Positions 1-64,000 of a stretch of 64,000 nt of DNA are shown piece after piece. Position 1 is the stretch's first letter. Each line of letters begins with the position of its first letter. The DNA comes from Eubacteriales bacterium (GTDB lineage: Bacteria > Bacillota > Clostridia > Oscillospirales > CAG-272). The position numbers and the translations under genes are program-made. Where the stretch lies: NCBI GenBank assembly GCA_045602385.1, contig JAZSBL010000010.1, positions 18,802 through 82,801 on the forward strand. The letters are read 5' to 3'. The notes under the pieces are model-generated. The model saw only the letters and a program-made list of their open reading frames with translations, did no database searches and had not been told where the DNA came from.

Positions 1-49
1 ACTCTTTATTCTATCCTATAATTTGGGTATATTATACGTCTTGTGGTGA

Positions 50-1066
50 ATGTTTATGTCAAAATTCAAAAGAAAGATCTTAAAGGTCAGGCAGCCCCTG
101 CTTGATAAACTGATTTGCGAATATATTTCGGGACACGCGCCCTCGCGTTCATCGACCGCCGCCGCTTGCTCCGTCAGCACGGTGACCTCGGGAAAGGTAG
201 CAAACGCACTTACCGAGTGTGGGTTTATGGACAGCCGCGTGTTTTCAAAGGGTGAAGAGCGTCCCTCTGCTCACCTGCTTTTCAACGACAGATCTTCTGT
301 ACTGATATTTGACCTGTCCTCATCGACGTATAAAATGTGCGTGGTAAATCCCGGCGGTCGTATTCTTTTAAGTCTTTCCCACGTCTATGACCCCGAAATA
401 TCCTTTGAAGACAATCTCTATATCTTTATATCCCGCAACGGTCTCAAGCTAAAGCAGTCAAGACTTGAGTTTGCCGCCATCTCGGTATTATACGCTGACG
501 AGGGACAGAGAGAATCATGCTTTTTACCATCCGTCAAAATAAGCGACTACGTAAATAGCGTAATATACACCATTTTAGGCAAGCGAGTTACTTCAAATCT
601 TACGGTATCATCTGCTATAGGAGAGGCGGTACGATTCAAGGCAATAGAGCTTGATAATTCCCATGGCGGCATTTCATCAATATTTATAGGAAGCCGTATT
701 TCTTCTTTCCATGTATATCCGAGCGGATCCGTAACGGTATGCTCTCCCGAAAGTGTTATACCCCGTGAGGAGCTGCCTGATACCGTCGGTCTTCGCTTTA
801 TATCGAAGGAAAAGACGGATCTTTTGTTCATTCGCATTGCGGACTTTATGGCTGCCGCATTTACGCCGTCGGTTTTACTGCTTGGATCAGATATCCTTTC
901 TCCCGACAATGAAACTGCCGACAAGATCTATCGCAAATTTATCCTTACAGGTCGCCCCGTGCCGGTCATATACACCAGAAACGAAAGTTTTCCTCTTGAA
1001 TATATCGGCGCGTCCCGCTATACTCTGCTTTCGGTCATCAAAAAATACATTATTTCCGATACATAA
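50..1066 (+). CDS. hypothetical protein; weak ROK/ASKHA-like resemblance with an N-terminal HTH-like segment
   Basis: 338-aa ORF with ATG at 50, followed by a strong hairpin at 1073-1102. VLIFDLSSSTYKMCVV sits where ROK proteins carry the DxGxT phosphate motif, but the motif is degenerate. Confidence 0.35.
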   Translation: MFMSKFKRKILKVRQPLLDKLICEYISGHAPSRSSTAAACSVSTVTSGKVANALTECGFMDSRVFSKGEERPSAHLLFNDRSSVLIFDLSSSTYKMCVVNPGGRILLSLSHVYDPEISFEDNLYIFISRNGLKLKQSRLEFAAISVLYADEGQRESCFLPSVKISDYVNSVIYTILGKRVTSNLTVSSAIGEAVRFKAIELDNSHGGISSIFIGSRISSFHVYPSGSVTVCSPESVIPREELPDTVGLRFISKEKTDLLFIRIADFMAAAFTPSVLLLGSDILSPDNETADKIYRKFILTGRPVPVIYTRNESFPLEYIGASRYTLLSVIKKYIISDT

Positions 1067-1110
1067 AAAACATAGGAGAGTCGAGATTTCTCGACTCTCC
1101 TATATTTTAG
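1066..1110. terminator. bidirectional intrinsic terminator between ORF 50-1066 and rplS
   Basis: TAGGAGAGTCGAGA-tt-TCTCGACTCTCCTA perfect 14-bp stem (1073-1102), with T-runs on both strands. Confidence 0.8.
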
Positions 1111-1120
1111 ACAAAGAATA

Positions 1121-1468
1121 TTACTTTGAAAGATCTTCCTTAACCTTAGAAGCCTTACCAACTCTTCCGCGGAGGTAGTAGAGCTTAGCGCGGCGAACCT
1201 TACCCTTGCGGATAACGTCAACAGCTACTACGTTGGGAGAGTGGAGGGGGAATGTCTTTTCAACACCGCATCCGTAAGCGATTCTTCTAACTGTGAAGGT
1301 AGAAGAGATGCCGCCCTCGTGCTTTGCGATAACAGTACCCTCGTACATCTGAATTCTTTCTCTTGTACCCTCTACGATCTTGTTGTGTACACGAACTGTG
1401 TCACCAATGTTGAACTGGGGTATCTCTGTTTTGAGTTGCTCGTTTGTAAAAGCCTTAATAAGATCCAT
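1121..1468 (-). CDS. rplS: 50S ribosomal protein L19
   Basis: 115 aa; the translation [32 protein letters not shown]...RRAKLYYLR is typical L19. Confidence 0.95.
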
Positions 1469-1550
1469 CTTAAAAGCCCTCCTTCAAAATCCGGATGTTC
1501 TTGCGAGCATTGCAGCGGACCACCCTTAAAATAATGCGTTTTCACACGCG
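1469..1550 (-). promoter_or_regulatory. ~80-nt 5' leader of rplS (possible L19 autoregulatory leader)
   Basis: Lies between the consensus promoter (1557-1585) and the rplS ATG and contains short GC stems. The class assignment is not verified. Confidence 0.3.
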
Positions 1551-1556
1551 GAATTG

Positions 1557-1585
1557 ATTATACCATAAATCTTGCTTTTTTGCAA
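1557..1585 (-). promoter_or_regulatory. sigma-A type promoter for rplS
   Basis: On the minus strand, TTGCAA (1585-1580), 17-nt spacer, TATAAT (1562-1557). Confidence 0.6.
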
Positions 1586-1620
1586 GATAATTACAAAAAT
1601 ATTTGTGAACTAATTGTAAA

Positions 1621-3066
1621 TTATTCGGCAGTCGTTCCCTTTTTACGTCTCATTGAAACAAGAACGTCGCGGCAACCAAGGAAAATATCCTTTCCGTTCA
1701 TTACAATGCTAACTAAAAGCAATCCGCCCGCTACTGCGATTCCTTTAATATCACTTCCCCACACGGTCATCACCGCGGCAATCGCGGTTATAAGAAATGT
1801 GTTGATAATAAGCCTTATCGGGTAGAGCTTGAACGCGATAAATTTCTTCATGGTCAAGGCTCTTATTACAAATACCGCAAAATAGCTTATATAGGTTGCA
1901 ATAGACGCTCCTATCGCTCCGCCGAGGATCCCCTCGCTTGGAATAAGGATTATATTGAGCGCGATATTGAGCGCCGCGCCGATAAGTGACGTCCATAGGG
2001 ACATTGATGTCCTCTTGACGGTAAAATACGCGCTTCCGAGGAAGGTATCAAGCGCAGTAAACACCGTTGCCGCAGAGAGTATCGGTATGAACATCCATGC
2101 CGCAAAATAGCTTTCCGCAAAAAGAATTTTGGCAAAGATCTGCGCGCCCACGGCGAGCATTCCGCCGCCTGCAAACATTACCGCGATATAATACTTAAAT
2201 ACTCCCGAGTAAAACCTTGAGCAGGTGTCCCTGTCACCTGACTCGGCTACTGCCGAGAGCTTCCACGCGTCGTTGAATATAACGACGACGTAGGTCAAAA
2301 GCGTAGGTATTTTATATGCCGCGGCATATAGTCCGTTCATCTCGTCCGAGCAGAAGTATGCGACCATATATCTATCCGACACGCCCGTGATCCACCAGAA
2401 TACCGTTGACGGTATCAGCGGCAGGCAGAAACGCAAAAGGTCCTTCAATATTGCCTTATCGATCTTCTTGGGCATAAAGGCGCGATAAAGCCTTGCCGTG
2501 AATACAAGGAAGATTGTGGAGAGAAAATCCGCCAACACTATTGACAGAACGTAACCGTTTATGCCCATATTGAATCCGACAAGGAACAGAATATTGAGCA
2601 GTACCGTAAGCATGGTGTTAAGCACACCCTGTCCTGCAAAAAGCTTGGTCCTTCCTATCGCGCAGACGTACTGGGAGCAGACCGAATGTATATTTGACGC
2701 CAACACGTAAAGTATGATAAGCCAGATATAATCGGTAAAGTACTTAATGAGATTAAGAAGCGGTGAGAGCGCCAGAAATACCGCTCCGCCAACAAGCATG
2801 AGCAATACACCGTTGGTAAAAAAGGCTTCCTTATCTACGTTTTTCTCTGCCGCGCCGCGGAATATTCCCTCACTTACTCCAAGACAGGCTATCGGGATAA
2901 GCAGATTGCAGAGATTAGTAATAAGGTCTGCGGTACTGTACTGTGCGCTTGTCAGATAGGACGTATAGAACGGGAGCATGAAAATAACGATAAGCTTGGA
3001 TACAAACTTACCTACCGTAAATATTAAAGTGTTGGAAAACAGCTTCTTATATTTGTTCTCTTTCAT
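1621..3066 (-). CDS. MOP-superfamily (Wzx-like) polysaccharide/oligosaccharide flippase
   Basis: 481 aa, polytopic. The N-terminus KKLFSNTLIFTVGKFVSKLIVIFMLPFYTSYLT is typical of polysaccharide biosynthesis flippases. Confidence 0.7.
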   Translation of the reverse strand: MKENKYKKLFSNTLIFTVGKFVSKLIVIFMLPFYTSYLTSAQYSTADLITNLCNLLIPIACLGVSEGIFRGAAEKNVDKEAFFTNGVLLMLVGGAVFLALSPLLNLIKYFTDYIWLIILYVLASNIHSVCSQYVCAIGRTKLFAGQGVLNTMLTVLLNILFLVGFNMGINGYVLSIVLADFLSTIFLVFTARLYRAFMPKKIDKAILKDLLRFCLPLIPSTVFWWITGVSDRYMVAYFCSDEMNGLYAAAYKIPTLLTYVVVIFNDAWKLSAVAESGDRDTCSRFYSGVFKYYIAVMFAGGGMLAVGAQIFAKILFAESYFAAWMFIPILSAATVFTALDTFLGSAYFTVKRTSMSLWTSLIGAALNIALNIILIPSEGILGGAIGASIATYISYFAVFVIRALTMKKFIAFKLYPIRLIINTFLITAIAAVMTVWGSDIKGIAVAGGLLLVSIVMNGKDIFLGCRDVLVSMRRKKGTTAE

Positions 3067-3093
3067 GCGTCCACTTCCGTTTTATTTATTTTA

Positions 3094-3120
3094 CAAGGAA
3101 GCCCGTCAAGGGCTTCCTTG
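3094..3120 (-). terminator. hairpin terminator after yebC
   Basis: CAAGGAAGCCC-gtcaa-GGGCTTCCTTG, an 11-bp stem. The T-run is only moderate. Confidence 0.5.
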
Positions 3121-3135
3121 TTGTCGTTATTCGAT

Positions 3136-3870
3136 TTACTGTGCGGGGTTCTCCCAGTTGTGGTATACCTCAAGAACGTCGTCGTCCTCCTCAAGCTTCT
3201 CGATAAGAAGGCTCATGAACTTGATGTCGTCCTCGTTGTCGAGGTTTACGTATGTTGTGGGAACCTTTGTGGTCTCCGCAGACTCAAGGGTATATCCCTC
3301 CGCCTTAAGCGCGTCCGCGATAGCGTATACGTCGTCGGTGGTCGTGTAGATCTCGAAAACTCCGTCCTCACCGGAGAAGTCCTCAGCGCCCGCCTCAAGG
3401 GCAGTTTCCATAAGCTTATCCTCGTCGATCTCGCCGTCCTCGTCCATGATAACGATAACGCCCTTATCCTCGAACATAAAGCTTACGCAGCCTGTCTGAC
3501 CCATATTTCCGTGGTACTTGGAGAAATAGGAACGGACATTACCCGCAGTTCTGTTTCTGTTGTCTGTAGCCGCCTCAACGATAACTGCGATTCCCGCAGG
3601 TCCGTAGCCCTCGTATACTACCTCCTCGTATGCCTCTCCGCCGCCGCCGAGAGCCTTTTTGATGGTTCTCTCGATGTTGTCGTTAGGTACGTTGTTCGCC
3701 TTTGCCTTCTGGATAAGATCACGAAGCTTGGAGTTGGATGCGGGATCTCCGCCGCCTTCCTTAACCGCAACCGTAATTTCCTTACCTATTCTTGTAAATA
3801 CCTTGGCACGAGCTGCGTCGGTCTTTTCCTTTTTGTGCTTTATGTTAGCCCATTTGCTATGTCCTGACAT
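3136..3870 (-). CDS. yebC: YebC/PmpR family DNA-binding transcriptional regulator
   Basis: 244 aa; MSGHSKWANIKHKK...RDLIQKAKANNVPNDNIERTIKKA is the hallmark YebC N-terminus. Confidence 0.9.
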   Translation of the reverse strand: MSGHSKWANIKHKKEKTDAARAKVFTRIGKEITVAVKEGGGDPASNSKLRDLIQKAKANNVPNDNIERTIKKALGGGGEAYEEVVYEGYGPAGIAVIVEAATDNRNRTAGNVRSYFSKYHGNMGQTGCVSFMFEDKGVIVIMDEDGEIDEDKLMETALEAGAEDFSGEDGVFEIYTTTDDVYAIADALKAEGYTLESAETTKVPTTYVNLDNEDDIKFMSLLIEKLEEDDDVLEVYHNWENPAQ

Positions 3871-3909
3871 GTCTTTATATTCCTTTCAATTATTAACTTT
3901 GACCTGTAA

Positions 3910-5646
3910 TTATATACGCTCTGTCTTCTTTAAGCAGATAAGCGAGAACGCGCTTCCAAGCACGCTTCTTGCCGCCTCCGTAAGCTTTATTCTCGTCTGT
4001 CTGACCTTTTCGTCCTGCTCATTCGCGATACGGCACTCGTGGTAGAATTTGTTGAATGCCACCGCAACGTCAAGAATAAATCTTGTGATGACCGAGGGCT
4101 CGTAATCCCTTATAGCGGCGAGGACTCTCTCCTCGTACTGCGCCATAGTCTTAAGAAGCGTTGCTTCCTCCTCGGTGGTGATAACTATATCGTCCGAAAG
4201 CTCTACGTCCTTTACCTTTTCAAGCACCGAGCAGGTTCTTGCATAGGTGTACTGAACGTAAGGTCCTGTGTTACCGTCAAAGCTGAGTGCGTCCTCAAGG
4301 TTGAAGTTTATATCCTTGATGCGGTTATTTGTAAGGTAATAGAACACTACCGCGCCGACGCCTACCGCCTCCGCGATATCGTCTCTGCCCTTGAGGTCGG
4401 GGTTCTTCTCCTCCATGATTCCCTTTACCTTCTCTATCGCCTGGGCGAAGAGATCCTTCAAGAGAACTACGTTACCGGTTCTCGTCGCAAGCTTTGCGCC
4501 GTTGAGGGAAACCGTACCGTAGGGGATATGCACAAGCTGATCGTACCAATCGTATCCCATAAGCTCCACGACCTTGAACCACTGCTTGAAGTGGAGTATC
4601 TGCTGTGTGCTTGTTACGTAGATGCACTTATCAAAGCCGTAATGCTCTTTTCTGTAAACTGCCGCCGCGATGTCACGCGTAGGATAAAGAGTTGAGCCGT
4701 CGCGCTTCAAAATAAGGCATGGGGGCATTCCGTATTCCTCAAGATCAACGATAGACGCGCCGTCGTCGATCTTCATAAGTCCGCTCTCGCGGAGCTTTTC
4801 GACCTGCGCGGGCATCTTATCGGTATAGAAGCTTTCGCCCTTATAGCTATCGAACTCTATGCCGAGCTGCTTATATGTTTTTTCGTACTCTGCAAGGCTT
4901 ATCTCAACGAACCACTTCCAAAGCGCGATATTCTCCTCGTCGCCGATCTCCATCTTGTGGAATTCCTCTCTTGCCCGGTCTGCAAGATCACCTCTTGCGG
5001 GGATTCCGTTTTCCTCGTCGCCCTTGATGGTATTATTGATGCGAACGTAAAGCTCTACGAGCTTATCAATTCCGCCCTCCTCGATCTGCTCCTTATTGCC
5101 CCATAGCTTGTATGCAACGATGAGCTTACCGAACTGTGTTCCCCAGTCGCCGAGATAGTTGATGCCGATGCACTTATATCCCGCAAACTCGTGCAGTCTT
5201 TTAAGCGCGTGACCTATGACGGTAGTACCAAGGTGGCCTATGTGGAAGGGCTTTGCTACGTTGGGAGATGAGTAGTCGAGAACGACCGTCTTTCCCTTAC
5301 CCATATCGGGCGCGCCGTAGTTTTCCTTCTTTTCAAGTATCTCGGGAAGAATGTAAGCTCCGAGATATTCGTTTGATATCTTGATGTTGAGATATCCGTT
5401 TACCGCCTCTGCAGAGCCTATCGCTCCACCCTCAAGCTCCTCGGCGATCGTAGCCGCGATCTGAACGGGTGAGCGGCGAAGCGCGCGTGAAAGCTTAAAG
5501 CAAGGGAAAGCAAGGTCTCCCATGCCGGCATCCGGGGGATATTCAAGCATCGCAGCGATATCCGCGGCGCTTATTTCCGCGTCGGGATTGATCTTCCTTA
5601 CGCCGTCATATATCTTTTCGGCGATCTGTAATTTGATTTTTAACAT
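3910..5646 (-). CDS. argS: arginine--tRNA ligase
   Basis: 578 aa. Class I HIGH motif (PFHIGHLGTTVIGHAL) and a DALR-type anticodon-binding C-terminus. Confidence 0.95.
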   Translation of the reverse strand: MLKIKLQIAEKIYDGVRKINPDAEISAADIAAMLEYPPDAGMGDLAFPCFKLSRALRRSPVQIAATIAEELEGGAIGSAEAVNGYLNIKISNEYLGAYILPEILEKKENYGAPDMGKGKTVVLDYSSPNVAKPFHIGHLGTTVIGHALKRLHEFAGYKCIGINYLGDWGTQFGKLIVAYKLWGNKEQIEEGGIDKLVELYVRINNTIKGDEENGIPARGDLADRAREEFHKMEIGDEENIALWKWFVEISLAEYEKTYKQLGIEFDSYKGESFYTDKMPAQVEKLRESGLMKIDDGASIVDLEEYGMPPCLILKRDGSTLYPTRDIAAAVYRKEHYGFDKCIYVTSTQQILHFKQWFKVVELMGYDWYDQLVHIPYGTVSLNGAKLATRTGNVVLLKDLFAQAIEKVKGIMEEKNPDLKGRDDIAEAVGVGAVVFYYLTNNRIKDINFNLEDALSFDGNTGPYVQYTYARTCSVLEKVKDVELSDDIVITTEEEATLLKTMAQYEERVLAAIRDYEPSVITRFILDVAVAFNKFYHECRIANEQDEKVRQTRIKLTEAARSVLGSAFSLICLKKTERI

Positions 5647-5680
5647 TTATTTTAACCTCTTGTTTTTTTGCAACCTTGAT

Positions 5681-5709
5681 ATTATATCACACATATCGCA
5701 TGATTTCAA
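5681..5709 (-). promoter_or_regulatory. sigma-A type promoter for argS
   Basis: On the minus strand, TTGAAA (5709-5704), 17-nt spacer, TATAAT (5686-5681). Confidence 0.55.
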
Positions 5710-5728
5710 TACTAATATTAAATTTATA

Positions 5729-7402
5729 TTACTCGTTTTTATTTTCAAGCATATCGCGTGCCGCCTGTCTTTGCGATTCGGTGATACTTATACCGCCAAG
5801 TATTCGCGCCGCTTCCTCAATTCGCTCCTCGTATGACAGCTCTCTGATGCTTGTATACGCCCTGCCGTCTATCTCCTGCTTGGAGATCAGGAAATGGTTG
5901 TCCGCAAGCGTTGCTATCTGCGCGGAATGCGTTACGCATATGACCTGACCCGCTCCCGCGATCGAATGTAGCTTTACACCTATCTTTCGCGAGGTCTTTC
6001 CCGAAATTCCCGTGTCTATCTCGTCGTAAACCGAGCAGGTTACACCGTCTTTTTCGTTAAGAACGCTCTTGATTGAGAGCATTATTCTTGCCATCTCTCC
6101 ACCCGACGCGATCTCACTCATTGGCATGAGCGGCTCACCGGGGTTGGTTGCGACCATGAACTCTATCTTATCTGCGCCGTGAGAGTTAAGCTCGTCCGCT
6201 TTGCCGAGCGCTATCTCAAATACTACCTTTGGCATATCGAGATAGGATAGTACATCCACTATCTCTCGCGAAGCGTTCTTTGCCGCAGCAGTTCTCTTTT
6301 TTGTAAGCTCATCCGCTGCCGCGCGGGCCTTTTTCTCAAGAAGCTTTATCTCTTCTCTGTACTTCTCCGCATTCTCGTCGGACAGCTCAATGGAATCAAG
6401 CTCTGCTACCGCTTTATCCCTGAATGCGAGAATTGCCTTTATGTCCTTGCCGTAGCGCTTTTTGAGCGAGGATATTACCTCAAGCCTTGACTCGATCTTA
6501 TCAAGCCTTGCGTCTGCGTCCTCGGAGTCGATATCCGAGAGCGCCTTGACCTCGTCTGCAACGTCCGCTACCTCGTAGCTCATCTCCATGAGCTTTTCGG
6601 CGAGTGGGGCGGCATCGGGTACTACATCTGCTATCTTACCCAGCGACTCGGATGCGCGCGAGAGCATATATGCTACGTCACCGCCTCGCTCACCGCCGCT
6701 GAGCACTCTGTCTGCAAAATTTATGTGCTTATTGATTTTTTCTATATTCTTAAGACGAAGCTTCTCAGATTCAAGCGCCTCTTCCTCTCCGTCCTTCAGT
6801 CTTTTGGAATCGATATCCTTGATCTGGTATTCAAGCATATCGCGCCTTCTCGCCTTCTCCTCTTCGTCGGTGTCTAGAGCGGAAAGCTTGCGCTTTGTTT
6901 CCTCAAGCGCGCGGTAGATCTCTTTGTATGTATCTCTCTCGCCCATGCACTCACCGTAGGAATCGACGAGGTCAAAATAGGCGTTTTTGTTAAACAGTAT
7001 CTTACTGTCGTTTTGTCCGTGGATGGAAATGAGCAATCTTGCCACATCGCGAAGCGCGGTGCGCGTGACCGTTCTGCCGTTTATGCGGTTTGCTGTTTTG
7101 CCATCCGCCGTGAGCTTGCAGCTGATTATCAGTTCTCCGCCCTCGGTATCTATGCCAAGCTCGGATAGCTTATCCGTGATCTCCTCCGACAAGCCGTCAA
7201 ATACCGCCTCCGAGATCGCATAGGCTTCGCCTGAGCGAATCACATCTCTTGTGACTCTTGCGCCGGTGAGCATATTTATACTGTCTATCATGACCGATTT
7301 GCCCGCTCCGGTCTCACCTGTAAGAACGGTAAATCCCGATCCGAAATCGATATCCGCCCGCTTGACAACGGCTATATTTTCAATATGCAGGCTTCTTAGC
7401 AT
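5729..7402 (-). CDS. recN: DNA repair protein RecN
   Basis: MLRSLHIENIAVV...GETGAGKS Walker A, a long coiled coil and a C-terminal signature. Start trimmed to ATG 7402 (SD AGGGAGGG upstream); the track ORF begins at a TTG. Confidence 0.93.
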   Translation of the reverse strand: MLRSLHIENIAVVKRADIDFGSGFTVLTGETGAGKSVMIDSINMLTGARVTRDVIRSGEAYAISEAVFDGLSEEITDKLSELGIDTEGGELIISCKLTADGKTANRINGRTVTRTALRDVARLLISIHGQNDSKILFNKNAYFDLVDSYGECMGERDTYKEIYRALEETKRKLSALDTDEEEKARRRDMLEYQIKDIDSKRLKDGEEEALESEKLRLKNIEKINKHINFADRVLSGGERGGDVAYMLSRASESLGKIADVVPDAAPLAEKLMEMSYEVADVADEVKALSDIDSEDADARLDKIESRLEVISSLKKRYGKDIKAILAFRDKAVAELDSIELSDENAEKYREEIKLLEKKARAAADELTKKRTAAAKNASREIVDVLSYLDMPKVVFEIALGKADELNSHGADKIEFMVATNPGEPLMPMSEIASGGEMARIMLSIKSVLNEKDGVTCSVYDEIDTGISGKTSRKIGVKLHSIAGAGQVICVTHSAQIATLADNHFLISKQEIDGRAYTSIRELSYEERIEEAARILGGISITESQRQAARDMLENKNE

Positions 7403-7435
7403 AACACGCCCTCCCTTCGCTGATTTTTGTGTCAA

Positions 7436-7894
7436 TTAAAGCGCGATAACGCTCTTGAATTTCTCCGCAGTTGCAAGTGCCGCGTCGTTATCGGGGGTTA
7501 TTACGATGATAGTATCATCGCCCGCAACGCTGCCGAGTATATTATTATCCGGCATGCGGTCGATAAAGGTTGCAACCGCCCCCGCCATACCCGGTGTTGT
7601 CCTGAACACTACTATGTTCTGCGCACAGGTTATGCTTATAACCGTTTCAACTATCGGGTTTCTGAGTAAGCTTACGCCGCCCACGCCGTTCTTCGACATA
7701 CGGGATACAACGTATTTATATGAGCCTCCGGGGGTTGCTACCTTAACGAGATCAAGGTCCCTGATATCTCTTGATACCGTTGCCTGGGTTACCTTATATC
7801 CCTCCACGTTAAGCATATCGATAAGATCATCCTGAGTGTTTATCTCGTATTTTGTGATAAGCTCAATGATTTTTTCCTGTCTTCCCTTTTTCAT
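7436..7894 (-). CDS. argR: arginine repressor ArgR/AhrC
   Basis: 152 aa; KGRQEKIIELI...VTQATVSRDIRDL wHTH and a C-terminal GTIAGDDT-like motif (SVAGDDTIIV). The argR-recN adjacency matches Bacillus. Confidence 0.9.
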   Translation of the reverse strand: MKKGRQEKIIELITKYEINTQDDLIDMLNVEGYKVTQATVSRDIRDLDLVKVATPGGSYKYVVSRMSKNGVGGVSLLRNPIVETVISITCAQNIVVFRTTPGMAGAVATFIDRMPDNNILGSVAGDDTIIVITPDNDAALATAEKFKSVIAL

Positions 7895-7910
7895 TCTTCA
7901 TCTCCGAATT

Positions 7911-8798
7911 TTATTTAATATCATTCATTTTTTGTCTGAGTCTGTCGTAAAAGCTATACTCGTTAAGTCTTATAAAGCTGGTAACGAGCGGTGATCGGGT
8001 AACCTTTATTCTCTCGCCTATCGCAAGCTCGTAATTCACTCTTCCGTCAACGGTCAAAAAGAGAGTTTTTTCTCGCGGGCAATTGTTCTTTATCTCGATA
8101 TTCGCGCTGTCCGAGAAGATAAGCGGTCTGGCGGTCAAGGAATGGGGGCATATGGGAGTGACGCAAAGACAATTCAGTCTTGGGTCAACTATTGCGCCTC
8201 CCGCCGCAAGCGAATATGCGGTCGAGCCCGTAGGAGTTGAGATTATCATACCGTCCGAACGGTAATTTCCTATTGAAACTCCGCCCTCGTATAGCTCTGT
8301 ATCAACTATTCTTGAAATTGAACCGTTTGAAAGCACCGCGTCGTTAAGCGCGTATTCGTTCTTTCTTACACTTCCCTCTGTATTGATGATCTCAATGTTT
8401 ATCATCGAGCGTGTTTCGATCCTGTAATCTCCCGAAACGATCCTCTCAAGCTTGTCTATCTCGCCAAGCTCAAGCTCCGCCATATATCCGAGTCTGCCGA
8501 GGTTAAGACCGAGTATATAGGTGCCGTGGGGTGCGGCGCGTCGCGCCGACTCCAGTATCGTTCCGTCACCGCCGAGAACGATCACCGCGTCAACGGCACT
8601 ATACGCCTCCTCAGCCTGAAGATAAGTAAACTCTATCTTGTTTTTATTGTGTCTGTAAAGTCTGTCCTTATTATAGAAAAGCGTACATATCTCACAACCG
8701 AGCCCCTTGAGCTTTTCGGCAACTCGCACAGCCGCGTTTGCCTTGTCATATATGTTGAAATTTGTGATTATAAGTACCTTCTTAATGGGTCTTTCCAT
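7911..8798 (-). CDS. nadK: NAD(+) kinase
   Basis: 295 aa; GGDGT motif (VLGGDGTILE) and the NadK C-terminal fold motif TPTGSTAYSLAAGG. Confidence 0.9.
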   Translation of the reverse strand: MERPIKKVLIITNFNIYDKANAAVRVAEKLKGLGCEICTLFYNKDRLYRHNKNKIEFTYLQAEEAYSAVDAVIVLGGDGTILESARRAAPHGTYILGLNLGRLGYMAELELGEIDKLERIVSGDYRIETRSMINIEIINTEGSVRKNEYALNDAVLSNGSISRIVDTELYEGGVSIGNYRSDGMIISTPTGSTAYSLAAGGAIVDPRLNCLCVTPICPHSLTARPLIFSDSANIEIKNNCPREKTLFLTVDGRVNYELAIGERIKVTRSPLVTSFIRLNEYSFYDRLRQKMNDIK

Positions 8799-8824
8799 GA
8801 TATAGCCCTTCTTTTTTGATGTAG

Positions 8825-9604
8825 TTATCTCTTAGAGATCTCTCTGATCCCCATTTTATCATTTTTATTTTCAACCGGCTCGCCTACCCTTACAAAGCAT
8901 GCGAGATATTCGCGGTTGCCATCCCCACCCTCTATGGGGGATGGGATAACACCTTGCGCGCAAAGTCCGTGCAGTCCGGCAGATTCAAGCACGCGCAATA
9001 TTGCCGCCTCTCTGTCCTTTGCGTCCTTAACGATACCCTTTTTACCAAGCGCCTGCTTGCCCGCCTCAAACTGCGGCTTTATAAGCGAAATATAGACTCC
9101 GCCCTCCCGAAGTGTCCTTGCTACTCCGCCGTGCAAGAGCGTTTGAGATATAAACGATACGTCCATGACGGCTATGTCGAAAACACCAAAGTCCTCCGCC
9201 TTGAGCTCACGGGCGTTATATCCCTCGATATTGGTAACTCTTTCGTCCTCCGCTATCTTGGCGTGGAGCTGTCCTCTGCCCGAATCGACACAATAAACGC
9301 TTGCCGCGCCGTTCTGCAAGAGGCAATCTGTAAATCCGCCTGTCGAAGCCCCGACGTCGATGCATCTTTTGCCTGCAACGTCAATATTGAACGCCGCAAG
9401 TGCCGCCTCAAGCTTAAGTCCGCCGCGGCTGACGTATTTATCGGTCTCTGTTATCTCTACCGTATGCTCCTCGCCCCATATCTCCTCAGAGGCCTTTTTG
9501 ACTGTCTTTCCGTCGACAAGCACCTTGCCCTCCGAGATAAGCCTCGCGGCGCGAGTTCTGCTCTCAACAAAGCCGTATACGGTCAGAAAGCTGTCCGCTC
9601 TCAT
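8825..9604 (-). CDS. tlyA: TlyA family rRNA (cytidine-2'-O)-methyltransferase
   Basis: 259 aa; N-terminal S4 domain (RADSFL...SRTRAARLI) plus an FtsJ-like methyltransferase (DVGASTGGFTD). Confidence 0.85.
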   Translation of the reverse strand: MRADSFLTVYGFVESRTRAARLISEGKVLVDGKTVKKASEEIWGEEHTVEITETDKYVSRGGLKLEAALAAFNIDVAGKRCIDVGASTGGFTDCLLQNGAASVYCVDSGRGQLHAKIAEDERVTNIEGYNARELKAEDFGVFDIAVMDVSFISQTLLHGGVARTLREGGVYISLIKPQFEAGKQALGKKGIVKDAKDREAAILRVLESAGLHGLCAQGVIPSPIEGGDGNREYLACFVRVGEPVENKNDKMGIREISKR

Positions 9605-10089
9605 GCAAACACTCCAAATGCGGGAATAAGCGACATAAGAAGCGCAACGACAAGTCCTACTGCCGCGCCTGCGTATACCTGCAACGGAGTATGTCCCGCA
9701 AGCTCACTGAACGCCTTTTGTGTATGCTCTACGTCCTTAGACTCCAAAAGCTCCTTGAAAATCATGTTGAGTGCCTTCGCATGCTCTCCGACCTGCCGTC
9801 TCATTCCCATAGCGTCTCTTATTACTACCATGGCAAGGATAAAGCTTATTGCAAAATACCCCGATCCAAGTCCGTATTTAACACCGCAGGAGGTGAGAAG
9901 TCCGATTACCGCCGCAGTGTGCGACGAAGGCATTCCACCCGTTCCGAAAAGAAACTCGGTTACGGTAAATTTCTTTATTTTGAATATACCGGTTATCGCC
10001 TTAAGTATCTGGGCGACTACCCAGCCTGTTCCCGCGCTGACAAGACAGTAGTTTGTCGCCATGTCGCGCAATGCATTTAAAAATTCCAT
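9601..10089 (-). CDS. divergent PAP2 family membrane protein (YuiD-like)
   Basis: 162 aa membrane protein; GMPSSHTA motif. Overlaps the tlyA start by 4 nt (ATGA). Confidence 0.7.
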   Translation of the reverse strand: MEFLNALRDMATNYCLVSAGTGWVVAQILKAITGIFKIKKFTVTEFLFGTGGMPSSHTAAVIGLLTSCGVKYGLGSGYFAISFILAMVVIRDAMGMRRQVGEHAKALNMIFKELLESKDVEHTQKAFSELAGHTPLQVYAGAAVGLVVALLMSLIPAFGVFA

Positions 10090-10107
10090 TTTATAAATTC
10101 CTTTATC

Positions 10108-11010
10108 TTATTTTGTCCTGTCGCACAAAAATCCGGCAAGACCTACAAGCCTCTCCGAGCCCTCGATATCCTTAATCGCCGCGATCGCATCATCGGTCAA
10201 TTTTTCGGCATAGGCGCGCGCCTCGTCTACTGTAAAGAAGCTCATAAACGTGGTCTTGTTTTTATCCTTGTCGGAGCCGATGCGCTTTCCAAGCTCCTCG
10301 TCAGTTGAGGTTACGTCAAGTATATCGTCTGTTACCTGGAATGCAAGTCCTATCATCTGTGCAAACGCGGTAAGCTTCTCGGTCATCTCGCTATTGGGAG
10401 CATAGCCCGCGGCAAGCGCACCAAGCTGTGCGGACACGCATATCATTGCGCCTGTCTTACCCATATGCAGCTCAACAAGCTGCTTTTCGTCAAGCTTGTG
10501 GCTCTCGCCGTATATGTCCATGACCTGACCCTTTATCATTCCGTAGCTTCCTGCCGCTCCCGCGAGAAGCGCAACGGCAGCAGCCGCGCAATCTCCCGTA
10601 ACGTGGGGATTCATTGCGCATACCGCAAAGGCATCTGTGAGAAGTCCGTCTCCCGCCAACGTGGCATATGCCTCGCCGTAGACCTTGTGGTTTGTGGGCT
10701 TGCCGCGTCTTAAGTCGTCGTTATCCATACAAGGCAGGTCGTCGTGGATAAGCGAGTATGTATGCACCATCTCCACGGCGCACGCAAAGGGCAACGCAGC
10801 CTCTGTTTTGCCGCCAAGCAATCTGCAAGACTCAAGCACGAGCGCAGCTCTTACTCTCTTTCCGCCCGAAAGAAGGCTATACCGTTCCGCCTCGTAAAGC
10901 ACGGATGTGATGCCCCCCTCTTCGGGATATATCTTTTCAAGCTCCGGAGTGACCGCCTTGACAGATTCATCAAGTACCTCCAAAGCGAGCTTTTTATCAT
11001 ATTTAAGCAT
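10108..11010 (-). CDS. ispA: polyprenyl (farnesyl/geranylgeranyl) diphosphate synthase
   Basis: 300 aa; first DDxxD (LIHDDLPCMDNDDLRRGKP) and second DDxxD (FQVTDDILD) motifs. Confidence 0.85.
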   Translation of the reverse strand: MLKYDKKLALEVLDESVKAVTPELEKIYPEEGGITSVLYEAERYSLLSGGKRVRAALVLESCRLLGGKTEAALPFACAVEMVHTYSLIHDDLPCMDNDDLRRGKPTNHKVYGEAYATLAGDGLLTDAFAVCAMNPHVTGDCAAAAVALLAGAAGSYGMIKGQVMDIYGESHKLDEKQLVELHMGKTGAMICVSAQLGALAAGYAPNSEMTEKLTAFAQMIGLAFQVTDDILDVTSTDEELGKRIGSDKDKNKTTFMSFFTVDEARAYAEKLTDDAIAAIKDIEGSERLVGLAGFLCDRTK

Positions 11011-11025
11011 TGTTCTACCTCTTAT

Positions 11026-11271
11026 TCAGGAATTGAAGGTGCCTTCGGGAACATCGGCTATCTCTATTTCGCCGTCCTTACCCTGCTGCAATATTCTTAT
11101 TTTTCTCTTTGCCGCCTCAAGCTCCTCGGAGCATTTTGCGACAAGTCCTATGCCCTCCTCATAAAGCTTTAAGGACTTATCAAGCGGGAGCTTTTCCTCC
11201 TCCATCTCCTTGACTATCTCCTCAAGTCTTATCATACAGGACTCTATATCGGTCTTTTTTCTTTCCGCCAT
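11026..11271 (-). CDS. xseB: exodeoxyribonuclease VII small subunit
   Basis: 81 aa helical protein immediately downstream of xseA; LEEIVKEME...LPLDKSLKLYEEG. Confidence 0.85.
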   Translation of the reverse strand: MAERKKTDIESCMIRLEEIVKEMEEEKLPLDKSLKLYEEGIGLVAKCSEELEAAKRKIRILQQGKDGEIEIADVPEGTFNS

Positions 11272-11273
11272 AT

Positions 11274-12503
11274 TTATTTTCCCTCATTTCCCTTTTTTAT
11301 TCGTTTCTCGGTCACACTTGCCGAAAGCTCTCCGTCATACAGCTTAACCGTGACGGCATCGCCCTCGTTCACATCATTAACAGAGGAAACCAGCCTTCCC
11401 TCCGCATCCTCCACCACGCTGTATCCGTGTGAAAGCACCGACAATGGATTTGCCGCTTCAAGGCGTGTGCAGATCATTCTGAAATCTGCCTCTACCCTCT
11501 CCATCTTGCTCCTTTGCGCAGAATCAAGTCTGTTTTTAAGCACGGTCAGCGCGCTCTCCTTCTCTCCAAGCCTTCGCATTGGAGAATGAAGCTCAACGCT
11601 CTTTTTCATTACCTCAAGAGAGCTATCAAGCTTATTTATCTTCCTTGCAATGGCATTGTCACTATTCCCCTTGAGCGTTCTCACTCGATTGAGCAGCTCC
11701 GCCGTATCGGGAAATGCCAGCTCTGCCGCCGCAGACGGCGTTGGAGCGCGAAGGTCTGCCACAAAATCGCATATCGTAAAGTCAGTCTCATGTCCGACTG
11801 CCGATATGACAGGTACATCCGACTCGGCTATCGTGCGTGCCAGGGTCTCGTCATTAAAGCACCAGAGGTCCTCCGCAGAGCCGCCTCCGCGACCGATAAT
11901 GATGACGTCGACCTTATGTCTGTTATTAAAAAACAGTATTCCGCCCGTAAGGCTTCTCGGCGCAAGCTCGCCCTGAACGTAGGACGGATAGATGATTATC
12001 TCTGTCCCGGGACACCGTCTGCCCGACACGTTGATAATGTCGTGGAGCGCCGCCCCCGAAGCCGAGGTTATTACTCCGACACTCTGCGGAAACTTTGGGA
12101 TAGGCTTTTTTCTTGCAGGGTCGAAAAGTCCCTCTCCGGACAGCTTTCTCTTTAATTGTTCAAACGCAACCGCAAGCGCGCCCGCGCCGTCGGGCTGCAT
12201 ATCGTCGATTATTATCTGACAATCCCCACTTACCGTATATGAAGATATTTTTCCGTGGACGACTACCTTCATGCCGCTCTCGGGCATAAACTTCAGTCTT
12301 GCCGCACTGAAGCGGAACATTACCGCGCGCAACGACGAGCTCTCGTCCTTAAGTGAGAAATACATATGTCCCGACGAATAATTGCTCTTGAGGTTGGATA
12401 TTTCTCCGCGGAGATACACGCTTTGCAAGACCGGACTTGATTCAAGCGTCATCTTTATATATTCATTTAACTGTGTAACGCTGAATACCGCCTTATCCTG
12501 CAT
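11274..12503 (-). CDS. xseA: exodeoxyribonuclease VII large subunit
   Basis: 409 aa; N-terminal OB fold (FSVTQLNEYIK...YLRGEISN) and the GRGGGS motif. Confidence 0.9.
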   Translation of the reverse strand: MQDKAVFSVTQLNEYIKMTLESSPVLQSVYLRGEISNLKSNYSSGHMYFSLKDESSSLRAVMFRFSAARLKFMPESGMKVVVHGKISSYTVSGDCQIIIDDMQPDGAGALAVAFEQLKRKLSGEGLFDPARKKPIPKFPQSVGVITSASGAALHDIINVSGRRCPGTEIIIYPSYVQGELAPRSLTGGILFFNNRHKVDVIIIGRGGGSAEDLWCFNDETLARTIAESDVPVISAVGHETDFTICDFVADLRAPTPSAAAELAFPDTAELLNRVRTLKGNSDNAIARKINKLDSSLEVMKKSVELHSPMRRLGEKESALTVLKNRLDSAQRSKMERVEADFRMICTRLEAANPLSVLSHGYSVVEDAEGRLVSSVNDVNEGDAVTVKLYDGELSASVTEKRIKKGNEGK

Positions 12504-12513
12504 GGCTATCTCC

Positions 12514-13473
12514 TTATAATTTATTCTTCAGGTGCGCTTTTCTTGTCAGGAGCGCTATCCCCGCGGCGTTATCCGCCGAAAACTCGGGCTCCGAGAAATA
12601 TACGTTTCCAAGCCCCGACAGTCTTTTCGCTATGCGCTTATTGCTCATAACTCCGCCTGCGAAGATAACCGGAATATTACCGTATTGCTCGCGCAGGTTT
12701 TCGCTGAGCTTATAGAGCGTGTCCGCGATAAAATCAAAGCAAAACGCGCTTGTTATCGCTTTATCTCCGCTTTCGCCGTATTTCTTTGCGGCAAGGTTTT
12801 CAAGGCCCGACAAATTACATTCAAGTCCGTGTACCGACACTCGGCTCTTTTGATACGGAATCTCTGCGCAAAGGGCTTCCATCTCTCTGCCGCATGGGAA
12901 TCTAAGTCCCATCATAACGCCGGTTCTGTCTATCGCCTGACCCGCGTTCATATCCTGCGTGCCGCCAATAAGGTCTATTTTCATTCCGTCGGCCGTGGGT
13001 GTGACGAGCAGAAGCTCGGTCGTGCCGCCCGACACGTGGAATGCTGCGAAGGGCTCATTTTTGCAAAGTAGCTCGGTCTGACCCGACGAATAAAGCGCCG
13101 CCATTATATGACCGTCCTGGTGCGAGAAGCGATACCTCTCACACTGCCGTACCGCGCCTATACTCTCCGCCGCCGCAACACCTGACAAAAAGCAAGGCAT
13201 ATACGAGCCTTCAACGCTTCTCGGTGTCGCCGAGCATCCTACCGCGACTATCTCGCCGCGATCCTCAGCCTTGAGATACTCCCCAAGAGCGCCCATTATC
13301 TCAGGCAGGTTCTTGGTGTGGGCAAAGAGCGCGTCGCTCTGCCTAAGTCCTCGCTCCCCCTCTTTAACGGGCAACAGCTTTTTGAGGTTGAGTATCACCT
13401 TGCCGTCCGCATCACAAAGCGCGGCGCTTGTCGTATAGTTGCTGGTGTCTATGCCCAGATAAAGCTCAGGCAT
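12514..13473 (-). CDS. divergent TsaD/Kae1 (M22 glycoprotease-fold, ASKHA) paralog
   Basis: 319 aa; GIDTSNYTTSAAL, HQDGH, HVSGGTTELL, AGGVMSN and PEFSADNAAGIA align by eye with TsaD signature blocks. Confidence 0.6.
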   Translation of the reverse strand: MPELYLGIDTSNYTTSAALCDADGKVILNLKKLLPVKEGERGLRQSDALFAHTKNLPEIMGALGEYLKAEDRGEIVAVGCSATPRSVEGSYMPCFLSGVAAAESIGAVRQCERYRFSHQDGHIMAALYSSGQTELLCKNEPFAAFHVSGGTTELLLVTPTADGMKIDLIGGTQDMNAGQAIDRTGVMMGLRFPCGREMEALCAEIPYQKSRVSVHGLECNLSGLENLAAKKYGESGDKAITSAFCFDFIADTLYKLSENLREQYGNIPVIFAGGVMSNKRIAKRLSGLGNVYFSEPEFSADNAAGIALLTRKAHLKNKL

Positions 13474-13954
13474 TTTCGCTGTTTTCCTCTGCGGGCTCTT
13501 TATTTAGTGTAGCCGCGAGCTGTTCGATATACGCCTTTACGTCCTTGCCGTCAATGTCCTTGAAAAGTCCGGAAAGTACTCCGTTTACAAACTGCTTGGA
13601 CTTATCCTCACCGTACTTTACCGCAAACTCTACCGCCTGGCTTATCGAGATATTGGGATGTATGTCGTCTATAAAGAGCATCTCGTAGATCGCAACACGC
13701 AAGATCGTCCTTGAGACCTTGGAGAGTCTGTCCGCCTTCCAGCCCTTTGAATATCTGCCGATGACCGCATCGATAAGCTCTGCGCGGGTTATAACACCGA
13801 AGAACGTGCTCTTGATATAGCTGTCCGCGGGAATATCTCTGTCGGCGCATGCAAGATCATATATCTCGGTGGGATTCTCTCCTGCCTTGAACTCGGTCTC
13901 AAAAAGCAGACCGATAAGTATATCTCTTGCTTCTTTTCTAGATAACTTTGCCAT
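13466..13954 (-). CDS. nusB: transcription antitermination factor NusB
   Basis: MAKLSRKEARDILIGLLFE... Start trimmed to ATG 13954, with SD GGAGGA at 13966-13961. Confidence 0.85.
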   Translation of the reverse strand: MAKLSRKEARDILIGLLFETEFKAGENPTEIYDLACADRDIPADSYIKSTFFGVITRAELIDAVIGRYSKGWKADRLSKVSRTILRVAIYEMLFIDDIHPNISISQAVEFAVKYGEDKSKQFVNGVLSGLFKDIDGKDVKAYIEQLAATLNKEPAEENSENA

Positions 13955-14016
13955 ATGTTTCCTCCATCTGATGGCGTATGCTGTCCGCCAATATGCAAAA
14001 ATAGTCAATCATATTT

Positions 14017-14045
14017 ATTATACATAATATTAATATAAATGTCAA
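14017..14045 (-). promoter_or_regulatory. sigma-A type promoter for the nusB operon
   Basis: On the minus strand, TTGACA (14045-14040), 17-nt spacer, TATAAT (14022-14017). Confidence 0.6.
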
Positions 14046-14125
14046 GAAGTTATACAAGAAAAGCACGAGAAAAATGTATGAATATTCATTTGTTTTTCTC
14101 TTTTGTCCAAAATTTGCCGAGGGGC

Positions 14126-14154
14126 TTGAAATGATCGATTTTTTTTGATATAAT
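14126..14154 (+). promoter_or_regulatory. sigma-A type promoter for 14199-15437
   Basis: TTGAAA (14126-14131), 17-nt spacer, TATAAT (14149-14154). Confidence 0.6.
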
Positions 14155-14198
14155 ATGAGGGTAGATAAATTTCGTTTAAAAGGACACAAATAAAAGCT

Positions 14199-14648
14199 AT
14201 GAACGTATTTAAAAAGATCATCTCAAAGGGCGCGGTCATCTATACCGCGGGCTCTTTATGCATATTGCTCTTTTCCCTTTTAGTTCCCGAGAACACGATG
14301 GATAAGGTGCTTTTGCCCACCCCATTTCTTATGTTTGCGGCATATGCCTTTGTAATCTCGCTTGGTGACCTGCCATACCTTACCGGCAAATGTTCCACCG
14401 CCGTCTCGCGCGCAATTCACGCGGCGTGCTATAACGTGGGTTTCTTCTGCTTTATGCTCTTGTGCAACATGAGCCTCAGCACGTCGGTAATCGCAACGGT
14501 AATATTTGCTTTTATCTATACAGTAGCGGTAGTTTTGGCAGGACTTTGCAAAAAGAAGCTCTCCCCCCAAAAAAAGACAGGCACATACGCTAAGGGAATG
14601 GTCGAGAAGTCCAAGCCCCAGCCCAAGTATACAAATCGCTTTTCATAA
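14199..14648 (+). CDS. hypothetical integral membrane protein
   Basis: 149 aa with about 4 hydrophobic helices; lies downstream of a consensus promoter. Confidence 0.5.
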   Translation: MNVFKKIISKGAVIYTAGSLCILLFSLLVPENTMDKVLLPTPFLMFAAYAFVISLGDLPYLTGKCSTAVSRAIHAACYNVGFFCFMLLCNMSLSTSVIATVIFAFIYTVAVVLAGLCKKKLSPQKKTGTYAKGMVEKSKPQPKYTNRFS

Positions 14649-14663
14649 GGGATAAGCATTTAT

Positions 14664-15437
14664 ATGAAGAACTTTAACAAGATCATAACGCTTCTTATAG
14701 CCATTATTGCAGTTTTGACGATAGCCTGCGCGGTAAGCGTGGTTACAATATGCATAAGCGGCGCGAAGCCGGATATCTATACCTCTAAGGGCATCTCAGC
14801 CAAGGGAAATTCGGGCGCGGAGCTTTCGGAAAGCTTTGACTACGGTGATGGGTATATAAAGAATATTATTTTTGTCGGCGACAAGACTATCTCGCCTATT
14901 TCAAACGTTTATACCGATCTGCTAAAGAGTCAGGTATGGACCGCCGCTGACGGCTCCCTCCCCCTTGACAACAACCTGAAAACAGTTGCGGTAATTCATT
15001 CGGATGACGAAAAAGGAAGCTCCATTCCCTCTGCCGCCGAGCTATACAAGCCGCAGTACATAATCATCACGGTAGGTATTGAAAACGGGGTTGCATACTG
15101 CAACGAGGAAAAGTTCAAGGAGTACTATAAGGAGCTTATCGTAGCGATCAAAGAGACATCTCCCGACACAAAGATCATGCTTCAGTCGATATTCCCTATA
15201 TCAAAGAAGGCTGCTAAGGATAATCCCAATATTTCAAACGACAGGATTGACAGGGCGAATAAGTGGATACTTGACGTCTGCGAGGAATCCTCGGTCAAAT
15301 TTCTGAACACCTCATCCGCGCTCAAGGACAGTGCGGGCTACCTTGCCGCCGAGTACGACTCGGGTGACGGAATAACCCTTAACGCCGACGGATACAAGGC
15401 AATGGTCGAGTACATAAGAACACACGGATATAAATAA
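14664..15437 (+). CDS. membrane-anchored SGNH/GDSL-fold protein, apparently lacking the catalytic Ser and His
   Basis: 257 aa; N-terminal TM helix. Block I reads FVGDKT (Ser to Lys), block III ITVGIENG, block V SGDGITLNADGY (His to Thr). Confidence 0.55.
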   Translation: MKNFNKIITLLIAIIAVLTIACAVSVVTICISGAKPDIYTSKGISAKGNSGAELSESFDYGDGYIKNIIFVGDKTISPISNVYTDLLKSQVWTAADGSLPLDNNLKTVAVIHSDDEKGSSIPSAAELYKPQYIIITVGIENGVAYCNEEKFKEYYKELIVAIKETSPDTKIMLQSIFPISKKAAKDNPNISNDRIDRANKWILDVCEESSVKFLNTSSALKDSAGYLAAEYDSGDGITLNADGYKAMVEYIRTHGYK

Positions 15438-15444
15438 CAAAATG

Positions 15445-15477
15445 CCCCGACACGGCGTGTCGGGGTTTATTTTATTT
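15445..15477. terminator. bidirectional intrinsic terminator
   Basis: CCCCGACAC-ggc-GTGTCGGGG (15445-15465) followed by TTTATTTTATTT. The minus strand also has a T-run. Confidence 0.8.
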
Positions 15478-16437
15478 GAAATAATTTTTGCCTTGGTAAA
15501 GATCCTTTTCGTACATTTTCTTGTCGATGTTGTTTATAACAACGGTCTTTTTTCTGCTCCAATCGGGGGCTAAAAGCTCGCTTTGCATTCCGTCTCCGGT
15601 AAGCCGTCCTATAACCGTATCGGGTGGCAGATAGGTCAGCGCCTCGGCTACCGTATCAACGTAGTCCTCCATTGTCATGGGCGTATATTCGCCGCTTAGA
15701 TACATATCTGCCATCGCCGTGTTTTTTATAACGTGTAGCAGGTGTATTTTTACCTGCTCCGGCTTAAGCGATGCGACGTCACGCACTGTTTTCATCATCG
15801 CCTCTCTGTCCTCTCCGGGCAGACCGAAAATGATATGCACACAGATATTTATCTTATTGGATGCTTGGCGCAATTTCCTATATCCCGCGAGGAAGTCCTC
15901 ATGGTTGTGCCCTCTGTTTATCCGTCTTGCGGTGTCATCGTTTGAGGACTGAAGCCCAAGCTCTACGGTGAGCATCGTTCTCTCGGCAAGAGCGCAAAGA
16001 TAGCCCACGACGTCGTCCTCAAGGCAATCTGCGCGCGTGGCGATATTGATGCCTACGACGCCATCCTTTTTCATTACGGGCTCTATCTTTTCACGTATTA
16101 TCTCAAGGGGAGCATAGGTGTTCGTATGCGCCTGAAAATACGGGATATATTTGTCGGTCTTCCACTTCGACGAAAGCTGCGATTTGACTATCTCAAACTG
16201 CTCCTCGGTCGGGATAACGCTCTCCTGCGCAAAGTCCCCGCTGCCTCTGGGCGAGCAATAAATACAGCCGCCGTGGGCACATTTTCCGTCGATATTCGGA
16301 CAGGTAAATCCTGCGTCTATCGGTATTTTCATACACTTTGAGCCAAATGTGCGACGAAGATAATAATCGTACGTATAATACCTTTTATTCGTGTCGCTGT
16401 TTGGGTAAGGATTTTTGCTTACCTGTGTTTCCTTCAT
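15472..16437 (-). CDS. TIGR01212-type radical SAM protein
   Basis: KIPIDAGFTCPNIDGKCAHGGCIYCS cluster motif. Start trimmed to ATG 16437 (SD GGAGA); the track ORF starts at a TTG. Confidence 0.8.
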   Translation of the reverse strand: MKETQVSKNPYPNSDTNKRYYTYDYYLRRTFGSKCMKIPIDAGFTCPNIDGKCAHGGCIYCSPRGSGDFAQESVIPTEEQFEIVKSQLSSKWKTDKYIPYFQAHTNTYAPLEIIREKIEPVMKKDGVVGINIATRADCLEDDVVGYLCALAERTMLTVELGLQSSNDDTARRINRGHNHEDFLAGYRKLRQASNKINICVHIIFGLPGEDREAMMKTVRDVASLKPEQVKIHLLHVIKNTAMADMYLSGEYTPMTMEDYVDTVAEALTYLPPDTVIGRLTGDGMQSELLAPDWSRKKTVVINNIDKKMYEKDLYQGKNYFK

Positions 16438-16459
16438 TTTGTGTTTTTCTCCGTTAAAC

Positions 16460-16497
16460 AATAGGCGGCCGTGGTGTGCCGCCTATTGTGTTTTTTA
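16460..16497 (-). terminator. hairpin after the aminotransferase gene
   Basis: AATAGGCGGC-cgtggtgt-GCCGCCTATT, a 10-bp stem. The strong T-run is on the plus strand; the one on the minus strand is weaker. Confidence 0.5.
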
Positions 16498-17775
16498 TTA
16501 TTTTGCGAGATATTTCTCAAGCGTTGCAAGCTTTACGCATACAACGAAAAGCTTCATCGCCTTTTCAAGGTCGCTCATTGAGGGATAGGTGGGCGCGATG
16601 CGGATATTGCTGTCCTCAGGATCATATCCCATGGGGTAGGTGGCGCCTACCGTCGTCATGGTAAGGCCCGCCTCCTTTGCAAGGGCGTATATTCTCTTTG
16701 CGCATCCGGGCTCTGCGTAGAAGCTTACGAAATATCCGCCGTTGGGCTTTGTCCATCTCGCAATTCCAAGATGACCAAGTCCTTCTTCAAGGTACTTATC
16801 CACAAGCGCAAACTTGGGCGCGATGATAGCCGCGTGCTTCTTCATATGTTCCTTTACATTATCCGCGTTACCGAAGAACCTTACGTGACGGAGCTGGTCA
16901 AGCTTATCGAAGTTTATCGCCTGGGCAGCCATTATCGCTTTGATCTGCTTAAGATTTGCCTCGCTTGCCGCCATAAGGGCAACTCCTCCTCCGGGATAGG
17001 TAACCTTTGACGTTGATGCAAAGTAAAGAACTCTGTTCTCGTTCCCTGCCTCACGGCACTCTGCCATGATGTCAAGTAGCTTGTCGCCCTCCTCATAGAG
17101 ATCGTGGATGGCGTACGCGTTATCCCAGATTATACGGAAATCGGGAGCGGCAGTCTTCATTCTCGCAAGACGGCGTACCGTTTCGTCCGAATATGTAATT
17201 CCATCGGGGTTTGAGTATTTGGGGTTACACCAGATTCCCTTTACCGCGGGATCCTTTACAAGCTCTTCAACGGCGTCCATGTCGGGGCCGTCATTTGTCA
17301 TTTTTACGTTTACCATATCTATGCCGAGAGATTCGGTGACCTTGAAGTGACGGTCGTATCCCGGTACGGGGCAGATAAACTTTACCCTCTCCTCGCGGCA
17401 CCAGGGACGCTCACTGTCGCAGAAGCCGTAGAGCATTGCGCGGGCAACTGCGTCGTACATCAGCGTAAGCGACGAGCCGCCGCCAAGGATCATATTCTCT
17501 GCGGGGATATCAAGAAGCTCCGAGAAAAGTCTGATAGCCTCCGGAATACCCTCAAGAAGGCCGTAGTTTCTGCAATCAAAGCCCTTCTCCGTCTTGGCGT
17601 CCTTGCCCTCGGATATTACGGTAAGCATTCCGTCCGAGAGATTAAGCTGCTCTGTGCAGGGCTTTCCTCGGGAGATGTCAAGCGACATTCCCATCTTCTT
17701 GATATTCTCATATTCTGCCTTTGCCTCGGCATAAGCCGCGCTTAAAGCCGCGCGGTCCATCTCAATGTAACCCAT
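16498..17775 (-). CDS. class I/II PLP-dependent aminotransferase
   Basis: [11 protein letters not shown]...[16 protein letters not shown], and SKVTYPGGG around the presumed PLP lysine. Start trimmed to ATG 17775 (SD GGAGAA). Confidence 0.75.
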
Positions 17776-17826
17776 GTAAATTCTCCAATAATCATCTTTT
17801 TTTCGCTTTATTTCAGCATATGCGCT

Positions 17827-17855
17827 ATTATACCATAATGCCACCGAAAAAGCAA
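17827..17855 (-). promoter_or_regulatory. sigma-A type promoter for the aminotransferase gene
   Basis: On the minus strand, TTGCTT, 17-nt spacer, TGgTATAAT (extended -10). Confidence 0.5.
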
Positions 17856-17887
17856 GATGTTTTTTGAATTTTTGCAAGATTTTGGCA

Positions 17888-20308
17888 TTATTCTATGTTT
17901 TCCCAAAAAATACGGGCAATTTGTGCAAGTGATTGTGCATTTCCTGCAAATTTTGCGCCTTTCCACTCCTCGGGAAACAGCGCTCTGTACTTCGGCTCGG
18001 CAAATCGGTCGTCTATAAGCACGGCAACGCCTCGGTCGGTCTCTGTTCTTATAACTCTGCCAACTGCCTGAAGTATAGAATTCATGCCGGGATAGGTATA
18101 CGCGTAGTCATATCCGCAACCGCTTTTTTCTTCGTAATAGTCACGTATTATATTGTTTTCATTTGACAGTCCCGGAAGTCCGACGCCAACGCAGATAACT
18201 CCGATAAGCTTATCTCCCGGTAGGTCGATTCCCTCCGAGAATGAGCCGCCAAGCACGCAAAATGCAATTCTCGTCTTTCCGTCATCGACAAACGAGGATA
18301 TGAATTCCTCCCGCTCCTTTGGCGACATATTCTTCTTTTGTTCAAGTATTCTGACCTTCGGATATTTTGCGGAAAAGATCTTTTTGACCTCATCAAGATA
18401 GCTGTACGATGGGAAAAAGACGATATAATTCCCCGCCTTGGCAGACACCGTTGCCGCTATGCACGACGAGATACGCTTGTATGATTTTTCCCTGTCCTCA
18501 TATCTCGTGCTTATCTTATCGACTATCGCTACGCAGAGATTTTCCTTTGGAAATGGTGAGCGGAAGCTGACAGAAACGGTTTTCTTTCCGCCGCCGAGTA
18601 TATCCGCAAAATACTCTGTGGGGGTCAGTGTCGCGGAAAACATGACCGACGCGACCGCGCGGTCAAGCGCGTGCGACAGCTCGTCCGCAGGGTCAAGGCA
18701 GTACAAGAGCACCTCTACGCTCTCGCCCTCGCGCGTGATAAAGGTTAAGTATCCCTTGCCGTATCTCTCCGCTATTTTCTTGTATTCATACAGCTTATAG
18801 TTAAGATCCTCGACGTACAAAAACGCGGGATGGTCGAGGTTTCCCTTAAGCCACGTATCGGTCTTTTTTTCGTATATCTCAAGCTCCTCCGAGAGCTTTT
18901 CGGGCAGCTGACGGCTTACATAGTAGCCCGTCCTGTCTCCGTCGGGAGAATAATGAGTATCGTCATCGCATAGTCTGCCCAGTCGCTCCAGCGCGCCGAG
19001 CACAGAAAGCGTTGCGCCCCTCAAGGGGTCGTTTTCCTCAAGCATTGATATAAGCGGCTCGAAATCTGCCGTACCAAGTCGCGCAGAGAACATATCTCTT
19101 GCTCTGTCCGGCAAATTGTGCGCCTCGTCAACAAGGAAAATATATTTCTCTCCCCGCTCTCCGTCAAAATAACGCCTCAGATACACCGTGGGAGAAAAAA
19201 CGTAATTATAGTCGCAGATTATAACGTCGCAAAGCTCACTTAAGTCAAGGGAAAGCTCATAGGGGCAGACCTTATACTTCTCGGCTACCTCTCTTATCCT
19301 GCCTGAATCGTATGCATCTCCGCATGATAAAAGCTCCGCTATGGCATAGCTTGCCCTATCGTAATATCCCTTTGCATACGGGCAAAGATCGGGATTGCAG
19401 CTTGCAGACAGCTTGCCTCCGCGCAGCTTTGCGGCGGCATTATTGCACATGCTCTCGCGCGAAGAGATCACGCAGCTGCGAAGTAAAGCTCCCGCGCCGT
19501 TCATCTTTTGCATAGCCGAAAATGCCTCGCGGCGGATGCTCTGCTTGCTTGTCAGATAAAATATCTTATCGGCAATTCCCTCTCCCACGCATTTTACCGC
19601 AGGATAAAGCGTTGATACGGTCTTTCCTATTCCCGTGGGGGCTTGGCAGAAAAGGCGCGAGCCGTGCTTTATATCACGGTAGCACTCCTTTATCATCTCG
19701 CTTTGACTCTCACGCAAGGACTTATACGGGAATACCGCATTTTGCGCGGAGGGTATCCTTACAGTCGTTCTGTCACGTACAACGTGCGCGCGCCAAAGAA
19801 CCCTTGAAAGCAGCGATTCGTACACCTCGCGCAGGCTTGACTTATCCTTTATCTCTGACCGCACCTCAAAATCTCCGTGCTCCGTGTCAAAGAATATCTG
19901 TCGAAGCTCTACGCTCCCGCACTCCTTTGCGCTGCACAGGAGATATGCGTACACGTCAGCTCTCAATCTATGGTACTGCTCCTCGTCCTGAGAGATAAAT
20001 TTGTCGGCAGCGCCGAGCCTTACCTCGTCAAGCGAATAGCCATCGTTTTTGCACAAAACTCCGTCCGCGTATCCGCATACCGAAATATATATTCCGTCCG
20101 CGCGGCAGGTGTTTTGAAGCTCCACGCGGTCGTAATATCTCATTCCGAAGGAAAGGTGGAGCTTATTGTATATACGCGAGCGGTCCGCAGATCTCTCGTG
20201 AAAGCGTCTTGCCTGACGCCTTGTGTCAATATTTCCACCCGAGAGCGCAGAGAGGCAAAGCTCCTCTACGGTAAGCTCTACCACGTCTCTTTTTTCGTCG
20301 TATCTCAT
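17888..20308 (-). CDS. XPD/DinG (Rad3-related) Fe-S DNA helicase with a ~190-aa N-terminal extension
   Basis: 806 aa; Walker [14 protein letters not shown] box (FLVDEAHNL), a four-Cys cluster region (CNNAA...[11 protein letters not shown]...CPYE), and C-terminal helicase motifs ([14 protein letters not shown]). Confidence 0.8.
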
Positions 20309-20338
20309 ATTCTCCTCCTTCCTTGATCTGTTTAAATA

Positions 20339-20367
20339 ATTATACCATTTACAGCATTGAATGTCAA
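20339..20367 (-). promoter_or_regulatory. sigma-A type promoter for the helicase gene
   Basis: On the minus strand, TTGACA (20367-20362), 17-nt spacer, TGgTATAAT (20344-20339). Confidence 0.6.
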
Positions 20368-20404
20368 TCGATTCTCCCCTGCAAAATTACCATATTTTTA
20401 GGGG

Positions 20405-20433
20405 TTACATTTTACCCCCTTTCGTATTATAAT
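20405..20433 (+). promoter_or_regulatory. sigma-A type promoter for mecA
   Basis: TTACAT, 17-nt spacer, TATAAT upstream of SD AAGGAGG and the GTG start at 20475. Confidence 0.45.
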
Positions 20434-20474
20434 GATAATGTAGCGATATAGATAGTATAATTAAGGAGGTTAAC

Positions 20475-21152
20475 GTGGAAATAATACCTATTAACGATTC
20501 CAAGCTTAAGATCATGCTTGATGAAAGCGATATGAAGGAATTACATATATGCGACGAGGCCGACTGCGCCCGCGGAGAAACAAGACTCGCCATACGCACT
20601 CTGCTTGAGCGGGCAAAAACAGAGACCGGATTTAATACAGAGGGCTCGGAGATATTCGTACAGCTTTATACCTCAAGAGACGGCGGTTGCGAGCTGTTTA
20701 TAACAAAGGGCAGCTCCCTGCCCATTCCGTCGGGCGAGGAGGAGCGCAAGGCGGACAAAAAGCCGCAAAAAAGGAAAGAGGTGCAAAAAAAGAAGCAATA
20801 CGATGATTCCTGCGCGCTATCCTTGCGCCGGGAAACACTACCCTCGCAAAAGAAACCTACATTCGGAAAAATGATATTCTCATTTGAATCACTACGCGAT
20901 ATATGCGCGGCATGCAAGATACTTATAAAAAAAGATACAGACATCGCCAGCAGTGCCTACCGCGGCGAGGGCGACGACTTTTACCTTATACTTGAGAACG
21001 CCAACATGTCCGCATACTCAAGGCTTGACGGCCTGACATTTATACTTGAATTCGGCCGCCGGGAGCGCGCGGATCACATCAACACCTACCTGTGCGAGCA
21101 CGGCAGAACAATATGCGCGGAGCATGCACTTGAAACTCTGTCACAATTTTGA
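20475..21152 (+). CDS. mecA: adaptor protein MecA (ClpC adaptor)
   Basis: 225 aa with a GTG start. MEIIPINDSKLKIMLDESDMKEL is the typical MecA N-terminus, followed by an acidic/lysine-rich linker and a C-terminal domain. Confidence 0.7.
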   Translation: MEIIPINDSKLKIMLDESDMKELHICDEADCARGETRLAIRTLLERAKTETGFNTEGSEIFVQLYTSRDGGCELFITKGSSLPIPSGEEERKADKKPQKRKEVQKKKQYDDSCALSLRRETLPSQKKPTFGKMIFSFESLRDICAACKILIKKDTDIASSAYRGEGDDFYLILENANMSAYSRLDGLTFILEFGRRERADHINTYLCEHGRTICAEHALETLSQF

Positions 21153-21244
21153 TTTTTAGAGAAAAATTATTCCCCCGATACTTGAAATCGGGGGATTTTT
21201 TTGGTAAAATGTATATATCATCATATCTGAAAGGACTTGATAAA

Positions 21245-21805
21245 ATGACTTTAGACGAGCTTAAGGCTATATGCTCCGAATGCACCGGCTGTTCACTTTG
21301 TCAGACCAGAACCAACTGCGTTTTCGGTGTTGGAAATGAAAATGCCGATATTATGTTTGTGGGTGAGGCCCCCGGTGAACAGGAGGACCTTTCCGGCACT
21401 CCCTTTGTCGGTCGCGCGGGTCAGCTGCTTGACAAATTTTTATATGCCGTTGACATCAGTCGCGAGGACGTTTATATAGCTAATATTCTTAAATGCAGAC
21501 CGCCCAAGAACCGCGACCCTCTGCCCGAGGAGGAGGACGCCTGCATAGATTTCCTCCGCCGACAGGTCGAGATAATTAATCCAAAGGTAATCGTTTGTCT
21601 TGGCAGGATCTCCGCCATGAGATTGATAAAACCCGATTTCAAGATAACCAAAGAGCACGGCACATGGTTTAAAAAGGGCAACTACCTTATGACCGCCGTC
21701 TACCACCCCGCCGCGCTCCTGCGCGACCCCAGAAAAAAAGAGGATATGCTTGAGGATATGAAGCGTATCAAGGAAAAGGTCACGGAGATAGAAAATGAAT
21801 TTTGA
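21245..21805 (+). CDS. family 4 uracil-DNA glycosylase
   Basis: CxxC (CTGCSLC), GEAPGEQED motif, [10 protein letters not shown], and HPAALLR at the C-terminus. Start trimmed to ATG 21245. Confidence 0.85.
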
Positions 21806-22769
21806 CGCACTTTACGTGGTGGTCGCCACCATCACAGTTCTGCTTGCAGTAGGCTTTATCTGCCGCAAGACGGGAATAATCAACGACGTATCATCCAAAA
21901 ACCTGTCAAGGATAGTTTTAACCGTGGGTCAGCCCGCAATGCTTATTCACTCCATGTCAGGGGCGGAATATAACGAGGAAAACGTCAACATGGCATGGAT
22001 AATGCTCGGTCTTGGTTTTGCCTATCACGCTGTCCTTGCCGTCCTTGCATACCTACTTTCACTGCCTTACAGAAAAAATCTTGACGAGAAGAAGATCTCC
22101 GAATTCGCATTTATGTTCGCCAACTGCGCCTTTATCGGCTTCCCTATCTTCGAGGCCTTGCTTGGACAGCGCGGACTCTTTATGGCGTCCTTCCTCGTGT
22201 TCAGCTTCAACGTTCTCGTATGGACCTGGGGACTTTCGATATATGCCAGAAAGAGATGCGACATAAAGCTCAATATTAAAAAGATACTCCTCAATTTCGG
22301 AACTGTGCCCTGTGTTATCGGCTTTGCTTTCTATCTTCTCAAGGCTCCATCCATCGGATTTGAGCTTCCCGAATTTATTACCAAGGCAGCGGGGTATCTT
22401 ACAAATATCTGCACTCCGATATCCATTCTGATAATAGGCTCGCTTATCGCAACACAGAGTCCAAAGCGGATATTCTGCTCATGGAAGCTCTATTATTTCA
22501 ATGCGGTGAAGCTCTTCATCCTCCCCCTGCTCGTCTGTCTTGTCTCAAAGGTGATAATCACGCTTATCCCGGTCGACGGGCTTGAAATATACGCGATCTT
22601 CGTTACCGCCGCCGCGGCTCTGCCGTCCGGCGCGATCGTATCGATGATGTCCGAAACGTATGGACTTGATTCGGGATATTCCTCTGTTATAGTCGGCACG
22701 TCGTCACTCTTATCGGTGCTTTCCCTGCCACTGACGCTTATGCTTGCCGAAAAGATATTATTTCTTTAA
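21795..22769 (+). CDS. AEC (auxin efflux carrier) family transporter
   Basis: 324 aa with about 10 TM segments. Overlaps the udg stop by 11 nt. Confidence 0.75.
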   Translation: MNFDALYVVVATITVLLAVGFICRKTGIINDVSSKNLSRIVLTVGQPAMLIHSMSGAEYNEENVNMAWIMLGLGFAYHAVLAVLAYLLSLPYRKNLDEKKISEFAFMFANCAFIGFPIFEALLGQRGLFMASFLVFSFNVLVWTWGLSIYARKRCDIKLNIKKILLNFGTVPCVIGFAFYLLKAPSIGFELPEFITKAAGYLTNICTPISILIIGSLIATQSPKRIFCSWKLYYFNAVKLFILPLLVCLVSKVIITLIPVDGLEIYAIFVTAAAALPSGAIVSMMSETYGLDSGYSSVIVGTSSLLSVLSLPLTLMLAEKILFL

Positions 22770-22774
22770 AAATT

Positions 22775-22816
22775 AAAACACCGTCGGTATAGGATTGTAC
22801 CCTAAAGGACAGTTTT
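22775..22816. repeat. left arm of the 42-bp imperfect inverted repeat bounding the low-GC patch
   Basis: AAAACACCGTCGGTATAGGATTGTACCCTAAAGGACAGTTTT matches the reverse complement of 24062-24103 at 39/42 positions. Confidence 0.85.
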
Positions 22817-22821
22817 CAAAA

Positions 22822-22856
22822 ATACGGCATATCTCAAAAGGGGTATGCCGTATTTT
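22822..22856. terminator. hairpin with T-run, first of three consecutive hairpins
   Basis: ATACGGCATA-12 nt-TATGCCGTAT then TTTTG. Followed by TGCATTTGTG-ga-CACAAATGCA (22856-22877) and CTTGTCA-7 nt-TGACAAG (22881-22901). Confidence 0.55.
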
Positions 22857-22921
22857 GCATTTGTGGACACAAATGCAGTGCTTGTCAGGAAAATTGACAA
22901 GGCATAGGTGGACAAAAAAGG

Positions 22922-22967
22922 CTCCCTTGTGTAAAGGGAGCTGTCAGCGAAGCTGACTGAGGGATTG
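22922..22967. repeat. inverted-repeat arm (3' side) of DUF559 element 1
   Basis: CTCCCTT-gtgta-AAGGGAG followed by GTCAGC-gaa-GCTGAC. Confidence 0.85.
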
Positions 22968-23312
22968 TTCTACGAGGTGATCAATATATTCACAGACACC
23001 CCGAAAGTTTTTATATATTTCCGTATTCGGTATTCTGATAACTGTCAAACCGTATTCTGCAAGAAAAGCGGTTCTTTCTTCATCGTATTGCTTTCCTTCC
23101 TCGCTATAATGCCCAGAGCCGTCAAGCTCTATGACGAGCTTTGCCTCTGCACAGTAAAAATCTGCGATATACTTTCCGAGAACCTTTTGACGAGAAAAGC
23201 GGACGGGATAAGCGCGCAGAAAATCATACCAAAGATGTTTTTCCTCTTTGGTCATATTCTTCCGTAGCATTTTTGCGGTAGGAACGATATCTTTATTATG
23301 TTTTCTCTGCAT
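22944..23312 (-). CDS. DUF559 / Vsr-like (PD-(D/E)XK) endonuclease domain protein
   Basis: MQRKHNKDIVPTAKMLRKNMTKEEKHLWYDFLR...IADFYCAEAKLVIELDGSGH... is the typical DUF559 core. Start trimmed to ATG 23312. Confidence 0.8.
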   Translation of the reverse strand: MQRKHNKDIVPTAKMLRKNMTKEEKHLWYDFLRAYPVRFSRQKVLGKYIADFYCAEAKLVIELDGSGHYSEEGKQYDEERTAFLAEYGLTVIRIPNTEIYKNFRGVCEYIDHLVEQSLSQLR

Positions 23313-23314
23313 TA

Positions 23315-23362
23315 CAATCCCTCCGTCACGCTCCGCGTGCCACCTCCCTTTACACAAGGGAG
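23315..23362. repeat. inverted-repeat arm (5' side) of DUF559 element 1
   Basis: CACGC-tcc-GCGTG followed by CTCCCTT-tacac-AAGGGAG. Contains the stop codon of the methyltransferase ORF. Confidence 0.85.
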
Positions 23363-23955
23363 GCTTTTGTGCTAACCGTTACGTATGCGTGGTCTGTTTC
23401 AAATTCATTTACAATTTTAAGCTTTGTTATTGATAGATAACTACGTATATCGTTAGGGTTATCGGGATAAATTTTTATTTTTCTATTTCCCATATCGATA
23501 TACTCATTCTTATTTTTATCGATTGATAAAACGAAAAGTCCGTTGTTTGTCAGCAAAGTAGCAATTTTTTGTATAGCTGATAATTTATCTTGTATATGCA
23601 TAAAGGTTAATGACGAGTATATTACATCGAACTGTGATTCAAATTCATAAGACATAAAATCACCGCAAATAAGCTTTATATTTCGATACGTTGATAGATT
23701 TTCAGCCGCTCTACCAATTGTCTTTTCGGAAATATCTATTCCACACAAGCTTTTACAATTTGGTGCAATTTTTATGGCAAGTCGCCCTGTTCCGATTCCT
23801 ATTTCCAAAGCGGATTTGCTTTTATCAAGCCGCATACTCTCGATAAACTTCTCTCCGTCCCACTTATCCATATAATCTCTCAAAGGTTTAGGATCACGAG
23901 TAGGGTCATTGTTTTCGTCAATTAGCTTGTTATAATGTTCAATCACATCTCTCAT
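23350..23955 (-). CDS. class I SAM-dependent methyltransferase (small-molecule type)
   Basis: 201 aa; motif I ALEIGIGTGRLA, then GIDISEK and DVIYSSLTFMHI. A hand count on one 60-nt line gives ~33% GC. Confidence 0.8.
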   Translation of the reverse strand: MRDVIEHYNKLIDENNDPTRDPKPLRDYMDKWDGEKFIESMRLDKSKSALEIGIGTGRLAIKIAPNCKSLCGIDISEKTIGRAAENLSTYRNIKLICGDFMSYEFESQFDVIYSSLTFMHIQDKLSAIQKIATLLTNNGLFVLSIDKNKNEYIDMGNRKIKIYPDNPNDIRSYLSITKLKIVNEFETDHAYVTVSTKASLV

Positions 23956-24013
23956 ATATGTACCGTCCTTTTATCAAGGTTTTAGCAAATGTTCGTACTC
24001 TATTATATCACAA

Positions 24014-24040
24014 AAACCTCAGAAAATCAATCTGAGGTTT
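24014..24040. terminator. hairpin between divIC and the methyltransferase gene
   Basis: AAACCTCAGA-7 nt-TCTGAGGTTT. On the minus strand it is followed by TTGTGATATAAT, a possible -10 for the methyltransferase gene. Confidence 0.5.
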
Positions 24041-24061
24041 CTGTTTTTTCTGTCGGCAGAT

Positions 24062-24103
24062 AAAACTGTCCTTTAGGGTACAGTCCTATTACGACGGTGT
24101 TTT
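24062..24103. repeat. right arm of the 42-bp imperfect inverted repeat bounding the low-GC patch
   Basis: Reverse complement of 22775-22816 at 39/42 positions. Abuts the divIC stop codon. Confidence 0.85.
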
Positions 24104-24523
24104 TTATTTTCCGTTAGAATCGTTATGATATATTATCTCATCGGGCAAGAACAGATTAAGCTTTTCCTTGGCCACTCTTATTATATATTCGTAGTCCACG
24201 GGCGAGTCTATAAGATACTCAAGCTCTTCTTTCTCCGCCTCGTATTCCTCTACCTTTGCTTCAAGCACCTCTTTTTCGCGCTTCAGCTCACTGTATCTCA
24301 TAAGTCCCGTGACAAAGGCGGTTATAGACACGATAAGCAATACAGCAAGCAAGAGCCTTGCTGTGACCTTTATATGAGGGGCCTTCATACCCTTTTTTAT
24401 CGCACGCTCAAGATTCTTCTCGGACTGCTCCTGTGCGCTATCCGTCTCACCGACGTCCCCCACCGAAGCTGATGCGACCTTCTTTTCTATATCCTCTTGC
24501 ACCCTTGGCATTATCTTCCTCAT
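24104..24523 (-). CDS. divIC: septum formation initiator family protein (FtsB/DivIC)
   Basis: A TM helix, then coiled coil LKREKEVLEAKVEEYEAEKEELEYLIDSP..YIIRVAKEKLNL. The true start may be ATG 24511 or further inside. Confidence 0.75.
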   Translation of the reverse strand: MRKIMPRVQEDIEKKVASASVGDVGETDSAQEQSEKNLERAIKKGMKAPHIKVTARLLLAVLLIVSITAFVTGLMRYSELKREKEVLEAKVEEYEAEKEELEYLIDSPVDYEYIIRVAKEKLNLFLPDEIIYHNDSNGK

Positions 24524-25067
24524 CCTTTTTTTCTTCGGTGATACACTCCGGCAATGCTTGCGCGCAGCCCGCTGTCTTTGCCGCTTTCGCTGCCCTCACC
24601 TTACATCTTATTTTACCAATTATTCTTCCGATTGTCAAGGAGTAAAGTCTACAATAAAGCGAAAAAATTGCCCTGATCGGAACAAGCGCTATCTTAACCG
24701 TTTTTCTAAGCACTCGCTTTATTATCGAGGTGACAAAACGCTCCGCCTTTTCGATCAATCTGCCAACGCTAACTCTGTAAAGTATAAGTCCAACGCCCAT
24801 ACAAAGATATACACAACCGCGGAAAACTCCGCCCCCTATATTGTACGTCAGAAGAATTGCCGAGGATGCGAAAAGCAGGCAAAAAATAAGGTCGGTGAGA
24901 AATAAAAAGATAACCGATGCTATTCTCTTTATCCGTCCCCCTTCTTCGCCGACTCCCAAAAGCATTTTCGCTATCCGCACCGTCTCGTAAAGCACGCCAA
25001 GCGCAACTCCGATCAGAAAAGCCTTTATTATAAGCGACAGGATAAGCTCTTGCGAAAGATCTATCAC
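24447..25067 (-). CDS. yabQ: spore cortex biosynthesis protein YabQ
   Basis: GTG start 3 nt after the yabP stop. N-terminus ...FLIGVALGVLYETVRIAKML fits the YabQ G..G..Y(D/E)..R pattern; synteny is yabP-yabQ-divIC. Confidence 0.65.
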   Translation of the reverse strand: MIDLSQELILSLIIKAFLIGVALGVLYETVRIAKMLLGVGEEGGRIKRIASVIFLFLTDLIFCLLFASSAILLTYNIGGGVFRGCVYLCMGVGLILYRVSVGRLIEKAERFVTSIIKRVLRKTVKIALVPIRAIFSLYCRLYSLTIGRIIGKIRCKVRAAKAAKTAGCAQALPECITEEKKDEEDNAKGARGYRKEGRISFGGGRR

Positions 25068-25070
25068 GCG

Positions 25071-25349
25071 CTATCCCTCTCGTCCTCGGAAAAGTCCACG
25101 CTTGCCTGCGGGCTTTGCCTCGTAATAATATATTCCGTTTATCCGTCCGTCTACCTCGACTCTGCCGTCGGTGATGTTCAGGACCGTCACGTGCAGTCCC
25201 TCTCCCTCCACCGCCATATTACCAACCACGGTCTCAAGCGCGACTCCGCCCTCGTCAAAGCTTACTACGTCCACAACCCCTTCTATTTTTATCCCCTCGC
25301 GAGAGGACGAGGAGATTGAATGCTTCTTTTCCGCATTTTGTTCGTTCAT
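25071..25349 (-). CDS. yabP: sporulation protein YabP
   Basis: IKIEGVVDVVSFDEGGVALETVVGNMAVEGEGLHVTVLNITDGRVEVDGRINGIYY. Start trimmed to ATG 25349 (SD GGAGG). Confidence 0.8.
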   Translation of the reverse strand: MNEQNAEKKHSISSSSREGIKIEGVVDVVSFDEGGVALETVVGNMAVEGEGLHVTVLNITDGRVEVDGRINGIYYYEAKPAGKRGLFRGREG

Positions 25350-25405
25350 AGAAAAACCTCCGCATACAGCACCGAATGGTACAGTATATGCGGAGGCCTT
25401 CAAGG

Positions 25406-25648
25406 TTATTCAATTACCTCATAAAGCGAGGACGCGTCTGCCTTTGCGGTGAATTCCCTTACGTCAAGAACTCTTACCTTGAGAGTTCGCTGACCGAAGG
25501 TCACCTCAATGACGTCTCCCGTCTTGACGTCGTACGATGCCTTGGCGGGTCTGCCGTTTACCTGGACGTGCGCGGTATCGCACGCGTCGTTGGCAACGGT
25601 ACGCCTTTTTATGATTCTTGAAACCTTTAAGTATTTATCGAGTCTCAT
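25406..25648 (-). CDS. RNA-binding S4 domain protein (YabO/Hsp15-like)
   Basis: 80 aa; MRLDKYLKVSRIIKRRTVANDAC is an S4 motif. Confidence 0.8.
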   Translation of the reverse strand: MRLDKYLKVSRIIKRRTVANDACDTAHVQVNGRPAKASYDVKTGDVIEVTFGQRTLKVRVLDVREFTAKADASSLYEVIE

Positions 25649-25654
25649 TAAAAA

Positions 25655-25930
25655 TTAGCCGTTTACTTTTTCCTTAAGGGTGCTGCCTGCTGCGAATGCA
25701 ACGTACTTGGATGCGGGAATAGCTACCTTCTCGCCTGTCTTGGGGTTTCTACCCTCTCTTGCTGCGCGCTCCTTAACCTCAAAACCACCAAAGCCTGTGA
25801 TCTTAACGTCCTCGCCCTGAGCGAGAGCCTCTGCGATAACCTCGAGAACTGCGTCAACTGCTGCAGCTGCATCCTTCTTTGTCATTCCTGCCTTTGCTGC
25901 TACTGCATCTGTAAGCTGTAACTTTTTCAT
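25655..25930 (-). CDS. hup: HU family DNA-binding protein
   Basis: 91 aa; GFGGFEVKERAAREGRNPKTGEKVAIPA is the HU arm motif. Confidence 0.93.
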   Translation of the reverse strand: MKKLQLTDAVAAKAGMTKKDAAAAVDAVLEVIAEALAQGEDVKITGFGGFEVKERAAREGRNPKTGEKVAIPASKYVAFAAGSTLKEKVNG

Positions 25931-26026
25931 GATAAATTCCTCTTTCTTTATTTAAATTTTATGGACATGCAAAACAGTAGTCAAAATGACCACCAAAACG
26001 GCAAATCCATTTTATTTGTTTAGTTA

Positions 26027-26055
26027 ATTATACCATAAAAATTCAGTCAATGCAA
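26027..26055 (-). promoter_or_regulatory. sigma-A type promoter for hup (about 90-nt 5' UTR)
   Basis: On the minus strand, TTGCAT, 17-nt spacer, TGgTATAAT. Confidence 0.5.
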
Positions 26056-26117
26056 TAGCTTTTTTGAAATTTTTATGCAAAAACCTATATTTTTTAAGGA
26101 TTTTTCGCTTTTTTTGC

Positions 26118-26945
26118 TCAATTTTCATGTTTTATGGAATCCCAGACCTCGTCAAGCTCGGTCATAGACATATTTTCAACGTTTTTGCCTTGATCCAAAA
26201 CGGCATTTTCAACCTTCTCAAAACGGTCCAAAAACTTGTTTGTTGCGTTGAAAAGCGCCTGCTCACTGTCAACTCCCAGCTTGCGCGCGAGGCTTGTTAC
26301 CGTCAGAAGAAGATCGCCCATCTCCTCCATGACTGCATCCTTGTCGCCGCTCTCTGCCGCTTCTCTGACCTCTGCGATCTCCTCGTCAAGCTTTGCATAG
26401 ACCTCCTCAACAGTCGGAAAGTCAAAGAAGGATGCCTTCTTGCCCACCTTCTGCGCCCTCATAAGCGCGGGAAGCATCGGGGGGATAGAACGCAGCTTAT
26501 CGGTAAGCGTATTTCTCTGCTTTTCAACTCCCTTGATCTTATCCCAGTTTGCAAGCACGTCATCGCTGTTGTCAAGCTTCAATTCGCCAAACACGTGGGG
26601 GTGACGGTGTATCAGCTTTGCGGAAATATCATTGGCAACGTCGTTTATGTCAAATCTGCCCTCCTCATGCTCTATATCGGCATGAAATACGATCTGCAAA
26701 AGCACGTCGCCAAGCTCCTCGCGCAAAAGCTTCGGATCATCTGTGTCTATCGCCTCGATCACCTCGTAGGTCTCCTCAATAAAGTCCTTGCGCAGGCTCT
26801 TGTGCGTCTGCTCCTTATCCCAAGGACAGCCGACGTTACTGCGTAAGATCGTAACTATCTCACAAAGGTCGTCAAAGGAGTATCTATCCTGCCCTAAAAG
26901 GCGCTCTACTCTTTCCTGCTTTTCATTATCCGTCAAGATGTTCAT
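26118..26945 (-). CDS. mazG: MazG nucleoside triphosphate pyrophosphohydrolase
   Basis: 275 aa; CPWDKEQTHKSL, EETYEVIEAI and EELGDVLLQIVFH motifs, with a duplicated MazG domain. Confidence 0.88.
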   Translation of the reverse strand: MNILTDNEKQERVERLLGQDRYSFDDLCEIVTILRSNVGCPWDKEQTHKSLRKDFIEETYEVIEAIDTDDPKLLREELGDVLLQIVFHADIEHEEGRFDINDVANDISAKLIHRHPHVFGELKLDNSDDVLANWDKIKGVEKQRNTLTDKLRSIPPMLPALMRAQKVGKKASFFDFPTVEEVYAKLDEEIAEVREAAESGDKDAVMEEMGDLLLTVTSLARKLGVDSEQALFNATNKFLDRFEKVENAVLDQGKNVENMSMTELDEVWDSIKHEN

Positions 26946-26985
26946 TTTTTATTCTTCCTTTTTGTATTTTCAGAAAATATCTGCC

Positions 26986-28587
26986 TTATTTTGATGCCAA
27001 TATTGATTTTATTTCTTTTACGTTTATTACACGCAACAAAAGACATGCAATTATATACATTACTCCCGCGGTCATTATCGCACCGACAGTCATAACCGCT
27101 CCCTCTCCGTATCTGGCGGACATACTGCCGTAGAGTATCCTTGATGCCACTATTGAGATAATTGACGCTATAAATGGCCGCACGAGTATCTTTCCTATCT
27201 TCAGCTTCCCGGGCATATACCTGCACAAAAAATAAAAACCCAGTATATTTATAGCCATATCACATGCAAGCGTGCTTATCGGCGCTCCCATGATATTTAC
27301 ACTCTCATTGCCGATAAGAAAAAATGAAAGCACTGTTTTTATCACTGCCCCAACGCCCATCGATACAAGCGGCAGCGAGGGATGTCCGTACGCCTGCAGA
27401 GATGCGTTTGTTACCGTTATCATGCTTGAAAGACTGACCGACAAGGCAAGGCATGTCAAAAGCGGCGCGCAAAGAGTGATCGCCTCACTCTCCCCCTTGA
27501 AGATAAGCTCAAGTATCTCCTTTGAAAAAAGGGCAAGTCCCACCGATATCGGCATCGAGATCATTGCGGTAAGCGAAATACCGTCGCTGACGGTTTTCAG
27601 CTCCGCTTCCTTATCTCCCCCTGCTATCGCGCGGCTGAGCCGTGGCAGTATCGGCATAGCGACCGCCCCGACAAGAGCGGGCGCCAGCGAGAAAAGCGGC
27701 AGACATAGCGTGGTATAGCTTCCGTAGACCGAAAACGCTACCTCGCCCGAATAGCCTATGCTTTGTAATCGGCGCAGGATCATTGTCATATCTACCATTT
27801 TTGTAATACTTGAAAGCGCTGCCGATACGGTTATCGGCACTGACATTGCAAGAAGCTCTCTACGAATAGATCTTTTGTCCTTTTCGACACTTAGAGGTAA
27901 ATCTGAGCCCTTAAAGCCCTTTGTCAAAAAGAGATACAATGCCGACAGCGCGCTGCCGACCAAGAGACCCAACACAGCACAGGCGGCAACGACCTCTCCC
28001 GGAAGCCCCGTATTGAGCGCCAACGATGCAAACAACAAGCCCAATATCAGCTTGCAGAGCGCTTCTATTACCTGTGAGATTGCGGTAGGGAGCATTCTTG
28101 CCTGTCCCTGAAAATATCCCCTATACGCGCTTGCTATACAAATAAAGAGCAGCGTGGGGGCAATTGCCACTATCGCGTAGAAGCTTTTGGTATTGCCCAA
28201 AAATTGAGCCAATGGGTATGAAAAGGCAAGCATTATTGCCGTTCCCACCGCTCCAAGCAGAAGAAACAGACGTCGGGCGCACTTGAATATTCTCTCCGCC
28301 CCCGCACCTTCATTCTCCCTTGATATCATTACCGACATAGCCACGGGCAGGCCTGAGGTCGATATTATACACAAAAGAGCATAGATCTCGTATGCGGAAT
28401 TAAAATAACCCATGCCCTCGCTACCTAAAAGTCTGAGCATGGGTATTTTAAAGACAAGCCCGATTATCTTTACTGTAACAGCCGAAAGCGAAAGAGCCAG
28501 AACTCCCGAATAAAAGCCTTTTCGTCCTTTATCTTTATGTGTTCCTTGCTTCTTATATATCTCGATCTCCCGGCGTTCTTGCTCCAT
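26986..28587 (-). CDS. MOP-superfamily flippase (YabM/SpoVB/MurJ-like)
   Basis: 533 aa, polytopic. Positioned upstream of mazG, as yabM is in Bacillus. Confidence 0.7.
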   Translation of the reverse strand: MEQERREIEIYKKQGTHKDKGRKGFYSGVLALSLSAVTVKIIGLVFKIPMLRLLGSEGMGYFNSAYEIYALLCIISTSGLPVAMSVMISRENEGAGAERIFKCARRLFLLLGAVGTAIMLAFSYPLAQFLGNTKSFYAIVAIAPTLLFICIASAYRGYFQGQARMLPTAISQVIEALCKLILGLLFASLALNTGLPGEVVAACAVLGLLVGSALSALYLFLTKGFKGSDLPLSVEKDKRSIRRELLAMSVPITVSAALSSITKMVDMTMILRRLQSIGYSGEVAFSVYGSYTTLCLPLFSLAPALVGAVAMPILPRLSRAIAGGDKEAELKTVSDGISLTAMISMPISVGLALFSKEILELIFKGESEAITLCAPLLTCLALSVSLSSMITVTNASLQAYGHPSLPLVSMGVGAVIKTVLSFFLIGNESVNIMGAPISTLACDMAINILGFYFLCRYMPGKLKIGKILVRPFIASIISIVASRILYGSMSARYGEGAVMTVGAIMTAGVMYIIACLLLRVINVKEIKSILASK

Positions 28588-28600
28588 TTATCCTCCGATA

Positions 28601-29878
28601 TCAGTCAAAATAATGAGCGATAACTCTTTTTGCATTATATCTCATCTTCTCTTCATCAATCGTAGTATATGTTCCCCTGTCGTAAAGTATGTTACCGTCA
28701 GAGAGCGTCATCAATACATTGGACTCTGTTGCGCTGTAGCAGACGGTAGATTCAAGGTCATAGGACGGGATATTGTTTATCGCGTCCATATCAAGGAGTA
28801 TCAGGTCGGCTCTCTTGCCAACTGCTAATTCTCCCGAATCATATCTTCCCTGCGCTATCGCGCCGTTTACGGTTGCGCACCTGATCATATCTCCCGCGCG
28901 TGTTATTGCGGGATCGCATGATGCGCCCTTATGGATAAGCGCGGCGTACTGAAGCTCACGTAATACACTGAGCTGATTGTTCGATGCAACGCCGTCTGTG
29001 CCGAGCGCTACGTTAACGCCTGCGGCCTTCATCTTACCGTAAGGCATGATTCCGCTACCGAGCTTGAGATTACTTACGGGGTTGTGAGCCGCAGTAACAC
29101 CCCTCTCTGCCATAAGCTTGATATCATCGTCGTTCACGTATACGCAATGCGCCGCGGTCACAGGTACGTCAAGCACTCCGCACGCCTCAAGGAAGCGCAT
29201 GGGTGTCATTCCTTGACGCGCGATGCACTCCTCGTGCTCGCTTGCGGTCTCGGAGACGTGTATCTGGAAGCCGGTTTTCAGCTCCTTTGTGATCTCCGCA
29301 ACGTATCTGAAGCAGGGCTCTACGTTTGAATACTCGGCGTGGAGAGACATGTCTATCTTTATTCTGCCGTCCGCCTTGCCGTTCCATCTGTTGAAGACGT
29401 CGATAGATTCAAGCACTCGCGAGTCCTTTGAAAAATCCGCGTCCTTGTCAAAGGAAACGATGGATCGGGAGAGGTTTGCCTTGATACCGCTCTCCTCTAC
29501 CGCTCTCGCGGTCTCGTCAAGGAAGAAGTACATATCAGAGAAGGAAACGACACCGTTCCTTATCATTTCCGCGATAGCGAGCTGCGAGCCTGTATAGACT
29601 CTCTCCTCGTTAAGTCTGTCCTCTGCGGGAAAGATCTTCTCATTTAGCCATCTCTGGAGAGGAAGATCGTCGCCGTATCCACGGAAAAGCGTCATTGCGC
29701 TATGGCAATGGGCATTGAAAAATGCGGGCATAAGGAGATTGCCGTGGCACTCGACGGTCTTGTCCGCCTCGGGGCACTCCTTGCCGATATAGGATATTAT
29801 CTTGCCGTCGATCAGGATATTCAACGTGCTATCCACGCCGCCGTCAAGTGTTCTTGCGTTTTTAAATAAAATTTTCAT
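28601..29878 (-). CDS. mtaD: amidohydrolase, 5-methylthioadenosine/S-adenosylhomocysteine deaminase-like
   Basis: 425 aa; metal-binding HCHSAMTLFRGYGDDLPLQRWL, HVSET and GTDG motifs. Confidence 0.8.
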   Translation of the reverse strand: MKILFKNARTLDGGVDSTLNILIDGKIISYIGKECPEADKTVECHGNLLMPAFFNAHCHSAMTLFRGYGDDLPLQRWLNEKIFPAEDRLNEERVYTGSQLAIAEMIRNGVVSFSDMYFFLDETARAVEESGIKANLSRSIVSFDKDADFSKDSRVLESIDVFNRWNGKADGRIKIDMSLHAEYSNVEPCFRYVAEITKELKTGFQIHVSETASEHEECIARQGMTPMRFLEACGVLDVPVTAAHCVYVNDDDIKLMAERGVTAAHNPVSNLKLGSGIMPYGKMKAAGVNVALGTDGVASNNQLSVLRELQYAALIHKGASCDPAITRAGDMIRCATVNGAIAQGRYDSGELAVGKRADLILLDMDAINNIPSYDLESTVCYSATESNVLMTLSDGNILYDRGTYTTIDEEKMRYNAKRVIAHYFD

Positions 29879-29883
29879 TATCT

Positions 29884-31389
29884 TTATCCTTTTTTGAGGT
29901 TTCTGCGCGTATAGAACTCGCGCGCCGCCGCCAGCTTCTGCTCGGTCTTGTTATCCGAGAGGTATTCGTAGGGGTATTTCTGATTGAAAAATCTCTCGAT
30001 AACTCTGGGGCTTCCGTCCTTGGGCGCGTAATCAACGAATTTTGATACCGCTCCCGCTCCGCATGCAAATATTGAGTGTATCTCCTCCATCATGTAGATA
30101 TTATAAAGTCCCTTGTAGCCGTCAAGCGCGAAGCCTACGTTTTCGTAGTTTCCTATGGTATTCTTCTGTCTGTACATATAGTAGGGCTTATATCCCTCGT
30201 GCTGCGCGGTTATCTGTGAGTAGTCAACGCACTTGCCTACGTCTCCGCCGCGGATAGAATATATATGACTGCTGTTTTTCAGGAAGTCACTCGCCTTCTT
30301 TACGCTGAAGGTATGTACGGTGATATTTTCGGGCTTGAGCGACACTATCTTATCGTAGGACGCAGCAAAGCTTGAAAATTTATCACCGGGAAGTCCCGCT
30401 ATCACGTCGGTATTTATCGCGGAGATCTCGCTGTTGCGCGCAATGTCATATGCGCGGAGAAAATCGTCCGCGGTATGTGAGCGTCCGATTATCTTCAAGA
30501 CGTCGTCGTTGAGCGTCTGGGGATTAACGCTGATACGGCTTACTCCCCTGTTCTTTGCGACCTTCATCTTGCCTGCGGTGATCGTATCGGGACGTCCCGC
30601 CTCAAGTGTGTACTCATCAAGAGTTCTTACGTCTACGTTCTTTTCTACCATTGAGAGCAGCCAATCAAGCTGATTCTCGTCAAGAATTGTGGGTGTTCCG
30701 CCGCCGATATATACCGTCTTTACGCGAAGTCCGAGCTCACGGATAAGCGCAAAGGTCTTATTTATCTCGTCGCCAAGCGCGACAAGATAGTCGGGTATGG
30801 TGGCGAGCAGCTTTTTCGAGGTGTAAGACACAAATGAACAATAAGCGCATCTTGTCGGGCAGAACGGGATCGAAATATACACGCTGCACTCACCGTCGTC
30901 CGCCGTCTTTACAAACTCCGCCTCGTTAAGCGCGACCTCGGTGGCAAGCGCCGCCTTCTTCGGGATAACGAAATAGTCGCTTGAAAGTGTCTTCTTTACT
31001 CTCGTTTTGCTCATTCCGCTCTCAAGCATCTCGGTTGCTACCTTGGACGGTCTTACGCCAACGAGCATGCCCCATGAAGGGCGGTAGCCGACAATCTCTC
31101 CGCAAACGGAGAGTATTGCATCTCCCACGGCGATCTTTTTCAGTCTGTCACGTGTGATGTCGTCACGGTTTTGATATATCTTATCGGATGATGCGTACTT
31201 TTCATCAAGAGAAAGCTCTGCGTGAACACTTACTCCGTCGTCATTCTCGCAAAGCTCAAGCGTGAGCTCGGGTACTGCCGCGCCGTCCGCCGCCTCTGCA
31301 TCCTCCGAGAATTTTTCACCCGGAAAGAATATCATGCACAGCGTCTGCACGTAATATTGATTTATGTTTCCGCTTACCTTAAGCTTCAT
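29884..31389 (-). CDS. HemN/HemZ-like radical SAM protein (coproporphyrinogen dehydrogenase family)
   Basis: 501 aa; CPTRCAYCSF radical SAM motif after a ~170-aa N-terminal domain, and a HemN-type C-terminus. Confidence 0.7.
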   Translation of the reverse strand: MKLKVSGNINQYYVQTLCMIFFPGEKFSEDAEAADGAAVPELTLELCENDDGVSVHAELSLDEKYASSDKIYQNRDDITRDRLKKIAVGDAILSVCGEIVGYRPSWGMLVGVRPSKVATEMLESGMSKTRVKKTLSSDYFVIPKKAALATEVALNEAEFVKTADDGECSVYISIPFCPTRCAYCSFVSYTSKKLLATIPDYLVALGDEINKTFALIRELGLRVKTVYIGGGTPTILDENQLDWLLSMVEKNVDVRTLDEYTLEAGRPDTITAGKMKVAKNRGVSRISVNPQTLNDDVLKIIGRSHTADDFLRAYDIARNSEISAINTDVIAGLPGDKFSSFAASYDKIVSLKPENITVHTFSVKKASDFLKNSSHIYSIRGGDVGKCVDYSQITAQHEGYKPYYMYRQKNTIGNYENVGFALDGYKGLYNIYMMEEIHSIFACGAGAVSKFVDYAPKDGSPRVIERFFNQKYPYEYLSDNKTEQKLAAAREFYTRRNLKKG

Positions 31390-31409
31390 AACAAAATCCT
31401 ATCCTTAAA

Positions 31410-31868
31410 TTATTTTTTCTTTTTTAATACTTCACTGTCCATTACGATGGTCACGGGGCCGTCGTTTACAAGAGAAACCTCCATGTGCGCGCCGAATACT
31501 CCTCTGCCCACGTGTCTGAGCTCCGAGGACATAAGATCGGCAAAGTATTCATAAATGCGATTTGCCTCATCGGGCGGCGCAGACTCGAGAAAGTCGGGGC
31601 GGTTGCCGTTCCTGTAATTTGCCATCAGTGTAAACTGTGAAATCACGAGCGCCTCGCCGTCTATCGCCTTTACCGAAAGGTTCATCTTGTCGTTCTCGTC
31701 GCAGAATATGCGCAGATTACATATTTTTGTCGCAAGGAGTCTTGCGTCCTCCTCGATATCGCCCTTCGCAACGCCCAAAAGTATCATAAGACCGGCTCCA
31801 CATTCGCCGACAACACTTCCGTCCACCTTGACCGAGGCCTTTGTCACCCTTTGAATTACTGCTTTCAT
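31410..31868 (-). CDS. dtd: D-aminoacyl-tRNA deacylase
   Basis: 152 aa; MKAVIQRV... SQFTL...GNRP motifs. Confidence 0.92.
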   Translation of the reverse strand: MKAVIQRVTKASVKVDGSVVGECGAGLMILLGVAKGDIEEDARLLATKICNLRIFCDENDKMNLSVKAIDGEALVISQFTLMANYRNGNRPDFLESAPPDEANRIYEYFADLMSSELRHVGRGVFGAHMEVSLVNDGPVTIVMDSEVLKKKK

Positions 31869-31883
31869 TTTACCGTTTCCTTA

Positions 31884-34121
31884 TTAAGAAAATCCGCGTC
31901 CTACGCTGTCAACTCCGTCAAGTGAACGCAATCTTGATACTATGGAGTTGTAATGGTCTATATTCTTACAGCTTATCTTAAGACTGATAATACAACGGCC
32001 GTTTGTGCGCTTTTGAGAGTTGACCTGCAAAATAGCGACCTTCATATCCGCAAGCGCGACCGCAACGTCCGCAAGCATTCCCACTCTGTCCTCCGTAAAG
32101 AGCTGGAGCAGTGCCTCGTATACGTTTTTGCCCGATTCGCCGCCCGCGCTCTGCTCCCAATGAGCCGTCTTCCAACGCTCACGGTTCTCCTCGTTCTTCA
32201 TACCCTCTATAACGTTGGGACAATCCTTTTTGTGTATGGAAATTCCGTAGCCCTTGGTAACAAATCCGATAACATCGTCACCGGGAAGCGGGTTACAGCA
32301 CTTGGCAAACTTGACCTGACAGCCGCTCTCTCCGTCAATGATAATTCCGCTGTTGGACTTAAGATTTTTCGGCTTTGTAACCGATTTTTGTACAAGCTCC
32401 TCCTCGGTTATAATAACGGGCTCTGACTCTGCAACGGTATATTTTGCGGATTCGTCCTTTATTTTGTTGGAGAGCTTGTTTATGGAAATTCCGCCGTAGC
32501 CTACGCCATTATATACATCCTCCGCGCTGGCAAAGCCTATTCTCTGCGCGATGGTGGAGATTACCTCTGCCCTCTCCTGCTCATCAAGCTTAAGACCGAG
32601 CTTTCTGAACTCACCGTCGACAATGGCACGTCCCAACGAAATATTCTCAGGTCGGGTCTCCTTCTTAAACCACTGCTTGATCTTTGAACGCGCCTCGCTG
32701 GTCTTAACGATATTAAGCCAGTCGCGGCTAGGTCCCTTTGTGACCGATGAGGTGAGTATCTCGACGATCTCTCCGTTCCCGACCACCCTGTCGATAGGCA
32801 CTATCATTCCGTTTATCTTTGCGCCTATCATCTTGTTTCCTACACCCGAGTGTATCGAATACGCGAAGTCGATGACCGTAGCGCCGTGAGGAAGCGCGAC
32901 TACGTCGCCCTTTGGCGTAAAAACGAACACCTCGTCCTGGAAGATATCGGTCTTGAGCGCGTTCATGAACTCATCGGGGTCGCGCGCCTCACCCTCTGTC
33001 TCGATAAGCTTTGAGATCCACTCAAGCTTCTTGTCCATATCCTCCTTGGAGGATGCGCCTGATTTATACTTCCAGTGCGCCGCGATACCGTACTCTGCAA
33101 AGTGGTGCATCTCATGCGTACGTATCTGCACCTCAAAGGGTACGCCGTCACGTCCGATTACCGTGGTATGGAGCGAGCGGTACATATTCGGCTTCGGTGT
33201 TGATATATAATCCTTGAATCTGCCCGGTATGGAGTTGAACATCTCGTGGATAAGGCCGAGTGTGGTGTAGCACTCAAGCTCGGTATCAACTATAACTCTT
33301 ACCGCGTAGAAGTCGTATATCTCGTCAAAGCTCTTGTTCTGGTTATACATTTTCTTGTAGATACTGTATACCGTCTTGATACGTCCCTCAAGCGTAAAAT
33401 GTATATTGTTCTCGGTAAGCTTTTCCGATATTACCGAGCGGATATGCTCGATAACGTTAAGGCTTTGTCCGTATTTGTTCTCAATTGAATCCTTGACCTC
33501 CTTGTAGCCTATCGGGTCAAGGTGCTGGATACCGATGTTTTCAAGCTCCTGCTTGATCTTCTGTATTCCAAGACGATGCGCCAAGGGGGCATACACCTGC
33601 ATCGTCTCAAGCGCGGTGAGCCTTCTCTTGTTCTCTGCCTTCGCCTCCAGCGTGCGCATATTGTGAAGTCGGTCGCAGAGCTTTATAAAGATTACTCTGA
33701 CGTCCTTATGCATTGCAAGCAGCATCTTACGCAAATTCTCTATCTGCGCCTCTTCCTTGTCCTCTATCTGCATAAAGACTATCTTTGTAAGTCCGTCTAC
33801 AAGCTGGCAGACGTCACGGCCGAATTTCTTTTCTATATCACGTGAGTCTACCCTGTCAGAGCAATCCTCAACGGTATCGTGAAGCAATGCGGCGCAGATA
33901 GAGTCTGTGTCAAGGCCAAGCCCCGCTACGATCTCCGCAACCGCCAGGGGGTGCGAGATATAGGGCTCTCCACTCTGGCGGAACTGCCCTTGGTGAAGCT
34001 CGTTTGCATAATCGTAGGCAGCCTTGATCTTGTCAATATCATAGTTCTTGCCCGATACGCGCAACAGATCGATCAGTCTGTTGCAGTTGTATTCAATGTT
34101 GCTGATAGTGTTTGATTCCAT
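31884..34121 (-). CDS. relA: bifunctional (p)ppGpp synthetase/hydrolase RelA/SpoT (Rel)
   Basis: HD domain (HPLAVAEI..HDTVED), synthetase motif (DYISTPKPNMYRSLHTTV), plus TGS and ACT domains. Start trimmed to ATG 34121. Confidence 0.93.
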   Translation of the reverse strand: MESNTISNIEYNCNRLIDLLRVSGKNYDIDKIKAAYDYANELHQGQFRQSGEPYISHPLAVAEIVAGLGLDTDSICAALLHDTVEDCSDRVDSRDIEKKFGRDVCQLVDGLTKIVFMQIEDKEEAQIENLRKMLLAMHKDVRVIFIKLCDRLHNMRTLEAKAENKRRLTALETMQVYAPLAHRLGIQKIKQELENIGIQHLDPIGYKEVKDSIENKYGQSLNVIEHIRSVISEKLTENNIHFTLEGRIKTVYSIYKKMYNQNKSFDEIYDFYAVRVIVDTELECYTTLGLIHEMFNSIPGRFKDYISTPKPNMYRSLHTTVIGRDGVPFEVQIRTHEMHHFAEYGIAAHWKYKSGASSKEDMDKKLEWISKLIETEGEARDPDEFMNALKTDIFQDEVFVFTPKGDVVALPHGATVIDFAYSIHSGVGNKMIGAKINGMIVPIDRVVGNGEIVEILTSSVTKGPSRDWLNIVKTSEARSKIKQWFKKETRPENISLGRAIVDGEFRKLGLKLDEQERAEVISTIAQRIGFASAEDVYNGVGYGGISINKLSNKIKDESAKYTVAESEPVIITEEELVQKSVTKPKNLKSNSGIIIDGESGCQVKFAKCCNPLPGDDVIGFVTKGYGISIHKKDCPNVIEGMKNEENRERWKTAHWEQSAGGESGKNVYEALLQLFTEDRVGMLADVAVALADMKVAILQVNSQKRTNGRCIISLKISCKNIDHYNSIVSRLRSLDGVDSVGRGFS

Positions 34122-34181
34122 TGTTGTACTTCTCCTTCCGGCACTATTGCACCGGCACAAAGTTGTTACGGCAGGATGCCG

Positions 34182-36383
34182 TTACGCTCTCATCTTCATT
34201 TCAAGCATTTTATAGGTTTTGGTAAGCTCAATATTGCCCCTCTCGGCATTCTTGGCTATATCAAATTCAAAGATATCCTCGCTTAGTCTTTCAAATTCGC
34301 ATACTCTCATTTCCTCAAGTATGTTGATTATAAAGCGAAGCTTAAGTGTGTTCAGATCAACGCAAAGCTGCTCTAATATAGCCGCGCGCAACGCCCTGAA
34401 GCTATATACGCTGCGTCCGCACATGCTTTCGTATCTCAAAAACTTATATACCGTTGCGATATCGGCTCTTGACGGAAGGATGTTCTCCGACCTTGAAAAT
34501 TCGCCGCCCGCCTCTATATCGCGGTATCTCTCCCTTTCCTCCCCGTATCTCCTTTCGAAAGAATCGGAAAGCCTTATATCCTGAGCTATAAGCTGCAGGC
34601 TCTTTTGTCCTCTGTATTCATTTATGCTGAGCTGACACAAAATGTCAACGCTCTCGCCAAAGTGATACTCCATACTCGACGACGCCATTCCAAAGCATAC
34701 CGCGGTAAAGCTCCTGCCGCCGTTTGTCAGCACAAGCTTTGAGTGCTTGCCCGCTCCCATTGATATAACTCGCTCAAGCGTCATGTTCTTTACCACGAAC
34801 TGTGGATTGGGGTTGGCAACTCCAAAGGGCTCAAGCTGCGCAAGCTCGTCAACTATCGCCATGGAAAGCTCATCGGGCGCAAGCTCACAGTCCGCCTCGC
34901 ATCTCACGGTAAATATGTCGTCCGAGAAATTCTCTCTCGCATAATCATTTATCATCTTACGGAACTCGGGAATATTGCACCTCATTACCGAAAGGCCTGC
35001 CGCAAGCTCGTGTCCTCCGAACTGAACAAGATGCTCCTTGCAATGATCAAGCGCGCCAACAAGGTTTATCCCCTTAACGCTTCTGCCCGATCCCTTGCCT
35101 ACATCGTGCGGATCGCTATCTCCCTCGGTCGCCCCCGCAAATGAGATAAGAATAGACGGCAAGCCGTACTTTTCTGTTATTCTTGACGACACGATACCGA
35201 TTATTCCCTGTTGCCATGAATCGTTTTCAAGCACGATTATCTTATCATTCTTGAAATCGTGTGTTTCCTCTATTTGACGGTACGCCTCCTCGGCTATACT
35301 GTTCTCCTCGCGTTGACGCAGGAGATTTATCTCACAAAGCTCCTCTGCAAGTCTTGCCGCCTCGTCGGGGTCGGTGCAAAGAAGAAGCTCTACCGCCTTG
35401 GACGCGGAGCTTATTCTGCCCGCCGCGTTTATTCGCGGAGCTATCGAAAAGCTTATGAATCCCGAATTTATCTTTCTCTTTTTAACTGTCTTTTCCGCAA
35501 CGCCCGCCGCCGGTCTAGTGGTCGCGGCATTGCTTGCTGCCTCTATAAGCGCGGCAAGTCCCACTCTCGCGTCTTCCTCGATAAGAGCAAGACCGTACTT
35601 AACTATAACTCTGTTCTCGTCCGTAAGCGGCATAACGTCGGCTATCGTTCCGACTGCTACAAGGTCGATATAGTCATCGCATATCTTTTTGACCGATGCC
35701 ATCTCATCAAGTCCGTTATTTCTTGAAACCTCAAGTCCTGTGACAAGCTTGAAAACAACACCTACTCCCGCAAGCTCGCAGAAGGGATATGTACAATCGG
35801 GTCGGTGGGGATTTACCACCGCGCACGCGTCCGGCAGGTCTCCGTGGCACTCGTGGTGATCCGTCACCACCGTGTCTATACCAAGCGTTTTTGCATACTC
35901 GACCTCTTTGTTCGCGGTAATGCCTGTGTCAACAGTAATGATAAGCTGTGTTCCATTTTCCTTGAGCGTATCTATCGCAGACTCTGATACTCCGTAGCCC
36001 TCCTTGGCGCGGAGAGGAATATAGTAGCTCACGTCTGCGCCAATAGATTTGAGATAGAGGTAAAGCATTGTTACCGAGGTAACTCCGTCCACGTCGTAAT
36101 CTCCGTAGACAGTTATTCTCTCCCCATTCTCTACCGCGCGAAGCACACGCGCGCACGCCTTGTCCATGTCCTTAAGAAGGAAGGGGCTGTGCAGGGCTTC
36201 AACAGAGGGATTCATGAATTTCTCTGCCGCCCCTGCGCTCTCGTGGCCTCTGTTATATATAAGTCTCGCTACGACCTCGGATACACCTGCGTCGCGCGCT
36301 ATTTCCCTTATTTTGGCGTCGGCATCACTGTTTCCCGGCGTATACCGCAGTGACCACACCTTTTTCTTTTTATTTAAACCCAT
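34182..36383 (-). CDS. recJ: single-stranded-DNA-specific exonuclease RecJ
   Basis: 733 aa; DHH motifs (GDYDVDG, DTG, VTDHH) and DHHA1 (GGHELAAG). Confidence 0.9.
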   Translation of the reverse strand: MGLNKKKKVWSLRYTPGNSDADAKIREIARDAGVSEVVARLIYNRGHESAGAAEKFMNPSVEALHSPFLLKDMDKACARVLRAVENGERITVYGDYDVDGVTSVTMLYLYLKSIGADVSYYIPLRAKEGYGVSESAIDTLKENGTQLIITVDTGITANKEVEYAKTLGIDTVVTDHHECHGDLPDACAVVNPHRPDCTYPFCELAGVGVVFKLVTGLEVSRNNGLDEMASVKKICDDYIDLVAVGTIADVMPLTDENRVIVKYGLALIEEDARVGLAALIEAASNAATTRPAAGVAEKTVKKRKINSGFISFSIAPRINAAGRISSASKAVELLLCTDPDEAARLAEELCEINLLRQREENSIAEEAYRQIEETHDFKNDKIIVLENDSWQQGIIGIVSSRITEKYGLPSILISFAGATEGDSDPHDVGKGSGRSVKGINLVGALDHCKEHLVQFGGHELAAGLSVMRCNIPEFRKMINDYARENFSDDIFTVRCEADCELAPDELSMAIVDELAQLEPFGVANPNPQFVVKNMTLERVISMGAGKHSKLVLTNGGRSFTAVCFGMASSSMEYHFGESVDILCQLSINEYRGQKSLQLIAQDIRLSDSFERRYGEERERYRDIEAGGEFSRSENILPSRADIATVYKFLRYESMCGRSVYSFRALRAAILEQLCVDLNTLKLRFIINILEEMRVCEFERLSEDIFEFDIAKNAERGNIELTKTYKMLEMKMRA

Positions 36384-36398
36384 TTTTACTCCATGCTT

Positions 36399-38027
36399 TT
36401 ATTCTTTTTCGGGCGCAAATCTCGCGGCTATCGCAAGCGCGGTCTTTATTCCGTCAACCGCTGCGCTGGTTATGCCGCCCGCGTATCCCGCGCCCTCTCC
36501 GCAGGGGTATATATTACCCATGCCAATAGCTCTCATATCCTCTCCCCTGAGTATTCTTACAGGAGCGGACGTGCGCGTCTCCGCGCCCGAGAGCAAGGCT
36601 TTGTCCATAGCGAAGCCCTTTATTTTTTTGTCAAAGCTATTCAAGCCATATCTGAGAGAGTCGCATACGTAATGCGGCAGAACGTCATTCATATCCGCGC
36701 ACCTAAAGCTGTTTCCTCCCATATACGTGGGAAATACCTCGTAGGGCTCGCTGCCGCTCTTGCCGCCCATAAAATCGCCAACAGTCTGCACAGGTACAGA
36801 GTAATCCGACCCGCCCGCTATAAATGCCGCTCTCTCAATTTTTCTCTGATATGCTATCGCTCCAAGCGCAAGATTTCCGTCGATCGGCTCAAAATCATCG
36901 GGTCTTACCGACACCGCGATAGCTGAGTTGGAATTTTCCCCATCTCTGGAGTATGAGCTCATTCCGTTTACAACGACACCGTTCTCCTCGCTTGCCGCCG
37001 CGACTACCTCTCCGCCAGGACACATGCAAAAGGTATAAACTCCCCTCTCGCCCTTTGTGTCGGAGAGCGCGTATTCCGCAGCGCCGAGCGATTCAAGTCC
37101 CGCAAATTTGCCGTACAATGCATCCTCGATAAAGCTTCTTTTATGCTCTATCCTCACGCCGACAGAGATCGGCTTAGGCACGATACTGAAATTCTTTTTT
37201 ATCAGCATTTCGTAGGTATCTCTTGCGCTGTTACCGAGGGCGAGCACAACCGAGGAGCATTCAATCTCACCCTTTGTGGTTTGTACCCTGACGTTGCCAC
37301 CCGACAACAATTCGAGGTCTGTGAGCTTACAGCGGTAAATAACCTCGCCGCCAAGTCTTTCTATCTCGCAAAGTATATTATCAACTACCTTACGCAAAAT
37401 GTCGGTACCGATGTGAGGCTTTGCCTTGACCGTTACCTCCTCGGGCGCGCCGAAGCGTCGAAGGGTTTCCAGCACGTAGGAGCATTTTGCATCGTTTATT
37501 CTTGTCAAGAGCTTGCCGTCAGAAAACGTACCCGCTCCGCCCGCGCCAAACTGAATATTTGACTCCGGATCAAGCACTCTTTCTCTGCAAAAGCGAGCAT
37601 GCGCATTTACTCTGTCCGCAACACAGTCGCCACGGTCTATAATTATCGGTCTGTATCCGTTTTCCGCCAGAATGAGCGCGCAGAACAGTCCCGCAGGTCC
37701 CATTCCCACAACAAGCGGACGCGCGGTCATTATCTCGCTGCCCACCTCGACCTCAAGCTCGGTCTGCTCGATCGCTCTCGCCCCAAGCCTTTCTATCCTT
37801 GCGCAGTTCTTTGCGCTCGGATCGCTAAGTCTTACCGCAACGGAATAGACGAGCCTGACATCGTCTTTTTTTCTTGCGTCAACGCTTTTTTTGATGATAT
37901 TAAGCTCGTAGCCCGCCCGGCCTATACCGACCGAGCGGAGCTTTCTCTCTGCGAGCTCTATTGCCTTTGATTCATCATCATACGGAGATACGGATATACC
38001 GTCAAAAACGTATGTGATCTTACTCAT
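36399..38027 (-). CDS. FAD-dependent oxidoreductase (COG2509-like, function unknown)
   Basis: 542 aa; dinucleotide-binding GMGPAGLFCAL. Overlaps the cdaR stop by 8 nt. Confidence 0.7.
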   Translation of the reverse strand: MSKITYVFDGISVSPYDDESKAIELAERKLRSVGIGRAGYELNIIKKSVDARKKDDVRLVYSVAVRLSDPSAKNCARIERLGARAIEQTELEVEVGSEIMTARPLVVGMGPAGLFCALILAENGYRPIIIDRGDCVADRVNAHARFCRERVLDPESNIQFGAGGAGTFSDGKLLTRINDAKCSYVLETLRRFGAPEEVTVKAKPHIGTDILRKVVDNILCEIERLGGEVIYRCKLTDLELLSGGNVRVQTTKGEIECSSVVLALGNSARDTYEMLIKKNFSIVPKPISVGVRIEHKRSFIEDALYGKFAGLESLGAAEYALSDTKGERGVYTFCMCPGGEVVAAASEENGVVVNGMSSYSRDGENSNSAIAVSVRPDDFEPIDGNLALGAIAYQRKIERAAFIAGGSDYSVPVQTVGDFMGGKSGSEPYEVFPTYMGGNSFRCADMNDVLPHYVCDSLRYGLNSFDKKIKGFAMDKALLSGAETRTSAPVRILRGEDMRAIGMGNIYPCGEGAGYAGGITSAAVDGIKTALAIAARFAPEKE

Positions 38028-39018
38028 TTTCAGCTGTCTTCTTTTCGAAGGTTATAGTGACGACGATTTCTTCCTTAACCGTTGCCCCGTCGGGAAGTCC
38101 AGCATTATTGACCCTATGCTGTTGCTTTCCCTCTACGGCGGTGGGCAGCTTGATTTCATAGCCTTCAACGGTGCTGATTATCGAAGGCGCGCCCATGATC
38201 TCTATATAGTCGGTGCTGAGCTCCCAGGTAAGGTCATGGTCAACTGCTATATCAACTATAATCGGGATCCTCTTGCGGGCGATAGCGGACACGGTCACGC
38301 TCATTCCCTCGGTGGAGTACTCTACGGCCTCCCCGCCCTCTACCTCGTTTAGGTTCTTATCCAGGAATACAAGCGGGAAGTCGGTATATTCCTTCTTGTC
38401 GTCCTTGGATGCGAAGTTACCGTCCGCATTAAATCTTGCGGAGTCAATTTTGTCAAGGATCTTCTTTGGTCCTCTGACGGTTATGCCTTCAACACTCTGA
38501 ACACTTTCAAACGTTACGTCCTGTACGGTTGAAACAAGAACGTCAAACGGAACCGTCTTTTCAGCCGCAACGTCACAGAACAAGCTTACGTTAAGCGAGG
38601 AATCGGGCGCAACGGTTACATTACTGTCAGACGGGATCACTACCTCAAGCGGAAGAATATAGGAGCCGGTAGCCAAAAGCTCACTTACGTCCACGACTAC
38701 GGTGTAATCATCCACCTTGTGCTTTTTAATATCACGGTTGGTTCCCTGAACGGTTACGGTAACCTCGGTTTTATCCATACCGTATATCATCATGTTTCTT
38801 TCCTCAAGGGCTTCAAGTCCCTCGTAATTGATCTTCAGAACCATAGTTTCTGTCACGTCGGTCTCGTTAAAATTGACCAACGCAAGCCAGATAACAAGCG
38901 CGCCGAAAAGGCAAACAAGGCGTGCAAAGAGGTCAAGCCTGCGCTTGGGCTTATAGGACACGTTAACGGTCTGATTGCCATTCTCGTCAACGTCCTTCAT
39001 GAATTGATACTGCTTCAT
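38020..39018 (-). CDS. cdaR: YbbR-domain protein CdaR (regulator of CdaA)
   Basis: 332 aa; N-terminal TM then repeated beta-rich YbbR-like modules, immediately downstream of cdaA. Confidence 0.7.
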   Translation of the reverse strand: MKQYQFMKDVDENGNQTVNVSYKPKRRLDLFARLVCLFGALVIWLALVNFNETDVTETMVLKINYEGLEALEERNMMIYGMDKTEVTVTVQGTNRDIKKHKVDDYTVVVDVSELLATGSYILPLEVVIPSDSNVTVAPDSSLNVSLFCDVAAEKTVPFDVLVSTVQDVTFESVQSVEGITVRGPKKILDKIDSARFNADGNFASKDDKKEYTDFPLVFLDKNLNEVEGGEAVEYSTEGMSVTVSAIARKRIPIIVDIAVDHDLTWELSTDYIEIMGAPSIISTVEGYEIKLPTAVEGKQQHRVNNAGLPDGATVKEEIVVTITFEKKTAENE

Positions 39019-39021
39019 GCC

Positions 39022-39963
39022 TTATTTTCCTCCCTTCTTACCCTTTCTTGCCTTTTTGATTGCTTCGCTGCCCACGGAAAAGATAGTATCGTCCGCGTTC
39101 TTGCCCGTCATAAGCTTGTAGAGATCGTCGCGCAGGTCGTTGGACTTGTGCTTTCCGCCCTTGCCGATGTCATTATAATCTCTGTTTAACAGTCTGTTAT
39201 TCGCAATGGAAATATTTCCGGTCTCCTCGGATACAACTACCACCACCGCGTCACTTACCTCACTTATTCTGAGCGCCGCGCGGTGACGTGTTCCGAGTCC
39301 CTCTATCGCATCGCTATCCTCCGCGATCGTCTTTGATTTGCAGGATGCGGCAACTATACGGCAATTTCTGATTATTACCGCGCCGTCGTGCAAAGGCGAG
39401 CGGTTTACGAATATATTGCAAAGAAGCTGGCGTGAAACGACCGCGTCTATTTTCGTGCCCTCCGTCATCTGATTGCGGAGCCTGCCCGCTCTTTCAAGAA
39501 CGATCAGAGCGCCCTCTCTCTTACTGGAAAGCTCAAATGCCGCCGCGCTTATCTCCTCTATCGCCATAAGCACATCGTTATCGTCCTCTGTCTGTCTGTT
39601 TGCAAAGCGCTTGATATTTGAGGATGCGGTAGTACCGAATTCCTCAAGCATATCACGAAGCTCGGGCTGGAAGATTACACAGATCGCCACGATACCGGCG
39701 GTATACAGGCTTTTGAGGATAGTATTCATCGCAACCATGTCAAGGACCTCACTGAGCAGGTAGACGAATACAAGCGCGCCTATTCCCATAAGTATCCTTG
39801 CAGCATGTCTGCTCCTTACGAACTTGTAAAGAATATAGAGCGCATACCACAAAATGACTATATCCAATATATTGACTATGTTGATGTTTACTATTGGGAA
39901 AACGATATAATCGTTAAAGAACTCTACCATTGTTCCCCAAAATGCTGATATTTGCTCAAACAT
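39022..39963 (-). CDS. cdaA: diadenylate cyclase CdaA
   Basis: 3 N-terminal TM helices plus a DAC domain (DGAVII, GTRHRAAL, VVVVSEETGNISIA). Confidence 0.88.
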   Translation of the reverse strand: MFEQISAFWGTMVEFFNDYIVFPIVNINIVNILDIVILWYALYILYKFVRSRHAARILMGIGALVFVYLLSEVLDMVAMNTILKSLYTAGIVAICVIFQPELRDMLEEFGTTASSNIKRFANRQTEDDNDVLMAIEEISAAAFELSSKREGALIVLERAGRLRNQMTEGTKIDAVVSRQLLCNIFVNRSPLHDGAVIIRNCRIVAASCKSKTIAEDSDAIEGLGTRHRAALRISEVSDAVVVVVSEETGNISIANNRLLNRDYNDIGKGGKHKSNDLRDDLYKLMTGKNADDTIFSVGSEAIKKARKGKKGGK

Positions 39964-40047
39964 CTTATCTCTCCTTTGTGTTCCTCGGTTTGCCTGTAAA
40001 AAATCGCATAAACCGCTATTATATTATAATTTAGACTATACAAATAT

Positions 40048-40077
40048 ATTATAACAAATATACCCCGTTTAAGTCAA
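40048..40077 (-). promoter_or_regulatory. sigma-A type promoter for cdaA
   Basis: On the minus strand, TTGACT, 18-nt spacer, TATAAT. Confidence 0.45.
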
Positions 40078-40201
40078 GGCTTTTTGCCAATTTTTCAAGC
40101 ATTTTTTCTGCTTTTTCCCCTTATCGGAGGATTAGCGGCAAAGATCATGCAATATTCACTGAAAATTTACATTTATAAAGCCGGAATACTCCCCGAAACG
40201 C

Positions 40202-40232
40202 AAAAAAATCCCGACGGAATTCTCCGCCGGGA
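40202..40232 (-). terminator. intrinsic terminator after membrane protein gene 40244-41017
   Basis: On the minus strand, ATCCCGGCGGA-gaat-TCCGTCGGGAT followed by TTTTTTTG. Confidence 0.8.
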
Positions 40233-40243
40233 TCGGTGTATTC

Positions 40244-41017
40244 TTATTTTTCAGATTTGTCCTTAAGCATTACCGTAAGGGCTATGCGCACGGCAAAAAA
40301 TACCACCGCTCCGAATATTGCCTTCGAGATATAATTCAGGATCATATCTCTCCAGGTAGTTGCCTGCGACGGCAATCCGTCCGCTATGATAAACCAAATA
40401 TCGTTTGCTACCTGTCCAAAGGTCTTTGCCGCAAATGTCACCACGGCGCATACGCCGACCGACCTTAAAAGGCAGTTGTTCTTATCGTAGATACGCTTGA
40501 AGGGATAAGCAGCCTCTACCGGCACAGACTCGCCCGTGCTTTCAAAAACCCTTTGCGCAATAAGCCTTTTATCGTTATGTGAATTTATTGCCCTTCTGCT
40601 GATAAGGAAGATGATAAGAAGGAGAACAAGCTCCAGCGCGGTGTAATACAGAACGTTCACAACGTCCCAGACCCAAAGCTTCGGAACACTTTTCGCCTCT
40701 ATCCATAATACAAGCACGTTTGCCAAATTTCTGTACGCGGAAAGCGCTCCGAAAATCACAAACACGCGGCTTTCTTTTTCCCCCTCGTAAATTGAAACGA
40801 TCATCAAAGCGTAGATTACCGATACCGCAACGACCTCGAAAATCTCTATCATATATTCCGTCAGCAAGAGCGGCCAGGTATTGGCATACAAAACGTCGCT
40901 GGACAAAAGCCTTATTAAGGGCCAGATTATAAAAGCGTTAATTGAAAAAACCGCCGCCGCAATTATGACGGATATGACATTCCGCTTCATCACACGCGAC
41001 TCATTTATCTTTTCCAT
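40244..41017 (-). CDS. hypothetical polytopic membrane protein
   Basis: 257 aa with about 6 hydrophobic helices. No motif recognised. Confidence 0.5.
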   Translation of the reverse strand: MEKINESRVMKRNVISVIIAAAVFSINAFIIWPLIRLLSSDVLYANTWPLLLTEYMIEIFEVVAVSVIYALMIVSIYEGEKESRVFVIFGALSAYRNLANVLVLWIEAKSVPKLWVWDVVNVLYYTALELVLLLIIFLISRRAINSHNDKRLIAQRVFESTGESVPVEAAYPFKRIYDKNNCLLRSVGVCAVVTFAAKTFGQVANDIWFIIADGLPSQATTWRDMILNYISKAIFGAVVFFAVRIALTVMLKDKSEK

Positions 41018-41111
41018 ATTAGTCCTCTCAAATCAAAAAAGTGAGGGGCGCAAACACAAAATGCTCACACCCCTTACGTCTCGGCACAATCTGCCGACAC
41101 ACTTTTATCTA

Positions 41112-41519
41112 TCAGATGTACTTCTTTACGATATCGCTTGCTTCCTCTGTGGGAATGGAGGATGTCATAACAACGTTAACGTTGAGCTTGCCCGCAAGCT
41201 CATCAACTTCCTTGAGGAATACCTCAAAGCTATTCATGTCGTTGTTTGCGATCTTAAGAGCAGAATCTATAAAGAGATCGGTAACGTCATGGTTGCTTGC
41301 AAGAATACCTGCAACAAATCCGTAAAGCGCCTCTGCATCAAAAATGAGGTAATCGTTTGTGTTGATAAGACGGGCAGTGTACTTAACGTCAAAGCGGAGT
41401 CCTACTCCCTTTTCCATACATACAACTGTTCCCTCAGACTTCTCAACAGCCTCGTTTACCATCGAAATGAGTGTTTTGGTCTTTCCGGTTCCCTTAACGC
41501 CGATAATCAATTTGAGCAT
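41112..41519 (-). CDS. small P-loop NTPase-like protein (function unknown)
   Basis: 135 aa; Walker A GVKGTGKT at residues 7-14. A hydrophobic strand ending in Asp (DLFIDS) is a candidate Walker B. Confidence 0.55.
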   Translation of the reverse strand: MLKLIIGVKGTGKTKTLISMVNEAVEKSEGTVVCMEKGVGLRFDVKYTARLINTNDYLIFDAEALYGFVAGILASNHDVTDLFIDSALKIANNDMNSFEVFLKEVDELAGKLNVNVVMTSSIPTEEASDIVKKYI

Positions 41520-41593
41520 AATGTCCTCCTGCGCCGTGCGTCACGGCTTTGTATATTTTTCTATTTCCTACGAAATATGCTTTTCGTAAAATC

Positions 41594-41622
41594 ATTATAG
41601 CATAGTTTACAATGATTTGCAA
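41594..41622 (-). promoter_or_regulatory. sigma-A type promoter for the P-loop gene
   Basis: On the minus strand, TTGCAA, 17-nt spacer, TATAAT. Confidence 0.55.
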
Positions 41623-41646
41623 GTACAATATTGAAATTTATGCAAA

Positions 41647-42984
41647 TTATTTCAATTTTTCCTCAAGGGTGGCGCGAAGCTCCTCATATCCGGGCTTGCC
41701 AAGAAGCGCAAACATATTTTTCTTGTATGCCTCAACACCGGGCTGATTGAAGGGATTTACACCAAGCATGTAGCCCGAAAGCGCGCAAGCAAGCTCAAAG
41801 AAGTAGAAGAGGTAGCCAAGCGAGTAAGCGCTTCTGTCCTTGACCTCAAGGAGAATATTGGGTACTCCGCCGTCTACGTGTGCAAGCAGTGTTCCCTGCA
41901 TTGCGGTCTTTTTAACAACGTTGAGGTCTACGCCGGAGAGGAAGTTAAGTCCGTCAATGTTCGCGGGATCGTTGGGGATCTTGAACTCAACGCCGCTGTC
42001 CTCGACCGCGATAACCGTCTCAAAGAGATTTCTCTGTCCGTCCTGAATAAACTGACCGAGTGAGTGAAGGTCTGTTGAAAAAATTACGGACGCGGGGAAA
42101 ATACCTCTCTGGTCCTTGCCCTCGCTCTCGCCGTAAAGCTGCTTCCACCACTCGTTGAGCATCTGCGAATAAGACTCGTAGCCTACGAGGATCTCGGTGG
42201 TCTTGCCCTTACGGTAAAGAATGTTTCTGATAGCCGCGTACTTATACGCGTCGTTCTTGTCTATATCCTCGTCACGGTAAGCAAGACGTGCGTCGTTCGC
42301 ACCCTGCATAAGTGCATCGATATCGATTCCCGCAACAGCGATGGGAAGAAGTCCTACCGCGGTGAGAACCGAGAAGCGTCCTCCTACGTCGTCCGGAACA
42401 ACAAAGGTCTCGTAGCCTGCCTCATCAGAGAAGCTCTTGAGCGTTCCGCGCGCCTTATCCGTGGTTACGAATATTCTCTCTCTTGCTCCATCCTTACCGT
42501 ACTTCTCCTCAAGGAGAGCGCGGAATACGCGGAATGCTACCGCGGGCTCTGTGGTAGTGCCCGACTTGGAAATAACGTTAATGCAAACGTCACGTCCCTC
42601 GCATACCTCAAGGATCTCTGCAAGTGAAACTGCGCTGATATCACAGCCTGCAAAGTATATATCGGGGGTGTCCTTTTTAAGATTGTTATATCTGGGAGAT
42701 TTCAAAAACTCGATAGCCGCGCGCGCGCCGAGATAGGAGCCGCCGATACCGATAACAACGAGAACGTCACAGCTCTTCTTGATCTTTTCAGCCGCGACCT
42801 TGATCCTTGCGAATTCTTCCTTGTCGTAATTTTCGGGAAGATCTATCCAGCCGAGAAAGTCATTGCCCGCGCCGTTTCTCTCCACGATCTGACGGTGCGC
42901 CGCGCTTACTGCGGTGCGGATATTTTCGTACTCATGCTCGGAAACAAATCCCGACAAATACTTATCACTGAGTTTGATTGCCAT
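41647..42984 (-). CDS. pgi: glucose-6-phosphate isomerase
   Basis: 445 aa; short Firmicute-type PGI ([25 protein letters not shown]). Confidence 0.92.
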
Positions 42985-43078
42985 TTACGTGTCCTCCAAA
43001 ATTAATTTCTTTGATTTTACAGTAACATTTTATCACATTTTTCCTTACAATGCAAGAGCTTTTTGACCCGTTTTCATA

Positions 43079-44281
43079 TCATTTTATAAAAAATTTCGCC
43101 AGGATTCTGCACCACAGCTCAAAAAAGCCTATCTTGGGGATATCCTCCTTTGCGAAAACCCCCGCTCTGCCAATCTCCTGCCCGTCAATAGTGAATATTA
43201 TCTCGCCGACACGGTCGCCCTGCTTTATCGGCGCGGCAACCGATTCCGGCAGCTCGATTCGGTATTCGGTCTGCGCCGTCTTTCCCTTTTCAACTACCGC
43301 GGAAAAGCCCTCCGGCTCTACCTTGACGCTCTCGCGGACACCTCCGGTTACCTTTACGTCATTGATGCTATGCGGAACATACTCGTATACTCCGTAATTC
43401 GCAAAGCCGTAGTCAAGCAGTCTTGCGGCGATAGCGTTTCTCTTATCTCCGCTCTCCGCGCCCATTATAACGCAGATAAGCGACACTCCGTCGCGCTCCG
43501 CCGTCGCGCTGATACAAAAGCCCGCCTTGTCGGTCGAGCCGGTTTTGAGCCCCGTACAGCCCCTGTAAAATCTGACAAGGCGGTTGGTGTTGGTAAGCCC
43601 GAACATTCCGTTTCTGACGGTATCCATCCAGATCGAGGAATATTCAAGTATTTTTTTGTGCTTTATAAGCTCGCACGACATTATCGCGATATCTCTTGCG
43701 CTTGTCAGATGGTTTTTGGCGGTATCGTCAAGTCCGTTTGTATTTTCAAAGCTCGTGTTCTTCATTCCAAGCTCTGCAGCTCTCTCGTTCATCTTCTTGA
43801 CAAACGCGCTCTCACTGCCCGAAATATGCTCCGCAAGCGCACACGCCGCATCGTTTGCCGATGCGATAACCACACTCTTGACCATATCTTCAACACTCAT
43901 CTCTTCCCCCTCTTTAAGGTATATCTGAGAGCCGCCCATGCCCGCCGCGTGCGCGCTTGTTCGGACGGTATCGTCAAGACTGATTTTGCCCGACTCTATC
44001 GCCTCCATTACAAGTAAAAGCGTCATCACCTTGGTAACCGATGCGGGTGGAAGCGCCTCGTCCGCGTTCTGCTCGTAAAGCACTCTACCCGTGCCCGCCT
44101 CCATGAGTATCGCGCTCTTACATTCAAGCGCAAGATCGTTCTTGGGGGCCTTTTCCGAGTTACTTTCGGATATCTCTGCCACGCTGCTTTCCGCAAACAC
44201 CGAGAAGGACAAGGACGAGATAACTATAAGCGGCAGAAGTAAGATTGCCGCAATTTTGACAAGATTTTTCCTAATAAACAT
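43079..44281 (-). CDS. serine-type D-Ala-D-Ala carboxypeptidase (peptidase S11, DacB/DacF-like)
   Basis: Signal peptide, SVTK (SxxK), SANDAA (SxN) and KTGST (KTG) motifs. Start trimmed to ATG 44281. Confidence 0.85.
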   Translation of the reverse strand: MFIRKNLVKIAAILLLPLIVISSLSFSVFAESSVAEISESNSEKAPKNDLALECKSAILMEAGTGRVLYEQNADEALPPASVTKVMTLLLVMEAIESGKISLDDTVRTSAHAAGMGGSQIYLKEGEEMSVEDMVKSVVIASANDAACALAEHISGSESAFVKKMNERAAELGMKNTSFENTNGLDDTAKNHLTSARDIAIMSCELIKHKKILEYSSIWMDTVRNGMFGLTNTNRLVRFYRGCTGLKTGSTDKAGFCISATAERDGVSLICVIMGAESGDKRNAIAARLLDYGFANYGVYEYVPHSINDVKVTGGVRESVKVEPEGFSAVVEKGKTAQTEYRIELPESVAAPIKQGDRVGEIIFTIDGQEIGRAGVFAKEDIPKIGFFELWCRILAKFFIK

Positions 44282-44352
44282 AAAAACATCACCTCTCACT
44301 TGATTATATTTCGGTGAGAAGTGATGTTATGTATATACTGTTTGTCCTAATT

Positions 44353-44898
44353 TTATTTCTTGCTCTTTCTCTGCTCGCGCAAGGTGCGCTTTATATGCTT
44401 GAAGGTCTCTGCCTCGCCGCGCTCGGCAAGCATTTTGAGCCATTCCTCAAGCGTATCCGCAGTATATTCGTGCATCTTTGCGCGCGCGTTTCCACGCGAG
44501 TAGTATTCAAGCGCGCAGGAGTCGGTGTACTCCTCACCCTTGTATATCTTGCTTGCCGCAACTCTGTCGCAGAACATCTCCGCTATATAGTTGAGCGGCA
44601 TTGGAACAGGCTCGTATTGCTTGGTCCGCACATTGAGGTCTACCCAATACTCAAAGTGGTGCTTGTTTCTGCCCTTGTGGTGCATCCAGGCGTATGAGTA
44701 GCCGTACACCTCGCGCTCACGCTCGTTGGGACTGCGCGTTCCCTGATAATATTTCGCGCCGGGGATAAACTCGGTAGGTCCGTACTTTGACATGTCGTGA
44801 AATAAGCCCTGAAAGCCTATCCCTGCCTTGAAGCAGTGCGAGATGACCTTGTTTCTATGTCTTGATATCGTTATAAAATGCTTTATCGGGTGAGCCAT
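44353..44898 (-). CDS. conserved hypothetical protein (possibly DUF5662-like)
   Basis: 181 aa, His-rich (HDMSKY, WMHHKGRNKHHFEYW). Family assignment is from memory only. Confidence 0.4.
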   Translation of the reverse strand: MAHPIKHFITISRHRNKVISHCFKAGIGFQGLFHDMSKYGPTEFIPGAKYYQGTRSPNEREREVYGYSYAWMHHKGRNKHHFEYWVDLNVRTKQYEPVPMPLNYIAEMFCDRVAASKIYKGEEYTDSCALEYYSRGNARAKMHEYTADTLEEWLKMLAERGEAETFKHIKRTLREQRKSKK

Positions 44899-44913
44899 AG
44901 CGTTCTCCGTTCA

Positions 44914-45708
44914 TTATCTTATAGATCTGAATTCTACTCTGTCAAGAAGCGTAAGTCCGGGGGTGTTTTTAATCATCTTTTCGGCGTAATAGAGCGCTCT
45001 CTCGGGCTTCATCCCGCGCGTTTCGTGAGCGTCGCTGCCGAGAATCACCTTTGAGCTGATATCCCCCGCCATAGTCCAGAAGCTCTGGTTGGGGTAATGG
45101 CGGCAGGCGTTAAGTCCGAGCAGGTTCATCTCAAGGGGAATATCGCACTCCTTGGCGCATTCGATTATACGCTTCATTTCTCTCTCGTAGGCTTCAAACG
45201 AGCCGTGAAAATTGCAGAGATCGGGATGCGCGAGATAGGTGAATTTGCCTGTTTTCAGCCCCTCGCAGACAAGATCCGCGTAGAGTTTCAGAGTTTTTTC
45301 GGAGCGTGTTTCCTCGCCGAAATAGAGCTTACCTCGGGGCGACTCAAAGTGCTGGCCGAGTATGATATAGTCGGTGGGAAATTGACCGAGAAAGTCTATC
45401 GCCTCGTCAAAGACCTCGGAAAAATACTCGACCTCAAAGCCTATGTGAAGCTTGATGTAGCTTTTATATTCCTCTCTTAGAGCGAGAAGCTTAGAGATAT
45501 AATCCTCGGTCTCCTCCATCCTCATTCGGATATTGACCGAGCGGGTGCATTCGGATTCGTCAACGCCGTGGGGGAGCGGCATGGGTGAGTGGTCGGCAAA
45601 GCCAAGCTCACGGTATCCCGCCTCTATTGCTGCCTCGACGTACGCTCTCTCGTTCTCCATAGACGCGTGACCGCACCGATATGTGTGTGTATGGTAATTT
45701 GCTGTCAT
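44914..45708 (-). CDS. PHP-domain histidinol-phosphatase family protein (HisJ-like)
   Basis: 264 aa; the N-terminal YHTHTYRCGHA metal motif. Confidence 0.8.
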   Translation of the reverse strand: MTANYHTHTYRCGHASMENERAYVEAAIEAGYRELGFADHSPMPLPHGVDESECTRSVNIRMRMEETEDYISKLLALREEYKSYIKLHIGFEVEYFSEVFDEAIDFLGQFPTDYIILGQHFESPRGKLYFGEETRSEKTLKLYADLVCEGLKTGKFTYLAHPDLCNFHGSFEAYEREMKRIIECAKECDIPLEMNLLGLNACRHYPNQSFWTMAGDISSKVILGSDAHETRGMKPERALYYAEKMIKNTPGLTLLDRVEFRSIR

Positions 45709-45723
45709 TCTTTATCCTTTTCT

Positions 45724-48561
45724 TTATTTGGCAAGCCACTTTTTGAGATACTGTCCGGTGTAAGAGCCTGCCACCTCGGCAACCTCCTCAGGCGTTCCCT
45801 CGGCAACGATTCTTCCGCCGCCGTCACCGCCCTCCGGACCGAGATCGATAATATGGTCGGCGCACTTGATAACGTCAAGATTATGCTCGATCACAAGCAC
45901 GGAATTTCCTCCGTCGCATACCATCTGCAAGACCTCAAGGAGCTTTGCAACGTCGGCGGTATGAAGTCCCGTCGTGGGCTCATCGAGAATATATATCGTC
46001 TTGCCTGTGCTTCTCTTTGAAAGCTCGGTTGCAAGCTTGACTCTCTGCGCCTCGCCGCCCGAAAGCGTTGTCGAGGACTGACCTATCTTGATATATCCAA
46101 GTCCTACGTCATAGAGTGTCTTAAGCTTTCTGGTTATCCTCGGCAGACCGTCAAAGAAAGCGAGTCCCTCCTCTACCGTCATGTCAAGTACGTCAAATAT
46201 ATTCTTGCCCTTGTATTTCACCTCAAGAGTCTCTGCGTTATATCTTCTTCCCTTACATACGTCGCAGGTGACGTAAACGTCGGGTAAGAAATGCATCTCT
46301 ATGCATTTAACTCCGTCACCCTCGCACGCCTCGCATCTTCCGCCCTTGGTGTTAAAGGAGAATCTGCCCGGCAGATATCCTCTTGCCTTGGCGTCCTTTG
46401 TCTGCGCGAAAAGGTCGCGGATATCGGTGAAAAGCCCCGTATAGGTCGCGGGGTTGGAGCGCGGTGTGCGTCCGATCGGGCTCTGGTCGATGCAGATGAC
46501 CTTATCAAGCGCCTCAAGTCCTTCAATTTCCTCACATTTACCGGGATATGCTATCGCGCGGTTAAGATCGTGCGCGAGCTTGGGATAGAGTATTCCGTTC
46601 ACAAGCGAGGATTTTCCACTGCCCGAAACACCCGTAACGCATACGAATTTACCAAGCGGTATTTTAACGTCTATTCCTTTGAGATTATGCTCTGCCGCGC
46701 CCTTTACGGTGATAAAGCTGCCGTTGCCCTCTCTGCGAGTGGCGGGTACAGATATTCTTCTTCTGCCCGAAAGATACGCGCCTGTAAGCGAGTCCTCGTT
46801 TTGCTTTATCTCGTCGGGTGTTCCCGCCGCAACGACCTCACCGCCGTGGATTCCCGCGCCGGGTCCTATATCTATGATATAGTCGGACTCCTCCATCGTT
46901 TCCTCATCGTGCTCGACAACTATAACGGTGTTGCCGAGGTCGCGGAGCTTTTTAAGGGTTGCGATAAGCTTTGAATTATCGCGCTGGTGAAGTCCTATGC
47001 TCGGCTCGTCAAGGATGTAAAGCACTCCGACGAGTGACGAGCCTATCTGAGTCGCAAGTCTTATTCTCTGCGCCTCGCCGCCCGAAAGCGTGCCTGCCTT
47101 TCTTGCAAGCGTAAGGTAATCAAGTCCTACGCTGACAAGGAAACCAAGGCGCGCGCGGATCTCCTTGAGTATCTCGTGCGCGATCGCAAGCTCTGTTTCG
47201 TTAAGCTCAAGTGAGTTTGTAAAATCAAGCGCGTCCCTGACCGACATAGCGCAGAATTCATGTATATTCCTGCCGCCGACGGTGACCGCAAGCGACATGG
47301 GGTTAAGTCTTTGTCCGTGGCAGAATTCGCAGTCTGTTTCTTCGATAAACTGCTCGTAATAATCGGGGCTCATGCCAAAATTGAGCCTTTGCTCCATCAT
47401 TTTGATAATGCCCTCAAAGACCGATTTTTTATCGTGCGCCTCTCCGCCGAAATAGCGCGTGACTCGGTATGTTTCAGCTCCCGAGCCGTGCAAAAGCACG
47501 TCGTAGGCCTCGGCCGAAAAGTCCTTGATCGGCATATCGAGCGTAAAGCCGAATTTTTCACCGACGGCACGGAAAAGAGGGCCGTTCCAGCTCTCCTCCT
47601 CAAGCGTTTTGAATCCGTTTACGTTTATCGCGCCCTCGGACAACGAGAGCTTTTTGTCGGGTATTATTCTATCTATCGATATTTTTCTCGTCTGACCAAG
47701 TCCCGAGCAATGAGGGCACGCGCCCTGCGGGTTGTTAAAGGAGAACATTCGAGGCTCAAATTCGCCGACTGAGATACCGTGCTCCTCACAGGCGTAGGAC
47801 TGCGAGAATGACAGAACCTCGCCCTCGCTCTCCTCCTCGCCGCGCTTCACGGGAACGATAAGCAGATGTCCGTCCGCCAGGTTCAAGGCGGTCTCAATGC
47901 TGTCGGCAAGTCTTTGACGTATTCCCTCGCGCATAACAAGGCGGTCTACAACTATTTCAATAGAGTGCTTTTTATTTTTGTCAAGCTTTATCTCCTCGGA
48001 AAGATCATAGAGTATTCCGTCGACGCGCACACGGACAAAGCCGCTCTTCTTCGCGTCGGAAAGCACCTTTTCATGCATTCCCTTTTGCGCTATTACCACG
48101 GGGGCAACGACCAGAAATCTCTCTCCCTCGGGGAGCTTGAGAACACGGCCTATTATCGTGTCAACGCTCTGCCGTCTTATCTCCTTGCCACAAACGGGAC
48201 AGTGAGGTATACCTATCCTCGCATACAAAAGACGGAGATAATCATATATCTCGGTAACGGTTCCGACGGTCGAGCGCGGGTTCTTTGAGGTCGTTTTCTG
48301 GTCAATTGATATCGCGGGAGAAAGTCCGTCTATCGAATCGACGTCGGGCTTGTCAAGCTGACCTAAGAACATTCTCGCGTAGCTTGAAAGCGACTCGACA
48401 AACCGTCTATGCCCCTCGGCATACACGGTATCAAACGCGAGTGACGACTTTCCGCTGCCCGACAGTCCGGACAAGACCACAAGCTTGTCCCTGGGTATCG
48501 TGACGTCAATATTTTTCAGATTGTGGACGCGCGCGCCCTTTATCACTATGTTTTTTTCCAT
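45724..48561 (-). CDS. uvrA: excinuclease ABC subunit A
   Basis: 945 aa; two ABC ATPase modules ([20 protein letters not shown]) and zinc modules ([13 protein letters not shown]). Confidence 0.97.
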
Positions 48562-48673
48562 TCTTTTTTCTCTGTAAGCCTTTTGAAAAAAGCTTTCCCG
48601 AACCCTTCAAAATATTTCTATAAAAACATCCTATTTATTAAGTCTTTATTTAAGCAAAACAAGCATCAAATCT

Positions 48674-48738
48674 CGCCTTGCGTAAGCCTTCCCCAAGGCA
48701 GGGGAAGGGGGACCGCGTTCCGCGGTGGATGAGGATGC
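48674..48738. repeat. inverted-repeat arm (3' side) of DUF559 element 2
   Basis: Contains CCTTCCCC-aaggca-GGGGAAGG and CCGCG-ttc-CGCGG hairpins. Confidence 0.9.
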
Positions 48739-48766
48739 ACGGTTCAGTGCATTTCATCCCATAAAA

Positions 48767-49141
48767 TTATCTATCAAATTGCAGGTCAGAAAAATCCAAT
48801 CCAATATGGTTGAGAATATCCGATGTTACACCCTCAAATCTTTTTTTAATGTCAAAATTTGTATATCTTAACACCGTAATACCATAATTAGACAGAACAT
48901 TATCTCTTTCTCTATCATATTCCCTTGCTTCGGGCTCAAAATGCTGTGATCCGTCAAGCTCTATCGCTATTTTATGACTTGGGATAAAAAAATCCAAAAT
49001 ATAGTTTTCAATGCAATATTGTCGCTTAACTGTGATGGGAAGCTTAACGAGAAAATCATACCATAAATGCTTTTCTTCCTTTGTCATTCCCTTGCGCAAC
49101 GCCTTTGCATTTGCAGTAAGTCTTATATTGTGTGGGTACAT
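48767..49141 (-). CDS. DUF559 / Vsr-like (PD-(D/E)XK) endonuclease domain protein
   Basis: 124 aa; ...ALRKGMTKEEKHLWYDFL...ILDFFIPSHKIAIELDGSQH... is a paralog of 22944-23312. Confidence 0.8.
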   Translation of the reverse strand: MYPHNIRLTANAKALRKGMTKEEKHLWYDFLVKLPITVKRQYCIENYILDFFIPSHKIAIELDGSQHFEPEAREYDRERDNVLSNYGITVLRYTNFDIKKRFEGVTSDILNHIGLDFSDLQFDR

Positions 49142-49174
49142 TACATTCTCCTATATTTTGTTTTCTGTAATGGG

Positions 49175-49239
49175 GCATCCTCATCCACCGCGAAACGCGG
49201 TCCCCCTTCCCCTGCCTTGGGGAAGGCTTACGCAAAGCG
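49175..49239. repeat. inverted-repeat arm (5' side) of DUF559 element 2
   Basis: Reverse complement of 48674-48738 at 63/65 positions. Confidence 0.9.
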
Positions 49240-49380
49240 TGCCGTGAGGAAAATATATCAAGTTCTATTTAACACAAGCAATCCGTGTGTCGTATTAGCA
49301 TTTGCAAAAAGCCTTGGGGAAGGCTTACGCAAAGCGTGCCGTGAGGAAAATATATCAAGCTTTAGCCAACACAAGCAATC
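49214..49380. repeat. direct duplication, period 97 bp, including the outer 26 bp of the element-2 arm
   Basis: 49214-49262 and 49311-49359 are identical (49/49). The next 21 nt match at about 16/21. Confidence 0.85.
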
Positions 49381-49399
49381 TTGATGATTACCCTATTCG

Positions 49400-51373
49400 T
49401 CAGCCTTCTCTTAATTTCTTGATCTCGTCGCGCAGGTATGCCGCCTTTTCAAATTCAAGGCTGCGGGCGGCATCCTTCATCTCGCGCGTATACTGCTCGA
49501 TGAGCTTCTCGCGCTCCGATGCCGTGAGCTTCTTTTTCCTCTTTTCAAGGCGGCTCTTGCCCTTATCCTCGCTCGACGCGCCCATGTCAATTATATCGCG
49601 GATTCCCTTGATTATAGTCTTTGGAACAATGCCGTGCGCCTTATTATATTCGTCCTGTATCTTTCGGCGGCGGTTGGTCTCGCTTATCGCGCGCTCCATA
49701 GAGCCCGTGATATTGTCCGCGTACATTATGACCTTGCCCTCCGCGTTTCTCGCGGCTCTGCCTATGGTCTGGATAAGCGAACGTTCAGCGCGCAAGAATC
49801 CCTCCTTGTCCGCGTCAAGGATCGCAACCAGCGACACCTCGGGAATGTCAAGTCCCTCGCGCAAGAGGTTGATGCCCACAAGCACGTCAAAAACTCCCAT
49901 TCTGAGGTCGCGGATTATCTCCATTCTCTCAATGGTATCAATGTTAAAGTGAATATATCTGACCTTGATGCCGTTGTCCTCAAGGTAGTCGGTGAGGTCT
50001 TCCGCCATCTTCTTTGTAAGAGTCGTTACGAGAACTCTCTCGCCCTTCTCGGTCCTCTTGCGGATCTCGCCCATAAGGTCGTCTACCTGACCCTCGATAG
50101 GTCTTATCTCGACCTCGGGATCAAGCAGTCCCGTAGGTCTGATTATCTGCTCCACGGTCTGCTCTCCATGCTCGTTTTCGTAGTCTCCGGGCGTTGCGCT
50201 TACAAAGACCGCCTGATTAATTCTTTGCTCAAATTCCTCAAAGAAAAGCGGGCGATTGTCGTATGCCGAGGGCAGACGGAAGCCATAGTCTATAAGATTT
50301 TTCTTTCGTGCCGTGTCGCCGCCGCTCATGCCGCGCACCTGCGGCAGAGTTACGTGAGATTCGTCCACGAAAAGCAGAAAATCCTTTGGGAAATAGTCAA
50401 GCAGAGTGTAAGGCGTTGAGCCTGCGGGGCGGCGCGAGAGTATTCTCGAATAGTTCTCTACACCCGAGCAAAATCCGATCTCGGAGAGCATCTCCATGTC
50501 GTATTTTACCCTCTCGGTTATTCTCTGCGCCTCGATGAGCTTGCCCTCCGACTCAAAATAGGCAGCGCGCTCGCGCATTTCGGCAAGGATCTCGTCAATA
50601 GCCGCCTCGCGCTTTTCGTCGGACACGGCATAGTGCGTTGCGGGGTATATCGGGGCGTAGGAAAGCTGACGGATAAGCTCACCCGTCACTATGTTTATTT
50701 CGCTTACTCTGTCAATTTCATCGTCAAAGAACTCGATGCGTATCGCCTTGGAATCCATGCTGGCGGGGATGATCTCTACCACGTCACCGCGCACCCTGAA
50801 GCTGTCACGGACAAGGTTTAAGTCATTTCTCGTATAGCTTATAGAGATAAGGCGGCGGATAAGCTCCTCTCGCGCCATCGTCATTCCGGGACGGAGAGAG
50901 ATAACGAGGTCCTTATATTCGTCGGGCTCACCGAGCGAATATATGCAGGAAACGCTTGCCACGATAATGACGTCGCGGCGCTCAAAGAGCGAGCTTGTCG
51001 CGCTGTGGCGGAGTCGGTCTATCTCCTCGTTTACAAGGGCGTCCTTTTCGATATACATATCCTTACCGGGAATGTATGCCTCGGGCTGATAGTAGTCGTA
51101 GTAGGACACGAAATACTCGACCGCGTTTTCGGGGAAAAACTCGCGGAACTCGGAGCAAAGCTGAGCCGCCAAGGTCTTATTGTGCGCCAAAACGAGAGTG
51201 GGGCGGTTGATCTCGGCAATAACGTTTGCCATGGTAAAGGTCTTACCCGAACCTGTAACGCCGAGCAGTGTCTGCATTCTCTGACCCGACCTTATTCCGT
51301 CCACTATTTTCTTTATTGCCTCGGGCTGATCGCCCGTCGGCTTGTATTCACTTTTAAGCTTAAAATCCGCCAT
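49400..51373 (-). CDS. uvrB: excinuclease ABC subunit B
   Basis: 657 aa; GVTGSGKT Walker A, DESH box, beta-hairpin region and C-terminal UVR domain. Confidence 0.97.
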
Positions 51374-51431
51374 AGCGACCTCCCGTAGTTTAAATTTTCG
51401 TCATAGCTTTAGTAATACTACACCATATTAT

Positions 51432-51460
51432 ATTATACCACGAATAATTTTAAATGTAAA
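51432..51460 (-). promoter_or_regulatory. sigma-A type promoter for uvrB
   Basis: On the minus strand, TTTACA, 17-nt spacer, TGgTATAAT. Confidence 0.55.
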
Positions 51461-51770
51461 TACGTTTATTCCCTTTTCTTTGCGGTAATTTCTGCATACC
51501 TTCCGCTAGTCAACAGTAAAAAAGCAAGGCTTTTGAGGTTTACTTTTTCCCGGTAATGCGATATAATTATATTGCCCCCAAAAATACTCTCCTTTTTGGA
51601 TTTTTTATCACAAAATACACCGAAAAAAATCTCAAAAAAATTTGAAAACTCGAAAAAACCGCCAAAAAAACTCCTTTTTAAAAAAGAGGAAAAACAACGA
51701 GAGCTTTCAAGGATTAAAAATCAATTGCCATAAGGAAAAATCACACTTTTTGTTATTAACACAAGCGCCC

Positions 51771-51806
51771 TTCTGTTAGCGGCTGTGTTAGCGCTTCTGT
51801 TAGAAC
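51771..51806. repeat. 3 x 12-bp direct repeat
   Basis: TTCTGTTAGCGG / CTGTGTTAGCGC / TTCTGTTAGAAC. Confidence 0.8.
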
Positions 51807-51807
51807 C

Positions 51808-51909
51808 TATAGAATAGAATAGTATAGAATAGTATAGAATAGTATAGATAGAATAGAATAGTATAGAAAAGAATAGTATACTATAGATAGAAAGATAGAA
51901 TGAAAGAAT
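51808..51909. repeat. degenerate (TATAGAATAG)n low-complexity tandem repeat
   Basis: About 100 bp built from ATAGA/ATAGT units, with three perfect consecutive ATAGAATAGT copies. Confidence 0.85.
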
Positions 51910-51910
51910 A

Positions 51911-51953
51911 CCGCCCCCTGCCCATTCGGGCAGAAGGCGGCTTGCGCGCAAGC
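51911..51953 (-). terminator. terminator region of the repeat-lipoprotein gene
   Basis: On the minus strand, palindrome GCTTGCGCGCAAGC, then CCGCC..CTGCCC-gaat-GGGCAG..GGCGG, followed by a T-rich tract. Confidence 0.55.
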
Positions 51954-52034
51954 GCGCTTATTCCTTCGTTCTATCGTTCCATCAATCTTTCACGCAGCCG
52001 CGCCACCGAGAGAGGAAAATAAGAAACGAAAAGT

Positions 52035-54776
52035 CTATTCGTTAACTATCCCAACATTGATAAGCGTAGGATAATTTCCATTTGAAATGTTCCAAATTGA
52101 GTTCTTCCAACCCAGCGTTGTCTTTTGGAATGATGATGACTTCAAGGTAGATATGGCACTCGTTGTCCCAAGTCTATTTGTTGGCTCATAAGTGGTAGTA
52201 CTATTCTGAATCACGGTAAACGTTTGCCCGCTATTAGAATAACAGTTATTGACTGAACTTGTTGCTCCCGTCTGATAAGCAACTACTCCTCCTGCATACC
52301 CGCCATAAGAACTTGCTATGGAAACCATCACAGAACCAGTTGCAAAGCTATAATTAATAGTTCCACCATCATCATTCACTCCAACCAATCCTCCAGCATA
52401 AACATAATATGTGCCTCCGCTGGTACTGCTCACCTTCCCCGTTGCGTAGCAATTATCTATTTTTCCGTTCTCATTTCTACCGACAAGTCCTCCGGCACGT
52501 CCGTGATAACTACCGGCAGATATTACTTGTCCAGTTGCATAGCAATTGCTGATAGTTCCCTCATAATTTTGTCCAACTAAGCCACCAGTGTTATTGTTTC
52601 CACTAGTTGTGCCACTATTAGACGACTTTACGATTCCTGTTGCATAACAAGCACTTATAGCGCCCTGATAATTTGTGCCTACCAGTCCACCTGTACAATT
52701 TGTTGAATTACCCATTGTCGAAGCTGTTACGTTTACTGATGCATAGCAATTGCCAATTGTTGCTCCATCTTCATTATAGCCAACTAACCCGCCTACGTAC
52801 GCTCCACGACTTGAGACGGTTATCGAACCATTCGTATAACAATTTATTACACTGCCGTAGTTAAATGCAACTAATCCACCCGCATACAAGTTTCCATCTG
52901 TGCTGGCGTCTATAGTGAAGCTCTCTACACCAAGATTCTTTATTGTTCCGCCATTGTGGGCAAATAAGCCTACCCAACAATTATCATTGCTGGTAATTTT
53001 GAAATTATAAATAACATGGCCATCTCCATTCAACGTTCCTGTAAATGGTTTGCTTGATTCAGGAAATAGTCCTGTCCATTCTACGCCGTACAGATTAATG
53101 TCGTTCAATAACAGGTAATTCTTATCTCGCTTCATCGCTTTAAGTTGATCTGCGTTGCTTATCGATATCACTCCGCATAATGTGCACGTTTGATTGTTGA
53201 AAACATGCCCCCATCTCTTTTCACATGTGTTGTAATCGCATCTCGAACATGTATCATAAGCATCCCAACCCTTTACTGAACAAGTGGGTTTTTTCGCTTC
53301 ATGATGTATTAGGTCGTGTCCCAAAGCATCTCCGTATATATAGGTTGAGCTACCCCTTGCTGTACAATTTTCACATTTGTAATAATAGATTGCGCTATCA
53401 TGACAACTTGCAGGAGTTTTTAAGTATGTTGATGTGGCAGTCTTAGAAGTATAGCTATGGCCAATTGCTGGTATCGTTTGATATGTTGTTGTATAACCAC
53501 ACATAGAACAACTTGCATAAGCTTCCCACCCCGCTTTAGTGCATGTAGCTTCTTGTGCCTCGTGTTCTACAAGTGTTGTTCCAGCGGGAATTATTTCATA
53601 CGTATTATAGTCACATCTTGTACATGTCACATAATCCTTATATCCATCGTTCACACATGCATCATAATCACCGGTATGTTCAACTATGTCGTGCCCAAGA
53701 GCTTGAATAAGCTCATATGATGTATAATCACACTTTTTGCATGTAACGTATTCGTTCCAGCCTGTCTCTGTACAGGTTGGTTCTTTTGCACCATGAAATA
53801 GTTCCTCATGTCCCAGTGCCGGAATCTCTACGTATGTAGTATAGTCACATTTCAAACATGCCGTATACTCTTCCCAGCCAATTTCAACACATGTTGGATC
53901 TTTCGAACCATATGTTATTTCGTCATGACCAAAAGGCGGTATTTCTTCGTAAGTAGAATAATTACATCTATAACATGTAACATATTCCTCCCATCCACAC
54001 TCAGTACATGTGGGATCTTTGGCCTCATGTAAAATAGTAATATGTCCAAGTGCAGGTTTCTCTATATATGTTGTATAATCGCATTTTAAACAAATTACAT
54101 AATCATCCCACCCTTTACCATAACATGTTGGCGACAAGCCTGGATACTCCACCACATCATGACCAAGTGCCGCTTTTTCAATATATGTTGAATAATCACA
54201 TCTTGTACAAGTGACATATTTATCCCATCCTATCTCTGTACAGGTTGGTGTTTTTGCCTCGTGCAATTTTTCATCATGACCAAGTGCTGGTTTTTCTGCA
54301 TAAGTTGAAAAACCACATCTTAAACAAACGGTATATGCATCCCATCCTATTCCAATGCATGTGGGGGATTGGCTGTCATACTGCTCATTACAATGTCCAA
54401 GCGCCTCAATACTCTGAGTTTCCTTCTCACCACACGCACAATTTCTTTCCATCACTCCCTCTTTAGTGCAAGTAGCGGAAATCATCGCTGACCACTCACC
54501 AAAAGAGTGAACATGAGCCTCAGCACCTTCTTCGTCATCGATTGTTTCTTTTTCCGTTGTGGCTTCTTCAACAGTTGTTTCTGCCACTGTGGTCCCTTCT
54601 GCTATTGATTCTTCAATAGTTATCCCTTCAACTATTGCTCCTTGCTCTACTTTAGTAACATCATTGTTCTCTCCCTTGGCTGTAGCCATACTCTCATAAT
54701 TATTATTGCCACCACATGCCACGAAAAAAATCATACTAAAAGCCATAGCGAGCAACAACACCAAAATCTTCTTCAT
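52035..54776 (-). CDS. large secreted lipoprotein with ~11 Cys3-His 39-aa tandem repeats and C-terminal GLUG-motif repeats
   Basis: Lipobox FVAC|GG after MKKILVLLLAMAFSMIF. Repeats of ALGH-x8-9-PTC-x5-GW-x2-Y-x2-C-x2-C-x-Y, then 7-8 GGLVG..N.G.I.NCYATG units. Start trimmed to ATG 54776 (SD GGAGGAAAAG). Hand counts on two 60-nt lines give 35-38% GC. Confidence 0.7.
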   Translation of the reverse strand: MKKILVLLLAMAFSMIFFVACGGNNNYESMATAKGENNDVTKVEQGAIVEGITIEESIAEGTTVAETTVEEATTEKETIDDEEGAEAHVHSFGEWSAMISATCTKEGVMERNCACGEKETQSIEALGHCNEQYDSQSPTCIGIGWDAYTVCLRCGFSTYAEKPALGHDEKLHEAKTPTCTEIGWDKYVTCTRCDYSTYIEKAALGHDVVEYPGLSPTCYGKGWDDYVICLKCDYTTYIEKPALGHITILHEAKDPTCTECGWEEYVTCYRCNYSTYEEIPPFGHDEITYGSKDPTCVEIGWEEYTACLKCDYTTYVEIPALGHEELFHGAKEPTCTETGWNEYVTCKKCDYTSYELIQALGHDIVEHTGDYDACVNDGYKDYVTCTRCDYNTYEIIPAGTTLVEHEAQEATCTKAGWEAYASCSMCGYTTTYQTIPAIGHSYTSKTATSTYLKTPASCHDSAIYYYKCENCTARGSSTYIYGDALGHDLIHHEAKKPTCSVKGWDAYDTCSRCDYNTCEKRWGHVFNNQTCTLCGVISISNADQLKAMKRDKNYLLLNDINLYGVEWTGLFPESSKPFTGTLNGDGHVIYNFKITSNDNCWVGLFAHNGGTIKNLGVESFTIDASTDGNLYAGGLVAFNYGSVINCYTNGSITVSSRGAYVGGLVGYNEDGATIGNCYASVNVTASTMGNSTNCTGGLVGTNYQGAISACYATGIVKSSNSGTTSGNNNTGGLVGQNYEGTISNCYATGQVISAGSYHGRAGGLVGRNENGKIDNCYATGKVSSTSGGTYYVYAGGLVGVNDDGGTINYSFATGSVMVSIASSYGGYAGGVVAYQTGATSSVNNCYSNSGQTFTVIQNSTTTYEPTNRLGTTSAISTLKSSSFQKTTLGWKNSIWNISNGNYPTLINVGIVNE
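53169..54515 (-). repeat. 117-bp (39-codon) in-frame tandem repeats inside the lipoprotein gene
   Basis: GH anchors at ORF residues 153, 192, 231, 270, 309, 348 and 387 are spaced exactly 39 aa apart, followed by four looser copies. Confidence 0.8.
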
Positions 54777-54960
54777 TTTCTTTTCCTCCGCTAAATAAAA
54801 AAGTGCGCAGCCGAAGCTACGCACAAAAAACACGCGCTCCGATTGCTGCGACACAATTTTTCACCAATTCCAAAAATGAGAAAAAGGAGTACGTATTTTT
54901 ATCCATTAATAAAAATACCCACTTTTGAAATTGGATAATATTAAATTGTGTCGCAGCATT
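54777..54960 (-). promoter_or_regulatory. ~178-nt structured 5' leader with an intrinsic terminator (candidate riboswitch/attenuator, class unknown)
   Basis: A 16-bp long-range stem (54958-54943 with 54859-54844), and terminator GTGCGTAGC-uucg-GCTGCGCAC plus U-run (54824-54793) just before the SD. Confidence 0.5.
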
Positions 54961-54989
54961 ATTATATCACTCTTTTTTTTCCTTGTCAA
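54961..54989 (-). promoter_or_regulatory. perfect consensus sigma-A promoter for the lipoprotein gene
   Basis: On the minus strand, TTGACA (54989-54984), 17-nt spacer, TATAAT (54966-54961). Confidence 0.65.
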
Positions 54990-55027
54990 GCACAAAAATA
55001 ACACCCATCGTGGTGATGGGTGTTATT
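54990..55027 (-). terminator. intrinsic terminator after the small ORF 55023-55334
   Basis: On the minus strand, AATAACACCCATC-accac-GATGGGTGTTATT followed by TTTTGTGC. Confidence 0.8.
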
Positions 55028-55334
55028 CCTCGTGGTATTCGTCGCATTCGTCGCAATAATCGTCATAATCGATCGAATGCTCGTTGCCTTTCTCGTCAAT
55101 ATAGGTATCGTAATCCTCATGGGGATCATCTCTGAAGCGAGAGGCTCTCCTCTGCTCTTTTTCCTCTCTGCGCCGCCGAGAGCGCGTGACGTATTCCTCG
55201 TCCTCGTTATCGTCGTAATAGTCGTATGTCTTAGGCGCGCGGGGCTTTATTCCCCTCTCGGCGCGCCATTTTGAATCTATTTGTCCAATTACAATTACAA
55301 CAACGACGACAATTATAACCTGCAGCACCCACAT
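55023..55334 (-). CDS. small membrane-anchored protein with a highly charged D/E/R/Y-rich tail
   Basis: 103 aa; TM segment VLQVIIVVVVVIVIG, then a low-complexity acidic/basic tail. ATG lies 2 nt after the coaD stop, and the ORF has its own terminator. Confidence 0.45.
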   Translation of the reverse strand: MWVLQVIIVVVVVIVIGQIDSKWRAERGIKPRAPKTYDYYDDNEDEEYVTRSRRRREEKEQRRASRFRDDPHEDYDTYIDEKGNEHSIDYDDYCDECDEYHEE

Positions 55335-55336
55335 AT

Positions 55337-55843
55337 CTATACGCTCTGATTCTTGACGTACTCTATTGCGCTATCTGACAGTATGCCGCGGAGGTCGTCG
55401 TACTTTTCGGCAATAAGAAGCTCTCGGACACGCGTTGAGCTAACCGATACAAGTCCTTCGTCGGCGGGCAAAAACACCGTTTCCACGCGGGGGTTATGCT
55501 CCTTATTCCACTTGGCGTGGATAAGCTCGTATTCAAGATCGGCAGAGGTGCGTATTCCCTTGATTATAACGTCCGCCAGAAGCTCGTCAAAGAGGTCGAT
55601 GAGCATTCCGGACGAGGAGATTACCTCGACGTTTTCAATGTGCGCAAGCGACAGTCTGACTATCTCAAGCCTTTTTTCCATATCGAACATATAGGTCTTT
55701 GACTGCAAGACCGACGAGTGCTTTGCAGAGTCGTTGTTCATTACCGCTACGTATACCTTGTCGCTCATTTTCGCGGCGCGCTCAATTATATTTACGTGTC
55801 CAAGCGTGATAGGGTCAAAGCTACCCGGTATCAGAGCTATCAT
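55337..55843 (-). CDS. coaD: pantetheine-phosphate adenylyltransferase
   Basis: 168 aa; MIALIPGSFDPITLGHVNII is the (T/H)xGH motif. Confidence 0.93.
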   Translation of the reverse strand: MIALIPGSFDPITLGHVNIIERAAKMSDKVYVAVMNNDSAKHSSVLQSKTYMFDMEKRLEIVRLSLAHIENVEVISSSGMLIDLFDELLADVIIKGIRTSADLEYELIHAKWNKEHNPRVETVFLPADEGLVSVSSTRVRELLIAEKYDDLRGILSDSAIEYVKNQSV

Positions 55844-56413
55844 TTATTCCGCCTTTCTTGTGGCAAGCAACGTAATATGCGCCACGCCGTATTTTGCATT
55901 CTTTATTATCTCAAATCTTTCGCGAAGCTCGGGGCTTTTTTCAAAAACGTCCGCCTCCTCGCTCTCGCAGACGATTATTGAGGTCTCCTTGATCATATCC
56001 GCGTCAAGCAGCGCTTTAAGCGTGGGAGCGACCGCGCGGAGCGCGTAGGGTGGATCTATGAACACTATATCAAACCTCTTTTTACCCTTGAACGCTCTTA
56101 TGAAATCCGACACGTCGGACGAAAGCAGTCTGCAAGAGTCCGCAAGCTTGGTTTTGGCAATATTCCTTGATATCACCGCCGCCGCGTCCTTTGATTTTTC
56201 AACGAAGGTTGCCGATGCCGCTCCGCGCGACACCGCCTCAAGTCCCATCTGTCCCGAGCCTGCGTAAAGGTCAAGCACATCTCTGCCCTCAATGTCAAAT
56301 TGGAGCATTGAGAATATCGCTTCCTTTGCCCTCTCGCTTGTGGGCCTTGTATTTTCGCCCGTGAGGGTATCGAGCCTGATCCCCCTTGCGCGGCCTGTAA
56401 TTATACGCATCAT
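55844..56413 (-). CDS. rsmD: 16S rRNA (guanine966-N2)-methyltransferase RsmD
   Basis: 189 aa; MRIITGRARG, DLYAGSG and FIDPPY motifs. Confidence 0.88.
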   Translation of the reverse strand: MMRIITGRARGIRLDTLTGENTRPTSERAKEAIFSMLQFDIEGRDVLDLYAGSGQMGLEAVSRGAASATFVEKSKDAAAVISRNIAKTKLADSCRLLSSDVSDFIRAFKGKKRFDIVFIDPPYALRAVAPTLKALLDADMIKETSIIVCESEEADVFEKSPELRERFEIIKNAKYGVAHITLLATRKAE

Positions 56414-56421
56414 AATAGGTT

Positions 56422-58266
56422 TTATCCTTTATCTTTTTTGAAATAGTCAACTATATTTTCGGCATCCGCGCGGCTTATTCCCTTTACCGCCGCAAGCGTT
56501 TCGACATTCGCGCCCTTGACCGCGGTATAGCCGCCAAGCGCCTTGAGCAGTGCCTTTGCCTTGGCATCTCCGATGCCCTTTATCTTAGTCAGCGACGATT
56601 TTGTCAAGGTTTTGCTCTTTGCCGCCGTCATCTTTGAAACCGTGTATCTATGGACCTCCTCCTGGAGCTTGTAGATAAATACAAAGAGCGCGTTTTCCTT
56701 GGCTATGCTTATCTCCTCCGAGTCGGTACACAGCGCGCGCGTTTTATGGAAATCGTCCTTTACCATACCGAATACGGGAACCTCTATTCCCATTTCACAA
56801 AGCAGCTCCTTGACCACCGACACGTGTCCGCGGCCGCCGTCAAGCAAAACAAGGTCGGGAAGATTCTTAAACGAGCCCTCCTCGTCCTCAAGGTGGGCAA
56901 ATCTACGCGCGAGCGCCTCGCGCATGCTCGCGTAGTCGTCGGTGCCCTCGGTTACGCTCTTTATCTTGAAGCTTCGGTAATCGGCGCGCTTTAGCTTTCC
57001 GTCCTCGCACACTATCATTCCCGCGGTGATATGCTCATGCCCTATATTTGATATATCGTATGCCTCTATCCTCTCGGGGTAAAATTCAAGCCCGAGTATC
57101 TCCATAAGGCGCAGAAGGACCTTTTCGTCCTTTTCCGCAGACTCTCTGTATTCCCTTGCCCTCTCGGACGCGTTGTCGCGCACCATATCGCAAAGCGTCT
57201 TCATATCTCCCCTCTCGGGTGTGCGCAGGCTTACCTTACGGCCCGCAAGCTCTGAGAGATAGCTGCTTATCAGCTCGCCCTCGGCATCCTCAAGCTCAAA
57301 GGAAAGAAGTATGCTCTTTGGAATATATTCGCGGACTCTGTAAAGCTCGCATATAAACGCCGCTATGTTCGTTTCATCCACTATTCTGTCTTTGCCGAAA
57401 ACGAACTCCGCCTTATCGCTTACCGCTCCGTTTCTGATATAGAATACCGATATGCAGGAGCATACGTCGTCCTGATAAAGCGCGATCACATCGTGCTCCG
57501 CGTCGGGTGATGCCACCACCTTTTGCTTCTGCCCGAGCTTATCCAGCGCAGCTAACGTATCGCGGTATTTTGCCGCGACCTCATACCTTTCGGTCTCCGC
57601 CGCCTCAAGCATCTTCTGCTCAAGCTCGCGCTTGACTTGCGACGTATTGCCGCGCAGGACCTCCGTGGCGTATTTTATCTTCTCCGCGTATTCATCCGCG
57701 CTTATATTGCCCGTGCAAACACCGCAGCATTTTTTAAGCTGGTAATATAGGCAAGGTCTTTCCTTTCCTATATCCTTGGGGAAGCTCCGCTTACAGGTGG
57801 GAAGTCCCAGCACCGCGGACAGGGTGTTTATTACCGAATACACCGTGGCAGTTCCTGAATAAGGGCCGAAGTATTTGCCCTTGTCGTTCTCCCTTTTTCT
57901 CGTCATAATAAGACGGGGATACTCTCCCTCGCTTATCTTGATATAGGGATAGGACTTTGCATCCTTAAGTCTTATGTTATACTTTGGCGAATACTGCTTG
58001 ATAAGCGTATTCTCAAGCGAGAGCGCCTCTATCTCAGTGTCGCAGACGTAATAGTCGAAGTCCTTGACCTGGCGCACCATATTCGCCGTTTTTATATTCT
58101 TTTCGCTATTTTGAAAATACTGTGAGACCCTGTTTTTCAGCTTGCGCGATTTTCCTACGTAAATAACGCTCCCCGCCGCGTTTTTCATGATGTAAACGCC
58201 GGGGCGCAGAGGCAGCGCATTCGCCTTTTGCAGCAATATTTTATTTTCGGATTCCCTTATTGCCAT
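56422..58266 (-). CDS. uvrC: excinuclease ABC subunit C
   Basis: 614 aa; GIY-YIG (PGVYIMKN...VIYVGKS), UVR domain, and C-terminal RNase H-like and HhH domains. Confidence 0.95.
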   Translation of the reverse strand: MAIRESENKILLQKANALPLRPGVYIMKNAAGSVIYVGKSRKLKNRVSQYFQNSEKNIKTANMVRQVKDFDYYVCDTEIEALSLENTLIKQYSPKYNIRLKDAKSYPYIKISEGEYPRLIMTRKRENDKGKYFGPYSGTATVYSVINTLSAVLGLPTCKRSFPKDIGKERPCLYYQLKKCCGVCTGNISADEYAEKIKYATEVLRGNTSQVKRELEQKMLEAAETERYEVAAKYRDTLAALDKLGQKQKVVASPDAEHDVIALYQDDVCSCISVFYIRNGAVSDKAEFVFGKDRIVDETNIAAFICELYRVREYIPKSILLSFELEDAEGELISSYLSELAGRKVSLRTPERGDMKTLCDMVRDNASERAREYRESAEKDEKVLLRLMEILGLEFYPERIEAYDISNIGHEHITAGMIVCEDGKLKRADYRSFKIKSVTEGTDDYASMREALARRFAHLEDEEGSFKNLPDLVLLDGGRGHVSVVKELLCEMGIEVPVFGMVKDDFHKTRALCTDSEEISIAKENALFVFIYKLQEEVHRYTVSKMTAAKSKTLTKSSLTKIKGIGDAKAKALLKALGGYTAVKGANVETLAAVKGISRADAENIVDYFKKDKG

Positions 58267-58289
58267 TTCTGCCTCCTTAAAAAATTTTT

Positions 58290-58329
58290 TAAAAAAATAA
58301 CGGGGCTGTACAGTTTAAAGTCCAGCCCC
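58290..58329 (-). terminator. intrinsic terminator after ptsH
   Basis: On the minus strand, GGGGCTG-14 nt-CAGCCCC followed by GTTATTTTTTT. Confidence 0.65.
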
Positions 58330-58349
58330 ATTTCTTTGATTGCGGTTTA

Positions 58350-58613
58350 TTACTCGTTAAATCCCGAATTGATGAGAGAAACGAGACCGTCTATCGCTGC
58401 GTCCTCGTCCTGTCCGTCAGCAGAAAGCGTAACGGTCATTCCCTTTGCAATTCCAAGAGAAAGCACGCCAAGCAAGCTCTTTGCGTTTACCTTGCGGTTA
58501 TCCTTCTCAATAAGAATCGTGCTCTTATAAAAGTTAGCCTTCTGGATAAAGAAGGTAGCGGGACGCGCGTGAAGTCCGCTGGAATTGGTTATCATAATCT
58601 CACAAGTTTTCAT
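58350..58613 (-). CDS. ptsH: HPr family phosphocarrier protein
   Basis: 87 aa; SGLHARPA active-site His region and KSLLGVLSLGI (Ser46 region). Confidence 0.9.
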   Translation of the reverse strand: MKTCEIMITNSSGLHARPATFFIQKANFYKSTILIEKDNRKVNAKSLLGVLSLGIAKGMTVTLSADGQDEDAAIDGLVSLINSGFNE

Positions 58614-58786
58614 TGTTAATACCTCATATACGTATTGAAGACAGTTTCAGTTCTATATTTAAGTATAGCAGAATGTCAAGTCAAAATCAAGAGGTAATAA
58701 TGTACATATTTGAACACCTTGCAAGTCTTTTTTGTTGCAGTTTATACAATAAAAACCATAAAATGCACTTGCAAGCCTGTATTTTC

Positions 58787-59263
58787 TTAATTTGATGCAA
58801 CCTCTATGCTCTTAACGGTGATCTTTAAAACTGCGGTGTCGGTATAAACGTCAAGTGTGGAGCCCACGGTGATATTTCTGTCATTTACCACGTAGTATTC
58901 ACCGTCCTGCGCCTTGTGCGCATCCTCGTGAAGGCGAAGCGTACCGCAAATGGTGATAATTCCGCTCTCCTCGGTTTGCTTCTTATATACCGCGCCGTGA
59001 GTATCGCTTGTATCAGAGTCAAAAAGATTGCCAAGCTGTGTCTGATCTGCGGTAAGGTAGACCGCACTGCCGTTTCCGAGATAGTTAAGTATTCCCTCGT
59101 CCTCAACCTCAGCCTCAAAGCTTACTATAATATTACTCTGGCTGTCGGATTCCTCCTTTGCCACCTCGGTATATATGCGATATCCCGCAGTTCCGATAAG
59201 AGCAACGAGCAAGAGTATTATAACAACGTCAATGACGTTAAGTCTTTTTCTTTCTTTTTTCAT
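58787..59263 (-). CDS. membrane-anchored protein, DUF4330-like
   Basis: N-terminal KKERKRLNVIDVVIILLLVAL anchor plus a beta-rich domain. Start trimmed to ATG 59263 (SD GGAGGG). Confidence 0.5.
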   Translation of the reverse strand: MKKERKRLNVIDVVIILLLVALIGTAGYRIYTEVAKEESDSQSNIIVSFEAEVEDEGILNYLGNGSAVYLTADQTQLGNLFDSDTSDTHGAVYKKQTEESGIITICGTLRLHEDAHKAQDGEYYVVNDRNITVGSTLDVYTDTAVLKITVKSIEVASN

Positions 59264-59264
59264 A

Positions 59265-59891
59265 TTATTCACCCTCCACGGAAAGCGCAGTTACAAGCAC
59301 GTTGTAAAGATTGGTCTCCCCACAACGCAACGCGGCATACTTACTTCCAACCGCAAGACGGCTATCGCCTACCGAATAGCCCTCTCCGTCTCTGTGCTTA
59401 ACGCTTGCCTGTACAGTCAGGATGACCTTTCCACCGTTATTGCCCGGCTGATCTCCGGGATCCTTGACAGTCTTGACCCCTGTAATCTTACCGAAATACA
59501 CCGAGTTGTCTGCAACGTCCATGAAAAGCTCCCCGCCCTCCAGAGATTTATATGTATCCGGATCGTCAAGGACAGACACCGTTATCTGATACTCCACGTC
59601 AACTCCGTCATAGTCGTTGGAATAATATCTGAACAAAAGATAAGAGCCGATTATGACCGCCAACACGAGCACGAGCATCAATATGCCCGCGATAATATCA
59701 ACCGCAACGGGAAGCTTTTTCTTTACCTTCACGGCAGAGCCCACGGGGCGCTCCTTTATCTTCTTTCCGACAAAAAGCTCCGTGCGCAGGCCAACCACGG
59801 GATTTTCCTTCGCCTTTTTTGTCGAGTCGGCGCTTTTAAGTCCCTGCGCCTGTTCGTCTTTTTTATATTTGTTTATTTCAGCCATAGCCAT
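59265..59891 (-). CDS. membrane-anchored protein, DUF4330-like paralog
   Basis: 208 aa; a single TM (VDIIAGILMLVLVLAVIIG) and a similar beta-rich C-terminal domain. Confidence 0.45.
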   Translation of the reverse strand: MAMAEINKYKKDEQAQGLKSADSTKKAKENPVVGLRTELFVGKKIKERPVGSAVKVKKKLPVAVDIIAGILMLVLVLAVIIGSYLLFRYYSNDYDGVDVEYQITVSVLDDPDTYKSLEGGELFMDVADNSVYFGKITGVKTVKDPGDQPGNNGGKVILTVQASVKHRDGEGYSVGDSRLAVGSKYAALRCGETNLYNVLVTALSVEGE

Positions 59892-59926
59892 TACCTTCCT
59901 TTCTTATCGGTAGAAAAGCTATTTTG

Positions 59927-61903
59927 TCAATTGTAAAACAGGACCGAAACGTCCTTTGAGTCCTCGCTTGAGGTAAACTCCGCGTCGCGTATGCGGTCTC
60001 TTTCGTTTCCAAGTCTGATATATCCCATCAGAACTCCGGTAAACGCCCAGAAGAAATACATTACTCTTACGTCTATCCATATTCCATAGACAAAGCCAAG
60101 CAAAAGCGATCCTATTATTCCGCAATATAACGCAAGGGCATTTCCCCTCTGCTCCTTGCTGTCAGAGGATATAAAGAAGCCAAGGCTTCTCTTTATGAGG
60201 AATATGAGGAATACGACAAATGCCACAAGTCCGAATATTCCCGACCAGCATACTATCTGCAGCCAGAGTGACATCGGCTGTGTTGCGCCGGCGGACTCCA
60301 CGCTTGCATAAGGAGCAAACGCTGACGTAAATGCATGCTCTCCCACACCGATACCGAAGATATTTCCGTCAAGAATCATTCTCACCGCATCGTGGGTGAC
60401 GCTTGAGTGAAGCTCCGCATCGGGCATGCCCGCAGGCATATATTCCATAAGAATTTGGGAAATATCGGGTATGCCGAGATACTCTACCCCATAAGGATAA
60501 AGAAGCGCTATTATTCCAACCGGAATGATCGCGAATATCGTTGCGGTCATGGTCTTATGACTGCATATGAACCAGAACAGAATAAGCTCGATCAGAAGCG
60601 CGATTATGATCTCGTAGTGACTGCACATCCAAGCGGCAGCGAACAGAATAATGCCGCCGACCGTGACGAGCGCGACTCCCCTGAAGCTCTTGCGCTTGAT
60701 AATGTACGCCGAGAACAACGGGAAAACGAGAAGCGCGAACATACCGAACACCACTCCGTCATCCAATATATAGAGCATGTTTTCCTCTGTTATATTTGAG
60801 ATCGCGGGGGTGAAGGTGTCTATTATTCTTGCAGAGAGTCCGTTATACGTACTCTCAATGATTCCTACAAAGCAAAGGATAAGGAAGGATGCGGTGACCG
60901 TCTTAAGACATGCCGACAGCATCTTCTCGGTGTTTACAAGATTGTACGTCAGAAGAAATCCGCCAAGGATATATACGACTGCAGAAAGTGAATCCGCAAA
61001 CGCTCTGGGGCCGCCACCTGTAAACATTCCGCCAACCGCGATAAATCCGCAGAAAAGCATTACCATGGTTATCTCGGGGGACAAGGTAAAGGTTCTCTTT
61101 CTCTGGAACACCTTGCAGAAATATGACACGGCAGTTATCAATATCATGATAAACAGCACAACGTGCGGGCTTGGCAGATACTGCATAAACGGCAGTGCCG
61201 CCAAGGTGATTATAATTCCAGTTTCCGGGAATGCGAAGATCAAAAATACCGCCGTCAGGCAAAGGAAAAGTATCGGGATATAAAGCGGATTGGTAAAATA
61301 CGACACCACTCCGCACGCAATACCAAGCAACGCCGCAACGAATACGCACACCGTTCCGCCATACTGCTTTTTGACCTTCAGTCTTTCCTCCGGCACGCAA
61401 AGAAGATCGCGTATTATCTTGCCGACAAATCTGCTTGCCGCAAGCGCCGGAACCGCCGACTTTGAGGAGAACAGAAGCGGTAGGGCCGCTACCATTATCA
61501 CTCCCGAAAATATGACCGCGTATTTGTCAAAATACGTAAAATCGCTGATAAATGCGGGGATAAGATACGCTATCGCAGAGATAAGCCCGTAGAACACGAA
61601 GAACATTCCGAAAACGTTCAGCTTGACCGATGCCAGGAAGGTTCGTATGAACAGAAGCGTTCTTGAGGACACGCTCTTCTCCATCAATGCCTCAGGATAT
61701 TTAAAAAGCCTGTTCTCCGCCCTTACCTTCTTTTCCTCCAGCGTTTTCGCAAGCATGCTTCTCTTGCACAGCGTGTCGTTTGAGGAGAGCATATCGCCTA
61801 CTCTGCCGTTAACGAAGAACGAATAAATCCCGGCGGTAAATCTGTTTGCCAAACCGTGTAAAAGCGAGGAACGCTTTTTGCTTTTTGCCTTTTTAAGTGC
61901 CAT
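59927..61903 (-). CDS. polytopic membrane protein, O-antigen ligase (Wzy_C)-like
   Basis: 658 aa with more than 12 TM helices. The family call rests on overall architecture and memory of the neighbourhood. Confidence 0.55.
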   Translation of the reverse strand: MALKKAKSKKRSSLLHGLANRFTAGIYSFFVNGRVGDMLSSNDTLCKRSMLAKTLEEKKVRAENRLFKYPEALMEKSVSSRTLLFIRTFLASVKLNVFGMFFVFYGLISAIAYLIPAFISDFTYFDKYAVIFSGVIMVAALPLLFSSKSAVPALAASRFVGKIIRDLLCVPEERLKVKKQYGGTVCVFVAALLGIACGVVSYFTNPLYIPILFLCLTAVFLIFAFPETGIIITLAALPFMQYLPSPHVVLFIMILITAVSYFCKVFQRKRTFTLSPEITMVMLFCGFIAVGGMFTGGGPRAFADSLSAVVYILGGFLLTYNLVNTEKMLSACLKTVTASFLILCFVGIIESTYNGLSARIIDTFTPAISNITEENMLYILDDGVVFGMFALLVFPLFSAYIIKRKSFRGVALVTVGGIILFAAAWMCSHYEIIIALLIELILFWFICSHKTMTATIFAIIPVGIIALLYPYGVEYLGIPDISQILMEYMPAGMPDAELHSSVTHDAVRMILDGNIFGIGVGEHAFTSAFAPYASVESAGATQPMSLWLQIVCWSGIFGLVAFVVFLIFLIKRSLGFFISSDSKEQRGNALALYCGIIGSLLLGFVYGIWIDVRVMYFFWAFTGVLMGYIRLGNERDRIRDAEFTSSEDSKDVSVLFYN

Positions 61904-61941
61904 ATTTCTCCTCCCTTCAAAATCTTATTGACCGTGAGAGA

Positions 61942-62640
61942 TCACTTCTCCAACAGGTCGGGGCGCTGTCTTTCGGTAAGCTCCCTTGCGCTCTCGTCGC
62001 GCCATTTGTCTATATTTGCGTGATGTCCCGATATAAGCACGTCGGGAACCTTTACGCCGTGAAATTCATAGGGCCTTGTATACTGCGGATATTCAAGCAT
62101 TCCCGACGAAATGCTCTCCTTCTCGTAGCACTCCGGATCTGAAAGCACACCGTCAAGCAGCCTTGAAACGCAGTCCACGAGTATCGCCGCGGGTACCTCG
62201 CCGCCCGTAAGAACGAAATCTCCTATTGAAATCTCCTCGTCTACGATCTCGTCGATTATACGTCTGTCAACGCCCTCGTAGTGTCCGCAAAGGATTATTA
62301 TATTCTCTTCCTCTGAAAGCTCCTCGGCCTTCTTCTGGTTCAAGACCTTTCCCGCGGGCGACATGTATATCACACGTCTTTTTTCGGGGACGAAGCACGC
62401 CTCTGCCTGCTCCTTGAGTATAGCTGAATAGCAATTATATATAGGGGGCGCCATCATAAGCATTCCCTTGCCGCCGCCATAGGGTGTATCATCCACCCTT
62501 CGGTGCTTGTCCTCGGAATAATCTCTTATATTGTAAAGGTTTATCTCGACAGCTCCGCTCTTCTGCGCCCTGCCGATTATGCTCTCCCTGAGTATGTTAT
62601 CCACCATATCGGGAAAGAGCGTCATTATATCAAATCTCAT
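61942..62640 (-). CDS. trmD: tRNA (guanine37-N1)-methyltransferase
   Basis: MRFDIMTLFPDM... and the GHYEGVDRRI motif. Start trimmed to ATG 62640. Confidence 0.93.
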   Translation of the reverse strand: MRFDIMTLFPDMVDNILRESIIGRAQKSGAVEINLYNIRDYSEDKHRRVDDTPYGGGKGMLMMAPPIYNCYSAILKEQAEACFVPEKRRVIYMSPAGKVLNQKKAEELSEEENIIILCGHYEGVDRRIIDEIVDEEISIGDFVLTGGEVPAAILVDCVSRLLDGVLSDPECYEKESISSGMLEYPQYTRPYEFHGVKVPDVLISGHHANIDKWRDESARELTERQRPDLLEK

Positions 62641-62648
62641 ATTTTGCC

Positions 62649-63164
62649 TCAATCGTCACTTAAAAGTCCGGGAATCACCTCAACGAATATTCCCTTGTCA
62701 AGGTCGATCCTCTTTACGAATTCCTTGACCGCGGGCATCATACGCTCGCCTTCTGCGGTCTTAACTACGTAAATGTCGGATGCGCCGCGGTTTATAACAT
62801 CTACCACCTTGCCGTAGGTCGCACCGCTTACGTTGTCTATAACGGGAAGTCCTATAAGATCTGCAATAAAGAAATCGCCCTTTTTAAGCTTGAAATCCTC
62901 GCGCGCCGCGTAAAGCGTCTTGCCTTTATAGGTCATAGCCTTATCTATGTCGTCAACGCCCTCAAGAGATGCAAGCACGAAGCTTTTAAAGACAGAGGCA
63001 TGGAGAACCTTTATCTCCTTGTACGCTCCGCCCTCATAAAGGTAAACTCTCTTAAGTCCCGCCAATACGGAGGGGCTGTCACAGAGAGATTCAAGCTTTA
63101 CGTCGCCACGTACGCCGTGTGTATTTATGATTATCGCACATTCAAGATATTTTTTCTTTTCCAT
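62649..63164 (-). CDS. rimM: 16S rRNA processing protein RimM
   Basis: 171 aa; GVRGDVKL motif and a PRC barrel C-terminus, directly upstream of trmD. Confidence 0.88.
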   Translation of the reverse strand: MEKKKYLECAIIINTHGVRGDVKLESLCDSPSVLAGLKRVYLYEGGAYKEIKVLHASVFKSFVLASLEGVDDIDKAMTYKGKTLYAAREDFKLKKGDFFIADLIGLPVIDNVSGATYGKVVDVINRGASDIYVVKTAEGERMMPAVKEFVKRIDLDKGIFVEVIPGLLSDD

Positions 63165-63213
63165 TGCTTTTTACTCACCCAAACAACATTTTCCCATATT
63201 AATATATAGAAAC

Positions 63214-63242
63214 ATTATATCACACTTATTTTAGAATTGCAA
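63214..63242 (-). promoter_or_regulatory. sigma-A type promoter for rimM-trmD
   Basis: On the minus strand, TTGCAA, 17-nt spacer, TATAAT. Confidence 0.55.
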
Positions 63243-63323
63243 CATATTCCCAAACTTTTCTTCAAAAAGCAATATCTTTTTACCGAACATTGCCTTGTAT
63301 ATAAAAAATTTACAAATATACCG

Positions 63324-63352
63324 TTGAAATTTGATTTTCCCGTAGCTATAAT
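63324..63352 (+). promoter_or_regulatory. sigma-A type promoter for yajC
   Basis: TTGAAA (63324-63329), 17-nt spacer, TATAAT (63347-63352). Confidence 0.6.
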
Positions 63353-63389
63353 ATAAAGGATGTTCAACTTGAAGAAAGGAATTAGTAAA

Positions 63390-63713
63390 ATGATTTTTGC
63401 TTTGTCAGACACAGCTAATGCAGGCGCAGATCTTCTTTCCATGCTCCCCATGATCCTTATCATAGGCGTTATGATCGTTTTCATGGTGATCAGCGCTCGC
63501 AAGCAGAAAAAGCAGGACCAGGAGATAGCAAACATGCGCAACAATCTCCAGGTTGGAGATGAGGTTACAACGATCGGCGGTATCATCGGTAGAATCGTAA
63601 GCATCAAGGAAGAAACATGCGTTATCGAGACAAGCCGTGACGGCACGAAGATCCGTTTTCTCAAAAGCGCTATCAGCCGCGTTGACGTAAAGGCTGAGGA
63701 CACCATAGGCTAA
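63390..63713 (+). CDS. yajC: preprotein translocase subunit YajC
   Basis: TM helix, then LQVGDEVTTIGGIIGRIVSIKE, the YajC signature. Start trimmed to ATG 63390. Confidence 0.85.
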   Translation: MIFALSDTANAGADLLSMLPMILIIGVMIVFMVISARKQKKQDQEIANMRNNLQVGDEVTTIGGIIGRIVSIKEETCVIETSRDGTKIRFLKSAISRVDVKAEDTIG

Positions 63714-63731
63714 TATCAATGTCATAAAAAC

Positions 63732-63783
63732 GCCTCCGGGTTGCATATATTTCCTTACGAATATATGTCACGGAGGCCTTTTT
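63732..63783 (+). terminator. long hairpin after yajC
   Basis: GCCTCCG...CATATAT-10 nt-ATATATG...CGGAGGC followed by CTTTTT. The 3' arm contains the SD of the next ORF. Confidence 0.5.
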
Positions 63784-64000
63784 ATGTTTAATGAACGAAC
63801 AAGGATAAAGGGTGGATTGCCAACGGTACGAAGCCGCGCGGCTTGCGCGGCATGCAAAAGAGACAGAGAGGATACTCCTCTTTTTAAAAAGATTATGCTA
63901 TCATCGCTTTGGGGACTTGGCGCAAGCCTCTTGTGTGGCATAATACTTGTAAGTATAGTCTCTGCCATAGCCTGCCTAAGCCCCGACCCGCTATCATTGA
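63784..64000 (+). CDS. partial membrane protein (runs off the window end; possibly TIGR04086-like)
   Basis: ATG 63784 lies 7 nt after GGAGG, and the frame is open to the window edge. MFNERTRIKGG...SSLWGLGASLLCGIILVSIVSAIA is a TM helix. Not in the ORF track because no stop codon falls inside the window. Confidence 0.4.
   Translation, partial: MFNERTRIKGGLPTVRSRAACAACKRDREDTPLFKKIMLSSLWGLGASLLCGIILVSIVSAIACLSPDPLSL

Follow-up and report, generated by a model that had tools for sequence, protein, structure and literature searches.

A putative DUF559 nuclease gene between inverted copies of a dispersed two-hairpin repeat in the uvrB–uvrA operon of uncultured gut Clostridia

The DUF559 gene and its flanking repeats

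In the window, by which we mean the whole 64-kb stretch of DNA analysed, uvrB (49400–51373, annotated by profile match) and uvrA (45724–48561) are separated by an ORF of 124 amino acids (48767–49141) that matches PF04480 and encodes a putative DUF559 nuclease of the Vsr-like PD-(D/E)XK type. As described in the initial annotation, uvrB and uvrA are co-directional, and all three genes are read from the minus strand in the order uvrB, DUF559, uvrA; uvrB borders the insertion site upstream and uvrA lies directly downstream of this DUF559 subfamily. The GC content of the ORF is 34.7% overall and 23.3% over its lowest 60 nt, which equals the value counted by hand for the initial annotation, whereas uvrB has a GC content of 52.5% and not the ~60% given there.

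The ORF is enclosed by two arms, and the original claim that 48674–48738 and 49175–49239 are reverse complements at 63 of 65 positions was reproduced exactly, with mismatches at 48677 and 48720; chance occurrence in the window of 26- and 40-nt arm fragments was seen in 0 of 100 shuffles. Each arm is a copy of a module that we term M. The upstream arm (49173–49239, minus strand; covariance-model match at 49173–49232, 79.6 bits), identified from the inverted-repeat pair and its fold, is a sense copy with CGCTTTGCGTAAG outermost, followed by hairpin 1 (CCTTCCCC/GGGGAAGG), GGG, hairpin 2 (ACCGCG/CGCGGT) and the tail GGATGAGGATGC. The ATG of the DUF559 ORF is 33 nt past the end of this arm, behind a short leader (49142–49172, minus strand) that, as read directly from the sequence, runs from the M tail to the ATG and has its own Shine–Dalgarno motif, AGGAG (49148–49152). 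The downstream arm (48674–48740; inverted-repeat pair, covariance-model match at 48681–48740, 80.1 bits) is M on the plus strand and so antisense to the gene; it begins 28 nt past the DUF559 stop codon and its tail is directed into the gene. Both hairpins first proposed for each arm (CCTTCCCC-6 nt-GGGGAAGG and CCGCG-3 nt-CGCGG) are present in the predicted arm folds, which have energies of −16.6 to −16.8 kcal/mol (z −2.6 to −3.6), and the arms are 65–68% GC. Outside the upstream arm there is a tandem duplication with a 97-nt period (49214–49283 and, as the second copy, 49311–49380, minus strand), comprising the outer 26 nt of the arm and 44 nt beyond, with the result that 49311–49336 is a truncated M ending within the hairpin 1 loop; the same duplication occurs in a related genome, L186. 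The layout of the unit is not an assembly artefact, because it recurs in three independent JGI samples (L186–L188) and Logan contigs cover the ORF and continue into each of the arms.

The DUF559 protein

The window protein matches PF04480 with an E-value of 2.9e-25 (88.7 bits, cut-off 20.6) and the solved DUF559 protein PDB 3hrl with an E-value of 7e-10; an exact-protein look-up returned no record. An AlphaFold model (pLDDT 84) was best matched by 3hrl, by the catalytic domain of the homing endonuclease I-Bth0305I (3r3p) and by Vsr (1cw0, 1vsr), in keeping with the Vsr likeness originally proposed. Residues D50, E61, D63, H67, D76, R79 and R92 are invariant in 16 DUF559 homologues, and taken together the model and the homologues display a fold of the restriction-endonuclease type in which acidic and His residues of the core are conserved. 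Vsr, DUF559 and DUF2726 form one PD-(D/E)XK clade in which the only known functions are Vsr repair and intron homing (Steczkiewicz et al., PMC3424549).

Vsr itself (PF03852, PDB 1cw0) appears to share the modelled fold and catalytic core, and both are small stand-alone proteins. The window protein is nevertheless unlikely to be Vsr proper, acting in T:G mismatch repair: its Pfam and NCBIfam matches are to DUF559 and not to Vsr, its neighbours are uvrB and uvrA with no Dcm-type partner cytosine methyltransferase, and its gene behaves as an accessory insertion. A role in a defence system was also considered and set aside, as PADLOC gave only weak domain-level matches (DpdF, mREase).

Occupied and empty uvrB–uvrA junctions

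The nearest UvrA relatives of the window were located and their gene contexts were read (L186–L193); all share the downstream synteny of PHP, DUF5662, PBP5 and PGI. The same cassette is present in L186–L188 (UvrA 94% identical), whereas the junction is empty in L189–L191 (92% identical), with 85 nt from the uvrB stop to the uvrA start and no trace of M, and in L192–L193 (91% identical), with 12 nt. The presence/absence polymorphism that was to be expected of a selfish element therefore exists, and it extends to the metagenomes, where filled and empty alleles were found together in the same samples in four of four cases (Logan contigs), the empty allele joining 48561 to 49402 with 11 letters between and occurring in three variants. 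Comparison with L189–L193 and with these contigs puts the whole inserted block at ~750 bp (48653–49399, minus strand), larger than the 566 bp of the initial annotation; it starts just past the uvrB stop and ends where the native uvrA leader resumes (GCTTAAATAAAGAC...). Near both borders there is only a loose repeat (GATTGCTTGTGTT...). The comparison shows the cassette to be an accessory insertion of ~750 bp in an otherwise compact uvrB–uvrA operon. The M palindrome is absent from the empty junctions of L189–L193; at the uvr site the whole M–ORF–M block was inserted, and homing in the strict sense, with only the ORF entering a target that was already there, is not what took place.

Between the window and L186, the one pair on which this comparison rests, DNA identity is 98.8% for the cassette and 99.5% for the DUF559 ORF, against 89.2% for uvrB, 86.8% for uvrA and 78% for PHP, with intermediate values of 94% over the adjacent ~150 nt of uvrB and 95% over the adjacent ~200 nt of uvrA. 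On these values the common ancestor of the two cassettes is much younger than that of the chromosome around them, and the difference between 98.8% and the 87–89% of the flanks points to recent lateral exchange by recombination in flanking homology; the gradient shows that short stretches of flanking uvrB and uvrA were exchanged along with the cassette. In more distant genomes, DUF559 and UvrA identities are 92 vs 97%, 84 vs 94% and 67–77 vs 82–86%. This tracking of uvrA divergence is equally compatible with lasting vertical inheritance and occasional loss on the one hand and with repeated invasion on the other.

All members of this DUF559 subfamily that were seen, in at least seven genomes, lie directly upstream of uvrA; they include orthologues in L001–L004, L059 and L073 (72–77% identical) in which the arm sequence has been kept though the proteins have diverged. 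A second subfamily, 62% identical, was found in three MAGs, with a T-box-like leader on one side and aspS on the other. Each subfamily is bound to one site and the ORF core is at single-copy depth in metagenomes, as would be the case for a homing endonuclease gene or a RAYT and not for a transposon. Transposon-like jumping to new sites was rejected on these grounds; no clear target-site duplication was seen, and a profile search found no transposase domain.

One explanation for this fixed position is that the gene is a resident DNA-repair accessory, a Vsr-like repair nuclease that was recruited into the uvrBA operon, is inherited vertically and is sometimes lost, with the M copies as incidental neighbours or UTR elements. 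The co-directional placing directly upstream of uvrA across 82–97% UvrA identity, the tracking of UvrA identity by DUF559 identity and the Vsr-like fold would all fit such a role. We nevertheless regard it as unlikely, since the closest relatives have a compact operon without the gene, the cassette is far more similar to that of L186 than are its flanks, its GC content (35%) departs from that of the flanking genes (52%), no cytosine methyltransferase is adjacent, and other DUF559 subfamilies occupy unrelated sites (between the T-box-like leader and aspS, and beside a methyltransferase), with M tied to DUF559 genes wherever these are located.

The repeat module M

M is a module of ~58 nt with two hairpins, which reads, 5' to 3' toward the gene, as an optional head CGCTTTGCGTAAG, hairpin 1 (CCTTCCCC-AAGGCA-GGGGAAGG), a GGG or GGT linker, hairpin 2, in which the sequence varies and the stem is kept, and, last, the purine-rich tail GGATGAGGATGC. 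One genome per species was scanned with a degenerate pattern, which found 101 stretches; of the 142 matches, ~120 are true M copies in Clostridia, Eubacteriales or Oscillospiraceae MAGs and ~20 are chance matches in GC-rich phyla that do not have hairpin 1. When 99 distinct copies were aligned, hairpin 1 was 97.5% paired, with one pair being U-A in 64 copies and C-G in 26, and four of the six pairs of hairpin 2 changed on both sides; the observed covariation score was reached by 0 of 500 shuffles. A three-way covariation was also observed in M, linking a T/C position on the 5' side of hairpin 1, an A/G position on its 3' side and an A/G position in the tail; an alternative pairing was sought for it and only a weak one, of YTCCCC with GGTGGR, was found.

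Further copies of the arms, the presence of which had been left as a check, are thus numerous outside the unit, in genomes as well as in metagenomes. JAZKYL and JAZOMF are MAGs rich in M, the former, a related MAG, with at least 27 exact-pattern copies, and the dominant hairpin 2 variants differ genome by genome. Copies occur in two paired arrangements. Tail-inward pairs (M, ~50 nt, inverted M) have the arrangement seen around the gene but no ORF (L027, L028, L006, L060, L011, L080). Tail-outward doublets (n=25) form a discrete, near-palindromic element of ~290 nt with conserved ends and unrelated flanks, often just downstream of an intrinsic terminator; neither a target-site duplication nor other short direct repeats were seen at the doublet ends. 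As the modules of this ~290-nt element face the wrong way, it was rejected as a deletion derivative of the unit. These data show M to be a dispersed, structured, REP/MITE-like repeat family with solo copies, tail-inward pairs and tail-outward doublets, and the arms of the unit are by this comparison members of that large two-hairpin family and not private terminal repeats.

Several other identities were considered for the arms. There is no T-run after them and no terminator-like site (0 found) in 48300–49600, so they are not the pair of ordinary intrinsic terminators that had been raised as an alternative. Rfam covariance models gave no match at E ≤ 1 in 48000–50000 and none at E ≤ 10 on the arms of the second unit described below, and with these searches negative the Clostridiales-1 RNA motif was rejected. 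The anatomy of two separate arms with no array also does not fit an integron attC site or a CRISPR array.

A second DUF559 unit in the window

A second DUF559 gene with analogous arms is present at 22913–23371. Its ORF (22944–23312, minus strand; 122 amino acids from the ATG at 23312) matches PF04480 with an E-value of 2.3e-29 (101.9 bits) and the protein is 45% identical to the first. Both arms are diverged copies of M, recognized in part by their folds: the downstream arm (22913–22971, plus strand), within which there is a contig joint at 22969, supplies the final eight codons of the ORF and its stop, and the upstream arm (23312–23371, minus strand) is the third-best covariance-model match in the window (23312–23369, 15.1 bits, E 0.004), with its purine-rich tail, GGAGGG, serving as the ribosome-binding site directly before the ATG. 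The arms are symmetric (57–58 nt) and their hairpin 2 sequences differ from each other by compensatory changes. The methyltransferase beside this unit is a generic class I SAM enzyme and not a DNA C5 methyltransferase. Contigs from four of four runs, at a depth of 70–141, join 22969 to 23312 with 12–19 unrelated letters, and these joints consist of M, a short loop and inverted M; the DUF559 ORF of the window is exactly in the position of that loop.

Depth of M in metagenomes

Depth was measured in four gut or faecal metagenomes. For family 1, the arm bins had a depth of 160–510 against 5–9 for the ORF core and ~10–50 for uvrA and uvrB, the arms being 20–60 times deeper than the ORF core. For the family of the second unit, depth was 5,500–41,000 for the arms and 200–570 for the ORF, against 0–8 for the host flanks. 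ORF-less palindromes outnumber ORF-bearing units.

Association of M with DUF559 genes

When the 64-kb window was scanned with an unfiltered covariance model of M, only three matches were credible, namely one for each arm of the first unit (80 bits each) and one in the upstream flank of the second DUF559 gene (E 0.004). We then sampled 80 metagenomic DUF559 loci encoding proteins 50–71% identical to that of the window. A sequence-only nhmmer profile gave 93 matches in these loci and was dropped; the covariance model gave 136 (E ≤ 1e-3) to 262 (E ≤ 1). At least one M at E ≤ 1e-3 was found within 1.5 kb in 69 of the 80 loci, mostly abutting the gene (136 matches in 181 kb). Among 71 assessable loci, 27 had a sense copy no more than 100 nt ahead of the start, and near the stop (within 100 nt) an antisense copy was present in 24 of 72 and a sense copy in 16 of 72; 30 of 63 loci had no adjacent M, a fraction that is overestimated as the model is specific for family 1. 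In a model-independent comparison, flanking inverted repeats with a score of at least 20 were found at 19 of 63 loci and direct repeats at 13 of 63, while 0 of 315 shuffles scored above 12.5. The two units of the window scored 60 and 35, and the unit at 48674–49239 is the most perfect inverted-repeat example seen among the loci scored. With inverted repeats in ~30% and direct repeats in ~20% of loci, enclosure by inverted repeats is one frequent arrangement among several, and the constant feature is an M abutting the DUF559 gene. The survey as a whole shows DUF559 genes to be strongly and specifically associated with M in the sequences sampled, different paralogues having different M variants.

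The variable arrangement bears on two explanations that depend on inverted arms. The first, which had been put forward initially as pairing of the mRNA ends, is an RNA device in which the arms pair in the uvrB–uvrA read-through transcript as a 65-bp duplex that insulates, processes (for example as an RNase III site) or stabilizes the nuclease mRNA. Such a duplex is thermodynamically possible, as the arms are paired over their full length when the 591-nt RNA is folded to its minimum free energy (−247 kcal/mol, z −14), and a transcript-level role would suit the sense orientation of M in the 5' leader at most loci and the use of its tail as the ribosome-binding site of the second unit. The pairing is not conserved, however: direct or single arms are about as common as inverted arms at homologous loci, the arm differences in L003 and in the second unit keep the local hairpins and break inter-arm pairing, and M is abundant away from any gene and matches no Rfam family. 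We therefore consider an RNA device very unlikely.

The second is an invertible switch, in which recombination between the arms would reverse the gene's orientation with respect to transcription of the operon. A near-perfect inverted repeat of 65 nt is what such a switch would use, and a published set of inversion targets, predicted from inverted repeats, shows a 14-fold enrichment of 'DUF559 domain-containing protein' (PMC9881135). The M arms would themselves account for that published enrichment, and the gene is co-directional with uvrA in all of the at least 12 loci examined, with no strand-changing joint among the best-supported joints and no recombinase gene nearby, which makes a switch hardly credible.

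A different possibility is that M copies are MITEs moved by an unrelated enzyme and that DUF559 genes are their preferred landing sites or passengers, with no enzyme–substrate relation between the two. It would be consistent with most M copies being far from any DUF559 gene, with the many doublets just downstream of intrinsic terminators, which suggest a target preference of their own, and with the varied placing of M around DUF559 genes (inverted, direct or one-sided). It sits poorly with the extreme specificity of the association, which takes in every M match in the window and 69 of 80 loci, and with the intimacy of the two partners, in that each paralogue has its own M variant, an arm can provide the ribosome-binding site or the last codons and the ORF exactly replaces the palindrome loop; in a non-systematic look at ~100 loci, no transposase gene was noticed beside M. 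An unrelated mobilizer is in our judgement rather improbable.

Discussion

On the best reading of the comparisons, the unit would belong to a cassette type that recurs among uncultured gut Clostridia (Ruminococcaceae/Oscillospiraceae-like MAGs) and in which the DUF559 gene appears to sit where the loop would be in a palindrome formed by two ~58-nt copies of M in inverted orientation. We propose that it may be a selfish, site-bound nuclease gene with cognate REP/MITE-like repeats, acting like RAYT–REPIN or a free-standing homing endonuclease, and we put the probability of this at roughly 0.55. The suggestion in the initial annotation of a minimal selfish or homing-type element is favoured by the polymorphism, the extra arm copies and the recent exchange, while its private terminal repeats and 566-bp size are replaced by a dispersed family and a larger block. 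Under the selfish-gene proposal, the putative nuclease would recognize its cognate M in the form of folded hairpins or of the palindrome and would nick or cleave it. Recombinational repair of the break, for which the 60-nt M arms or the chromosomal flanks would provide the homology, could then copy the ORF into ORF-less M palindromes or empty alleles in a homing-like manner. The same predicted activity may keep the non-coding M elements propagating, as in RAYT–REPIN, while the DUF559 gene itself remains single-copy and bound to one site. To our knowledge, the known Vsr-like enzymes are nickases or homing endonucleases without strand-transfer activity, which counts against the predicted enzyme as the agent that spreads ORF-less M elements.

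The closest functional parallel is the REPIN–RAYT system (Nunvar 2010; Bertels and Rainey 2011, PMC3116915). Both have short hairpin repeats in many dispersed copies, often as inverted doublets, and a single-copy, site-bound, largely vertical gene flanked by inverted repeats of its own variant, with variants specific to the genome. The DUF559 system would be functionally similar without being a member, as its protein is PD-(D/E)XK and Vsr-like and not a Y1 HUH transposase; M is also longer (~58 nt, with two hairpins and a purine-rich tail) and has no GTAG/CGTC head, its hosts are Clostridia and not Proteobacteria, and the cassette is present or absent and laterally exchanged. The free-standing and intron-borne homing endonucleases of the Vsr fold (EDxHD, I-Bth0305I, 3r3p; PMC3239194, PMC2677866) appear, by Foldseek (TM 0.60/0.75), to have the same catalytic fold as the model. 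They too are encoded by small AT-rich genes that are present or absent at a fixed site, with an insert far more similar between lineages than its flanks and a gradient of identity that resembles co-conversion. In contrast to these, the DUF559 unit lies outside introns and inteins, encodes no additional DNA-binding domain and is flanked by a dispersed repeat; the empty alleles seen here have no obvious palindromic target, and the likeness is one of fold. Insertion sequences and their derived MITEs likewise have a coding unit between inverted repeats (here 65 nt) and many more ORF-less elements that share these repeats. The present system differs from them in having no DDE, HUH, serine or tyrosine transposase and no target-site duplication that could be found, in a full-length unit that is single-copy and bound to one site, and in that the commonest family 1 doublets have outward-pointing modules and so are not simple internal deletions of the unit.

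More tentatively, the DUF559 proteins of Clostridia could be dedicated nucleases of a new and very abundant class of REP-like two-hairpin repeats, a second and independently evolved gene-plus-repeat partnership analogous to RAYT–REPIN. As part of this possible but less secure reading, the enzyme would be a PD-(D/E)XK nickase that drives nick-induced gene conversion rather than HUH transposition. Full-text literature searches returned no description of DUF559 genes as repeat-bounded units, as the initial annotation had supposed, nor of M repeats, and the data suggest a possible selfish partnership of gene and repeat in which both the enzyme class and the repeat family are new. DUF559 is a large family without an assigned function, and a nuclease–repeat partnership, if true, would give it a testable role and add a new enzyme class to the few systems that maintain intragenomic repeat populations. 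It would also account for repeats at thousand-fold depth in gut metagenomes and for the published over-representation of DUF559 in predictions of inversion targets, and it could yield a structure-specific nickase of practical use. The uvr locus provides an example of how a core repair operon, uvrBA, can host an optional and apparently selfish cassette. Few non-coding sequences in the sampled herbivore and human gut metagenomes are in any case as abundant as the M repeats, whose depth reaches 40,000 where host flanks have 0–8; the repeats break assemblies and produce spurious ORFs and spurious predictions of programmed inversion.

Tail-outward pairs of the ~58-nt two-hairpin repeat module M (doublets of ~290 nt) often lie 5–15 nt downstream of an intrinsic terminator, seen as a hairpin followed by a T-run, in the flanks of L016, L026, L048, L067, L077, L079, L090 and L093 among the related loci. 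This placement of many doublets suggests that they prefer terminators or T-tracts as targets. Two different MAGs (L008 and L039; ~1425–1460 / 5750–5785) share a solo M conserved at one and the same place upstream of a gene resembling argininosuccinate lyase, so some of the solo copies are old and have been retained by vertical descent. When the M copies from L005–L105 were aligned, three positions were found to covary, namely T/C in the 5′ arm of hairpin 1, A/G in its 3′ arm and GGATGAGG/GGGTGAGG in the tail, and this was seen even between both arms of a single doublet. An alternative pairing of YTCCCC with GGTGGR is possible but weak.

Upstream of the DUF559 cassette inserted between uvrB and uvrA is a tandem duplication with a 97-nt period (49214–49283 and 49311–49380), in which one M copy breaks off within the loop of hairpin 1, and locus L001 carries a 116-nt unit three times in tandem, each of which includes M, the leader and the ORF's first ~19 nt. 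Together these suggest recurrent illegitimate or site-specific recombination at the 5′ border of the cassette. In the 94% relative (L186/L188), unrelated sequence (GCACTAGCGCAGTCTGTGCAGCC) takes the place of ~20 nt of the downstream arm's hairpin 1, the remainder of the cassette being 99% identical. In one lineage (L003/L004, 1092–3872) a gene for a 926-aa AAA_11/AAA_12 (Upf1-like) helicase lies between uvrB and the cassette; the uvrB–uvrA gap thus accumulates accessory genes. Upstream of uvrB, a very AT-rich stretch (51400–51900, 30–33% GC) separates it from the gene for a 939-aa GLUG-motif protein (52035–54854).

A 49-nt inverted repeat (22768–22816 and 24062–24110, 88%) surrounds both the second DUF559 unit of the window and an ORF for a class I SAM methyltransferase (23350–23955, 34% GC), and this block is flanked by Mem_trans and DivIC genes. 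In metagenomes, depth was 380–2,200 in the repeat-arm bins (22763–22869 and 23940–24046) and 0–8 in the host flanks. The 49-nt repeats thus seem to belong to a further repeat family that borders a composite insertion.

A further DUF559 subfamily (62% identity; L036, L040 and L074) lies between an apparent T-box leader/terminator and aspS; an M doublet precedes it, a downstream arm is absent, and the ORF of L074 is frameshifted.

Follow-up and report, generated by a model that had tools for sequence, protein, structure and literature searches.

A promoter-coupled, terminator-bearing leader RNA family of gut and rumen Clostridia, absent from Rfam 15, with a copy before a GLUG-repeat lipoprotein gene

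Terminator-based attenuators and pseudoknot-type OFF riboswitches (preQ1-I, SAM-II/V, fluoride and ZTP) are leaders that resemble the RNA family described here in several respects: a structured leader lies close to the promoter, a terminator stands directly before the Shine-Dalgarno (SD) sequence, and mutually exclusive helices are under selection. A further likeness to the OFF riboswitches is the pseudoknot topology, in which the 3' tail has a loop or bulge further upstream as its partner, as it can here. Unlike those systems, however, the present family has no competitor helix for its terminator and no ligand-pocket-like junction common to its two subtypes, its downstream genes are functionally unrelated, the promoter lies within the conserved unit, and no Rfam family matches it.

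Other known systems share the overall layout. In phage lambda, the strong constitutive promoter PR' gives rise to a terminated RNA of ~190 nt (6S RNA) that ends at tR', and read-through is brought about by the Q antiterminator. The likeness is that downstream genes are reached only on terminator override; in contrast to lambda, no Q-like or NusG-paralogue gene was found for the leader family, its RNA is highly structured and multi-copy in chromosomes, and it occurs on just two unverified virome scaffolds. Type III toxin-antitoxin loci (ToxIN) consist of a promoter, a noncoding RNA, a terminator and a protein gene, with the terminator setting the RNA-to-protein ratio. They too place a terminator between an abundant noncoding RNA and a downstream gene, but the leader family lacks their tandem short repeats, and its downstream proteins are not one endoribonuclease family. 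Lastly, in Clostridioides difficile the leader of cwpV is reportedly a switch in which a segment inverts through RecV. As in our family, a sigma-A promoter, a segment flanked by inverted repeats and a leader terminator precede a surface-protein gene, whereas in the leader family the orientation is fixed in 110/110 loci and the helices covary as RNA.

The locus was found in the window, the whole stretch of 64,000 nucleotides that was analyzed, where positions 54989-54793 of the minus strand are a complete promoter-to-terminator module. Its features, together with the start of the gene that follows, are these:

54961-54989, minus strand: sigma-A promoter, consisting of TTGACA, a 17-nt spacer and TGaTATAAT (extended -10)
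54943-54954, minus strand: P1 5' strand, GCGACACAAUUU, an inverted-repeat arm that at the DNA level reaches 54958
54942-54935, minus strand: internal loop with the conserved NAAUA motif, which separates P1 from P1b
54920-54934, minus strand: P1b 5' strand, CCAAUUUCAAAAGUG, a variable rod extension that pairs with 54878-54864 in the minimum free energy (MFE) fold
54909-54918, minus strand: alpha, GUAUUUUUAU, the 5' strand of hairpin H, which pairs with 54902-54893
54886-54900, minus strand: X, AAAAAUACGUACUCC, the 3' strand of H plus the CUCC bulge, complementary to alpha and to the tail
54864-54878, minus strand: P1b 3' strand, CAUUUUUGGAAUUGG, from the MFE fold
54848-54859, minus strand: P1 3' strand, AAAUUGUGUCGC, the other inverted-repeat arm, which reaches 54844
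54841-54847, minus strand: linker AGCAAUC, unpaired and conserved (family consensus RRCAAUC)
54825-54840, minus strand: tail, GGAGCGCGUGUUUUUU, which pairs with X (14/15 pairs) and whose terminal U-run directly abuts T2
54793-54824, minus strand: intrinsic terminator T2, GUGCGUAGC-UUCG-GCUGCGCAC plus UUUUUUAUUU
54774-54789, minus strand: SD GGAGG (54789-54785) and ATG (54776-54774), the start of the GLUG-repeat lipoprotein gene

The promoter is as the original prediction described it, with 12/12 hexamer matches (TTGACA at 54989-54984 and TATAAT at 54966-54961). It also has an extended -10 TG at 54969-54968, and it is the sole 12/12 match in a 5-kb scan. The upstream gene has its own terminator right before this promoter, so that the leader unit is insulated. 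Across the family, 148/156 copies have exactly 6 nt between a -10-like hexamer and the G that opens P1, and at 9/10 positions or more the 10 nt after this G can pair with a segment lying 70-240 nt further downstream; this regular spacing argues that the family RNA begins at the first base of P1, and the window transcript should, by this prediction, start at G54954. Such a start leaves 178 nt to the ATG, in agreement with the distance proposed earlier. It also changes the closing helix: the perfect 16-nt inverted repeat (54958-54943 versus 54859-54844, with 83 nt between the arms) from which a 16-bp P1 had been derived is present in the DNA, but the transcribed P1 comprises 12 bp (54954-43 with 54859-48). 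Strong promoters were found in nearly all of the 144 family copies examined, with a -10 hexamer matching at 5-6/6 positions in 126, a TG in 122 and a -35 hexamer matching at 4/6 or better in 118, and the window copy shares the family's extended -10 sigma-A promoter 6 nt before the P1-opening G.

At the other end of the module, the T2 hairpin (GTGCGTAGC-TTCG-GCTGCGCAC in the DNA, at 54824-54803, followed by TTTTTTATTT, T6AT3) is a Rho-independent terminator with 9 pairs (6 GC), a UUCG loop and a U-tract, and it is followed by the SD, again as predicted. Its stem covaries: in 18 reduced-subtype sequences 100% of the cells are paired and 4/9 pairs carry compensatory changes. T2 is present in essentially all family copies. 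The gene behind it is an ORF at 54776-52035 encoding 913 aa with GLUG repeats (Pfam Glug, 1.7e-30). Between promoter and terminator, the 191-nt leader has an MFE of -69.7 kcal/mol, compared with -40.3 +/- 4.0 kcal/mol for dinucleotide shuffles (z = -7.4; 0/200 shuffles as stable). Altogether, the window leader is a functional RNA and a member of a conserved multi-copy family, far beyond chance.

That the leader has homologues became apparent from a BLAST search against its own genome (1.71 Mb, 54 contigs), in which other sites share the P1 3' strand, the tail and part of the terminator, in the common order promoter, long closing helix, inner domain, CAAUCGGAG..GCGUUUUU segment, UUCG-type terminator, SD and gene. 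A profile search of this genome gave 8 loci, corresponding to about eight copies, among which C41 and C48 mark opposite ends of a single locus and C1 is degenerate. The window copy itself is matched by an nhmmer profile built from relatives (E = 5.6e-14) and carries the 3' module of the family, namely the P1 3' strand, the RRCAAUC linker, the GGAG...GYG-U5 tail and the UUCG-type terminator. When the window copy was used as the query, matches were found in 24/41 related genomes; with the paralogous copy C15, matches were found in 30/41, with up to 11 copies each. Moreover, the 21-mer ACAATCGGRGTTTGCGTTTTT, which includes the nearly invariant linker (alignments A2 and A3), was found in no fewer than 118 contigs from GTDB species representatives, and the carriers among the matches listed are all metagenome-assembled genomes of gut or rumen Clostridia, e.g., Christensenellaceae, Oscillospiraceae, Acutalibacteraceae and Lachnospiraceae. 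In an even sample of 401 genomes of the class Clostridia, a 19-nt tail motif (at most 1 mismatch) was found in 63 genomes, about 16% of those sampled, and in 39/217 genera, while the reversed-pattern control gave 1 match.

None of the 4227 models of Rfam 15 matched the window at the gathering threshold; the best result of a permissive scan of the leader was a plant miRNA model, at 27 bits versus a gathering score of 130, and three paralogous leaders matched nothing. No description of the family was found by a full-text literature search or in a human-microbiome RNA catalogue (PMC8040213). The leader is therefore a copy of a folded leader RNA family that is widespread in gut and rumen Clostridia and has no entry in Rfam 15. 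The original prediction of a structured, promoter-proximal riboregulator-type leader of no known class agrees with these results, and the possibility it had allowed for, that the leader might be unique, is contradicted by homologues in related genomes in which P1, H and T2 covary. The family's kind, a terminator-bearing cis-leader, is known, whereas its layout is unusual.

Two subtypes can be distinguished. The common, full type of the family has P1 and P1b, which lead to a junction where a short P2 hairpin (..UAYACCCUUUUUU) meets a long P3 with the cap GAAUUU-GGUAAAAAYGC-AAAUUC; the P1 3' strand comes next, then RRCAAUC as the linker, GGRGUUUGCGUUUUU as the tail and finally T2. Strong covariation of both P1 and T2 is seen in 22 diverse copies of this type: column pair 5/174, for instance, has AU in 14 copies and CG in 8, and pair 11/168 has CG in 12 copies and UA in 10. 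The window copy has neither P3 nor the three-way junction, and belongs instead to a reduced subtype in which a rod (P1, the NAAUA internal loop and P1b) is capped by the single AU-rich hairpin H, which is followed by a CUCC-U5 bulge. Full-length homologues of this subtype, with 74-85% identity, were found in at least 10 contigs of related genomes and on one virome scaffold. The linker, the NAAUA bulge and the P2 loop are near-invariant unpaired motifs, and the alignments contain no sensor-like invariant junction common to the two subtypes.

In the reduced subfamily, compensatory changes affect 4/12 P1 pairs; in the full type they affect most P1 pairs. Homologues retain a stem at the position of P1b with different sequences, and P1b was left out of the formal pair counts because MAFFT misaligns this variable stem. 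In the 18-sequence alignment of the reduced subtype, hairpin H (alpha:X) has 96.6% of its cells paired and 4/10 pairs changed on both sides, a score equalled by 0/500 shuffles.

The second partner of X is the tail. All copies have an X of 15 nt with complementarity to the tail upstream of T2; in the full type X reads AAAAAYGCAAAUUCC and is made up of the P3 cap loop and 3' strand, and in the window the tail segment GGAGCGCGUGUUUUU (54840-54826) and X (54900-54886) form a 15-bp long-range helix with 14/15 pairs. This helix was overlooked in the original prediction. Copies with diverged tails show matching changes in X: for 20 distinct diverged tails, the mean energy of a tail with its own X is -16.4 kcal/mol, compared with -12.8 for the same tails with the consensus X and -14.0 for the consensus tail with their own X. 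The window copy shares this copy-specific compensation, its X:tail helix having -17.0 kcal/mol with the cognate partner versus -10.7 when either strand is exchanged for the consensus. For 39 distinct tails, complementarity to the upstream leader was compared between cognate and non-cognate pairs, and the difference (cognate minus non-cognate) is -2.64 kcal/mol (p = 1.4e-6).

Covariation leads to the same picture. X:tail alone is 90.5% paired in the 18 reduced-subtype sequences, with 4 pairs changed on both sides and 5 more with one-sided wobble changes; P1, X:tail and T2 taken jointly have 93% of cells paired and 12 pairs changed on both sides, while 0/500 shuffles equal the score and slid controls are 34-50% paired. 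In the full type, X:tail is 98.8% paired and nine positions vary solely by G-U-compatible changes, which points to a constraint on the sense RNA, not on the DNA. In addition, columns 74-76, which lie in X, covary with alpha as well as with the tail, which argues that H and X:tail, two mutually exclusive helices, are both under selection. The logic of alternative pairing that had been proposed from the window sequence is thus real, but the partners are different ones.

As to how the two states relate, in the reduced subtype the rod is at least ~9 kcal/mol more stable than X:tail combined with an open P1, a weak point of the attenuator reading set out below. Judged by linker lengths (7 nt + 10 nt versus a rod of ~26-30 bp), it is plausible that P1 and X:tail coexist as a pseudoknot. 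In a fold-back model, P3 would lie along P1 and bring its loop to the tail, so that lengths should correlate positively; this model was rejected because rho = -0.51 was observed. The distance from X to the P1 end is constant, at ~46 nt. Where X:tail comes closest to T2, its A4-5 / U5-6 block shows essentially no variation, and T2 follows 0-2 nt further on.

Competition between a terminator and an antiterminator, on which riboswitch and attenuator logic had been proposed, was not found. Over 102 distinct terminators, no leader segment covaries with the T2 arms: cognate minus non-cognate complementarity is -0.05 kcal/mol for the 5' arm (p = 0.85) and +0.17 kcal/mol for the 3' arm (p = 0.35), the tail with its -2.64 kcal/mol being the control. 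With no RNA competitor for T2, read-through can be regulated only if a factor takes part.

The units stand before genes. An SD-led ORF on the same strand follows 101/118 units, mostly with 16-30 nt between the U-tract and the start codon, a gap that leaves no room for a separate promoter, so that the downstream genes depend on read-through. Their products form an incoherent set. Among 90 downstream proteins searched against Pfam, 12 are BspA-type LRR proteins and most have no match; the others include zinc-ribbon, XRE HTH and YpsA/SLOG proteins, collagen-like and Listeria-Bacteroides repeats and a glycosyltransferase, and many of the proteins have lipoboxes or transmembrane segments. The copies in the window's own genome stand before genes for membrane proteins, for two lipoproteins, for a SLOG-like protein and for a 61-aa Cys-rich peptide. 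The leader is used in a modular way: the identical leaders L162 and L163 stand before different lipoproteins, and the orthologous leaders C15 and L010 before different genes. Homology stops at the T2 U-tract, and the unit is accordingly best described as a portable head for accessory genes.

Based on these results, we favor a reading in which the module is a transcription attenuator placed before diverse accessory genes, with the choice between H and X:tail setting read-through; from the sequence comparisons we give it a probability of about 0.5. The leader probably limits the transcription that reaches accessory surface and membrane genes. The sigma-A promoter should fire at G54954, and the first 12 nt of the RNA close a long rod (P1 and P1b) capped by H. 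On this reading, termination at T2 would be the fate of most transcripts. The RNA so produced would measure ~155-160 nt (200-230 nt in the full type), paired from +1 onward at the 5' side and closed off by the UUCG hairpin at the 3' side, and the lipoprotein gene would be expressed only via read-through. As the tail emerges, its GGAG may seize the exposed CUCC (a loop in the full type) as a toehold and displace alpha from H. The resulting X:tail helix would have the anatomy of an intrinsic terminator or hairpin pause, with an upstream A-tract, a G+C-rich base, U5-6 and an organised 'loop' of ~50 nt, and it would abut T2. The choice between H and X:tail may then tune pausing or termination, and hence the level of read-through, and would probably be shifted by a putative trans-acting factor or condition. 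If X:tail is itself a terminator, it makes two stops in series with T2, and the attenuator reading gives no reason for a second stop.

Several kinds of factor were searched for. A NusG paralogue (LoaP / UpxY-like) as antiterminator was rejected, as 36/41 genomes have one NusG gene each and no extra copy tracks the leader. No recurrent neighbour regulator was found when the 1078 ORFs within +/-4 kb of 110 loci were clustered all against all, the sole sizeable cluster being the downstream LRR lipoproteins. Furthermore, no trans-RNA target was found for the conserved single-stranded loops, whose complements in the genome are only the leaders' own antisense strands.

The first alternative to the attenuator reading is that the terminated RNA is the real product: an abundant, very stable sRNA or RNP scaffold of ~160-230 nt, made from ~8 strong promoters per genome, whose leaky terminator is borrowed by the genes behind it to be expressed at a low level. 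The consensus promoters in most copies, the 5' end paired at +1 and the 3' end in a UUCG-loop hairpin would all suit such an RNA, as would a T2 that has no RNA competitor and downstream genes that have no function in common. Tandem units, with a promoter each and no ORF in between, are also found, and this arrangement fits a free-standing RNA gene equally well. However, a free-standing sRNA gene has no need of the SD and same-strand ORF that follow 101/118 units, the conserved single-stranded motifs have no complementary target in the genome, and the specificity of X:tail lies within each copy. We regard this alternative as a genuine possibility, clearly less probable than the attenuator reading.

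A more specific form of regulation is equally tentative, namely that the unit is a self-contained, promoter-coupled RNA switch of a new class, in which the exchange among alpha, X and tail senses a ligand, a protein or the speed of RNA polymerase. One speculative sub-variant starts from ENE-type U-A-U triple helices (PAN, MALAT1), which clamp RNA 3' ends and bind the poly(A) of eukaryotic or viral RNAs. Like an ENE, the leader offers suitable strands: T2 lies between two U-runs, the conserved A4-5 run of X pairs with one of them, and the polarities would allow five U-A-U triples with the 3' U-tail, as a geometric possibility; unlike in an ENE, the partner would be the U-tail of a bacterial terminator and not a poly(A) tail. 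The A-run of X, the U-run of the tail and the 3' U-tail might thus form a triple helix clamping the 3' end, which, if formed, would explain why the A/U block never changes to G-C. To our knowledge, such a U-A-U clamp of a 3' end would be the first for bacteria.

It is rather unlikely, but still a serious rival like the RNA-product explanation, that the leader is a constitutive cassette, in which a strong promoter, a 5' stabilising rod and a fixed attenuating terminator give acquired accessory genes a stable, capped low expression, with H and X:tail serving only to guide folding. This would agree with the reuse of the same leader before unrelated genes, with the two subtypes having no sensor-like invariant junction in common, and with the searches for a trans-acting factor (NusG, neighbour genes and trans-RNA) that found none. 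Nevertheless, the three-way covariation of two exclusive helices and the near-invariant unpaired motifs exceed what a passive stabiliser needs.

The switch of the original prediction, in which an open P1 frees its 3' strand to pair with the T2 3' arm as an antiterminator, fares worse and appears improbable. The pairing can be drawn in 93.8% of cells in the reduced subfamily, with one position compensated in 4 sequences (GC to AU), but another pair is broken without compensation in 6/18 sequences, the two segments are unrelated in copy C52, and, as given above for 102 distinct terminators, cognate and non-cognate complementarity of the T2 arms to the leader do not differ. Such an antiterminator, being directed at the 3' arm, would also need faster kinetics than the 5' arm next to it.

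An invertible DNA switch of the cwpV type, in which the P1 arms are recombinase sites and the orientation of the interior decides whether the terminator forms, was rejected as highly improbable. Long inverted repeats do lie between a promoter and surface-protein genes, in many copies per genome and with a conserved repeat core (ACACAA), but the interior has one and the same orientation in all 110 loci (105/105 profile hits and the 5 remaining reduced copies) and in every relative inspected. Moreover, P1 and X:tail contain G-U pairs, the interior helices covary as RNA, and no recombinase gene recurs nearby.

Least probable of all is translation-coupled attenuation by the 29-codon uORF (ATG 54906-54904) that stops inside the T2 5' arm, as this uORF exists in the window but has no SD and is not conserved in close homologues (the ATG is absent from L164 and L185 and in another frame in L163), and the full type's sole recurrent ATG, inside X, is ACG in 13/22 copies; a leader-peptide attenuator was rejected on these grounds. 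A T-box leader was likewise rejected, with no Rfam T-box match and downstream genes unrelated to amino-acid metabolism. Two mobile origins were also considered. A MITE reading was rejected: homology spans the transcription start to the T2 U-tract, terminal inverted repeats belonging to the unit are lacking, and conservation of the promoter hexamers is at the level of consensus only. Phage origin was rejected too, as IMG/VR gave 0 exact-motif matches and INPHARED only the two unverified virome scaffolds, which are faecal and carry a complete unit each.

Overall, the architecture is unusual, as the promoter is fused to the fold and a terminator-like long-range helix stands right before a second terminator that has no RNA competitor. 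If the family is a regulator, a single RNA design would govern hundreds of accessory genes with no relation to each other, among them genes for BspA-type LRR, GLUG and collagen-like lipoproteins, small membrane and Cys-rich proteins, XRE and SLOG proteins, in gut and rumen Clostridia that are abundant but for the most part uncultured. It would then offer a handle on how the surface proteome is set, as well as a compact promoter-leader-terminator part for engineering Clostridia; and should the self-contained switch prove true, it would act as a gate for a large share of the accessory surface and membrane genes of gut Clostridia.

In the window, the leader of the reduced type that precedes the GLUG-repeat lipoprotein gene is bordered upstream by the following features:

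55023-55334, minus strand: small ORF after coaD
55027-54997: 13-bp hairpin terminator belonging to this ORF, at its end

As this terminator adjoins the -35 box of the leader, the leader unit and its lipoprotein gene look like a self-contained insertion in the interval between the coaD operon and uvrB.

Units were also observed in other settings, listed here with a degenerate copy from the same genome:

JAZLIC010000057.1, minus strand, approximately 295-880 of the reverse-complemented locus (L094): two to three leader units, head to tail
MT835503.1:468-537 region (L195): complete leader unit
MT835845.1:2167-2235 region (L196): complete leader unit
Contig C1:57857-58000, minus strand, own genome: degenerate leader copy

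In the tandem locus, the order is full-type unit, reduced-type unit, 62-aa ORF; each unit has its own promoter and its own terminator (T2), with no ORF between units. MT835503.1 and MT835845.1 are unverified scaffolds designated 'Bacteriophage sp.' and derived from human faecal viromes; of their units, one is of the full type and one of the reduced type, each with a compensated pair of its own between segment X and the tail abutting T2. Regarding the C1 copy, the 5' arm of T2 has been deleted and a new promoter stands in place of the 5' strand of the closing helix P1, while X and the tail, the latter now bearing a U8 run, are retained together with the SD and a 183-aa lipoprotein gene. This copy is a natural variant in which the X:tail plus U-run element is the sole remainder.

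A conserved NAAUA motif (window 54935-54942, minus strand) has its counterpart in every copy, approximately 11-14 nt in from the 5' end, within the 5' strand of the rod. Whichever the subtype, the motif is a bulge or an asymmetric internal loop, and it could serve as a site of protein or tertiary contact.

Concerning the genes behind the leaders, a Cys-rich peptide of 54-71 aa (..ITG.E..PGEP.VCLGNGEQGFECCCDECDYFLLCFPE..), for which no Pfam match was found, recurs downstream of several different leader variants:

C41:11003-11101 / C48:17703-17757, own genome, two contigs joined across the leader preceding the peptide
L053, L126 and L176, family loci elsewhere

Over the compared stretch of 163 transcribed nt (TSS to T2 U-tract), the leaders of loci L162 (G015:C84) and L163 (G008:C52) do not differ, whereas their downstream genes do, encoding a collagen-like repeat lipoprotein and a Cys-repeat lipoprotein of a type related to that of the window. 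Homology between units stops at the T2 U-tract, which suggests that genes have been swapped 3' of the leader unit.
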